Below are positions 1 through 64,000 of a stretch of 64,000 bases of DNA, piece after piece (position 1 is the stretch's first letter; the number at the start of each line of letters is the position of its first letter). The translations under genes and the position numbers were made by a program. The stretch is from Octopus sinensis (lineage: Eukaryota). Under the pieces are notes generated by a model. The model made no database searches and was not told the origin of the DNA. It saw only the letters and a list, made by a program, of their open reading frames with translations. Where the stretch lies: the NCBI RefSeq assembly GCF_006345805.1, contig NC_043007.1:8060001-8124000 (forward strand). The letters are read 5' to 3'.

Positions 1-620
1 TCAGAGAGAGTAGAAGCGTAGATACGACAAGGTAACCCAAAACCTTCACTGGCTACTATGTCCGAAGTATGGATACGAGGTAAAGGGTGCTTAGTACCAA
101 CATACACCGGAAAAGGTAATGGAAGAAAAGGGGGAGGCAAAAATCCCTTGGAACTTTGACTTCCAGACAGACAAAGTGTTAGAACACCGAAGGCCGGATA
201 TAGTAACCTTTAGGAGGAATAAACAAGAGAGCTTAATAATGGACGTGGCTGTGCCAGGAGATCGACATATCATGAAAGAAAAAGAAAAGGTTGGGAGAGC
301 TGAGAATTGAGATTGCTAAGATGTGGCAGCTACGAGAGTCAAACATAAAGGTTGTCCCTGTTGTCACCGGAGCATTGGGTTCAATACCACCCAACCTGAA
401 GAAACATCTGGAAACTTTAAAAATACACAACAATCTAGGTGTATTGCAAAAGTTGGCATTTCTTGGAACTGCACGCATATTGCACAAAGTACTGTCAGTC
501 TGAGGTCCTTGCTGTGACTTGAGAGAAAGTAGAAACCCCCGGTGGACAAAATATCTGCAATCAACAATCTCACGAGATTGGATACTGTGCGACATCTTAA
601 ACAACAACAACAGCAACAAT
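1..620 (+). mobile_element. 3' end of an RLE-type (R4/Dong/R2-group-like) non-LTR retrotransposon, frameshifted, with (AAC)n tail
   Basis: ORFs 119-310 and 291-503 read WNFDFQTDKVLEHRRPDIV..IMDVAVPGD..KEKEK / ELRIEIAKMW..VVPVVTGALG..LQKLAFLGTARILHKVL, the restriction-like endonuclease PD..D..K signature. AAC repeats follow at about 599-620. Confidence 0.85.
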
Positions 621-745
621 GGTTTCAAATGTTGGCACAAGGCCAGTAATTTCGGGGAGGAGCTAGGTCGATTACATCGATCCCAGTGTTCAACTGGTTC
701 TTATTTTATCGATCCCGAAAGGATGAAAGGCAAAGTCGAACACGA
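620..745 (-). mobile_element. tRNA-derived SINE family B, partial (core GCCTTTCATCCTTTCGGGGTCGATAAAATAAGTACCAG on its sense strand)
   Basis: The same core recurs at about 10428-10650(+), 10670-10855(+), 11232-11458(+), 15070-15272(-), 16240-16455(+), 21195-21420(-), 27560-27772(-), 33770-34900 (cluster), 39552-39748(-) and 54670-54850(-). Confidence 0.8.
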
Positions 746-1060
746 TTGAAAGAAGAAAAAGAAGAATATATGTACGTATGTATGCACGTGCTATGGATGT
801 ATGAATATACGTATGTATGTATAATCTAAAAGTTAATGGGGAAAGTCAATCGTTTAAATAGAACTCAGAAATGTTTGCTTAAATCATAAGAAAGATAATT
901 CAGAGTAAATCAAATCACCAGAAAAATGAAGAAAAAATATGAAAATTATTTTAAGCAATAAAAACTTAATCTAAGGCTTCTGAAAAATCAAATTTAAAAG
1001 AAAATGGAGTGAAAAATAAACAGTTTGTAATGAGTATACATTAGAACAAAAATATAGTAT

Positions 1061-2209
1061 ACTAGCTTAAGGTGACCCGCTCTACGCGCGGGTGAGGGTG
1101 TGGTTGACAGTTTCTGTTGCTTCCTTTCTGTTTCTTATCGCCGCGTTCTCCCTCTTTGTTTCTCTCTCCTTTCTCTTTCACTTTCTCACTCTCTTACTCT
1201 TCCTTTCTCTCGGACTCTCCCTCGCTTTCTCTTACTCTCTATCTTTCTCTATCTATCTCTCTCCCATTTATAAAAATCAAAAGATCTTGAGTAAGTTAAG
1301 AAAGAAAATATTTTGAAAGATTAATCATAAATATCAGGCAGTGACAACGGAAAGCACACTTGCCTTTTGTACGCGCTACTATTTGAGCGATTAAAAATAA
1401 GGAAAAAAGGATTTCTTTGTTAAATTTAGTACTTATTGTGGGAATTTTTCGACGATTGACCATGCAAATGAAAGCTCTAAACATGGGTTACATGCAGCTG
1501 TAAATTTCTTTCAAAAAAATGAAAACTGTAAACAATAAAAAATAAAAGGCAAAAATACGTAAAAATGAGAAATTTTTTTCAAATTCAAAAATCTTGCCTT
1601 AATTTTCAAAATTTCGAATCCATTTTCCGCGCTTAAATTACAGATCTGCTTCCACTTTACCATGTTGAAAACTTGATTGAAATCGGGAAAAAGGCGTCCA
1701 ATCTAGACCCCCAAGTGTCCCCAAAAATCAATAAAATACCGGTTTTCACAGCAAAGTAACCACTGTAGCGCCCCAAAACGTCTCCCAATCAACTTCTCAC
1801 CTCAAGTTACCCCCTCCTGTAAATTTTAATCCCTTTCCAGCCCCATTTAGAACCCTTTTTACATAAAAATCCAATTTGTATCAACATTCGCCTTCTTCAT
1901 TTTATAGATTAAAGATAATCGCCACTAACCCCCGAAACAACACGAAAAGCCACCATTATTCAAACAGCGCAACCTGTCTATCCCATGGAACTCAATTTTT
2001 TCCCATATTCCTCACCATGGCAACCAAACGGTAGCCCCGAGCGACTTGCAGCCCTCTTCATATCATTGTCCACTCCATTTTACCCCCCCCCCAGTGTAAA
2101 TTTTGGTGCCAATCCGACCCCATCTACCGCCCCTTAAACCGTTCCCATCCCCAAATGAGACAAATAACCAAGAAATCAAACAACTTTTTCGCATTTCAGC
2201 TTTATAGAT
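1061..2209 (+). mobile_element. Helentron/HINE (DINE-1-like) non-autonomous element
   Basis: Starts ACTAG..ACCCGC..GCGGGT (subterminal hairpin), has an internal CT-rich tract, and ends TTTATAGAT with a duplicated 3' module (about 1900 and 2200). A homologous copy lies on the - strand at about 38140-39323. Confidence 0.6.
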
Positions 2210-2289
2210 ATTGATTTGGGAATACCAAATGTTTACTCCGTAGAAACTTAGATTTTATATTGTCCAAGATGATATTGAATCATGGTATT

Positions 2290-2420
2290 GAATCCGGAAG
2301 TGAGTTAACAAATAAACGGAAGTTGCACTCAAGACGTAGTTTGTGTCGTATTTATTAACAAGTTGATTTAGCTCTTTGTGTTACATTGCTTCCCAGTATT
2401 CAAGATGGTCGTGTTTTCTC
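2290..2420 (+). promoter_or_regulatory. Possible TATA-less core promoter
   Basis: Two ETS-type motifs (CCGGAAGT at about 2294, ACGGAAGT at about 2316) and a YY1-like CAAGATGG at 2401, in non-repetitive sequence. Confidence 0.25.
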
Positions 2421-3123
2421 CGCCACACCCATGTATTTATTTCGCTTAGGAATAGCAAAACTAATAACCTGGTGTTAGAACTTGATATACGTATGGTTCA
2501 GAAGGAAGTGTTAATCGGCTGCAGAGCGTCATACGAGATGGGATAAATGACAATGGAGCAATACATTATGCAATGAACTTCGTTACTTTACAGCTGTTTC
2601 TATGTACTTATAATCGAGTGCTTGTGTAACACGCACAGTCATATTTAACAACATTTAAATACATACATACATACATACATACATACATACATACATACAT
2701 ACATACATACATACATACATAAAAACGTACGTACGTACGTACGTTTGTAAATATCTGGTTTTTTTCGTTGTTTGAAAAAAGTTCTTTTCCATGGTTTTGT
2801 TTTTAAGTTTTCGTTTCTCATTGTGTCCGACGTTTTTTTTTTTGGTGTCCTGTACCTATATATGCATGTATATATACATATAGATGTAGGTATGTACATA
2901 TATGTATGTATATATGCATATGTTTTATTTATTATTTTGTTATGTATGTATGTATGTATGTATGTATGTATAAATGTTGTTAAATACGACTGCGGGTGTG
3001 AGAACACTTACACTGCTAGAAATAAGAGCTGAAAGGCTCTATTGTTGCTATCAACGCATATAAAATTGTATAATACATGCTGGGAGCGACCGTAGATAGC
3101 CGGAATGTGGCGATCGTGATATC

Positions 3124-3166
3124 ATCTTTGCCGTACGGTTTCAGCTTAAGGCCAAAGCATCGTCAG
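3124..3166 (-). ncRNA. Degenerate minimal type I hammerhead motif (Penelope-type)
   Basis: Minus strand reads CTGACGA-tGCTT-tggcctt-AAGCt-GAAAC-cgtacg-GCA-aagat. Stem III is palindromic, the cleavage triplet is GCA instead of GUH, and the 5' strand of stem I is replaced by a TA tract. Confidence 0.55.
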
Positions 3167-3222
<56 letters not shown>

Positions 3223-3225
<3 letters not shown>

Positions 3226-3380
3226 GACGGGCTTCTTTCAGTTTCCGTCTACCAAATCCACTCACAAGGCTTTGGTCGGCCCGAGGCTATAGTAGAGACA
3301 CTTGCCCAAGGTGCCACGCAGTGGGACTGAACCTGGAACCATGTGGTTGGGAAGCAAGCTTCTTACCACACAACCACTCC
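3223..3380 (-). mobile_element. tRNA-derived CORE-like SINE family A (head)
   Basis: Sense strand reads GGAGTGGTTGTGTGGTAAGAAG..GGTTCAGTCCC..CCTTGGGCAAGTGTCT (A/B boxes plus CORE-like motif). Copies at about 3815-4175(-), 6395-6520(-), 9915-10310(+), 22025-23170(-, nested), 40735-41070(+), 42545-42910(+), 44760-44885(-), 46840-47040(+), 47745-48170(-), 48330-48880(+) and 61478-61825(+). Confidence 0.85.
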
Positions 3381-3383
3381 ATA

Positions 3384-3557
3384 TAGAAGTAGACGTCAGA
3401 TACCTATAATCCACTCTAAAACTTGTTCTCTTTATTCTCGATATCCAATTATTCATAATTTTGTATATTTTCTTGCTCATTCCCTCGCCTTCGACCTGTA
3501 GTTGAATAGAGATGACAAATTTTAGAGTGGATTGTAGGTATTTGACATCTACTTCTA
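3384..3557. mobile_element. MITE with about 50-bp imperfect terminal inverted repeats, TA-flanked
   Basis: TAGAAGTAGACGTCAGATACCTATAATCCACTCTAAAA.. is the inverted counterpart of ..TTTTAGAGTGGATTGTAGGTATTTGACATCTACTTCTA. Confidence 0.65.
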
Positions 3558-3777
3558 GCGCAGGCGCTGGTTATTTCCAGTAACCCTTAATTATAATTAT
3601 AATTTTATGATTATATACTTTATATATATATATGATTCAAAACAGTTTGATTCAGTTCCGTGCTACTTCAAGTAACACGAATCAAAGTGTTTTAAATCGT
3701 ATTTGTAACCCCTACTTAATGGGTTGAGCGCCCTTTTCTTTCGTTTGTCCACTCACTCAAATACAAACACACGCACG

Positions 3778-3815
<38 letters not shown>

Positions 3816-4255
3816 ATCTTGTTCCTTGTTTCTGTCATGGGACTGTGGCCATGCTGAAGGGTTTTGGCCCACCTTGAAGGGTTTGGGCCGAGCGAACCGA
3901 TTTCTTTAAGCCTGGCAGTTATTCTATCTTTGGCCGAACTGCGAAGTTACTGGAACGTAAACAAACCAACACCAATTGTTAAGTGGTGGCGGGAGACAAA
4001 AACAAAGAAACTCACAGAAACCCCTCCCCCACACACTCACACACGGACGCATACACACAGACACATACACTCACACATACATACACACAGACACACACAA
4101 AACACATACACACACACACACATGACAGGCTTCTTTCAGTTTCTGTCTATCAAATCCACTCACAAGGTTTTGGTCGTTTGTATTAAAAGAATTTAATATC
4201 GTTATAGGAATCCGGCAATATGTATGTATGCATGCATACATGTATGTATATAACT

Positions 4256-4333
<78 letters not shown>

Positions 4334-5101
4334 TGCATATATGTATGTATATGTTTATATATGTATGTATTTATGAATGTATGTATGGATGGCTGGCTGG
4401 ATATATGGATACATGTATGTATGTATTTATATATGTATGTATATATGTTTGCATATTTGTATGTGTCCATACATGCATGTATTTATATATGTATGTATTT
4501 ATGTATCTGTTTTCTATATGTATGTATGCATATGTGTATGTATGCATACATGTATGTATGCATGTGTGTATATATATATATATATATGTGTGGTGTGTGT
4601 GTGTGTGTGTGTGTGTTTGTGTATACATATATATATAGAAAACTTCTGTTAAGTCCTGACAGCACTTCGAATTCCCAACTCCATTGGTACAAATGTCACG
4701 ATACCAAAATCTGTGAAATGGAGAATGGTTCTGCAGAGATAATGCAGAATCTGGATTTGTATCTTTGCAACTCTCAGCTCCGATTACATGGAATCATTAA
4801 TGCATTTGGTTACGCAATTAAATTTTTATACAGCAGCACCGCTGAGGATTTCGTGTTCGGAAAGACAGAATGGAATTTATTATCAGCCGAGATAATTATA
4901 AGTAAAACCTGTGTAAAAGTTTCGCATTTATTGATGTCTTTGTAACAATAGAATAATCTCACAGCCCCCACCTCTTGCATTGTACTGTTTGGTGAATGGA
5001 TGGGAAGACACGCTACATCACTCGCTCGCACACATGCCATGCAGACGGCCACACACACGATCAAGTTCATACAAACGCATACATAAATACATACATATAA
5101 T

Positions 5102-5164
<63 letters not shown>

Positions 5165-5192
5165 TATATATATGTGTGTGTGGTGTGTGTGT

Positions 5193-5226
<34 letters not shown>

Positions 5227-5342
5227 GATAGATAGATAGATAGATAGATCGATAGATAGATAGATAGATAGAGACATATATACATACATTGAAAAGTATG
5301 CATATAATCTGTGTGTGTGCGTGCGTGCGCGCGCGTGTGTGT

Positions 5343-5384
<42 letters not shown>

Positions 5385-6563
5385 ACAAATCAATGAATAA
5401 AAGAAAGTAGGAATGAACACGTTCGTTTTGTTAGAGTTACATATATTTAGTAGCAGTTTGATTCAATTCCACATCACTTACAGTTTTGTGTGCGTAAGAC
5501 ACGTCCACGCCATCGAATGTTCGGAGAGTGAAGGGAGAGAATTTAAGACAAATTAAAAATGGCCACCACATATTTAGGCTTCCATTTGTCCGTTCAGGAT
5601 ATGTAGTTGTGGTCATAGCGGTATCGATTATTTTATTGTTAGGACTACGTGGTGCAGACAGGATGTTGGCGTACTTTGTGGGCATTCTTCAACGACACCA
5701 GTTCTTTTCATGAGAAACTGCACGTGGTAGGATAGGACAGAAGTTGGTGCCAATTAGTCTGTGATCATTTTGTAGGGTTAGGTACTTTAACGACGATAGT
5801 TATCACTTGAGCGTAACCGATTCGATGGCAACAGATTATAAATGAGTTCCCGTGACAAACATGAATAGGCTGTAGCCTCTACGGACAGGAATTGTATTCT
5901 CTGTCACTGTGCGTGGGAAAGCTAGGCCTAATGTGGTATATATATATATATATTAAGGTATGTAGAAAAATACAACATGGACAAGAACGTATAACTCTTA
6001 GAAGACGATACAATAAACACGGACAGGACATTCGAAACCCTCAGTCTTCAGTCAAGAACCGGATCATCGTAGTAATTTCGGCTGATATATATATATATAT
6101 ATATATATATACAGCAATGACATCAGTGACCAAAGATTTGAAGTTCATTAACAGGGTGTGCTCTTTTTCGTATTGATAAATGCTATGGGCTGGTGGAATA
6201 TGTGCAGTCTGTCATGGAAGTTGAATTGATGTTTACGAGCTCCAGGTGAGTAGAAAGAGGTCTTGTTGAGGTTGCCTCATGTAGAGTTGGGGAAGTCGTT
6301 TCAGTAGTCCTGGAATCTCCGGATAAACCGAGAGAGGGAAGTGAAGTTTTCTCTCTTTCTACATCTGAAAGAGTGCATGTGTTGTGTGTATCTGTCTTTA
6401 AAGTTATTGAATGTCGTGCCCACATGATATAGTGTGCCCAAGGTGCTGCATACAAGGATTGAGCCTGAAACCAGGTAGTCGTTTAAGTAAACTTCTTAAA
6501 CACACCGCTATGGCTGCGCCTATATGGAAAATTTTTAAATTGCTTTTTTTATTATATTTTCAG

Positions 6564-6673
6564 GCTTTGTTATGGAAGACGAAAAAAATGCCATAACTGA
6601 CGAAATTCTATTATTGAATGGTAAATGTCTCAAAGAGTATAACTATGTCGATGTGAAAAACCATATCCAGGAA
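6564..6673 (+). CDS. Candidate coding exon, PDZ-domain-like (FVMEDEKNAITDEILLLNGKCLKEYNYVDVKNHIQE)
   Basis: Polypyrimidine tract plus TTTCAG acceptor, GAA|GTAAGT donor, open in one frame. DEILxxNG followed by an amphipathic helix matches PDZ betaD-betaE-alphaB. Confidence 0.6.
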
Positions 6674-6745
6674 GTAAGTATATGTATAGATATTTCCAAA
6701 CCTGTGTGTGCATGTGAGAATATGTGTGTGTGCGTGCGTGCGTGC

Positions 6746-6909
<164 letters not shown>

Positions 6910-7109
6910 TAGATATACGTGTATGTATATGAATATATACAACACACAAGAGGAAGTCAAAGATGATACGCACTTTTGCCAAAACTTTCTTTAGGTTAAT
7001 CATACTGTCTTCAGTACTCACGAGCTAAAAGTGACACTCTGATGGTTACGGAATCAAGGTTCGACCTTGATCGCTCCAATTTGCTGTCTTGTGTTAAAAA
7101 ATAAACATA

Positions 7110-8080
7110 GTCGCTTCGTTGGCAATGTGTATCAAGGAAGACCAGAAATCAGCGAACCGATTTTTCTGCTCTGAAGATGAGTCAGGTGTGAAATTCATCG
7201 CAGGATTTCAGTCCAATACCGAGGACAGCACTCTACCGCGTAGAAGTGTGTAACAGTGGATCGAAAAGTTTAAAAATGGCAAACAAGTGTGAAGCACAAA
7301 GAAGGAGCAAAACGCCCATCAACCTCTACTACTGATATGAAGATTCATCGAGAGATGGTTCTAGCGAACCGACGTGTGACCTTCGATGAAGTGGCATGTT
7401 CCCTGTAGATTGGTCTGTGTGAAATGGATGCCAAAAGAGCTTATCGAAGCGCATAATCGCAATTGTGTGGAGATCTGTCAGCGATTACTCGACTGCGACA
7501 ACAATGACGGCGAAGTATCTTTGGAGAGGATAGTAACAAGAGTTGAGACTTGGGTCCATCACTGAGCCAGAATCCAAAAGGCAAAGTATGGAGTGGAAAC
7601 ACCCGGAATTGCCAGCGAAAAAGATATTCACGATCAACCTGCTGCAGAAAAAGTTATGCTAACTGTTTTTTAGAATGCAAAACGTCCTGTACTGGAACTT
7701 ACTTGGAAAAGGGGTCTACAATCACCAGTGTGGGTCACAGTGAAGTGCTGGCCTACAAACTGAAACTAGCAATTCACCTCAAAGTCGAGTATTATTGCTG
7801 CATGACAATGCAAGCCCACATACAGCCGCCCACGCCATTGAAATCATTGAAAAATTGGGTTCCGAATTTCTGGAAAACTCTGCATATAGTCCAGATCTCG
7901 CCTTCAAACTATCATCTCTTTTCACTGCTCAAACATCCTTTACGAGATCATTGATTTACAACGGACGAAGAAGCGCAGGAAGCAGTGCATAAAAGATTGC
8001 GCAACCAACCGAAAATCTCTGGTGGAATAAGCAAATTTGTGGACCGTTGGAAGAAGTAAGGAGACTATGTCGAAAATGAG
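7110..8080 (+). pseudogene. Decayed mariner transposase
   Basis: Across frameshifts it reads RPSTS..NRRVT, WMPKEL, IVTRVETWVHH..PESKRQSMEWKH, LLHDNASPHTA, YSPDLA..YHLF and GDYVE. Confidence 0.9.
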
Positions 8081-8199
8081 GTGTGTGTGTGTGTGTGTGC
8101 ATGTGTCAGTGAATCTGAATATATATATAACCTTCGGGAATTTATAATGTATTTAGAAACAATAGCAATAGTAATTAGCCTGTTTAATAACTTAAACAG

Positions 8200-8945
8200 G
8201 ACTCTAGAATTTGGCATTATCGATTTCTATTCATCGATAATACATACCTTTTAACAAATAGAAGGAGGAGTTCCACTTTAAAACTGCATTAGAATATAGG
8301 GGCTTCAAAGTCAAAATTAAGTTAATACCCGACTCCCTACCCTCCTGAACAAAGAACAGGCATCATTGTATTATCTGGTTCACATCCTCTTACTCATCAC
8401 ATGTAAAGACTATTATATCTAAAAGATTCTTGGCAGTAGCAGACAGATTCTTTTTCTAATCAACATTATTACGGAGAATGTTTCAATAGAAACTGTTTAA
8501 CAGTAAGTTATTGTTGTACTGCCAATATGAAGAACATTACGACAAGCAAAGCGTGAGGATCAACGGAAACATGATGCGTAGACCAAGATGCTGAAGACTG
8601 CTCGTTCAATTAGGCTCGCAGTGGCGATGTACTTGTGTATGTAACTGAAGTTACCAAGCAGTACGGATCAGTAGATAGTTAACATTACATAGGAATGGAA
8701 TATGACAAGTTCAAGTTGTAAAGAAAGAAAATCCAAATCCTCATCTAATTATGACGGGTAAATCATAACAATACCTACCGTAAAATAAAATGGAAAGTAT
8801 TAGGGCTGACCATGCCATACAAAAACGGAACGCAATGATTTCATTTATGCATAACAACATTAAAAGATCACCAAAATATTTAAATCGGCATCAGAGTTTT
8901 CATTAGGTGTCGCCACTTCGTCAAGTTTCTGTTAAAGATTTGGAA
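8200..8945 (+). mobile_element. Penelope-like element remnant (RT C-terminus/linker plus GIY-YIG endonuclease)
   Basis: Fragments IIWFTSSYSSHVKTIISKRFL..FNRNCLTVSYCCTANMKNI, then LVYVTEV..HYIGM..KFK (GIY-YIG), IKWKVL..PYKNG..LC and CRHFVKFLLK, matching the PLE pattern WFNPP..FNRNTxKVSYSCxxNM..YIG..CRH. Confidence 0.75.
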
Positions 8946-9329
8946 GCCCGTTTTAGTAGTAGATCAAACAGTTGCTTGTAGAAGCACAACCTATATGTAA
9001 TCAGAAACAGACATAAACAGCTTCTCGGTTCTCCCCACCTTGATGCGTCTAGAATATAATAGCTTCAGGGAGACATTTTCAGCTGAGGAGATTGGAGCAA
9101 CATTAAGTGAAATGCCTTGCTCAAGGAATTGAACGCATGCATTATGGTCGTAAACCCAACACCCTAACTTCTAAACCATGAGCCTTCATACACATGCACA
9201 CACGTTCATACACATACATATGTACTTATATACATATGTACACACACACATATATACATGTATACACACACACACACACACATATATGTATAGACACACA
9301 TGTATATATAAATATATGCGTATAATTCT

Positions 9330-9454
9330 TAATTGGTAGTAACTAACAAAGTAACTCAAGGGCCGGGAGTTTCGTACCTGACGCTTATCAAGTGAAAAGT
9401 TTTCTGCACGAAACTCTCAGTTCTTAAATCACTTGTGCAAATTCCTGCCGATTA
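9330..9454. repeat. Degenerate fold-back/MITE remnant
   Basis: Inner GAGTTTCGT..ACGAAACTC and outer TAATTGGTAG..CTGCCGATTA inverted pairs. Confidence 0.35.
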
Positions 9455-9461
9455 AAAACTA

Positions 9462-9508
<47 letters not shown>

Positions 9509-12089
9509 ACAGACACGCTCACACTCATACATACATTCATCCATCCCTACATACAATAAAACATACATATATGCATGCATACATCCATCCATGCTCACAT
9601 ACAAGGTATGCCATAGAAAAATCTTTGATCGTAAAATCTGTCTGATCTGGACCGGGGTTAAATAGCACCGGCGATGCTGGTAATAACAGAACAGACTTTC
9701 TTTGAAATATTTCAAACATCCTTCCTTCTTTTTTTTTTATTGTTTTCCAGGATTTATGTTGAATATTAAAAATAAAATCCATTATAATTGCCATTAACAC
9801 ATTTACTTTTCCAACTGTACAACATTGCTTTTGTAGTATTGAAATGGAATGTGACAAAATTAGAAGCAGCAGATTCAAAAGGTGTTTGTTAGGAAAAAAT
9901 TAAACTGGCCCCGCAGATGTGGCTGTGTGGTAAGACGCTTGCTTCCTAACCACATTGTCGGATCCAGTTCAATTGCGTGGTTCCTTGGGCAAGTGTCTTC
10001 TATTATAGCCCCAGGCCGACCAAAGCCTGGTGAGTGGATTTGGTAGACAAAAGAGCTGAGAGAATACCGTCGTGTGAACACGGATGTGCTTGTGTGTGTG
10101 TGTGTGTTTATGGGTGTTCATGTTTGTATTTTATTTGTTCCCCTTCACCGTTTGACAACCGGTGTTGGTTTGTGTACGTGTCTGTAACTTTGCGGTTCGG
10201 CAAACGGGATTGATGGAATAAATACCAGATTTTAAACATAGGTACGGGCGTTGATTTGTTCGAGGAAGCTCTTCAAGTCGGTGCCCCAGCATGGCCGTAG
10301 AAAACATGTAAACGCAAAATTGAAAAAAAAAGGTATATTTTAAAAAATAACAAACATGGTATTTTTATAAGTACCACAGAAAAGTTTTAACGTCCCCCCC
10401 CCGCCTTTTAGTTAAAGATAGTAGGGTAAGGCGGTGAATTAGCGGAATCGTTATCGCGCCGGACGAAATGCTTAGCGGCATTTCTTTCGACTTAACAGCC
10501 TAAGTTCAAATTCTTCCGGTATCGACTTTGCCTTTCATCCTTTCGGAGTCGATAAAATAAGAACCTGATCAGCACTAGGGTCGCTGTAATCAACTAGAGT
10601 CCCTCTTACAAAATTCCAGCCCTTGTGCCCTCTGGTAGGAAGAACTATTAAACAGCAGGGTAAAAAGCAGCAAGCAGTGCGTCGGTCAAAATGCATTTCT
10701 GCTGTATTTTACGTTCCGAGTTCAAACCACACCGAAATTACTTTACCTTTTTTACTTTCGAAGTCGATAAAATAAGTACCAGTTGGATACTGGGACCGAT
10801 GTGATCAATTTACCTCCTCCACTCAAAAATACTGGCCTTGTGTCGAAATTTAAAGGAATGCTGGTTAGTTGGGTGGTAGAGCTTCAATCTAAAATGGCAA
10901 GCATCACTCGATGCAAGAACTGAACCCACGGCCTTGTGATGGCAAAGCGACCACCCTAACAACTAAGCCATGCAGCATCGCTACAGCATCAGGAGTGAGG
11001 TTTACACAGAATTTTGTGAAACCAGTTAGAGTAAAGTGCAATATATCAGAAAAACCTGTCAACCCTTCAAAAATAATGTCATTCACCCAGAAGGAATATA
11101 GAATAATTAGATTGGTTATATTTCCTTTCTCCCCAGAAGAAGAAAACAATCAAATATAAACGAAAATAGAACTGGAGATGATTTTTTTTATTTCTTTCTT
11201 CCCGGAGTCAAGAGATACAGGATGAGATTTAAGATGGCGAGCTGGCGGAATCGCTTTGCACGTCATACAAAATGGTTAGCGTCATGTCGTCTGTTTTTAC
11301 GTCCTGAATTCAAATTCCATTGAAGTCGATGTTCCTTTTCATCCATGCCGGGGGGGGGGGTCAATAAAATAAGTACCAGTTATGCATTGATGTCGATGTG
11401 ATCGACTCATCCCTTCTCCCACAATTGCTGCCCTTGTGGCAAAATTTGAAGCCAATATAAAGGCTGTGATCAAAATTTGTACCCCCTACATACTTTGCCA
11501 GGTTTAGAAAACAGTGTCTAAAAATTGATCTGTAAAAAGTTGCTTGAAGTTAGGTCCCTTCTTAAAACAAGAACAAAGGACAAAAATGAATAAATAAAAA
11601 GACCAAAATGTTAACTGGTGAAGCTGGTCATTAAATTCCCAAGGGAATTCTCGAGAAAGATATACTCCTGGACGAACAATATGACCAGCAGTATGGTCAC
11701 TCTTCAAAACTAGCACAATTGATGACCTATTAAACTCCTTCACTGTCCAGCTATCCACATTCTTTGTTTTCGCTGAATACTACAACTGACCCATCTTCAT
11801 CATTGCCATAATATTCTACTGCTACAACCATGACCACTACTACTGTCACTCCTTTCTTCCCACCTCTGTCCGCTTCATTTTGAATCTACGCCTCACAGTT
11901 CCATGATAAATCTGCCAACTGTAAATAAAGTAAAATCTATAATCGCATGATACCCCAAAATATGCCAGTTTTCTCAATGCGAGAGACTCTGCATACGCAG
12001 TAACTGCAATGTCACCCGTTTACCTGGGACAAAAACATGCAATTCGTACAAGCAGCACCAGCCAATGCCAAAACACACATCTTACACTG

Positions 12090-12990
12090 CTGCCACTGTT
12101 CTTGGACCCCTACTGTTTGTTGCATATATTTTAAGATATAGATGCCAATTTGAGGAATGTTACAGTGCTGAAATATGCAGATCACATCAAGCTGTACTTC
12201 GAAATAAAAAGAACAGATCCTATGTGCTATAGATCTTTCCTGCAATCAGACCTGGATACAATGCAGCAATGCATCTCTGACTGTCAACTCAAGCTAGCTG
12301 TGGATAAGTGCATCACCATGCATTTTGGGAGGAAAAATCCATCCTTTACATACTCTCTCAGCAATACCAATCTCAAGAAGTCTTCTAGCGGATGTGATAT
12401 GGACATAATTTTAAACAACGGTGTGCATTGGACAAACCACATCTCTAAGATTGTCCAGAAGGCTGAGGTGGTGCTAGCATCACTCAGTAAGAACTTTGTC
12501 AGCCATTCTCCAGTTACCTATTTAAAATTGTATACGACAATGGTACGTCCACAATTGGAATTTGCATCACCAGTCTGGAACCCCTATCTTGCTCAGCTTA
12601 TAAATCTCCTGGAAACTGTTCAGAAAAGTACAACAAAACGAATACCCACCGTCAGATATCTACCATATTCTGAACATCTTGTTCCCCTGGGCAGGGATAC
12701 ATTTAAGCTCAGACGTCTGGCAACTGACTTGGTTGACACCCACAAGATTATCCACCATCTTTCCAACCAACACCTTTTTGAATTCCATATGACAAACACT
12801 CGCGGACATGCTTATAAAATCAAAAAACAACACAGCACCCATGACTTTTGGAAACATTGTTTCACGCTCAGAATTGCTGAAGCATGGAATAAACTACCCG
12901 CATCAGTTGTTAGCTGTTGAGACACTACATCCTTCAAAACTTCCATGCTTCCTGATATCCACCAGCAGTAGACCTGTAGTTGTAGTGCAC
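12090..12990 (+). mobile_element. CR1/L2-group LINE reverse transcriptase, 5'-truncated
   Basis: VLGPLLF upstream, then ORF 12150-12920 with YADHIKLY (YADD), LQSDLD, VRPQLEFASPVWNPY, TRGH and WNKLP. Confidence 0.9.
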
Positions 12991-13894
12991 CTGAGCAATG
13001 TATTCAACGATTTCCTTCATTATATATACATACATACCTACATGTACGTGTGGTGTGTGTGTGTGTGTGTGTGTATGTGTGTGTGTGAGAGAGAGAGAGT
13101 TTGTGTGCGTGTTGACTTTCTGTGCAATGTTATATGGTGTTAGTCAACGTAATGTCACACAAACCACTTCTGTTCCCACTCAGTGCTACCCCAACACAGT
13201 ATTCAATATTTAGTGCCAGACTTTCTCTCTTTTCTATCTATTTTTCTCTGTTCTTCTCCTCTCCCCTCTTGTGGGCAAAACCTTCCCCATCTATTTCTAT
13301 CTGCCTCTCTACCTCTCTGCTGCCTTTCTCTCTTTACTACCTTCCGTTTCTTCCTCGGTCCATCTCTGTCAACTACCTACTGTCTATCTTTATTCCCTTT
13401 TTTCTCTGCACTCCCTCTTTCTTCCTACTTGCTCTCCCCATCCCTCTCTACTCCACTCTGTCTCTCTTTCTTCACTTGTTCGTACAAAAAGATCATCCAA
13501 TTTTTTATCACTCATCTTTTTTCTACTTGACCAGTGCGCAGGTAAGACATGTATTTTGTTTCATCTCCTGTCTAGCACACACTTCAGACCCCCAGTTTAC
13601 CTGTTCACTTTTCATTCTTTTCTTTCCTTTTATCTTTCTTCCCTTCTACCCCATCTTTCCATCCTTCTCCTGAGCCTTCTCATTGTACCTTTGGAACACA
13701 AACACCACTATTTTCTTCCTTGTTTGTTAGGTTTCGACATGTAGTGTCCCACATTTCGAAATACTTGCAATTTGTATTTTTACTGCTTATGTTTGCTCTA
13801 CTTGATATATTTCCAAAATCAAATATTTTAATATGCAAAATATACTTCACATTATTACATATACTATTTGTTAATGCAAAAAATATTCTGTTAA

Positions 13895-14367
13895 TTGACC
13901 ATCTTCAAAATAATAACACCATCAATGGAAAGTTCAGTGCCAACTTCTAAGGCAGTTATGAAAGGCTATCAAGACCAAACACCCAGAAAAACTGATGAAT
14001 GGGGTCTTGTTTCATTAGGACAATGCTTCAGCACACAAGTCCTTGGTTTCAATGGCTGCTGTGCGTAACTGGCTTTGAACTGGTTGCTCACCCCTCCCTA
14101 TGTTAGTGATCTGGTTCCATCTGGTTATCATCTGTTTCCCAACATAGAAAAACACTCAGCTAGGCACCAGCATCACTGTGATGATGACGTCTTATCTGCT
14201 GTTGATGACCATTTTGACCAACAGAATATAGCTTCTTCACCAGTACGATCCAAGCACTGCAACTACTTATGGAAGTGTGTGGACAGTAAGTGGGAAAATG
14301 AACTTCATTTGGTTACATTCCATGAGAGTGTCTTGCTCAGGCTATGAACATTTCAGCCAACCCTCAT
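13895..14367 (+). pseudogene. Mariner transposase 3' remnant with right TIR
   Basis: GVLFH*DNASAHKS, PPYVSDLVPSGYHLFPNIEK and DDDVLSAV, ending in the TIR-like CAGCCAACCCTCATA. Confidence 0.8.
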
Positions 14368-15749
14368 AGTAATAACAATTATTATTATAATTGCATCTGT
14401 TTTAATGTCAACATCTAAAAAAATCTACATCTTTCATTAAAAAATTTGGACCTGGGTTTACACCCCCTAAGTAAATTTTGTTCCTGGGCCACTGCGATCA
14501 CTATTTGTTAATAATGACAATTTAAACTCAAATCAATGAAGAAGAATCAATATGCCAAAATATAATAATATAATACTGCAAAAATTTAAATGTCTGAATG
14601 TAGCAGCAGAAATTAAAGCATAAATAGGAGTTAAAATCACAGTTTTATTGTTAATCTTACACTTAAATGCTTAAGAATTATTTAGGAATAATAACAACAG
14701 CGATTGCCTGAATTCTTGGTAGAAAAAAAAGAAAGTAAGTTAAGAATTAATGGATTAATAAAGGTGTTTTAAACAGCTGTGATGAAAGAAGAGATCTGAA
14801 ACGGAAACGATGTGAAAGGGCAAATGCAGGAATGGAAAGCAGATTGGCCACTAGGAAAGTAAAAGAAAAAAGAGAGAATTATGGTAGCAAACGTTCATGT
14901 TAGCGAAAAGTGAAGAAACGGAAAGAAAATCATTGAATACGTAACAGAAAAAAGCATTAAAAAATGTAACTTTAAATTGACGTCATAAAAATTTAGATAC
15001 TTCGAGAGAACGTCAAATTATTCTATTTTGGAACGGTGGAACTCAAAGCAGATAAAACTATAAATACTAATTTCAAATTTTGGCACAAATCCAGTGATTT
15101 CGGGTGAGGGTAAGTCGATTACATCGACCCCAGGGCTCAAATGGGACTTATTTTATCGACCCCGAAAGGCAAAGTCGACCTCGGCAGAATTTGAACTCAG
15201 AACGAATAGATAGGTGAAATGTTGTTAAGCATTCTGCTCGGCGTGCTGACCACTCTACCAGTTCGTCGCCTTGGACAAAGCTATAAATGATTACATATAA
15301 ATATTGTTAGAAAAGGACTCTTTCAATAATGTCTTTATCTCCTTCCAGTTTCACCGTTCCATAAAAGCATTAGAATCTTAAATATCATAAGACCTCAGTG
15401 TAAGTATAGTAAGAATGTAAATACATTCTTTCAACGATATTAATGTGTTTAGGGTGGGTGGAAGGGGAGGAAGAGTCTCTTGACGGACTACTTCACGATA
15501 TGTTGACTGCTTCTTAGAGGGGAAGAGCAGTCAACAAACTATTTCTTCTGTTCGTCAATAGCATAGGAAAGATTTTTTCTGTATATCAATAGCATAGAAA
15601 AACAGTGTTTGCATTCTTGTTATATCCACAGTAAGGCTTTATAATATTTGAATTCCTTTCATTTCTTCTAGTTTACGCTGTGTTGTGCAAAAATCTAACC
15701 AAAGAATGGATACTTAATGTCAATTGATTGAAGATTAATATAGTCGCAT

Positions 15750-16760
15750 ACAAAAGCGAATGAAATAATTGAAGGATGAAAAGAATACTGAGAGTGACAA
15801 GTCACAAAAGAGAGGTAGACTATGATAGGCTAAAAACAATGTAAAAACAAAAAAAAAACCTCTTTGATATACTGCAAAAGCAAGGAATCATTGAAAAAAG
15901 TTATACGAATAATCAGGGAAACGAAAATGTAATAAATTACGAGTAACAGACGACATAAATACAGACTTGTTAAACGAGTCACTGGGACTCTTTGTTGCAT
16001 TTTGTAAGAAAGAATTTTTAGATATTGGAAAATGGACAAAATGGCATTGGAGTAAATGGTCAAAACCAGATATTATACCACTGTCAAAGAAAGAAATTAC
16101 CAGTTTCAAACCAACTGTACAGTTTGTTTAATTAATCACCCAAGTAAGGATGTTTTAACGAAACCAACAATAAAAACGATACTTAATGAAAAACAGGCTT
16201 TCGAGAAGATCGATAACGTTAATATTCGAAGTGAAAAAGACGGTGGGTTGGCAGGATCCCAAGTGCATTGGAAAATGTCTTTTGCACAATTTGTTCTGAC
16301 CATTTTATATTCTAAGTTTAAATCCCGTCGAGCTCAATTTTTACATTTCATCTCTCCGAGGATAAAATGAAGACCAGCCAAGTACTGAGGTCAATGTAGA
16401 TAACTAACCCTTTCTCTTAAAATTGCTGGTCTTGTGTCTAATGTAGAAATAAATTTCTGATTGAAAAGTATATGAAAAACTAGCGACACCGTTACAACAA
16501 ATCTGTTGACATTAAAACAGTTTTGGACAAGGTGTGTTATGAGACACCTTGCCTTGATATAAGAAATATATCATCAGTCTATCAACAGTAAACGTTATAA
16601 AGTCATTTTAAGAACATGCAAAATTGTTCAGTTTTGATTAAAAAGCCAAGTACATTTGTTTCAAACGACATTTGGTGTCAGATAAGGTAGTTACAGATAG
16701 CTTTGTCTCTTTTGCAATAAGGCTTTAGCAAGAAATTACTAGAACAGTAAATTAGCGAGG
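15750..16760 (+). mobile_element. Decayed RTE-like LINE RT fragment interrupted by a SINE (16240-16455)
   Basis: IIPLSKK..CLINHPSKDVL, EKQAF (EEQAGF), then VDIKTVLDKV (DFKKAFDRV) and GVR*G after the SINE. Confidence 0.6.
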
Positions 16761-17476
16761 GTGGAGAATCCCGCCAACGCGGCTTCCAACTGGTTTAATC
16801 CTCCACGCAATCTAGATTTCTTCACAAATACAGCTACAAGTTTCCTATCCGTAATGAGGCAACACCTAACTAACATCAAAAAGTAGTTCCTTGCTGAATT
16901 ATTCCCTGGATGTGATGCACTAAAATTATCATTTTCATAACAGAAAGGAAATCATTTACTGCATTTTGTTATTTAATACGAATTAATGCTTATAATGTTT
17001 TGTCTGGAAGGTTCTGCCGGTCTTGCTTACTGGAACACCACGGTCATACACCGTATGTATGTATGTATGTATGTATGTATGTATCTTTGTATGTATGTAT
17101 CTTTGTATGTATGTATGTATGTATGTATGTATGTATGTATGTATGTATCTTTGTATGTATGTATGTACGCATGTATGTATGTATGTGTGTATGCGCGCAT
17201 GCCTGTGTATGCGTAAAATAAGTACGTATGTGCGTGTATCTGTGAGCGCGCGCACACACACCCATATATATATACACACACGCATACACACATATATGTG
17301 AAGCCATAATTGTAAACAACAATTCTATTTAATATGCTTAAAAATCAAATAAAACGTCTATTAATTCCTCCCGGAAAAAACTATAATTGCATGCGCGGGA
17401 AAAGGTGGTGGTGATTGTAGAAGACAAAAGCTTTCATCTAAATAACAAAAAGTTACACTCTCCTCCCCACCTCTCT

Positions 17477-17515
<39 letters not shown>

Positions 17516-17615
17516 CACACGACAAAGCGGTAGAGAAGTAAAAGTAAAGAGAAGTAACTCTAGCCGAGAAAATTGTTGAAAATTACCAAGGGAAGCATAA
17601 AAATAACGAGGACTA

Positions 17616-17616
17616 G

Positions 17617-17702
<86 letters not shown>

Positions 17703-17731
17703 GCTGTTGTTGTTGCTGTTGTTGTTGTTGT
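17616..17731. repeat. (GTT)n trinucleotide microsatellite, about 38 units
   Basis: Directly visible, with two GCT interruptions. Confidence 0.95.
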
Positions 17732-18005
17732 CGGTGGTGGTGAAGATCGAACAGTTCTGAAAAGCGTTCTAGCCCCGACTATTTTGTCCTTTTTTTGGAA
17801 AAAAATATATTTATACGGAGGAGTAGTTAGTGATAGTGGTGTTGAACTATTCCGTTCTGATGAAAGCTGATCCTGCCGTGACCATCTCGTTTATTTTTAA
17901 TGTCAGGAATTATTTTGTCGAATGTATACTTTCTTTGGAATTGTATGATCTGATTTTAGTGAAAATGGGTGGACCGGTTAGCGTGTGGTCTTTTATCTAT
18001 CTATA

Positions 18006-18091
<86 letters not shown>

Positions 18092-18167
18092 CCTACCTAT
18101 CTATGCACACATACTTACATATAAATATGTACACACACATGCAAACACACACACACACACATATACA

Positions 18168-18215
<48 letters not shown>

Positions 18216-18221
18216 TATATA

Positions 18222-18296
<75 letters not shown>

Positions 18297-18336
18297 TATA
18301 TATATATTATATATATATATATATATATACATCTAT

Positions 18337-18371
<35 letters not shown>

Positions 18372-18373
18372 CA

Positions 18374-18461
<88 letters not shown>

Positions 18462-18750
18462 TTTAAATATTGAGGGAGATAAATTAATATAATTTTAATA
18501 TCAATTTAAAAACCAGTAGTCCAGCATTCAAAAAATCTGAGGAGTCAGAGAAAATTCAAATATATGTGTATATTGGCAGGGCTGGCCTGCTAGGTAGCCG
18601 GCCAGAATGCTAGAAGAAGATCATCAACGATCAAACTACAAGGGAAATTCTCTAGAGGAAGAATTCAGCGAACACCAGAACCAACATTGGCGGGCAGGAC
18701 ATATGAAAAATTAATAAAGTATATATGTATATTATATATATATATATATA

Positions 18751-18782
<32 letters not shown>

Positions 18783-18811
18783 ATATTATATACGTACATA
18801 TGTATGTGTGT

Positions 18812-19018
18812 ATGTCATTATTCAGTTTTATTTCAAGATTTTTTGTCAATAGAGAAGAAGCCACTTTCTAACCTAGATTCAAGGCTCCTTCATTGGAATT
18901 TCAACACCAACAACAGGGGGTTTTTTTTTGTATGTATGGATGTTATGTGCAGATTTGTATGTTGTTTTATGTATGTATTCTCTTACATATAGTTGCATAT
19001 TTAAATTATAAACTTCTG
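18812..19018 (-). mobile_element. 3' UTR fragment of the RLE-type LINE family seen at 40228-40690
   Basis: Near-identical TGTCATTATTCAGTTTTATTTCAAGATTT..CCTTCATTGGAATTTCAACA..CAACAGGG block. Confidence 0.75.
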
Positions 19019-19026
19019 TATATATG

Positions 19027-19131
<105 letters not shown>

Positions 19132-19162
19132 ACACACACACACACACACACCACACACACAC

Positions 19163-19196
<34 letters not shown>

Positions 19197-19202
<6 letters not shown>

Positions 19203-19790
19203 AAATAGGACGAGAACGCAAAATATCCAGACAGGTAATACAAAAAAAGGACAACAAAACATCCAGCTAGGCGATACATAGAAAACAAGGACAGGTCGTT
19301 CGGAGTTTTCTTTCCTCAGTCAAGTTCCAGATTATCTTTGCAATTTCGGTTGGTTATACACGAGATTGCTCCAATCTGGTCAGCCCCAAAGAAAAACTAA
19401 ACTAAGAGCATTAGATTCCTTGGAAAAAAGCAGCGAATGTATACGAAAACAAGGACGAGAAAAAAAGGAGAATGTTACACAAATACACATAACAGGACAT
19501 AACAACAGGTATTTTTCGACTAAGGACGAACTAAATTAAGCTGGCGTGTGTGGAAGTAAAGCCTTACAGCAGGGATACAAGATATCACAGGCACAGGGAG
19601 GAATATAGATGTTGCACGGACAACGGCCGGACCAAGAAAGAAAGGTCAGGCTTGGCCGAACACCGGTCACGTGTGGAGAGAAGTGAGAGAGAGAGAGAGA
19701 TGCAGAGACAGAGGGACAGAAGAATTTAGGAGGGGCGAGAAAAAATGACAGAGACACAGTGAAGTGAAAAGAGGAGGGAAAGTGAGCATG
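19197..19790 (-). mobile_element. TA-embedded interspersed repeat carrying a structured RNA motif (candidate permuted hammerhead); related truncated copy at 5955-6086
   Basis: Both copies share GGACAGG..TTCG..TCAGTCAAG..AATTTCGG on the + strand and both abut TA tracts. Confidence 0.55.
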
Positions 19791-19791
19791 G

Positions 19792-19873
<82 letters not shown>

Positions 19874-21026
19874 TACAAAGAACGGACAAGAGGTGCCGGA
19901 GGATTGTACCCCAAGGTTTATTGTTCTTCAATTTAACTCTCCACCGCATACAAAAAGGTTAGCAGTGGTCAAGTGGTAAAGACATTATTCTGCTTGGCGA
20001 AGGCATCTGACAATGTTTCTCTGCGGGAAAATTCCGTTGTACTGTTAAGTGAAATTTGGCGATTGAGGGCCGAATCCACGCTATGCCTGCATGAAGCCAC
20101 TACTTATATATATAATTATATGGTGCACACACATTGTACAGAGTGCTCAGGTGCACTATAACTCGTGTTCGTGCATGACACTTCGTTTCACGTTATTTCT
20201 CTGTCTACTTAGCTGTAACGAGTACCAATTGGGTGCTGGTGGAGCCCTCTCTCCTCTTCCTACCACCAAAACCGTTTCACTAGTTCAAAAGTGAGATGAA
20301 CACAAGAGGGTATCTATATGGACTCGCGACTACATAGGCATCTAAAACAATTAGCAAACCCAGGACCTATAAGAGTGGGGGTGGGGTGGCGTATTTCATC
20401 TGGGACATCAGTTCGGGGGCTCAGAGATCTAAGGAGTAGACGAGGTTTCTAACACCTCTTCGCTGAACGAGACCCGAAAGTAACCCCGTTTTGCTTTGCA
20501 ATACTCGCTTAGTGCTGTGTATACATTTGACAATGTAGTCCTGAATTCATAAAAAAGGAAAGAAAAACAACCCTAGATGGTCCCGGCTGGAACCCTTTTC
20601 ATAAGAACTGTTCGCTTGTGATTGATTTAGGGCTAACAACACCGTAATTAGGTCTCGTCATTTTTATGTATTCCGTAGCAGTTTAAAAAAAAACTTTTTT
20701 CTGCTAGAGTTATTACTCTTTATAATATTTCTCTTGGCTGCTGTTTTCAGCATATGGAAGGACACGCAGAACCGCCCTCATAAACCTAGTTTTGTTTTAA
20801 AAATAGGAAAATAGCAAAAGTAGGGTGGAGGCGAAGCAGTAGAAATGCTAAGTTGTCCGTTTCGTATTAATGTCTTACAATACATACAAGCAGACATACA
20901 TACATACATGCATATATACTTACACACATACATACATACATATGCATGTATATGTTACGTGTGTGTGTGTATCACATATATATATATGTGTGTGTGTTAT
21001 ATATGTGTCATATATACATATATATG

Positions 21027-21068
<42 letters not shown>

Positions 21069-21418
21069 CATAACTATAGGGTTTCAGTTTCCGTCTAATA
21101 AATCCACTCAGAAGTGTCTGTGTGTGTGTGTGTGTGTGGATAGCTATTGATAGATGTATATTCATGTTTACATACATTCATATATATATATATATTTCTT
21201 TACTACCCACAAGGGGCTAAACATAGAGAGGACAAACAAGGACAGACAAAGGGATTAAGTCGATTACATCGACCCCAGTGCGTAACTGTACTTAATTTAT
21301 CGACCCTGAAAGGATGAAAGGCAAAGTCGACTCGGCGGAATTTGAACTCGGAACGTAACGACAGACGAAATACGGCTAACATTTCGCCCGGCTTTCTAAC
21401 GTTTCGCCCAGCTCGCCG

Positions 21419-21504
<86 letters not shown>

Positions 21505-21670
21505 ATATATATATTATATATATATATATTATTATATATTATATATATATATATATAGATATATATATATATATATATATGTTATATATATATATATGTT
21601 ATATATATATATATTGTTATATATATATATGTTATATATAATATGTTATGTAATATATATTATATATATA

Positions 21671-21706
<36 letters not shown>

Positions 21707-21709
<3 letters not shown>

Positions 21710-21780
21710 GGCCGGATTAATATCCATAGGGGCTCAAAGCCCTTAAAACGTTTTGGTGCACCCGTTTTATATGTAAATTT
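21707..21780 (+). mobile_element. hAT-type MITE terminus (CAGGGCCGGATT..)
   Basis: Terminal motif with a subterminal GGGGC..GCCC hairpin, typical of non-autonomous hAT ends. Confidence 0.4.
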
Positions 21781-24190
21781 AAACTATAAACAATAATAAA
21801 CCATAAAATACATTTCTATTTTTCAAAATGGAAAAAAACCAACAGAAAGACTAAAATGGTCTTCGTTTTTTGTCTATCTTTGCACTTTATTTATATTTGT
21901 AACTTTTTTTTAATTGCAAAGCTTTTGATCAGATCCTCACCATGACACCGTGAACACACAAACACATACACATACACACATACATGCATATATATACATA
22001 CATACATACACACACATTCATTTATTCTTTTATCTGTTGCAGTCATTTGAATGCGGCCAAGCTGGAGCACCGCCTTTAGTCAAGCAAATCAACCCCCAGG
22101 ACTTATTCTTTCTAAGCCTAGTACTTATTCCATCGGTTTCTTTTGCCGAACCGCTCAGTTACGGGGACGTAAACACGCTAGCATCGGTTGTCAAGTGATT
22201 TGAGGGACACACAAACATATACACACATATATACCAATATATACAACGGGCTTCTTTCAGTTTCCCTCTACCAAATCCATTCACAAGGCTTTGGTCAACC
22301 CGAGGCTTTAGTAGAAGACACTCGCCCGAGGTGCCACGCAGTGGTACTGAACCCGGAACCATGTGGTTTGCAGCAACCTACTTACCACACAGCCACTCCT
22401 ATAAATACGTACACAAACTCCCTTCCTCACAAAAATTCATCATTTTTTCTTCTATTTTTTACTCATTTTAGCCATTAAATTGCGGCCAAGCCCGGGACCC
22501 GCCTCGAAGGCTTTAGTCGAACCCCTGCCCTCACCGAGACTTATGTTTTTGAAGTCTGGTGGTCCTTATTGTATCGGATATTTTTGCAGAACCTCTCAGT
22601 TGCGGGCACGTAAACACAATGATACCGGTTGTCAAGAAGTTGTGGAGGACAAGCACAGACAGACACATCCACGCGCGCGCGCACCCTCACACACACACAT
22701 ATTCTTTTACTTGTTTCAGTCATTTAACTGCGGCCATGCTGGAGCACCACTTTTAGGGGAACAAATCGATACGAGGACTTATTCTTTGAAAGCCTAGTAC
22801 TTATTCTATCGGTTTCTTTTGCCGAATCGCTAAGTTACGGAGGTCTATAAACGCACCAACATCGATTGTCAAGCGATAGGTGGGGGTGAGGGACAAACAC
22901 ACACACACACACATACGATGGGTTTCTTTCAGATTCCGTCTACCAAATCCGCTCACAAGACTTTAGGCGACCCGGGATTATAATAGAAGACACCTTCTGA
23001 AAGTGCCACGCAGTGGGACTGAACCCTGAACCCTGTGACTGGGAAGCAAGACGGCTTCCTTTCAGTTTCCCCTCTAACAATTCCACTCACAAGGTTTTAG
23101 TCGACCCGGGGTTATAGCAGAAGACACTTGCCCAAGCTGTCAAGCACTGGGACTGAACACAGAACCATGGAATTTGTTTTCTTCCGCTTCATAATGTTTT
23201 CATTATTTCCCACGCGCTTACCTCCTCAACCCTTCCCTCCCACATCAGTACCTCGCTCCCTCACCGTCAACGCCGCTACCCCCTCCCTACCATCACTTCT
23301 ATCATCGTGGTCAACGGCCTCATCGTCACCATTGACCAAGTCGTCAACACCATCACCACTAATATCAACAAGTAGCGCTACAACTTAACTGTCCCAGCTT
23401 CATCACCGCAGCTACGACCCACCAACACCATCACCACCAGCCACAACAACACCAACACACCCACCATCAACGAAGACGCTCCTATCTGCTGGAAATAGCA
23501 GCCAAATACTTTTCAGATTACACCATACCATCCTGATAATAATAAAAAAAACATAATGGACACCATTATGTATAAGTGTTTTGTTGTATTGACTAAAAAT
23601 AAAATGGCATAGTCATGATTGGAACGCTTTGCTCATAGATCTATTTAATCAGGGTAGACCTAGGGCTAAATATCACCACCACCACTGCAACAAACACTTC
23701 CTCACCTGCCTCTCCGTCACTGCCTTCCGCCATGTTGAAATTATCGACTTACCTGGACGCCCATCTGTGAAACTCTCCACTCGGGTTTCTCTTACTTTAT
23801 CGAGAGAGTTTGCTTTAGAAGAAGTTAAATTTTACTTAGTCCTGAATATATTATACTTAAAATGGAGCTTTCCGTTGAAGAACACGAACTTTTTAAATTA
23901 TTAATTTTATTTTTATGATTATCATTATTATTGTTATTATTACTAAATATTTTCCTCCGACGTCGCACCTGTTTACTGGCTGAAAAACCAAGCATTAGAC
24001 TTGCCTTGTCTTAACTGGCTCAGTGAATCGTGAGTCACCTTCTCGACAAGTAAAACAAGACAACAGCTAACAAAACAAAACTAAGTGAACTACATTCTGC
24101 CTGTAAGTAGTTTACAGGTGTGTTGAAGTGAAGTTCACTCCTCGTCTACACACCTGTACACCAAATAAAATATTTTGTTTTGGTTTTCAG

Positions 24191-24248
24191 TGTATCCACT
24201 TTGGTTATATATACTTACACGTTAAAACACTTCTGCCTGGCACCATTG
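24191..24248 (+). CDS. Candidate 58-nt exon completing the PDZ-like domain (CIHFGYIYLHVKTLLPGTI)
   Basis: TTTTGTTTTGGTTTTCAG acceptor and TTG|GTGAGT donor. Open in phase 0, matching the phase-0 donor at 6673. IYLHV fits the last PDZ strand. Confidence 0.5.
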
Positions 24249-24311
24249 GTGAGTATTCAACTTTTCTCTTCATTGTTTCACTATTATAAATATATTAAAT
24301 AATTACATGCA

Positions 24312-24344
<33 letters not shown>

Positions 24345-24528
24345 CTATCTGTCTGTCGTATTGTGTATGGGGAGAGTTATTCTCTTTTAGTGCTTTATTT
24401 CTTAACACACTCACCGGTTCGATTTCCACTCATTTGTTTATTTTTCTAAAATGTTCGTTGCATCTTGCATATATACATACATTATATATTTATATATATT
24501 TTTTGTGTGGTCTATAACCATGTATATA

Positions 24529-24566
<38 letters not shown>

Positions 24567-24595
24567 TATTTGTGGTGTATATAAACATGTATATA

Positions 24596-24637
<42 letters not shown>

Positions 24638-24682
24638 GTGTGTATATAAACATGTATATAGCATATATATATATATATATAT

Positions 24683-24729
<47 letters not shown>

Positions 24730-27127
24730 TATATATATATATAGAGAGAGAGAGAGATGAAATAAAAAGTCCTTGGTGCAGTATTAATTCTTTCTGATAA
24801 TTTTTTTCAATTTAATAATTAGATGTTTATACATCATTCGGTGTTTACAAATCGTAAACACTTAAAGTTTATCAACGTCTATTTGAATTGATAACATTAT
24901 CAGAAAAGCCGTTCTTCATTTTTTTTTTTTTTTCAAATATAAACACACACACACGTACCCCTGTGTATGTATGTTGTGTGTGTATATATAGATGTGTGTA
25001 TGTATGATCCTTTTTAAAACTTGTAGCATCGACCTACATTCATCTTCCACTCCGAAAACTTTTCGAATCCTCGTATATTTTCTTTGTGATTTGCTTTTAC
25101 AATCAAAATCCTGTAATTTCGGTTAATCATTTATTTCTTCTTTTCCGGTTAATAAGTAAAAACATTTTGAAGTTGTACTTTGTGCAAACGATGTTGTTGA
25201 GAAATGAAAACAGGAGTCTTATTATACCTATTTATAGCTATTATTGTTAATTTGAACGGTTTGGTGAGTAGGAAGGTCCCTCAACCTTCCCTCGGCGCTA
25301 GATCCCGAGGGACATCTTACCTGTGCTTTGTATGTGTGTGTGTTGGGAAAGAAATTTGCTGAAGTAGTATATTCTTGCCAGTTTAGCCTCTTGTTAAGCT
25401 TATTAATTAACCTAAACATTACTAACCTGTCATTAATCTATGCAATATTTTCTTACCTGGATATTTAATTATTCATACATAGCTGTCCGTTCTAACGTGG
25501 CGACGACGACCACCACCTCTTACGTCTTCTCACACAACATTTTAAAATATTTGATTTATGCCACGCAACTATGACATACACTCAATTATTTCGATTTAAA
25601 TAAAAGCAAAGGCCAAAACTAGACAGCCATCTATGGGTAATTAATTAATAATTAATCATAAGATACTTTTACTTCCTAGAGTGTGCTGTCTATGAAACAC
25701 CTTGAAGTAATTAAAAGACAACAGGAAGCTAACCAGACACACAGCTCTGAAAGGGCGTGGAGTGTTAAGCAACTCTCTTTACTAAAGTACAGAGGAATTA
25801 ACTCCCTAAAATAGTTCACTTCCTCGACGGAGCAATCTCGCCTTTTTATGAAACATACTCACCGAAGTAAATAGACGACAGGAAGCCACCCACAACTTTA
25901 TAATGGCGTGGTGTGTTAAACAAAACAACCCACTTTTATTAAAAAGATCCTCATAAAGTTTGGTCGCTGTTTTCTTGAGTCTTACTTTTGCTTTTGAAAA
26001 TTTAATTCTGGCTTGGTGTTCCAATCTAACCGACCTTCAGTCGAGTTCTGTTTTACTCTACCTTTAGTATTCGGGGACTATTTCCCCCACCACCTTTGGC
26101 ACCTATGTGCTCACATGGTTGTGTGTTTGTATACAGACTAATTTATAAATAATTTCATAAACTGTTCCTCTTCTCCCTTCACCTGGAACTCTATTATTTA
26201 AACAAGCTTTATTCGATGCTATTTTTGTCTTATTGTCATTTATTAAAAATAAAATTAGTAGAGCAGAAATGATTTCAAATACTTTTCCGTGGTGGTAATA
26301 GTAGTAGTAGTAGTAGTTATTGTTGTTGTTGTTTAACCCAAGGTCGGTACTAAACGAGCTAACTTCTGACCAATATGATCAAAGACTTTTCTCCCGTTAT
26401 CATTCCTTTTTTTTTTTATTTCTTTTCGGCAGCATTTTGAAATGACTGTACCTCCAAGTCCCATGTCTCATAGGAAAAGAAAAGGGTTGTCTTTTTTCCT
26501 ATCAGTTTTTAAAAATGTTCTTGTGTTTCATTCAATCTTCCCAATCCGTCTCTTTTCCAATTCCTATGAAATATGTCTTTGAGATAACCATTTCAAAACT
26601 CTGCATTTTCATTCTAGAACCACTTTATCAAAAATATATATTCATAGTTTCTGTCTTTTAAAAACAGTAGTATGTTAGTTGAAATTAATTTTGGCTGCTG
26701 CTTCTAGCTAATCGAATAACCACTGACGAAGGCATCAATTAAATTTAATCTTCTTGATGATGTTTCGCCGCTAATTTCGTCTTTTTCACGAGAACCTAAA
26801 TCATAAATATTTAATTCTCTGGTTTATCTATTCGTAAACAATAATTTGCTGTAATAATACGGTCGAAATCAAATGAAGTAAAGAAAATTAAATTGAATTT
26901 CTGAACTTTGTAACCTGAACAACTTTTCAAGATGTCCCTCAAGTCGGAAGTTTTATGAAATGAAATCCAGCATAATAGATAATAAACATGTCACTACGAG
27001 CCAGCTAGCCAACTCATATTGCTATTAAATCTTGACAGATCTTTCTTGCTTTTTACTTTATGACACCATTTCATTCAACGATGTTTAGCTTTTTCTAAAC
27101 GTGTGCACTTAATAAATAAATAAATAA

Positions 27128-27165
<38 letters not shown>

Positions 27166-29349
27166 TATATTGTTCTTTTTTTCCTCTTCCTTTAATATCC
27201 TCTGTATTTATTATTCTAAGTGTTCCATTTTTTATGTCTGTGTGAATGAAAATTGTTTTTACATATTCTTTTACTTTCTTATATATACACGTCTAGTGTA
27301 TATTTGTTTATCAGTATATAATTTAAACAAATATCCACCTATATATAACATATCTCCTAGCACTAACACATGATCCCTCTCAACTCTGTATTGTGGTTAG
27401 AGCCATGAGAATTTATATTACGGTATTGTTAGAACCATCATATATTAAAATACTCTTCAGTAACAATATGTTAACCACATAAACCTTTTAATGTCACTTT
27501 TCAAGCTTAGCTTGTGTTCTTTTTGTTTTTTTTTAATATCTAGAAATGAAATATATTGATTTTTAAAGTTTGCCACAAGGCCAGCAAATTCGGGAGAGGG
27601 GGTTAAGTCGGTTACATTGATACGGTGTTCAACTGGTACTGAATCTATCGACTCCTAAAGAATGGAAGCAAAGTTGACCTCGGCGACACTTGAACCCTGG
27701 ACATAAAGACGGACGAAATGCCGCTAAGCATTTTTCCCGGCGCGCTAACGATTGTGCCAGCTCGCCGCCTTAAAGAAATATTCCAAGTGATTCTAAGACG
27801 AGTTTTTTTTGTTTCCGGAGAGGAACAAAAGAAACAAAAATACGTCTAAAATAAAATGTTGAGGTTCATACTACAAACAGTTATTCTCCTTCCCGATGAA
27901 AGAACAATTAATTGAAAAGGCGGCACTAAGGGATTTACGCCGCACATAATATATATCAGCCTATTCTTATGCACAACTTTTCTCTTCCAAACGATCTTGT
28001 AAAAGAACATTTTGCCCCATTTATGATCCGGTGTTTTTAGGTCTTATACACCCACATCTGAGCAATAGGCTGGGCCCTACGAATCACCTGTTTTCAGCCA
28101 GAGTTCTCTAGGGGTTTTCTCAAAAGTCTCTATGTTGTTCTTGATGGCTATTCTTCTGCTCTTTCCTGGAATCCCCAAGGTTCCATTGGACTTACTCTGG
28201 AACAAACTTTGAACTCAACTCTCCACTTCTGCTGGCAAAATCCTGGCCCTCCCCCCAATACTTTACTCTTTCCCTCTCTTGTGCCTCTTCCATCCTCTCC
28301 TCGCAGGACACAACTTCAATAGGATTAGCTACTTTGTTATCTCAGAACTGATTCTACTTGGTTCCAGCAAGGTCCGGGTGATTGGAACTTTAGCTACTTC
28401 TCCTGCTCAACTTTCATCATCTAATCACAATCTTTGCAAAGCAAACCATCAGAGCTCTCCATCAGTCTTCTCTTTAGCCTCTCCTTTTCCTCACCAAAGG
28501 CTATCTTTCTGGCTGTAGTCTGGCCATTTCTGCTGTCACTGACCCTTTGATTAGGTTCTCGCGACCATCATTGATTACCCCAATGATGGTCTTGAGGATC
28601 TAATCATACCTCCAGCAGTAGTGTACCTTGAAGCAGTTGCGTAAGATCTTTTGCGGGTTCCTGTCTTAGAACACAATCATGAACTGACGTATCAATGAGG
28701 GTGAACCGATGCAGTTACTTGACTTTTATGATTGTAAAAGGAAATGGCACATTGTGCTCTTAACCACTACGCCATATTTCCATGGGCATATGGCGTAGTG
28801 GTTATTATAGTTGTAGTAGAAAAGACAAAGAGAAAATTCCTTAAGTACAGTTGTGAGCCAGAAGACGGAGGGAGTCTGTTAGTGAATGAATGCCAATTAG
28901 TTGAACCACTTGTGTCTGAATTCAGTCCTGCAGGTGTGTCTGTCTGTCTAGCAGAAGCAGCAGCACCACTGTCCTAGTTATGCAAACAATATTCCATCAT
29001 GGTTCTCAGCAGTTGTTAAGGGCTGAAATTTTTTTTCTGCCACTGAAGTAAAATGCCTGGCTGAAACTAGTTCTGTAGTACAAATGTCTTGTTTTCCAAA
29101 GTTTTGAATTAAAATCTTCCACCAAACCTCAGTCACAATTTATGTTCCTAACACTAGCTGAATGATAACTAAGTTATTTTACTAAATTCTTTGTTATATT
29201 AAAATTAATTGAAAGAAACACAGAGCATCTCAAAATAAATATGGTACCGAAAGGCTTAAACTTAGGTGGGTAGCCAAACTTTCTGAGACTGTCACATAGA
29301 AGTTCCCTGTTTATTGTGTTAAATGTTTCCATTAAAGTCACAGTGAACA

Positions 29350-30960
29350 GTGCCTAGTAGTGTTCCTTGCATTCATCATGAAAATGCCTTGTAGATCAAA
29401 TATGTTTCAGCCCCTGCAGAAACCATATTGTAACTTTGGTATGATGTTCTCTGATATGAACAGGCCCTTTTTCTTCAGGATAACCTTGGCCTTGACCTTT
29501 TTTAAAAATGATCTGCTGACTTTTGTATCCTTTCAATGTTATAGTATTTATTTCTGATTTCATGCTTCTGTGATGTAAAATGAAGAAATCTTGTGTATAC
29601 ATTATCACCTTTCCGGAAAATACCTTCTGTAATATTGTCTGGCCCATGAGCCAGATTTTCCTGGCAGCACCAACTTCACCCCATGTTGGTGGTTTGTCAA
29701 GGTGGTGGGTAAGGAGTATTTCACAAAATTCTTCTGTGATTGCCAAATCCATTGCTTTAGGAATTGGTTTAAGAGATCTTTCAAATGTTCTACTAAAGTT
29801 GACAGATCCTGTCTTTTAGAAGTGCTTCTGATAACTGGTACTATGGAATAGTTACCAAGACCATAAAGAGTCCTGATTGCATCATAGAAACTGCATCTCA
29901 TAAATGTTTTGGGCTTTTGCGACCAATTAACCATTCTTCAGAGTGTGAAGGGCAGATTGGATCTCACTGATTTTCAGAATATGTGATGAGGAATTTCCTA
30001 GACTTGTTTTGTGGGCATTGTGTATGTCATTCAGGAACTTGCTTATTTTGCAAGTTCTCATTGAACTTGCTTAGGTGATTTTTTTTTGTTTTGTAGTTTA
30101 TGGCTTCAACAGCAACATTAAGGGCTGTGGAACTTAAAGAGTACCATTTGTCATCCAATTTGTGAAATGATGAGTGCTGTTGAAACATTAAGTTTGAAAG
30201 TTAAGGAATGATGAAAGTTCTTACAAATATTGGTATTGTTGAGCTTAGAGTAATTGATTTTCTTTTAGTGGTCTTCAGGGTTCTCTTAAGGTGGGGTGCT
30301 TGTACTGGGACCTTTGTTAATATCACATTATGATCTGTCCAACACTCAGCTTTCTTCATTGTGTGAGTGAACAGACATCTTGTAGTGTTTGGATCTGGTA
30401 TATATCCCAGAGAGTCTCGTATTTATTCTTCAGCCAGAAGATGGTCTTGGTAATGGTGGAGTCTGATGCCATTGCAGTTAGTTTTCCAAAAACTATGCTT
30501 TTCTTCATTTTTTTTCCTTAATCTTGCATCAGAATGAGTCATTAGGATGACTCGATTTTCAAATGGTCTTTTAATCTCTGATGATCTGATGACTGAGTTA
30601 ATACAGACACACGGTAACAGGACACAGCAACTTTCTGCAAAGAAAACCCAGAAAGGCCTTAACTGCTCATTGATGCAAACTCGTGCTTTTGCCAGTTTAG
30701 ATAGCTAACCGTTTCTCATGGCAGAGTTGATGCCTTGTTTGTGATATCCATTCTCAAGGTAGCCCTTCCAGAAGAATGCTTAACCCTCACCAACTTTAAG
30801 AGAACCATCTTTAAATAGCCTAGTCTCATTGAAGACAACATTTGTCCATTGTCGTACCTCAGTTCACTGGTTACGAGAGCTGTATGGTGCTTAGCTTGCT
30901 TTATTGAATTGTTAATATTAATCAGTTCTTGTATGTTCTACAGGAATTAAGCTGAGTGCC
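29350..30960 (-). mobile_element. Decayed RTE (BovB-like) LINE, APE endonuclease to RT N-terminus
   Basis: Minus-strand fragments HTALVTSEL, FFWKG, AECWTDHNVIL, FYDAIRTLYG, IFKKG and QYGFCRG. Confidence 0.75.
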
Positions 30961-31742
30961 TGATTTTTAGGTCACCATTTCTAGGCCCTAATGTGGGCAT
31001 CTCAGTTCCAAGATATAGGGCTACTCAGTCCCAACAGTCTGTCAGGGTCAGCCCCCGCCCCACTCTATTCCAGCTATCAATGACTGTTGGCCTTTATTGT
31101 TGATGGATAAAGTTCTGACTAGAAGCGCTTGCAACGCATTCAGATTTTCCATCACTATCACACTTGTTAGAGATCAAAACTCCATGATCCGTATTGCAGA
31201 AGATACCTGCACAATAAGGTTTAATATGGATGTTGAGTTTGCATGTAACCCAGTACTTCACCCTGAAGGAACTGTAAATTGACCCAATGGCAAAGTTGGT
31301 TCATGATGACTGGTATTGCCTACCATTCTCTTGGAAATCAGTTTAAACTATCCTAGTTTGTTTTTCTCGTAGGGTGTACTCTCTTAGCCTGTCTTCCTCG
31401 ACACACCCATAGAACAGCAGAATAGTGACTGATAAAATTCCAGGGCATGTCCACCACAGTAGACCAGCACATTATGTCTTGAGGGACCTCCTGCTACTCC
31501 AAGATTCTTCATTGAGTTTCCTTAGAGCTGCAAGTATCCATTTAGTATGTGTGGTGTTAGGGAGGTCTAGCAAAAATCTTGGTCAAAGAGAGGCTGTGGA
31601 CTCATGTACTCGGCTGCTGCTTCATTCCGAAACATGAGCTTGGTAATGGTAGTGAGCTGTAGGGAAGACAATTGCTAATACTACTGCACCAGACACATCA
31701 CATCACCCTATGTATATATATATGTGTGTATATATATATATA

Positions 31743-31845
<103 letters not shown>

Positions 31846-34800
31846 TTATATATACACACACATAGACATATATACTCACACATACACTTGTGTATATATG
31901 TATATATATATAAATATATGCAGTTTAAAACAAGATAAGGCATAAATTTATCTTTTGTTTTTTACACATTTTGATTTAATTTCTATTGAAATATTAGTGA
32001 AATCCTACAAAATTCAAGGGATTAAAGAATTTGTTACACTTTAAATAAGGGCAATGGTATGCACGTTTGCTGACACACATAATTATATATGGATTTAGTT
32101 TTGTGTATATGTGTGTATATATATAAGAATGTAAGATTTTTACTTTTTTTACATATGTTACTTTTAATTAGGTTTCTACATTGTCTTTGTCTATGTGTGC
32201 CTGTGTATATATACTTTGGCCAAATATATATATATTTATATATATATAACTTGAATCTTTATTGCTTTTTGTATATATTTATATATATACCTGTATGTTT
32301 ATAGGATTCTATGTATGTTTGGATGGATGGATGGATGTAGTTTGTGTGTGCTCGTATCTATGTGTTTGTGAATGTATGGATGTAGTAGGTGTGTGTGTGA
32401 GTGTGTGAGTGTCTATATTCTCTGATTATAACCTTTACAAACCATTAATCCTTTGATATTCTCAGGTTTTACTGACCCAGGTCATGCATCAAAGTTAAAT
32501 CTGCTAAAGCCTATTAACATTTCAAGCAGAACTAGTCTTTATACTGTTATGCTCAATACATACACACACACATACACACACACATACACACACACACACA
32601 CAAACACACACATACACACACACATACACACACACATACACACATACATACATACATACATACATGCATGCATGCATGCATGCATACATACATACATACA
32701 TACATACATACACACACACACATACATACATACATACATACACACACATACACACACACATACACACACACATACACACATACATACATATATACATACA
32801 TACATACATACATACATACATACATACACACATACACACACACGAGCTCATTTAGTTGGATGTAATATATAAACATGTAAACTGACACAGTATATGTATG
32901 TGTGTGTGTATATATATATATGTGTGTGTGTGTTTATGTGCACAAACATGTATTTACCCATGCATACATAACTTTGCATATCTACAGACAGACTGGTGCA
33001 TGCACACACATATATATATATATAAAAGTAGATAAATGGTACAACAAGGCTCCAATATATATATACACACATATATATAACATATTTGCGATTATACATG
33101 CACACACAAAACCTGTGGTGGTGGTGGTGATGTTAAATTTTGTTAGAAGTTGGATGTTTTGTAATTTATCTTCCTCGTGTCATCAGGATCAGCCAATTTA
33201 GATTAATATTTGACAGTTGATATAATAAACATCCATTTGTTTGTTGCTTTTTTTGTTTTCTTCCCTCCCTTTCTCTTCTCCAAATATCACTCTTACTACT
33301 ACCCCTTCACAAACCCACCACCTCCCCCACTCCCATATACTCATCTGATTGAAGTGATTGTCCCCTTTTTTTGTGTGATTGTTTATTTAGATATACACTT
33401 TCTCCCCTCACCCCACCCCCACCTTCTCTTGCCTTATGTGAGTTTTTGGTTTTTAATTCTCTATTTTGATTTTGTTCAATTAACGTAGCTTCCATTTAAT
33501 TTGCAATTTTTGCAAAGAGGGAGCAGGAGAAGTCTCATTAATGGAATTCATATTTTAGGGTTGGTTAAATAGTTCATTAGTGACTGATTTATGCATACAT
33601 ACAATCCCCACCCCACCCCCATTTACACACACACACACACACATCATTAGTAGGGTAGAAACAGTGATTGCAAAGTGTCTTCTGATATTTGTTAGATTCG
33701 TATATGTGATACGTGGAATCTGTTATGTATTTGGTGCCAGATTCAGATGTGGAATGTGTATGTATTTGTCGTTAGACATGTGTATGTATTTCGTCTGTCT
33801 TTACATTCTGAGTTCAAATTCCACTGAGGTCGACTTTGCTTTTCATCCTTTCAGGCTTGATAAATCAAGTACCAGTTGTGTACTGGAGTTGGTCTAATCG
33901 ACTGCCCCCCCAAAATTTTGGGCCTTGTGCCCAGAGTAGAAAAAAAAAGAAAGAATAAGTGGTAAGGTCAACCCTGGTGGTATTTGAACTCAGAATGCAG
34001 AGTCAGAAGAAATGCCTTTAAACATTTTTCCTGGTGCAGTTACAATTCTGCCAGAAGCTCCCTGCCTTCATAATAATATTGAAGATCTGTCAAGGTCGAC
34101 TTTGCCTTTCATCCTTTTGGGGTTGATAAATTAAGTACCAGTTACATACTAGGGTCAATCTAATCGAATGGCCCCTACCTCCCCAAAAATTTCAGGCCTT
34201 GAGTAGAAAAGAATAATATTGAAGATAATAGTAATCAAGGCCTGAAATTATGGGGGTGAGTGCTTGTTGGTTAGATTGACCCCAGTATGCAACTGGTACT
34301 TATTTTATTGACTCCCAAAAGGATGAATGGCAAAGTCATCCTGGATGGAATTTGAACTCAGTCTTGGAAGAAGTGCTACAAAGCAATTTTGTCCAACACT
34401 TTAAAAGTTCTGCCACCTTGAATAATAAGTTTGGGGACAAAGCCAGAAATTGTAGGAGAATGGGTAAGTCAGTCACACTGGTGCCAGTACTTTATCAGCC
34501 CCAAAAGGATGAAAGGCAAAGCTGTCCATGACAGTATTTGAACTTGGAATGTAAAGAACTGTAAGGAATACCACAAGGAATTTTGCCTGATGCTCTAATC
34601 ATCATCTTCATCATCGTTTAATGTCCACCTTCGATGCTGGCATGGGTCTAATGATTCTGTCAATTCCCTACTTTAATAATTGTTTCTGATTTAGGTACGA
34701 GGCCAATTGTGCTGAGGGAGAAGATGGATTCAGTTGATACTGTCAACCCCTGGACATGACTGATATTTTATTTCATTCATCCCTTCCCCTTTCCCCAGAA

Positions 34801-34912
34801 GGATAAAATACAAAATCGATTTCACCTGGATTTGAACTCAGAATGTAAAAAAAGCAGAACAAATACTATAAGGGCTGTGATGCAAGCTTGGGCAATCTGT
34901 TTTGAGAAGTGG

Positions 34913-36117
34913 GCCACATGTGACATGACTCATCATCAAGCCAGCCACATGTGACATGGCTCATCATCAAGCCAGCCACATGTGACATGACTCATCATCA
35001 AGCCAGCCACATGAGACATGACTCATCATCAAGCCAGCCACATGTGACATGACTCATCATCAAGCCAGCCACATGTGACATGACTCATCATCAAGCCAGC
35101 CACATGTGACATGACTCATCATCAAGCCAGCCACATGAGACATGACTCATCATCAAGCCAGCCACATGTGACATGACTCATCATCAAGCCAGCCACATGT
35201 GACATGACTCATCATCAAGCCAGCCACCATGAGACATGACTCATCATCAAGCCAGCACATGTGACATGACTCATCATCAAGCCAGCCACATGTGACATGG
35301 ACTCATCATCAAGCCAGCCACATGAGACATGACTCATCATCAAGCCAAGCCACATGTGACATGACTCATCATCAAGCAGCCACATGAGACATGGCTCATC
35401 ATCAAGCCAGCCACATGTGACATGGCTCATCATCAAGCCAGCCACATGTGACATGACTCATCATCAAGCCAGCCACATGTGACATGACTCATCATCAAGC
35501 CAGCCACATGTGACATGACTCATCATCAAGCCAGCCACATGAGACATGACTCATCATCAAGCCAGCCACATGTGACATGACTCATCATCAAGCCAGCCAC
35601 ATGTGACATGGCTCATCATCAAGCCAGCCACATGTGACATGGCTCATCATCAAGCCAGCCACATGTGACATGACTCATCATCAAGCCAGCCACATGTGAC
35701 ATGGCTCATCATCAAGCCAGCCACATGTGACATGGCTCATCATCAAGCCAGCCACATGTGACATGACTCATCATCAAGCCAGCCACATGAGACATGGCTC
35801 ATCATCAAGCCAGCCACATGAGACATGGCTCATCATCAAGCCAACCACATGTGACATGACTCATCATCAAGCCAGCCACATGTGACATGACTCATCATCA
35901 AGCCAGCCACATGTGACATGACTCATCATCAAGCCAGCCACATGTGACATGACTCATCATCAAGCCAGCCACATGTGACATGACTCATCATCAAGCCAGC
36001 CACATGAGACATGACTCATCATCAAGCCAGCCACATGTGACATGACTCATCATCAAGCCAGCCACATGTGACATGACTCATCATCAAGCCAGCCACATGT
36101 GACATGACTCATCATCA
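34913..36117. repeat. 31-bp minisatellite, about 39 copies (GCCACATG[T/A]GACATG[A/G]CTCATCATCAAGCCA)
   Basis: Period of 31 counted directly. Two recurrent variant positions, with a few indels clustered at about 35220-35400. Confidence 0.97.
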
Positions 36118-38139
36118 GATAGGCTGATGAGGTAATATGTCATTCAGAAAGTCCCTTGGGTTGCAATTTGCCCACGATTGCTTTAATTTTTACCTATCCA
36201 TTAACATTGAGTTTTTAAAATATTAATGACTCTATCATTATCCAGTTGCCTGGTGACTTGCCTGGACCATTACAACTCTTCTATGCTACATGTCCCAATT
36301 GAGTGATGTGGCATGAATGTCTGGTTTGCATTTTAGTCACATTGGTCATTCACTGGCTGAAATATCTCCTCTGCACAGCAGTGGCTACAGATGACAGCAA
36401 TAGTTTGCCCAACTGGTTGATCCTGTCTCTTAACACTTTGTTGATTGTTCATCCAATCAGCATTTAGTGACACTCACCGTTGATTCAATAATATTCATTT
36501 ACCAAAACAGTTCACATCTGCCATGTTGCATCCCATGATTTCAGTGTACCCTGGACTCAGTGGTTACATGCTGCTTAACACATAGCTCTGACTCTGACAG
36601 GATCTACTACTCTGGATCAGAGCAGACGTGGGAACAATAATGGCAAAGAGATGGTTCTACACTCTTCAAAACCCTGGAATTCCTGAACCAGATGCATTTT
36701 AAAACCCTAACCCAGTACAAATAATTCCTTAAAATACCTCAAAACTGTAAATTTGTGGGGTCAGAGCAAGTGATTTTAGGTGCTTATATATTGCATATTT
36801 GGTAGTTATTTTATTAAGAGAGGTGACCCTGGAAAGGACTAAATGCTAAGGTGCTTAGTCTAGAGTACCACATTCTACACACCTCTACTCTTCAGCCATT
36901 ATCATATCTGAAAATGATAACAAACTATAAATAATGTCAACCTCTTATCATTTAATTGTGCATATATTGTTTCTTCATTCTTATCAATGTTAGAATGTGA
37001 ATGACTCTTTCTCTCCCTCCCTCTCTCACACACACATTTTAGGATATATGCATGTATGTATATATAAAATAAATGAAGATCAATGGCAGTGCAGTACATA
37101 CTGTAAAGATCTCAATAGCATTGTAATTTATTTGTAATTGGTGGATTGCACAATCCAAAATCCTCAGGCATTGTGAACCATTGAATGTATATACATACAT
37201 ATACATCCACATGTGTATGCATACACATGTTGATATATATATATATTATAAATCTGAAATGCGAAAAGTTTGTTTGTTTGTTTGGTTTTGGCATTGAGAA
37301 CGGGTTAAAGGCCACTAGATTCTGTCGGATTGACTCCAAAATTTACAGGGACATGTAAAATGAGGCGAGGATGCCAGTGGGCTAGGTTAGAAATCGCTAT
37401 CTTAAAAGGTGTCGTTGTTAGGGCCAAAAATGCACTTTGACAAGTCTATTCTCATTCTTTTATGTATCTGTCTTCCTCCGTCACTCACTTTCTATATATA
37501 ACTTCGTTTAACAGCGTCTAACTCCCTTACCTTCATTTTCTCTTTATAACGCTGTGTCACAGCGTTCTATATCTCCCCCCTCCCCGCCTTCGACAGCGCT
37601 TTCACACTCTCTCTCTACGTCTGTCTGCATTCATAGAGAGAATTATCATCGCCACCACCACCACCACCACCACACAATCATGAGAACAAATATTATGAAT
37701 CAGATATTTATTGGGTTTATTTATAGATGTGTGTGTGTGTGTTCTATATATAAATATGTATATATAATATATATATACAAAGTGTATATATCTGTATTTA
37801 TGTATATTAAACTTTTTAATACTTTTTGATAGTTATACATATATTTTTTTAAAATTATAAATATAAATTAATAATTTTAATTTTGAATTTAAATAATTTA
37901 AATTTTTCAATTTTATATTTTATATATTTTGTATGTTATATTTTTATTTTTACGTTTTAGTTTGTTTTTCACTGTTTGATTTGCCTATTAGTGGTTTTAT
38001 CTCTAATTTAATTTATACACATATATATATATAATTTGTATACATTTTATATATAATGCGTGCACACACACACACACACAAATATATATATATATAATAT
38101 ATATATATAATATATATATATATAATATATATATATAAA

Positions 38140-39323
38140 ATGTGTGCATTATGTGGTCGGTTGAGCTGAAAATAGGCACACCTATGTTAAAAGTGCTGGC
38201 AAGTTTGCATGACAACTATTTTTTTCCTCAAATGAAAGGTGTGACCTCTAGGATAAAATTCCTCATCTTATAAAATGTGGCCCCAGTAAACCCAAGTGAA
38301 ATCGGGTTATATTAACCAAAATGTGAAAAGGAGTCTAAATGGGGCTGGAAGGGGATTAAAATTTACAGGAGCGGGTGTTTAGGAATTCTGTAACATCAAG
38401 CTAAAAAATTTGCGCCAGCCTTTTAGTCGTCAATGTGTTGCCATCCATGATGAAGAAGTTTTGAATGCTTGCCATGGTGAGTCTAAGGTCATGAGAAAGA
38501 ATCACTTCAAAACTTGGTGTTTAGGAATTTTCTTTTACATCAAGTTCAAAATTTTATGCCAGCCGTTAAACTGTCAATACGTTGCTGTCCGTCGTTAAGA
38601 AATGCCAGCCATGGTGACTCTACTATCCTCAGATTCTATCCCTTCAAACTTTGGTTTCCAATATTTTATTATTTTTATTCAGCTCGCAAGTTCGTCTGTC
38701 CCTTTTAAATATTAGTGTTTTGCTGTCTGCCTTGAAGCAGACCTTTCCGTTGTCACTGCCTGATATTTATGATTGATCTTTCTAAATATTTTATTTCTCA
38801 ACTTACTCAAGATCTTTTGTTGTTTATAAATGGGAGAGAGATAGATAAAGATAGAGAGTAAGTGAAAGCGAGGGAGAGTCCAAGAGAAAAGAAAAGTAAG
38901 AGAGTGGGAAAATGAGAGAGAAAAGAGAGAGAAACAAAGAGGGAGAACCATCATCATCATCGTATAATGTCCGTTTTGCGTGCTAGCACGGGTTGGACAG
39001 TTTGACCGGGGTCTGGGAAGCCAGGAGGCTGCACCAGGCTCCAGTCTGATCTGGCAGTGTTTCTACAGGTGGATGCCCTTCCTAACACCAACCACTCTGT
39101 GAGTGTAGTGGGTGCTTTTTTCATGCCACCGGCACAGGTGCCAGGGGGCCTGGCAGCGGCCACGATCGGTTGGTGCTTTTTACGTACCACCGGCACAGAA
39201 ACCAGTCAAGGCGGCACTGCCATCGGCCACATTCGGATGGTGCTTTTTACATGCTGAAAGGAAGCAACAGAAAGTAACAACCACACTCTTATCCGCATGT
39301 AGAGCGGGTCACCTTAAGCTAGT
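38140..39323 (-). mobile_element. Second copy of the Helentron/HINE-like element, interrupted by an (ATG)n-tailed SINE (38948-39255)
   Basis: Reverse complement of 1061-1400 (GCGGGTCACCTTAAGCTAGT end; CTTACTCAAGATCTTTTG; ATAAATGGGAGAGAGATAG). Confidence 0.75.
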
Positions 39324-40227
39324 ATATATATATATATATAAATATATACATGCATATCAGTTAAATGTCCCTAGTCATAAAAAAAACCATGCTCAGAATG
39401 AGTAATAGAGCAGTTGTATTTTTATATATCATTGAGTAGTATATATCATAGTTATGACACATAACTGGTCAGTTCTATTGCCCAGGTGCAATAGTGGGTG
39501 CAAAGCCAATGGTAACATTCTGACCAGTTATATACTATAACTAATAATATATTCGTTTCTACCCTAGGCACAAGGCCTGAAATTTCTGGGGAGGAGGACA
39601 GTCGATTAGATCGACCCCAGTATGCAACTGGTACTTAATTTATTGACCCTGAAAGGATGAAAGACAAAGTCGACCTTGGCAGAATTTGAACTCAGAACGT
39701 AAAGACCATTTCACCCGGCGTGCTAATGTTTCTGCCAGCTCGCTGCCATCATAACCAATAACATATTGCTTGATGATATATAAACACACATGCACGTACG
39801 CACACACATATATATGCTAGAAGTAATTGTCGTTTCTGTGATATTACCTCACTCTTCCAGAAGCTTCCAACCTAGTTTGACCTAATACTCTATTTAAGAA
39901 ACACAAAGAAGGAAAACATTAATGTCTCTCTCTCTCTCACTGACATTTATAGTTTGTCATTTGACTCGGTATAATGTTTCTATTTCTTTTTATATTGCTA
40001 GCACAATATCATCTAAGATATGTGGCACAGTTATAGAAATAGTATTTGGTAGGTGTGTCAATAATCTGACAAAGACCAGAGTTGACTCAACTCCATACTT
40101 CTGTCCCATATTATTCAACTTTATACATTTCTGTAAACCTATGATCTTTTCTCTCGAGTTTTGAGACAAACTTCTGGTTTTAAAGTAACCTGAATTAAAA
40201 CATTCCATCGAAATTTCATGGCAATGA

Positions 40228-40690
40228 ATGTCATTATTCAGTTTTATTTCAAGATTTCTTACCAATAGAGGAAGAATTGGTTTCTAACCCAGAGTCGAGC
40301 TTCCTTCATTGGAATTTCAACATCAACAACAGGGTATTTTTGTTTGTATGTATGTATGTATTTATGTATGTGCAGATTTGTATGTTTTTTATGTATGTCT
40401 TCTCATGCATATAGTTACATATCTAGACATGTTCATATAAATTTAAATGATAAACTTCTGGAAAGTTTTACAGATGTTTACCGTTCCAGTGATGGATTAG
40501 ATCTGTAGTCTTCGAATAGCTTTCTCCTTTCTGGTTTTGAGAAACCTAATTTCTCAAGATTGGTATTTAGGCAGTGTGTGACATTTCCCAGGGCCCAAAT
40601 AATTACAGGTATAAACCATAAACCTGAACTTGTAATCTAGATAGAGTAACTGCAGATTTCTCAATAGTTCAGTATAGGTGTTCTCTTTTA
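40228..40690 (-). mobile_element. 3' end of a second RLE-type non-LTR retrotransposon plus its 3' UTR
   Basis: Minus strand reads KENTYTELLRNLQLLY..IPVIIWALGNVTHCL..LEKLGF..RLQI*SITGTVNICKTFQKFII*, the same GALG-type C-terminal architecture as 291-503. Confidence 0.7.
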
Positions 40691-41225
40691 CATGTCTATG
40701 TATGTATGTATGTACACACGTGCGTGTGCACACAGGTGCAGGTATGGCTCTGTGGTAAAGAGTTTGCTTGCCAACAGCCATGTTCTAGATCAGTCCTACT
40801 GCATGGCACCTTGGGCAAGTGTTTTACAAGTGTCTTCTTCTATAGCCTTGTGTGTGAATTTGGTTGACAGAAACTGAAAGAAGCCTGTCGTATATGTATG
40901 CATGCATGTGTGTTTGCCCTCCACCACTGCTTGACAACTGGTGTTTTATTTATGTCCCCTTAACTTAGTGGTTTGGTAAAGGAAACTGATAGAATAAGTA
41001 CCAGGTTTTAAAATATAAATGCTGGGGTCAATTCATTTGACTAAAACCCTGCAAGAGGGTGTGCTCCAGCTAGGCTTACAAAGAATAAGATATGTTGGGT
41101 TGTGGCCTGTAGAAGTGAAGTTGAAGTAGTGTGACACACTGACATTCACATTTATTGTATTAGATATGTTTAATTTGGGGGGAAACTGTATTTCGATTAA
41201 AGTGTATTTTATATATATATATTTA

Positions 41226-41267
<42 letters not shown>

Positions 41268-41873
41268 GTACATGTGCACCTACACACATGTATGTATCAA
41301 AGAAAGCAAAAATAAAAATGATAGTGTTCAGTAGTTGGTTCAGTATGCTGGCCACAGGAATTTTTGTTCAGGAACATTGTACATCATCTCTCTCTTGCTC
41401 TTATTATTACTGCCATTGCAAACATCAACTCTCCCTAAATTTCTTTGTCTCCCTTTCTCTCCCTCTCTTTTTCTCTCTCTATCTGTCTTTGCCACCGCCC
41501 TCACCATCTCCATGCCTACTATTATTCACTATCTCTCACTATTCAATGTGTCATTGAATAGTGAGAGAGAGAGGGTCAAAGTGTGACACACTGACACACA
41601 AATTAGTTTTTGCATTTATTATATTAGATAAGAAACAGAAAGTCCTTGGTACTATAAGGGCATATGTATATGAATGGGTGTTTGTATGTATGTATTTAGT
41701 TAAACACTCCCTATTTAAACGGTGAATAAACTCAAAATTATCACTTTGAAGACTGCTTTTAAGTGAGAAACTTCCATCAGTCACCTTTTTGTAAACTTAT
41801 AACCACCTGATTATTTAAGTGGAAAAATTATCAGAAAAGCTTTTTCTATTCATTTATTCAAACACACACACAC

Positions 41874-41912
<39 letters not shown>

Positions 41913-41989
41913 AATATTAGGGAATAAATCCAAATTTACAGGGAAAAAAAATCAGATTTAGGATTAAATCCAATTTTATAGTAAAATAT

Positions 41990-42313
41990 TATATAATATT
42001 AATTAGAGACAAAACCACTATTTTGCAAAACAAACAAGGAAAGACTTAATCAATACATAAGATTTTAATAAAAAGTCAAAAAAACCGCCACTACAATTGT
42101 TTCTTGTCCTGATCGACAATCTTCAGGTGGACTTCCAATTTTCAAGTCAGTTTCAAATTATGAAACTGACTTGAAAATTGGAAGTCCACCTGAAGATTGT
42201 CGATCAGGACAAGAAACAATTGTAGTGGCGGTTTTTTTGACTTTTTATTAAAATCTTATGTATTGATTAAGTCTTTCCTTGTTTGTTTTGCAAAATAGTG
42301 GTTTTGTCTCTAA

Positions 42314-42326
<13 letters not shown>
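41990..42326. repeat. Perfect inverted repeat, 166-bp arms, 5-nt loop (AATTA, 42156-42160)
   Basis: 41990-42155 is the reverse complement of 42161-42326 at every position checked. Confidence 0.95.
42186..42228 (+). ncRNA. Minimal type I hammerhead ribozyme (mirror copy on - strand at 42088-42130)
   Basis: ccac-CTGAAGA-ttgtc-gatcag-gacaa-GAAAC-aatt-GTA-gtgg. Full core, stems I and II, palindromic stem III (ACAATTGT); predicted cleavage after 42224. Confidence 0.85.
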
Positions 42327-42355
<29 letters not shown>

Positions 42356-42993
42356 GAGGTTTGATATGACTGAAGCATGTTCAGGGTTATCCCTGCACAT
42401 ATCGAAGGTCACACCCACTCCTTTTAATTCCTGAATTTTACCCCCTTCTTACCCTGCCTTACTTGAGCAGAATTCATTATGAAGCTACTGGGGTTTCCCT
42501 TCCTCACAACAGATGCAATTATAATAAATTAAGCATATTTTACAGTTGTGTTTGCTTCCTATCCTTGTAGTTCCGGGTTCAGTGCCACTGCATGGAACCT
42601 TATGCAAGTGTCTTCTATGGCCCCAGTATGACCAAAGTCTTGTTGGTGAATTTAGTCGTCAGAAACTGAAAGAAGCCCATCATATAAGGGCACTTCAAAC
42701 CTTTCACGCCCTACATTTTCAACTCAGATTCTTCAGACATGTCAGCCTTAGCTATCTTCAAAAGGTTTCAGATGGTGTCAAGCCATTTTCCATGCATGGC
42801 TGAGTACTTACGAGGTTTGTTTCCAAACCACAGGCTTTCAGGTTTAGTCTCAATGCAAAGTACTAACGAAAGCCTTGGATTTGGTAGATGGAAACTGAAA
42901 GAAGCCTGTATTTGCGAGTGTATGCATACTTCATCAATGTAACTACATGTGCTGTTGGGGATATTTTTGCTTCTCTGGACTTTTCTATTTTCC

Positions 42994-43026
42994 TTTCTGA
43001 TGAAGAACTATGCTCAAAATGTCAAA
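42994..43026 (+). ncRNA. CpG-decayed ultra-minimal hammerhead motif
   Basis: ttt-CTGATGA-agaac-tat-gctc-AAAAT-GTC-aaa. Two CpG-type transitions would restore GAAACGTC. Confidence 0.5.
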
Positions 43027-43158
43027 ACCTCTCTTTACTGAGTGTGAAACTAATACATTCCATGTGCACATCTTCTTGTTTGTTATTATGTTTGATTTTT
43101 TGATTTGACTATATACATGCATACATACATACACACACACACACACACATATATATAT

Positions 43159-44399
<1,241 letters not shown>

Positions 44400-44938
44400 T
44401 TGGGTTGGGGAAGAGTGGATCTAGTAAGACCTGAACTTAGGACCATGCAGTCAGTGGTCAAATACCTTATCCACACAGCGTTTGATAATATAAATGATGT
44501 ACAGAAAGATGGACAATATCTGTGTCCCTTTTGCTGGAGATTGGTGGGGGTAAGCGAGAAAGAAATGACAGTTCATCGGTTGTTGTAGTAAGAAGCAGAC
44601 CCTCAATGCATTGATTGACCCTCAACTTGGAAACTTGATCCAAAGGCTTGCAATAGATTGGACCCCACTAAAAGTACTCAAAGACTTGGTGGTGGGTGTT
44701 AAAACGTCTATCACCAGGCTCATTGGAACTGGGTAGATAGCTTCTATCTAGCTAATTCGACTTGTAAACTTGGACTGATCTGGAGCTGTGGTAGAAGCCA
44801 CTTGATCAAGGTGCCATGCATTGGGATTAAACCAAGAATGGTGTGATTGCAAGGGGAACTTCTTAACTTCATAACCATATCTATCAGACATAGAAACTTT
44901 TTTGTCCCAGACAAAACATTCACAAATATTCATTAGAT

Positions 44939-45001
44939 CATTGGCTCCAGCTTTTTTGCACCATTAACTGGTTCCATGCAAGACAATTTTTCCATGGACC
45001 T
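44939..45001 (+). mobile_element. hAT/Charlie-like terminal fragment
   Basis: CTTTTTTGCACCA..ACTGGTTCCATGCAAGACAATTTTTCCATGGACC resembles recalled MER1/Charlie-type termini. Confidence 0.45.
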
Positions 45002-45364
45002 GAGGATCACCACATAACAAAACACAAAGTCCATATCATCGTCGTACATCGACCTTCCATGCATGCATGGGTAGTACAATTGGCAGGGTTCTAGTGGTTG
45101 GATACCTTCCTAACACCGACCACTCTGTAGAGTGGACTCAGTGCTTTTTACATGGCACTAGCAGAGGCAAGGTTAGTTTTAGAAAGGTTTTTACAGCTGG
45201 ATGCCCTTCCAAATGCCAACCACTTTACAGTGTGGACTGGATGCTTTTTATGTGGCACCAGCACAGGCAAAGTCTCCAATTATGTATACAATTTGTTACT
45301 TATATAATGCAAATGTAGTTATTACATTTTGTATTATGCCATTTATTTTTACCATAATTACATT

Positions 45365-45401
<37 letters not shown>

Positions 45402-46080
45402 CATGGCTCAGTGGTGAGAGCATTGGGCTCACAATCATGAGGTAGTGAGTTCAATTCCCAGATTAGGATGTGTGTTGTGTCCTTGAGCAAGACACTTTAT
45501 TTCACGTTGCTCTAGTTCACTCAGCTGTAGAAATGAGTTGTGATGTCATTGGTGCCAAATTGTATCGGCCTTTGCCTTTTCCATAGATAGCATCAGTGGT
45601 GTGGAGAGGGGAGTCTGGTATGCATGGGCGACTGCTGGTCTTCCATAAACAACATTAACCAAAGTTATGCCTTGGAGGAGAACTTTCTAGGTGCAATCCC
45701 ATGGTCATTCGTAATTGAAGGGCACCTTTACCCTTTACCGTTTTATGTGTTGGTAACACATAAAAAGCACCTTTTGATCGCTGGGCCTCATGGAAGCAAC
45801 AACAAATGGCCGAGGCCTTTGGCAATATGCTGTGCTTGAGAAGAAGACCCGTCAAGTGAAATTGTAATCATGATAGATACTGGTGTCATGCATCTGGCAC
45901 CTGTGTTAGTGAAATGTAAAAACACCCATTACATTCTTCGAGTGGTTAACATTAGGAAGGACCTCCAGCTGTAGAAAACTATGCTAGACTGGAGTCTGGT
46001 GCAGCCCCTCAGCTTACCAGTCCTGGTGAAACTGTCCAAACCATGCCAGATGGAAAAATGGATGTTAAATGGTGATAATA
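45402..46080 (+). mobile_element. Long tRNA-headed SINE (family C) with CORE-like motif and (ATG)n-type tail
   Basis: TGGCTCAGTGG A-box, GAGTTCAATTCC B-box and TCCTTGAGCAAGACACTT. The 3' AGGAAGGGCATCCAGCTGT-type module is shared with 38948-39255, 45040-45270, 59260-59480 and 62665-62980. Confidence 0.7.
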
Positions 46081-48619
46081 CAACTCAGAATTAAAGAATT
46101 TATTCTTTTTGTGTGGCTCAGTACCAAATGACCATTGACCTAGTTCTGGACCACAACCCTCTGATTGGGGACCATTGTGTGGGAGGAAAAATGACCATCT
46201 GGAAAGTTCTATGCAGTTGCTGTATTTACAGTAGAGACAGACAGAGAGAGAGAAACATAATTCCTTTACATGTCAATTCGGAAATCCAGATTTGTCGGAA
46301 ACTAATTCCTATCATTAATGCTGCTAATTCTGTTGAAAGTGGCATTAATGATACAACATCCAGTTTCCTATTCCTTAAATACTTATGGTTCTGTACTTAG
46401 TAAAAACAACAATAAAAAAAAATCAATATTTCATTAAAAAGATGGGAAAGCAACAATAAGCATGAAATCTACGGCCAATTCTGTTTCCAAGCATTGTTTC
46501 CTTCTTTCTTTCTTTTAAAGGGTTAGTTACACAGTATTGAATATTGGCCAAATCTACTTTGGCATTATTGTTTGAGGAGATGCTGTTGTTGTATTTTGAA
46601 AGCGAATGTATTATTATTGTTGTTGCTATTTGCGAGGAGAGGTCTGCTTTAGAATATTGTCATGTGGCGTAAATCAATGTCTTCAACTAATTGAAGAGAG
46701 AGTGACTGGCATTTTGTAGCAAACATTATTCATGGAATGGCTGACCTCGTTTCAAACATTCTCACCTCAACAGTAACAAATTAAATATGAAACAATGGTC
46801 AGCAGGAAGAGTCTTATTTTGTGAAGCATTTCTTTGCAGACATGGCTATTTGGTCAAGAAGCTCACGTTGCGACTGTGTGGTTCCAGGTTCAATCCTACT
46901 GTGTGGCACCTTGGGCAAGGGTCTTCTACTACAGCCCTGGCACTGACCAGTGTCCTGTGAGTGGATTTGGGAGATAGAAACAGTGTGTGTGTCCCCACCC
47001 TTAGACACATAACAACCAGTGTTAGTTTGTTTACGTCCACATAGTACTAAGCTGGTACCCATTTTTCAGCTGAGGAGACAGGAATGATATAAAATTAAAT
47101 GCATTGATTGAGGACATAATGAGTCATCCTGTCCAATAAATTAACTCACAGATTAATGAGCAAGGCTACAAAACCCTAACGACTAGGGTCATACCCTCAT
47201 ATGCCTCCATGCATGCATATATAGGATGTGCTTGTGTACCTGTGTTTAAGTTTGCTGAACAAAAGCTGCCTGTGGCTTGAACACCTTTCATCTTCAAATA
47301 GTTGTCTTCTCAATCAAGGCTGATCTGTTGCTAAACACAAAATGTACAAAAAAAAAAAAATGATACTGAAGACTGATTTTGACGGGAAGCAATTCTTTTT
47401 CTCAGCATCCATTCATGTACGGAATAATTTGATAACCATCAGTCATTTTAAATTTCAAATCCAAAACAAGGGGGCTTTTTAAGTCAGTGATCGTTATCTG
47501 GCCCCTCAAATATTCATTTCAGCATTTTCAGATGTTTTTCTCCTGATTACATTAACCGATGATTAAAAGGGGTTCCTCTCATCACCATACTGTCTTTTCA
47601 TATATCAAGGACATCATTGTGTCATCATCAAATGTATCCTTCTTTATTTTGGATGTTTGGGTGTGATTCGAAAGAGATTTAGCTGCTATTTCTAATAGAT
47701 TGAGCAAATAGTCTTGTTAGAAATAGCAGCTTCCTCATTACTCTTTTATTTGCTTGTCATTTGACTGCAGCCATGCTGGAGCACTGCCTTTAATTGAACA
47801 AATCAACCCAAGGACTTATTCTTTGTAAGACTAGTACTTATTCTGTCAGTCTCTTATGTTGAACCACTAAGTTACAGGGGATGGCGGTGCCCCAGCATGG
47901 CCACACCTCAAGAGCTGAAACTGTAAAACATAAACATAAACACCAGCATCGGTTGTCAAGCGATGGTGGGGGGACAAACACGGACACACCACACACACAT
48001 ACATATATACAATGAGCTTCTTTCAGTTTCTGTCTATCAAATCCACTCACAAAGCTTTGGTCAGCCCGAGGCTATAGTACACTTACCCAAGGTGCCACGC
48101 AGTGGGACTGAACCCTGAACTATGTGATTGGTAAGCAAACTACTTACCACACAACCACTCCTGTGCCATAGTTCATCTTATTTATACAGTAATGTACACC
48201 AGGCTTTTACTGCCTTGGGTGTCTGTAAGTTGGTAGCAATTTTCCCTCCAGATTTGCGTGTGTGTGTGTGTGTGTGTAGTAATGTACCTTTGTGCTGATA
48301 TTAGCTTGTTTCTACAAAGTCTGTGCAGACACGGTCGTGGTTGAGTGATTAAGAAGATTGCTTTGCAGTCATGTGGTTTTCACTTCCGTTCTATTCTGTT
48401 GCACCCTTGGTGGTAAATGGCTTCTGCCATAAACCCGAGATGACCAAAGCCTTGTGAATGAATTTGGTAGATGGCAACTGTGTGGAAGCCCATTGTGTGT
48501 CTGCTTTCCAACCATGTGGTTTTGGGTTCAATCTCATTGCAGGTGCCTTCTATAGCCCTGGGCCGACTAAAGTGTTGTGAGTGAATTTGGTAGATGGAAA
48601 CTGTGTCGAAGTTCAACGC

Positions 48620-48654
<35 letters not shown>

Positions 48655-48989
48655 TTTGTATCTGTGTTTGCCCCCACCTTCCACAACTTCACAACCAGTG
48701 TTAATTTTTTTACGTCCCCATAACTTAGCATTTCGGAAAATGATAAACCGATAGAATAAATACCAGACGTACAAGAATTTACCAAAATAAGTACGGGGAT
48801 CGATTTCTTTGAGTAAACCCTTGAAAGCTATGCTCCAGCATGGTCGCAGTCCAATAACTGGAACAAGTAAAAGATAAAAGAGAAATATTCATGCAGGTAA
48901 CCATCTCTCAAGAACCGTATCGACACACTTCAATGGATGTGTGTTTATGAAATTATACGATTGATTTCTTCAATTAATAAAAAAAAATC

Positions 48990-49090
48990 GATTTCATTTT
49001 GAGAATCTTGTGTGCGCACATTTTTTGCTTTGTGCGTTATTTGTAAAAAGTGTGCGCGCGCACAAGCGCACAGCTTAGAGGAAACCTTGG
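48990..49090. mobile_element. hAT-type MITE right end (GCGCACAGCTTAGAGGAAACCTTG)
   Basis: Terminal motif with repeated GCGCAC subterminal units. Confidence 0.4.
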
Positions 49091-50314
49091 TCACGAGTAG
49101 ACGTAGATATCCTCTCGGTACTCCTACCTTTGACCCAGTGGAGCATCCTGGATGTGACAGCTGCGGAGAGAGAGAGAGCTACACCAGCATTCGGTTGATA
49201 CTCATTTTCATCTATTTATACTGGAACAATGTTAAATGAAGTGCTTTGCTCAAGGACACAACACACTGCTTGCTCCAAGAACTGAACCTACCACCTTTTG
49301 ATTATAAGACGAACATCCTAAACACTTGTTTCGATTCTTGATTATCGACCACTTCACATAACGTCTCTTCATTAAGAGAGCTGTCTGTACGCGCACGCAT
49401 ACACCACACAGACACACACACGCTATTTTGTCTATGTATCAAATCGATTACTAAATGGGTTTCTATATGGCCGCTCGTCCTGCTAAAAATAGTAGCCAAT
49501 ACCACACTGAAATCATGCAAAGAACGCGTTGGATAATGTGGTCCTCAGGGAAAGACAAAATGGAATGGCCATGGTTAGAATGGCTTTGTTCATTAGAGAG
49601 GTTTGTCTGCTCGATCAGGGCAGACTTCCTAGTCTCGTCACCAAACTAATCACTTCGAAAAGAAGTCAACCAGTTTGCTCCTCTGTCCGCACGGAGCGGA
49701 AGTGTGTCACTTCTGGTGTGTGCATGTCATTAACTCTAAGCATGCTTGTGTGTGTGTGTGTGTCTGCATACTATGTACGTGTGTGCGATATGTGTGTACG
49801 TGGTATTATCTGTGTGTGTGTTCATCTAGGTACGTGTGGTGATGGTGGTGATCTCGTATCGTTATTCTTCCTGCTGGCTGTATTACATATTTTTCTGTCG
49901 CTTGCCTTCCACTCACTTAAAAACACACACGCACTTGCTTGTCACTGTCAAATGGTGGTATTGCTACTGCTAAGATACCCCCTCCTCTCTCTCTCTCTCT
50001 CTCTCTTGTTTGGTGACATCTCCAAGACGCCAAAGATAAGTGCGTGATTAATGCAGTGCACCTTCTTTCGTGTGTATCTCGTGACGTCCACTAAAGCCGC
50101 TCTCCGTATCATTTCCATTCCCTCTTTTATTGCCTCTGCTAACTCTGCATGTGTATGTTCCTATGTACCCAAATGTGTGTACACGTGTTATATGTGCGTT
50201 CAGGTGTGTGTGTGCAGGTATGTATGTATAAATCTGCATGTGCTTTCGTATTTCTGTCAACGGAAACATTTGCTAAGAGCACTTGATTGCGATAGTTTTA
50301 CTGTTATTGTTCAG

Positions 50315-50360
<46 letters not shown>

Positions 50361-51839
50361 CTCTCCTCTTCTCTCACTTATGATTCGGCTTTATTCCCCC
50401 ACCGCCTTCTCCCTGGAGATTTAAAAGCCACCAAGGATCTGTCCACAAGACAGGCATGTTCCTTCTCGTGGTAGGTAGTTCTCATGTTTACTCGTTTTCT
50501 TGAATGAAAGAAAAATGAATATATTGTATATTTGTTTGGTTATATTTTGTTATGTTTCTTTTTTACATCTGTTTGTTTTTTTTAGTCCGTTATTGTATAC
50601 AACACAAATCTAATCCCCCCCCCCGCGCGCGACACACACACACACACCGTAATATACACACAATCTTACCATCGTTGTTTTGTCATCTTCGTCGTCGACT
50701 CCATACGAATATAACTAGGTGAGAGTGTTGGGGGCTTGGGGAGAATTCCATCATTTACCGATGATGATGATTTATACCGGAGGCAAGGCCTCTTCAAATA
50801 TTTAGGGCAACAAGTACAATCGATCGAGTCGACCTCGGTACTTCATTGATGTTTGCCTTTTCTTCCTTTCCGGATCAATAAAGCAAAGTGAATTGTGATA
50901 GAATTCGAACTCGGAATGTAAAGGGACATAACTAAATAAAAGGGCAGGGTTTTGCCCGCCACTTCCGAATTTCCAGAACCCACTGCTCATCATGACGATG
51001 AATATTATCGTCGTCATCGAACATGTAGCACAAAGCCGCAAACTTTGACGGAAAGGGGTCGATTAATTCGATCTGCACTATTTGATTGTTTATTTTATCG
51101 ATTTCCTACCCGGATAGATGATCAAAGTCGACAGTAATAGAAAAACCACAAATTTATGGGCGAAATGTGTAACCGGTCGAATCGACTCATTTTCGTGCCG
51201 GGTGTTTTGAGATTTGTTTATTTATTTATTACTTTGGTGTTGGGTTTTAATTTGGAAGGAACTTAACATCGACTCCGGCGGGAATTGAACTCGGAACATA
51301 GAAGAAAGAAACTAAATTACCACGATTCATTTTATAGTCTGCATATTTTATTTCTTCCATTCTCATGGTTACAGAAATCGAGAGATGGCTACACATTTGA
51401 GGAGAGATATAGAAAGCGGTTGATTTTTAAACATTCTTTTTTTTATGGTTTATTCTGAAGAAGGGCATCATCCATGACTCTTTTTAAGGTCTCGGGACTG
51501 GTAGGAGGGAGGGAGGGAGGGAAAGAGACGAAGTTCTCCTCAGCTCGGGTTCAGATGTTTGCCGTGGTATAGATTCCACTGAAGGCATCTAAGGGCCAGG
51601 TGGAAGTGCTCAACCCGGCGTTGGATTGTGTCGCTACATGACTTGATACTACTTTTATTTTGTCTACTCTAGAATTTATGAAGTAAGGTCGATCCAGACC
51701 GGATTCGAACTCAGAGCGTACGGTTACATACATAATCAACTACCTGCATTTTGTCCGTCTTTTTACGGATTCTGCTAATCCACTGATTGCTAATCATTGG
51801 TAATGTTAGTAACGAATAGTAATGTCTGCGGGTTTTATC

Positions 51840-54800
51840 TTAGGTTAGTCCTGATTGAGAATGATTATAAGGAAAGGCATTCCAGCCGTAATCATCCGAT
51901 CTTTTTCTTATTTTAAGGGAACCCTGGAACACATTAGCTAATGTGTCATTTTCTATGTCGATAAAGTGCAATTTTAGGGTAATTTGGCTGCTATTTCTAA
52001 CAGGTCGAGAGACCACATAAAGGCCCACTGATTGGTTTGTAACAACAGTGTCTTATAGTATTGGCACAATGCAACGTATTTTAGGGTACATCTGCAACTG
52101 TTCCTTGATATATAATTCAACTTAAGCCTGGTTAACAGTTAAACAAACGAAACACTGCATGGGACCAGTGATAGAAGAGAGTTTAACTCTATATCAGTCT
52201 CGATCCAGTAAATTTTCACTCAGAGGTTCCATATGTGGCCATCCCTTCGTTTTATATGTCAGGAACTACATTATCCAACGCACCCCTCTTTCTTTGAGAC
52301 GGTAGGGTATGATTTACGAGGTATTTTGCTGCTATTTCTAGCATGCTGAGCGACTGTGTAGTGGATCTCGCATAAGCTCGTCGCTGTTTATCTCCGGGTC
52401 AGCCCTGATCAAATAGACAAACTTATGATCACAGACGTTCCAGCTTCGTGACCATCATGTCACTGTTTCAAGCTCACCATCTCTCTTTTTTAAGACAATA
52501 GGGTGTGACTTAAAGGAGATTTCTCCCTCCTCTTGTGGTGTACCTATGTTTAGTCGTTGTCGGACACTAAAATAAACCGTTCCCTCTGAGGTGGTGGTCA
52601 TGATGGTGATTAACGAGGGTGGTGCAGTGATAATCAGTGGAGCGTCAGACAACAAGCCTTTGCGGCTACTTATTTACGACTCTTTTACGTTCTGCTTTCA
52701 TCCTTTCCTGATCGATAAAATAGAGGATCCATTCAAGTCCTGGACCCGATATAATTCAGCTCAAAAACCCACCCCCCTCCAAATTTGAAATATTCTGCTT
52801 CTTAACAACAACAACTACTACTACTACTACTTGTGTGTATGTGGTGGTGGGGATTTATTTTAATTTATTCTTGATCAAGAGGTTCTATGACAAAAGGCCT
52901 TCCAGCCTTGATCATCCCGCCTTTTTTCTTTATTTTCTGTGGTATAATGAGATTTATATTATACGATGTGCTCCTCCATTTTTTTAAAATGAGGAACAAT
53001 GTGTGGTTTGAAGAAAGTTTGACTGTTATTCCTAGCAGGTCGATTGACTGTGGAACAGTGGCTCCCAACATTTTCACTACAAAAGAACCTCCTTTTATTT
53101 AAATTATTTTTTTCCGCGGACCAAAAAGCATTTGAAAAGTCTGTCTTACCTCAATAAATAGTTTTATTAAAGCCAATATACATTCGGTTTTCCTAGTTTC
53201 ATTTTTGTTTTGTTTTCATCTTTTATTCGGGAGAGACTGGGTAGCTATGCTCCATTGGCAGGGCCTCCAAGACTGGTGAGAGGGAGAGAGAGGAAGAAAG
53301 GAAGGAATCTTCAGAAACGGAAACTTGGCCCCTATCTTAACAATAAAATGGACTCTGCGAAAGGCATCCACGATGCTAGGTGATGATGTTAAACCGGGCA
53401 AACGATTAAGTCAAGTGTTTGTAAGAGACATGAAACATTGTTGTACATTTTGTACTGCGACCTTTTAAAATTTCGCCCTCAGTTCACAATTCGCTTGTGT
53501 TACTTTTGTGACCCTCACCCCGCGCACACCCGCCAAGGTTCTGCAAACCTCAGGTTGGAAACTGCAGGTGTTTAATTACTTTCATTGGTTCGTATGTATG
53601 TCGGTGTTGTACAAGTATGTTTAGGGAGTAAGGTAGACTAATGATGTATTGTTTACGCTTAAGCTTACGGTTTAGCTCCATGTTGTAGCTATTATGCAGT
53701 TATAAAGAGATTATAATATTACTGCCATAGTGTTTAGTAACCCATCTCGACAACTTCTCGACGTGGGTTTGAATGTGAGGAAACACTCCTTTTCCATTTG
53801 CCAAAAGTAGCTGTAAATTAATACCTGTGTTCATGATTTGAAATCTAAAATAGGTTCTGAGTGTTTATTCCAATGAGAGACTGTTTTTACTGATCCGGTA
53901 AAATAATTTTTTTATCTTTTTCATTCCCCACCTTTACTCATTTGTCATGCAACTATCATAATCGGATTTTAAGTTCAGATCTCTTCTCGGTTCAAAATAG
54001 ATTTTCATTCATTTTGGTGCCCGCAAACAACTGGTTCCATGTGCTATCCAAACGGTCATAGACTTAAGTTACACCATCGCACACTTTTTCTTTTATACAT
54101 AAAAAAAAAGGTTTTGTTTTATTGTAATATTTTTATTAGTATCATCTGTATAAAACGTTAACCTGTGTCAATCATCAATCGTCTTTTTTCAGATATAACA
54201 TTAACCCAATTTGCACCCTGCCTTTATTTGTTTATATTATTTTTAGACGGTCGTGTGTGGTTTAGGGCAGTTCTGGTTGTCATTTCTTGTAGCTTTAATG
54301 ACCGCGTTGAGGTCGCAGCTCATTTACAGAAAACCCAATCAAAGTAATGGGTATTAGATAACGGTTTCTGATTTAGACGAAAATCCACTAATTTCGTGCT
54401 GAGTGGGTCAGTTGATACCATGAACCTCAATATTTGATGGGTACTTTATCCACCCGAAAAGATGAAAGGCACTTCATTAGTAGCTTTGCTTACTAGTCTG
54501 ATTATTTGTTGTTAATATATATATATTTAATTCTGTGGTTTTCTTTATCTAGTGATTCATTTGAAGACGAAAATCTAGATATTTTCTGAAGAAGAGATTG
54601 TACTACTGACGTTCCGAAGTTATGTGGGCATTCTCAAAGTGTCTTCAATAGTAGTCCCTCGTGTAGTGAGGACTGGGAGTCAATCGATACGATCAATTCC
54701 ACCATTACTTGACTGGTACTTTATTTGTTTTATCGATCCTGGATAAGAAGTAAAGTCGATGTCGGTGCGATTTGAGCCCAAGACGTAAAGAGCCGGAAGA

Positions 54801-57490
54801 AATGCCGTGAAGCATTTTTTCAGAAATTTGCGACGGTGCACAGCAAGGATGAGTGAAGCACTTTGAAAAGTATAATTTAAGCCTTAAATTAAGTAGCTCT
54901 AACATTAATATGGATTTTAAGCTACTTAAAAAGAAATGTCATATAATTTTGCTAAACAGAAGTTTAATTAACTAAGCAATTTTCTTTTCTTTTTTTTCTG
55001 AATTGTTTAACTACTTAAAATCTTAACTTTTCAAAACACGCGAAGTTTGAAATTAATTTTTAAAATTCAATCTCTAATGTACCACCAAATCAGAAACAGT
55101 GAAGTACAATTTCTTTGCTTTCTGTAATGAAAAGTAAAAGTGGAGAGTAAAAAGTTTTGTTAAGTGTAATCTGAACTCTTTCTCTTTCACACAACGCTTT
55201 CAAATCATATTATATTGTATTATAAATCGTATTAGTGTACAAAAATCTCTTGGCTGCATGTTAATGGTGTTTACATCTTTTTAAAGGTTGTTTTAATTCC
55301 ATTATTGTTACAGAGACATTATTTCCCTGTGTTTCTTATAAGTTAAGAACGTTCACCAAATAGTTATCAATTCAAATCATGAATGACCAGCTACATAAAT
55401 ATTAACTCTAGTTAATATAATACAGTTTGCATTTGAAGTGTATAATGAGACATTTTGTATGCAATTGTTAATTATATTTTCATTAGGAAAAGAAAATTAA
55501 AAATGCAACATAAATGTATTCAATATATATTTCTTTTGCTATTTGCTAGAATATTCTGCGAATCGATCTGAGATTCCGACCTGCTGTTCTTGGTAAATTT
55601 CAGGCCAGTTATGATCAAGACCGTTCCAGTCATGACAGCCCAGTTTATGTATTAAAGACAGTGTATATACGGCTTCATTATCCAACGTTTCATTTTTATT
55701 TAAGACAGTAGGGTATAAGTTGAACAAGATTTGACCGTTATTTCTAGCAGGTCAGGCGACACGTAGAGGCTTCATCGTCAGCTGGGTGGTTATCGACATA
55801 TGAGCAGAATCAATCTACTTTCGGCCCTCGACGTTCTGGGATCAAATCCTACTTGCGTTTACTTTATTAGTTCTTAAGAAGGTAAGAAGTAGAATAATTA
55901 GCAGATACTATTTAATAATTGTACTGATTCGATTCACAGAAGCATAACTTTCACATTCGAACAGGTACCATCGAGCAGTTAAAAGAAACTCCTTTTTAGA
56001 ATTACCCTACAACTCGCCCTTTCTCGTTCTCTGTTCTTCCTCTTCTTTATACATTTGGTCATTGACCTGATCAAACGGTAAATAAGTAAATAAATAGCCA
56101 GTTTATAAATTGGTTTTTCTCTCGTCAGCCTTGAATGGTTTGAGGCAAAATTTGTCGGTAGCTAAGTAGGTTGGCTGCTTGATTCGTTTGGCCTGTTTCG
56201 GATTAAAAGAACAACAACAAAAAATGCAGTTTCTGCCATCTTCGCCGTCTCCACCTTCGTATGTATGTCTACCTGTCTGCTTGGTGATCTCCAGATGACC
56301 GACTATATTTGATATGCCTACAATGGCTGCAGAAATAACACATGCTTCCCATGCATTCGCACTCATTCTAACGCAAGCACATTACCATGCATGTGAGAGT
56401 TTGCACACAAACCTACGTTATGTAGAGACATATAAAGCATTCTCTCTCTCTCTCTCTTTACCTGTCTACCTCTTTCCCGCCCTCTCTACATATTTACTTA
56501 CCTACCATTCTACTACCTAAAATACGTGTGACGAGGAAAGCAGAAGGCTAGAAATAGCAGCAAAATCTTTCATTCAAACCTTGAAGAGCACATTTGATAA
56601 AGGAGGCGATCTTAACAGTAACGACTGGAAACTCCGTGATCTTAGATGTCTGGAAGCAGGGCTGAGCCAAGGCTAAACAACCACATTTACGTGTGAAAGT
56701 AAATATACTAATTAAACTATGTGTGTAGATGTAAATACGCTCATTTTCTTCACACACACACACGTTAGCACATGTTCTGGCGTATGCCTACGTCGATATG
56801 CTTGTGCTTTTGAGAGACATACATATGTGCATAAGTTCAATATCGTAGACATACGGATACGCACATGCGAGCTCACAAGCACGCACACATATACACACAC
56901 AGTCACGTACGCATACACTGTTATATACGTGTCAAAAAAGACCTCCACGTAGTCGCTCAATCAACTAGACATAGCAGCCAAAATGCACTCAGTCCACGGC
57001 CTTGCCATCCTAAAAACTGAAAGGGGCATTGAATAATGTAGCCCTGTTTATACCGTCTGAAAAAAAGAGAAAAAGGACGAGGGTGATCAAGGTTGAATGG
57101 AGGCCATGATCCTAGATCTGCTCAACCAGAGCTGAATAATGATTACAAGTATATACGGAGGCACGTGTTCACACACTATCAGCCAGTGTGTGTGTGTGTA
57201 TAATTGTTAAAGAGGACATCAAACATTAAGGCAAGGCAAACATCTCAAGTCGTATAAATTATTATTATTATTAGAAAAAATATGTTGTTTTTTTTACGAA
57301 AAACAAAAACGGAGAAGTACACTTGATGAAGTAGACTCATATATGTGATTGTTTAATTTGCTGAATATAGCAGCTATACCTCCTTTAAACTACATTCTGC
57401 TTTACATTAAAGACGAGATGGTCACGACGGGAATGACTTAAAATTTGTCCCTGCTCGAGCAGAGTTTACCCTGGGCTAAGCAACAACAAC
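51840..57490. repeat. Cluster of an old (AAC)n-tailed short interspersed family (GCTGCTATTTCTAGCAGG..; GGATGGTCACGGCTGGAA..)
   Basis: Diverged copies at about 51840-52030, 52310-52530, 52860-53050, 55560-55770, 56945-57135 and 57350-57490; also at 20570-20770, 23490-23650, 26330-26720 and 49470-49630. Confidence 0.6.
53056..53566 (+). mobile_element. hAT-type MITE
   Basis: Degenerate TIRs CAGTGGCTCCCAAC ... GGTTGGAAACTG. Confidence 0.45.
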
Positions 57491-58104
57491 AATTACACCA
57501 ACATTTGCATTCGTTTATTTTTTTCTTTCATTCATAAACATTTATGCAACACACAGACATAAGCATTAAGCTTTGTTTTTCACCTGCACATGTATGCAAA
57601 TGCACACACATGTATGTATGCACGTGCATATGTAGACAAGTGCACGGTGAAACCTACGGACACATGCACACCTACGTGTCTATCCCCATCTAGGGCTGTC
57701 TGAACAGTATTGTAACCCCTCCACCCCGTGGCCAGTTAGTGCACAAGACCCTATTGTATTTACTTATTGACTGCAAGCTCCAGCATACACAGGTCAGGTC
57801 TGGGCTTCTAAACCTGTGAGGGTCCCCTAGGAAGTGCCCAGAGTGACCACGCCCTAAAGCGACATCCTCTCCCCCCCCATCCCGACACACGGATACACAA
57901 CCTTGTTGTCCAGCTAAAAGATTATCGATTACTGTCTGTCTGTCAATACCTTGTTGCTGCATTAATCATAGATGACCACCCCACCCCACCCCCTGTTCCT
58001 CTTATATTTATCCAGAATTATTCAACTTCTAATCACTTAACTCCACTGACAGTTCTACACAATTTACCCACTTCCCACAAACATTTAATCGATTCCCTTT
58101 TTCT

Positions 58105-58880
58105 GCCATCAGTCAATATCATCTTGTCAGTCATCTCACTCTTCATCAGTCAAGGTCACTTAACTCACAGTCAATCAGGGTCACCACACTATCTCTCATT
58201 GCTATCTCACTGCCAGTTTGTCATCTCACTCACCATCAGTCAATGTTACTTCATTTTTTTTGTCCATCAGTGTTGTCTTATTGACTGTCAGTCAATGCCA
58301 ACTCACTGTCATTTCATTGTTGTCTCATTCATTACCAGTGAGTCACCTCTCCCATCATCAGTCAGTGTCATCTCATTCATTGTCAGTCAGTGTCCCCTCA
58401 CTGTCACTCATTATCATCTTGCTCACTGCTAGTCAATGTTAATTCACTTGTCAGTAGTGTTTTCTCACTCACCATCAGTCATTATCATTTGATTCCATGT
58501 CAATCAACATCATCTTACTTGCTATCAGTCATATGTCTGCTCATTGGCTGTTGGTCAGTCAAGTTCACCTAACTCACTCATTAATCACCATCTCACTCAA
58601 TCATTCAGTGCCCAATTTACCTCTGGTCAAGGCTACCTCTTTCACCATCCGTCATAATACAGCATACTCTCACTCGCTGTCAATGTCACCTCATACTCTC
58701 GCTTGCCCATCGGTCAGTCTTACCTCATTCACTGCCCATCAATCAATTCAGACACCATCAATTAATGCCACCTCATGCCATAAGTCATTACTCAATGCTA
58801 GGCCAGTCATTGTAACACAATATCAGATCATTCAGTCAATCAACATCATCTTATATCTACATTCACCATCACTCAACATC
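58105..58880. repeat. Cryptic degenerate tandem repeat (CATCTCACTC..CATCAGTCAATGT-like units)
   Basis: Recurrent TCAGTC/CTCACT words roughly every 20-25 nt; G-poor strand. Confidence 0.65.
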
Positions 58881-59633
58881 TCAGTACCCCCCCCCCACTT
58901 GCTGCCCTCCCCTCATCACTTGCAAAACCCTTACTCTTCCTTCTCCCCACGTTTGGTATTACCCTCTATTCTTCATCGTTAATGTTTCTGCAGCTTGTTT
59001 AATTAGATTAATATTAATTCATTCAGTTCAAAAGCTAATTACTCTCTGATGATAGAAATTTCGTGGATTCAACGAAGAACATAAATGCTTCTTCCGTCTT
59101 CCATCAATGGCATGTGAGTGCAAGTGCACTCTGCATCTGGTGTGAACATCCAGGATTTCATAAGCTAATGGTTTTTGTTTAATAATATGGCTGAGTGAAA
59201 GTACCTCCGCAGAGTATTTGTCATCATCATCAGCATCATTGTCATCATTGTTGTTGCTATCATCATCATCGTTTTACTGCCACCTATCAATCTGCCATGG
59301 TTTGGATGGTTCGACAGGATCCAAGAGGTCACAGGACCACATCTCGTTTTAGTGTCTCAGTTTTTGACAAGGTTTCTATGGTTGGGTGCCCTTCCCTATG
59401 ACAACTGCTTTACAGGGTGTGCTAGCAGCCTTTTTTTTTTTTTTTTGGCACCAGTGCATGTGAGGGTTGCCTTGTAATACACTTTCCCTACAAGAAAAGG
59501 TTGGGGATTTTGGTAAAGTATTTTTGAAATAATGTATGGTGAGAGGAACAAGTCTAGTGTTTATTGCTTTACATTTTCGCATGCACACACACACACTTGC
59601 TCATTAAATCCTTGTAAAAGTTAATACATACAT

Positions 59634-59684
<51 letters not shown>

Positions 59685-60167
59685 ATTTCAAAACATGTGT
59701 AGAAGAGTCAACTTGTGTATTGAAAATGAAGGAAGACATTTTCAACAGCTCGTATAAATTTCTTTTTAAAAGTTAATGTATTCTTTCGTAGTTTTATACC
59801 ATCTTATAAATATTTATTTTGCAATAAAATACTTACTGTGGAGAGACTTTCTGAACACCCTGTATATATATCGAATACATATACACATTGTATGTACATT
59901 GCTTGTTTGCTGCTCAGCTGTGATTTGATGCTGTGGAGATGACTCTCTCAGAGTGACACGTGTTAATACCCCTGAAAATCATAGTCATAGACAGGCAAGA
60001 CAACTCACCCCAAATCTCATTCAGGAGGGATAGTCATTCATGTTTCACCATTTTTGTGACACACACACACACCTATATATAATCATCATCACCATATTAA
60101 TGTTGACTTTTCATTCACCCTATCCAAGCATAGAATTATGATGAGGATACACACACACACACACATA

Positions 60168-60726
60168 TATGTATGGCAAATGGAAGATGGAATATCTGAG
60201 AATTTATTATTAATCACAACAATTGTTTCAACACATCTAGAATCGATTCCTCATGGGTGGGACACTCCACAACTGGTTCAGGAGCTTCCGGCAGTGCAGA
60301 TGTATCTCGTCGGGTGATAAATAAATAAATCCAGACGGAGGAAGTATCTTCATTTATTTAGAAGATCAAAAAATAAAATCACAGATAGCAAAAAGAGAAA
60401 CGAACACGTAATCCAGTGAGAAAAGTATTTAAAAAAATTCTCTTTTTCTGCATCTGTGATTTTATTTTTGATCTTCTAAATAAATGAAGATATTTCCTCT
60501 GTCTGGCTGCTTTTCTTTCTACAAAACAGGAAGTTACATTGCGGAACAGTTATTTTAACGAGTTGTATTTATTTATCACCCAACGAGATACATCTGCACT
60601 GCCGGAAGCTCCTGAACCAGTCGTTGAGTGTCCCACTCGAGAGGAATCAATGCTAGATGTGTCGAAACAAGTGTCGTGATTAATAATAAATTCTTGTATA
60701 TTCCATCTTTCATTTGCCATATACAT
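60168..60726. mobile_element. Nested imperfect palindromic element (Penelope pLTR-like) with an HHR in each outer arm
   Basis: Arm A 60168-60330 / A' 60566-60726; arm B 60331-60400 / B' 60438-60506. Confidence 0.8.
60213..60318 (-). ncRNA. Type I hammerhead with extended stem II (U4C core variant)
   Basis: atcac-CCGACGA-gatacatctg-[about 57 nt]-tagatgtgtt-GAAAC-aatt-GTT-gtgat. The mirror copy at 60575-60680 has core CCAACGA and triplet GTC. Confidence 0.7.
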
Positions 60727-60803
60727 AACAATCACTGTGAAAGTGACCAAGCTTTACCAGTAAGCTACCAGGTGTAAACCATTCGTTTTTATTATCCATT
60801 ATG

Positions 60804-60856
<53 letters not shown>

Positions 60857-60885
60857 CTCAATAAGTACAGATGGTTAATGTGTCA

Positions 60886-60971
60886 ATTCACTACAATTGT
60901 TTCCAACAAGTTTTTAATTGATTAATGGAGAAATAACATCATTAGGAAAAACTGTTTTTTTCTCAGATGAA
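60886..60971 (-). ncRNA. Degenerate type I hammerhead with long stem II
   Basis: attcat-CTGAGAA-..aacagttttt-[loop]-aaaaacttgtt-g-GAAAC-aatt-GTA-gtgaat. The core deviates at G8. Confidence 0.5.
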
Positions 60972-62362
60972 TACATGAATCACAACATTCCAAAATATTC
61001 AAAAGCCAACGGCACGTTTCACAAAATGATTCTATGACTTGTGCCAGTCATAAGAATGAATTTGTGAGTTCAGTTTGGGAGTATTACAGGAGAAAATACT
61101 GTGATGTCAGGTGTGGCTCGTGGGGTAACGAAGTTTTATTGCAGTGAAGGAGGTTTGAGGATGGGTTAGAGGAAAAATCAGATCGCGAAGCATCATGGGG
61201 GGGGGGCTACAAGACAAAGTTGATTTCTTTTCTTTTTTATTTCTATTCAACGTGAGGTTTTGGGGCCAAGTTCAAAGAGTAAGGTCAACCAGTTATTTAT
61301 TTAACAACCTTCTATATGTCTCCTCCCACCCCTTCAAGGCAGGAAAAACCTATAAAAGAGAGAGACAGTAAGTCTAAGATGTGCTGATAAGGGCAGAGGG
61401 TATCAAATAAGAAGATTGGCCATCATATCAATAATTAGATAAAGAAGTATACAAATATAATGCATACAACATATATAGGCATGGCTGTGTGGGTGGTAAG
61501 AAGTTTGCTTCCCAACCACATGGTTCCAGGATCAGTCCCACTGTGTGGCACCTTGGTCAAGTGTCTTCTATAACCTTGGGCCACCCAAAGCCTTGCGAGT
61601 GGATTTGGTAGATGGAAACTAAGAGAAGCCTATCGTGTCTGTGATTGTCCCACATTACCATTTGACAACTGGTGTTGATGTGTTTAAGTTCCCATAACTT
61701 AGCGATTCAGCAAAAGATACCAACAGAATAAGTAATAAGTTTTGGGGGTTGAGTCATTCAACTAAAAATTATTCTAGGTGTTGCCCCAGCATGGTCACAG
61801 TCTAATGACTGAAACAAAAGATAAGATATATAAAATGCATACATACAGAGAGAGAGAGAAGGCATCCACATACTTTCATATATGCATACATGTCACACAC
61901 ACACACACTATTTACTGTGCAATTGTGATACTTTGCCTGACCACATTGGAATACTTTCCATAATCTAATAACAGTCTGAAGATAATAAATCACCAGATTT
62001 CAGATAAGGGATTGGTAAAAACTACAAGGATTGAAAGATTTTTGAATACAAGACTGATAAAGAATTATTGTTTAGAACAACCTCATTGCTTTAACACTAT
62101 TCCCAATAAACCAAGGATTGGCTCTACGTCAGCAACACTGTGAATTATCATTGTACTACTACTACTATAACTATTTCCCAATTTAATCTTAATCTTCTTT
62201 AATCCATTTAAGTGATATGTTAAGTCTCCTCCTCCATCTTTTTTCATTTGGAACCTAAGAGATTGATAATTCTGTTTGTCATCTTTTGAAATGAAAACTT
62301 TTTATAGAGTGTAGATAGATTTTATTCTATATACTGTACCTTTATGTATGTATATGTACATA

Positions 62363-62413
<51 letters not shown>

Positions 62414-64000
62414 TTGTGACCATGCCCGGCATTTTGCCACCATCTCCATCCAGTGGTCTCCCATTCTCTCTCTCTCCTTCTCCTGCACTTCGCTCAGGTT
62501 GGGCAACCGTGTATTTTCTTTATGGTAGCACACCTGTTTCTGTCTTCATACCTGATATTTCTCTCTGGCCGGGTAACCTTAGACATCTATATCTGTCTCA
62601 CTATAACCTTTTCATCATCACCTCCTCCAATGCCTCATCCCCTCTTAAAAGTTTTTTTCTTGCAAGTACTTGGTGACCCTGTCAGTGCAGGTGCCACTTA
62701 AAAGCACCCAGTCCACACTGCAATAAAGTGGTTGGTGTCCAAAAGGGCATCCAGCTGTAAAAACCTTGTCAAAACTGACCTCGTCTGTGCTTGTGTCACA
62801 TAGAAAGCACTAAGTCCACTCTGCTGAGTGATTGGTGTTAGGAAGGGCATCCAGCTGTAAAAACCCTGTCATAAAAGTCACAGAAATCTGGTGCAGGATC
62901 CAGCCTGGCCAGCTCTTGTGGTACCATCCCACCCATGCTAGCATGGAACACGGATGTTAAATGATGATGATGATGATGATACAATGAATTCTCTTGTCGT
63001 AAATGGCAAATGAGGGTTCAGTAAAATAAAGTAGTAATCGTGTTCTATGGACATGAATGTGTTTCTTGGGGCCTGCTGGTGGCTTGCAGACCATTTTGCA
63101 AATGCACATATTTATATATATTCTCGAATAACTAAGCCATCAATAACGATGGTAGGTGTTTTACTAAACTTTGTGATAATTACTAAAGTTTGGTTTGTAT
63201 GTATGAATATTTGATTTTTTTGATTTGCGGGTATTGTTGAAAAATGTACATGATGGAAGTTGGTGTGTGTGTGTATGTATGTATACATACACACATGCAT
63301 TCAGTGTGCCTGCAAGGTCATGGTAGGATTTCAGGACTATTCATTGATGTAACACTACACATTTCCTATCCATGTTGAATAAGGGAACAACTGATGAAGT
63401 TTACTTACAGTTTAGCACAGTTCAATGTGGCTTCCATTTGTTGCCCAGCACACATCCAATTGATACTCCAGTCGGATGAAGGAGGAAAACTTTGCTGACA
63501 CACTCTCTATATACATGTATCTACTAGATACACACACACACAGAATTCCTTTTTTAGCAGTGTTAAATTTAAAGTGGGTAAAGCTGCTATAAATAATGGC
63601 ATGCAAATATTAGGTTGGAATCCTGTTGGATTGAAAGAGTCAAAGACTGCCTTCACCGTTTCCTATCCAAAGGTTCTTTAACCCAATTCTATCTATAGTT
63701 TTATTTGCTTCAAGATTCACCCTGCTTAGAATGTATTGTTTCACACTCTTAAAATTTCTAATTTATGATATCAATAGTATATTTGTGTGTGTGTGTGGGC
63801 ATCCAGCCATAGAAACCATGTCAAAGCAGATATTTGAGCACAACTCAATCCCTGACTCGTTAGGTTCCTTCGAAATATCTATCCTATACCAAGATGGGAG
63901 TTGGTTGGTCATTGCTTGTTCTTCTTTTCTCATCTGATCTTTCTTGGGATTCTTACATGCAATCAATTGGTAGCTCTGCTTTCTGTAAGGTTATGCCATT

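What the first reader, a model, noticed from the sequence alone, without database searches (positions are those of the whole stretch)
41990..42326. Perfect 166-bp-arm palindrome with an intact minimal hammerhead on each strand
Seen: no mismatches found between arms, a 5-nt loop, TA tracts on both sides, and ccac-CTGAAGA-ttgtc(gatcag)gacaa-GAAAC-aatt-GTA-gtgg at 42186-42228. Stem II closes with U-A rather than the usual purine-pyrimidine pair. Inference: a very young inverted pLTR made by template switching. A read-through transcript from either strand forms a 166-bp hairpin that would mask the ribozyme and could be an ADAR or Dicer substrate; the DNA could extrude a cruciform.
Basis: partly seen in the sequence, partly recalled or inferred. 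Interest (0 to 1): 0.75.

Follow-up and report, generated by a model that had tools for sequence, protein, structure and literature searches.

The report
Spliced Penelope leader, inserted head-to-head
This palindrome is one of many short back-to-back insertions of the front end of a Penelope-type jumping gene, and both halves lack the element's intron, so they were likely copied twice from its spliced messenger RNA, which bears on the open question of what template these elements copy; self-cutting by the ribozyme motif is untested.

Summary
In detail: perfect 166-bp arms, a 5-nt loop and a hammerhead core on each strand. The insertion is larger than reported (41909-42326): an 81-nt tail extends the left arm only. 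It is a solo inverted pLTR pair of a Hydra-clade Penelope-like element (PLE), whose RT+GIY-YIG-type ORF lies in other copies. Both arms carry an exact exon junction where longer copies hold a ~1.0-1.1 kb GT-AG intron; the genome has 182 spliced-junction and 524 acceptor pattern matches. 98 of 100 spliced arms stop within a 27-nt first exon, and 56 of 58 two-armed insertions pair a tailed with an untailed arm. Best reading: two cDNAs primed on opposite target strands at two internal sites of spliced sense mRNA, joined head to head; fold-back of one cDNA fits this locus equally but not some sisters. The U-A stem II pair is a family trait. No read spanned the locus; cleavage and transcription are untested. 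This scan reported the same reading before for other DNA of this genome (e1-9957499). Known structure, mechanistically informative variant.

The parts
41874..41907 (.). Left (TA)n tract, target microsatellite
   Evidence: Sequence; nearly all sister insertions end in (TA)n on both sides
41909..41989 (-). One-sided 81-nt PLE 'tail' between the two inferred reverse-transcription start sites; in ORF-bearing copies it continues to the ATG
   Evidence: Shared by sister copies on one arm only; match to ORF-linked copy L073 ends at about 41909
41909..42164 (-). Long (tailed) arm: 25 nt of exon 1 spliced to exon 2, through the tail
   Evidence: exon 2 + tail is 98.7% identical to the tailed arm of L035 and 97.8-98.3% to intron-bearing arms such as L122, L034, L073
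42088..42130 (-). Type I minimal hammerhead motif, minus-strand copy; predicted cut after 42092
   Evidence: activity untested
42139..42140 (-). Exon 1/exon 2 splice junction in the long arm
   Evidence: Mirror of 42176/42177; intron-bearing copies read AAA|GTATGT...TTTTAG|ATTGG
42152..42164 (.). Head-to-head join: TTCA-AATTA-TGAA, a 4-bp microhomology around the 5-nt loop; a natural mini-hairpin of exon 1
   Evidence: Sequence against the genomic exon 1 of L074
42161..42326 (+). Short (untailed) arm: 16 nt of exon 1 spliced to exon 2, ending at the first inferred start site
42176..42177 (+). Exon 1/exon 2 splice junction in the short arm (intron of 1032-1103 nt absent)
   Evidence: L034 1044, L035 1032, L040 1041, L062 1103 nt; junction cannot slide, so it is exact at GT-AG
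42186..42228 (+). Type I minimal hammerhead motif; 4-bp stem I, 5-bp stem II closed by U-A, 2-bp stem III with self-complementary ACAAUUGU; predicted cut after 42224
   Evidence: activity untested
42327..42348 (.). Right (TA)n tract (boundary with the arm is ambiguous by about 6 nt)
   Evidence: Sequence

Best explanation
The stretch 41909-42326 is a non-coding insertion of two intron-less copies of the front end of a Hydra-clade Penelope-like element, set head to head in a TA repeat, and it was likely made by two reverse transcriptions of spliced sense mRNA, each primed from one nicked target strand. Shown: family membership, the exact loss of a GT-AG intron in both arms, a sharp 5' limit at a 27-nt first exon, and the one-tailed/one-untailed pairing. 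Inferred: the 5' limit is the transcription start; the element's protein nicks both strands of (TA)n and starts cDNA at two internal RNA sites about 81 nt apart (ends of the short arm and of the tail); both cDNAs run towards the RNA 5' end, the downstream one displacing or stalling at the upstream one; their 3' ends are joined by microhomology, helped by the exon-1 mini-hairpin. The two cDNAs likely come from one RNA or one RNP. The hammerhead is a passenger that was uncleaved in the template and would be masked in any read-through transcript; the locus itself most likely has no function.
For: Intron: AAA|GTATGT...TTTTAG|ATTGG in longer copies, absent at 42176/42177. Counts: 182 spliced-junction and 524 acceptor exact-pattern matches, controls 0; spliced junctions occur in four sequence variants among the 100 listed, three exon-2 variants of which also occur among intron-bearing copies, so splicing happened repeatedly. 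5' limit: 98 of 100 spliced arms match at most 27 nt upstream of the junction, 11 exactly 27, one 28, one 48 or more; the limit falls on the A of TCACT, the Inr-like motif named in PMC3846280. Intron-bearing arms have no such short limit: 54 to over 1511 nt, 12 of 30 at least 1490. Pairing: 56 of 58 classifiable two-armed insertions are tailed + untailed, 2 untailed + untailed, 0 tailed + tailed (p about 1e-14 against 0.5). Either arm can be the truncated one (15 untailed, 12 tailed). L104 and L158 join a full untailed arm to a tail-only arm with no overlap; L066 joins a spliced tailed arm to a 3-kb intron-bearing arm. Same-RNA sign: 31 both-spliced (27 called by script, 4 by eye) against 1 mixed, where about 85% mixed is expected from independent draws. 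In vitro precedent: the Anolis PLE protein cuts and extends both strands, starts at two internal sites bounding the tail, and uses uncleaved RNA (PMC11167929). ORF and Hydra motifs.
Against: At this locus the tailed arm is the more complete one and the join lies on the exon-1 hairpin, which single-cDNA fold-back predicts equally well; short snap-backs are visible in L141, L150, L161, L163. Asymmetric sisters could arise by later deletion or inversion at the palindrome centre. The transcription start is inferred from DNA only; no RNA data were laid. A few spliced copies run past the limit (L145, L029/L033, L038/L041, L198), so not all templates start there. 0 of 20 informative ORF-linked copies are spliced, so the template of full-length copies is not shown to be the same RNA. 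An extra cap-derived G is inconclusive (G before 6 of 11 full arms, 5 explainable by the partner arm). The census covers the first 100 of 182 matches and is conditioned on a pattern needing 11 nt of exon 1. Pfam and PDB gave no RT or GIY-YIG hit.
Confidence: 0.7

Rival explanations
1. One cDNA, primed at the tail end on spliced sense RNA, runs off the 5' end, folds back on the exon-1 hairpin and copies itself back to the first site, where it is joined to the other target strand.
For: Fits this locus exactly: tailed arm complete to exon-1 base 3, join at TTCA/TGAA around AATTA. Explains identical arms and shared splicing state. Short snap-backs in L141, L150, L161, L163.
Against: Cannot give L104 and L158 (no overlap between arms) or L066 (one arm spliced, one not). 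In 12 of 27 tailed/untailed pairs with one truncated arm the untailed arm is the complete one; L001 has the window's join in the opposite sense. These need later rearrangement under this model.
Confidence: 0.19
2. The palindrome is a non-autonomous unit (MITE-like or retrozyme-like) that is copied whole from a palindromic master.
For: High copy number, TA flanks, a few joins recur.
Against: Centres differ from copy to copy (4 to 262 nt between query-length arms), one centre is host DNA from 2 kb away, ends are asymmetric, and recurring joins occur in different subfamilies (L179 versus L180, L100). Arms are pieces of an ORF-bearing PLE.
Confidence: 0.04
3. Self-priming on an antisense RNA template, as proposed for head-to-head PLE insertions (PMC3846280), here from an already spliced genomic copy.
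For: Spliced genomic copies with upstream sequence exist; all 20 informative ORF-linked copies keep the intron, which that model explains.
Against: Needs separate spliced masters in at least four variants, each itself made from sense RNA; does not explain the limit at an Inr-like motif or that the fixed 3' ends, not the 5' ends, abut the target.
Confidence: 0.04
4. The locus is a selected RNA device: a hairpin that gates a ribozyme through ADAR editing or feeds Dicer.
For: Any read-through transcript would form a 166-bp duplex (-274 kcal/mol).
Against: It is one of many near-identical young insertions with the same layout; perfection is shared by 8 of 30 sisters; no transcription, editing or conservation evidence was obtained.
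Confidence: 0.02
5. Fold-back assembly artefact.
For: No contig of four independent runs spans the palindrome (short contigs, uninformative).
Against: The mirror stops at the family's biological end; the flanks differ; 60 of 76 sampled insertions have an inverted partner with the same one-tail rule and different joins; short-read contigs show other inverted joins of this family (table 5).
Confidence: 0.01

Closest known systems
EN+ PLE insertions with inverted 5'-truncated pLTR and one-sided tail (Pen2a_Av in PMC3846280, passages; Fig. 2 legend of PMC8557442, passages)
   Same: Head-to-head inverted terminal repeats, palindrome at the join, tail on one end only, solo pLTRs without ORF.
   Different: Tail is 81 nt rather than 30-40; both arms are spliced and stop at a first exon; PMC3846280 proposed an antisense template and intron retention.
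Hydra clade of PLEs, including Hydra-1_Obim (PMC8557442 section 11 and supplement passages)
   Same: DKT, CxCX5C linker, CxxC and CxH around the EN end, no CCHH, (TA)n target, hammerhead; the listed Hydra-1_Obim hammerhead also lacks a G-C closing pair in stem II (read by eye).
   Different: A different family: KWK for RWK, over 5 kb against under 3 kb, an asparagine-rich insert between RT and EN, a long 3' region with a 1-kb pLTR intron; Hydra-1_Obim is listed with no pLTR.
Minimal hammerheads of metazoan PLEs (PMC4209133, parts 1-2 of 4)
   Same: Type I core, short stem I, tiny palindromic stem III suited to dimers; pairs on opposite strands 100-700 bp apart are already reported there.
   Different: Lacks the conserved G10.1-C11.1 pair and the unpaired base after position 9; closing pair varies U-A, U-U, A-U.
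Poseidon of Anolis carolinensis in vitro (PMC11167929, parts 1-2 of 4)
   Same: Two internal start sites bounding the tail; both target strands extended; template spans the hammerhead cut site.
   Different: Different clade; that work does not address splicing, head-to-head joins or pairing of the two sites in one insertion; here the start sites resemble the TA target, there no homology was seen.
Drosophila virilis Penelope 5' UTR intron (PMC2377424, passages)
   Same: Short first exon (46 nt there, 27 here), intron in the pLTR ending just before hammerhead stem I; most transcripts spliced.
   Different: Genomic copies are described as retaining the intron; here about a quarter of junction matches are spliced.
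L1 twin priming (recalled, no call)
   Same: Two primers from opposite target strands on one RNA, inverted halves joined by microhomology; L104 and L158 have that non-overlapping layout.
   Different: Here both starts are fixed internal sites and the halves usually overlap, giving a palindrome.

Membership tests
EN+ Penelope-like element (source family) | Single ORF with PLE-type RT followed by GIY-YIG endonuclease | tested here: met
   ORF pieces in L064, L065, L071, L073 with YRDD and VVY...YIG; motifs match Hydra-1_Obim by eye; all copies seen are frameshifted or cut; no Pfam or PDB hit. The window itself holds no ORF.
EN+ Penelope-like element (source family) | pLTR on both sides of the ORF, partial tandems, inverted truncated copy, one-sided tail | tested here: met
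   L073 and L065 have exon 2 before and after the ORF; tail on one arm in 56 of 58
EN+ Penelope-like element (source family) | Intron retained in genomic copies | tested here: inconclusive
   Met by 524 acceptor matches and 20 of 20 informative ORF-linked copies; not met by this locus and 182 spliced matches
EN+ Penelope-like element (source family) | Target-site duplication | not testable with these tools
   Both ends lie in (TA)n; no empty allele was found
Hydra clade | DKT in place of DKG | tested here: met
   SDKT at residue 128 of the L073 frame
Hydra clade | CxCX5C linker | tested here: met
   CTCRDKSNC
Hydra clade | CCHH absent from EN; CxxC and CxH near the conserved E and N | tested here: met
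   One Cys in the GIY-YIG core, CxH found by pattern; CYLC read by eye (my CxxC pattern was too tight and returned none)
Hydra clade | RWK motif | tested here: inconclusive
   KWKA, a conservative change
Hydra clade | (TA)n insertion preference and a hammerhead | tested here: met
Hydra clade | Placement in the RT phylogeny | not tested
   No tree built; reference proteins were seen only as supplement text
Type I minimal hammerhead ribozyme | Core CUGANGA, GAAA, UH with stems I-III | tested here: met
   stem II changes on both sides (U-A to A-U in 8 of 194, likely one event); stem III variant keeps a G-U self-pair (24 of 194)
Type I minimal hammerhead ribozyme | G10.1-C11.1 closing pair | tested here: not met
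   0 of 194; pattern was built on this family's stem I
Type I minimal hammerhead ribozyme | Self-cleavage (as dimer or with protein) | not testable with these tools
   None of 29 truncated partner arms starts at the predicted cut (exon 2 base 49), so no genomic trace of cleavage
MITE / foldback DNA element | Symmetric terminal inverted repeats and a fixed interior | tested here: not met
   One-sided tail, variable centres, spliced junction
Non-LTR retrozyme | Head-to-tail tandem units | tested here: not met
   This locus is head-to-head; tandem mini-units of the family exist elsewhere

The most novel reading that the evidence does not exclude
Penelope-like elements copy spliced sense mRNA by obligatory paired initiation: one protein dimer starts two cDNAs at the two ends of the tail on one RNA, and the palindromic stubs are run-offs from the 5' pLTR. 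Intron 'retention' then needs no antisense template: only the cap-proximal intron is spliced, while the copy in the 3' or internal pLTR stays and rebuilds the promoter. Each stub maps the element's transcription start and splice sites in DNA.
Probability: 0.4. Interest if true: 0.7.

Novelty: new variant of a known kind. Interest (0 to 1): 0.5.

Why it matters
Why PLEs keep introns, and how they build inverted ends and a tail, are stated as open in PMC3846280 and PMC8557442; the former proposed an antisense template. A family with 182 spliced and 524 intron-bearing junctions, a sharp first-exon limit and a near-invariant pairing of two ends shows that spliced sense RNA is copied and gives concrete predictions (start site, two priming sites, one RNA) for the existing in vitro system. 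The single locus is otherwise an ordinary dead insertion. I found no paper describing spliced genomic PLE copies in searches, but the 2003 and 2005 papers on PLE introns were not read, and this scan has already noted the same thing elsewhere.

Tried and rejected
Rfam at gathering score: 0 matches. Taking the 144-nt centre of L005 for upstream element sequence: it is host DNA from 2 kb away. Pfam on four ORF pieces: no RT or GIY-YIG family, only a sub-threshold Clathrin_H_link. PDB by sequence: nothing (E 1.1). Protein search among longer proteins: one unnamed 824-aa relative at 34%. Laying four DNA-type runs on the locus: only short contigs, none spanning it, no empty allele, so neither support nor refutation for this locus. 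RNA evidence for splicing and the start site was not obtained; it stays open. Cap-derived G: inconclusive. Hammerhead cut as a source of 5' ends: 0 of 29. Back-splicing as origin of tandem mini-units: joins differ among four units and only L199/L200 lies near the acceptor, with no donor at the other side; not supported. Arm homogenisation: arms are no closer to each other (mean 2.2 differences in 140 nt) than to the nearest other locus (1.7), median other 8.2; not supported. Rows dropped before counts: L092 (missed by script, read by eye), L076 and L174 (ends not classifiable), 16 units with no partner within 350 nt. The '1 of 33' printed was a typed label; the count is 1 mixed against 31.

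Full report
Observation. The arms 41990-42155 and 42161-42326 are perfectly complementary around AATTA. The hammerhead motif lies as described, with a mirror copy at 42088-42130. Rfam has no match at gathering score. The genome is 2.72 Gb in 13,516 contigs; its size and simple repeats suggest an octopus (my inference; earlier scan notes also say so).

Family and true extent. One arm finds 625 first-look candidates; the 40 scored give 66 matches at 91-100%, mostly as opposed pairs 4-262 nt apart. In sisters, as in the window, one arm continues about 80 nt further before the (TA)n tract. The window insertion is therefore 41909-42326 with an 81-nt one-sided tail. An inverted truncated pLTR plus a one-sided tail is the described layout of EN+ PLE insertions (PMC3846280 and PMC8557442, passages), and opposed minimal hammerheads 100-700 bp apart are reported (PMC4209133).

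Source element. [quoted passage not shown] It has DKT, CxCX5C, CxxC, CxH, no CCHH and KWK for RWK, matching the Hydra clade (PMC8557442 section 11) and, by eye, Hydra-1_Obim in its supplement. Pfam and PDB gave no support; no tree was built.

The new point: both arms are spliced. Longer copies carry 1032-1103 nt between TTGAAA and ATTGG, starting GTATGT and ending TTTTAG. The window lacks exactly this stretch at 42176/42177 and at the mirror site. Exact patterns count 182 spliced junctions and 524 acceptors, with reversed-pattern controls at 0. The spliced form occurs in four variants among the 100 listed, so it arose repeatedly. D. virilis Penelope has a comparable 5' intron, spliced in most transcripts yet retained in genomic copies (PMC2377424, passages).

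Census of the first 100 of 182 spliced junctions (77 insertion units; 76 parsed by script). 98 of 100 arms match at most 27 nt upstream of the junction, 11 exactly 27; one matches 28, one runs on. The limit is the A of an Inr-like TCACT, which I take as the transcription start. Intron-bearing arms extend 54 to over 1511 nt, 12 of 30 at least 1490. 60 of 76 units have an inverted partner within 350 nt; of 58 with classifiable ends, 56 pair a tailed with an untailed arm (p about 1e-14). The truncated arm is the untailed one in 15 and the tailed one in 12. L104 and L158 join a full untailed arm to a tail-only arm. L066 joins a spliced tailed arm to a 3-kb intron-bearing arm. Both arms are spliced in 31 units (27 by script, 4 by eye) against this 1 mixed case; independent draws would give about 85% mixed. 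No spliced arm runs into the ORF, and 0 of 20 informative ORF-linked copies (of 30 fetched) are spliced.

Mechanism. In vitro, an Anolis PLE protein cuts and extends both strands, starts at two internal RNA sites bounding the tail, prefers uncleaved RNA and is predicted to dimerise (PMC11167929). Applied to the 5' pLTR of a spliced mRNA, this yields two short cDNAs, one with the tail and one without, ending at the cap; joining their 3' ends gives this structure. I give it 0.7. At this locus the join uses TTCA/TGAA of the exon-1 hairpin, so fold-back of one tailed cDNA gives the same sequence (0.19); snap-backs in L141, L150, L161 and L163 show that fold-back happens, but it cannot make L104, L158 or L066. 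The antisense-template model of PMC3846280 does not fit spliced arms without extra masters. ORF-bearing copies keep the intron, perhaps because the 3' or internal copy is rarely spliced; that step is inference, and a few spliced copies do extend upstream.

Ribozyme. Core and stems are intact; stem III is 2 bp with a self-complementary loop, the dimer type. The stem II closing pair is U-A in 116, U-U in 69, A-U in 8 and A-C in 1 of 194 contexts, never the usual G-C. None of 29 truncated arms starts at the predicted cut. In a read-through RNA from either strand the antisense arm comes first and the duplex is -274 kcal/mol against -5.5, so masking is predicted. Cleavage, transcription, editing and dicing are untested.

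Artefact. Four runs held only short contigs, none spanning the locus. An artefact is still unlikely: the mirror stops at the family's own end, the flanks differ and sisters follow the same rule with other joins.

Novelty. The structure is known; spliced, start-site-bounded arms were not found in searches (the 2003 and 2005 papers on PLE introns were not read; the bioRxiv retrozyme paper was seen as passages only, its supplements closed). This scan has noted the same reading for other DNA of this genome and in other genomes; my reading was formed before those look-ups, and they are not independent support. Verdict: real, a new variant of a known kind, interest 0.5.

Noticed in passing
window 60166-60727: 562-bp element with 162-nt inverted arms at 90% and TA-rich ends; looks like a MITE or non-autonomous DNA transposon.
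   Followed up: no
window 37964-38017: Old fragment 80% similar to the 3' end of the short arm, beside a TA tract; likely a related older PLE end.
   Followed up: partly
window 12135-12920 (+) and 7547-7954 (+): Open frames that resemble a LINE RT tail and a mariner transposase piece (resemblance recalled, not tested).
   Followed up: no
L005 1357-1500: The 144-nt centre of a sister palindrome is host DNA copied from about 2 kb away (99%): a templated insertion at the head-to-head join. L147, L151 and L178 also have non-element centres.
   Followed up: partly
L187, L196, L199/L200, L201: Head-to-tail tandems of 320-410 nt units (part of exon 2 + tail + ORF start), three of four with the hammerhead region; retrozyme-like derivatives of the same family.
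   Followed up: partly
L073 about 3250-3550; L064 5398-5650: Asparagine-rich insert between RT and endonuclease (37.5% N over 80 residues), like the N-rich inserts described for Adineta Penelope elements (PMC3846280).
   Followed up: no
L066 4887-7066 (+): A second Hydra-like PLE family, 38% identical over 260 residues of RT, without the N-rich insert.
   Followed up: partly
L071, L072, L073: The promoter/exon 1 module is tandemly repeated at about 1.2 kb spacing in the 3' region of some copies, giving alternative donors for the same acceptor.
   Followed up: no
L195 1411-1490, L190 584-671: Copies whose 5' truncation falls at the first inferred start site (exon 2 base 150-153), as if cDNA synthesis stalls there.
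   Followed up: no
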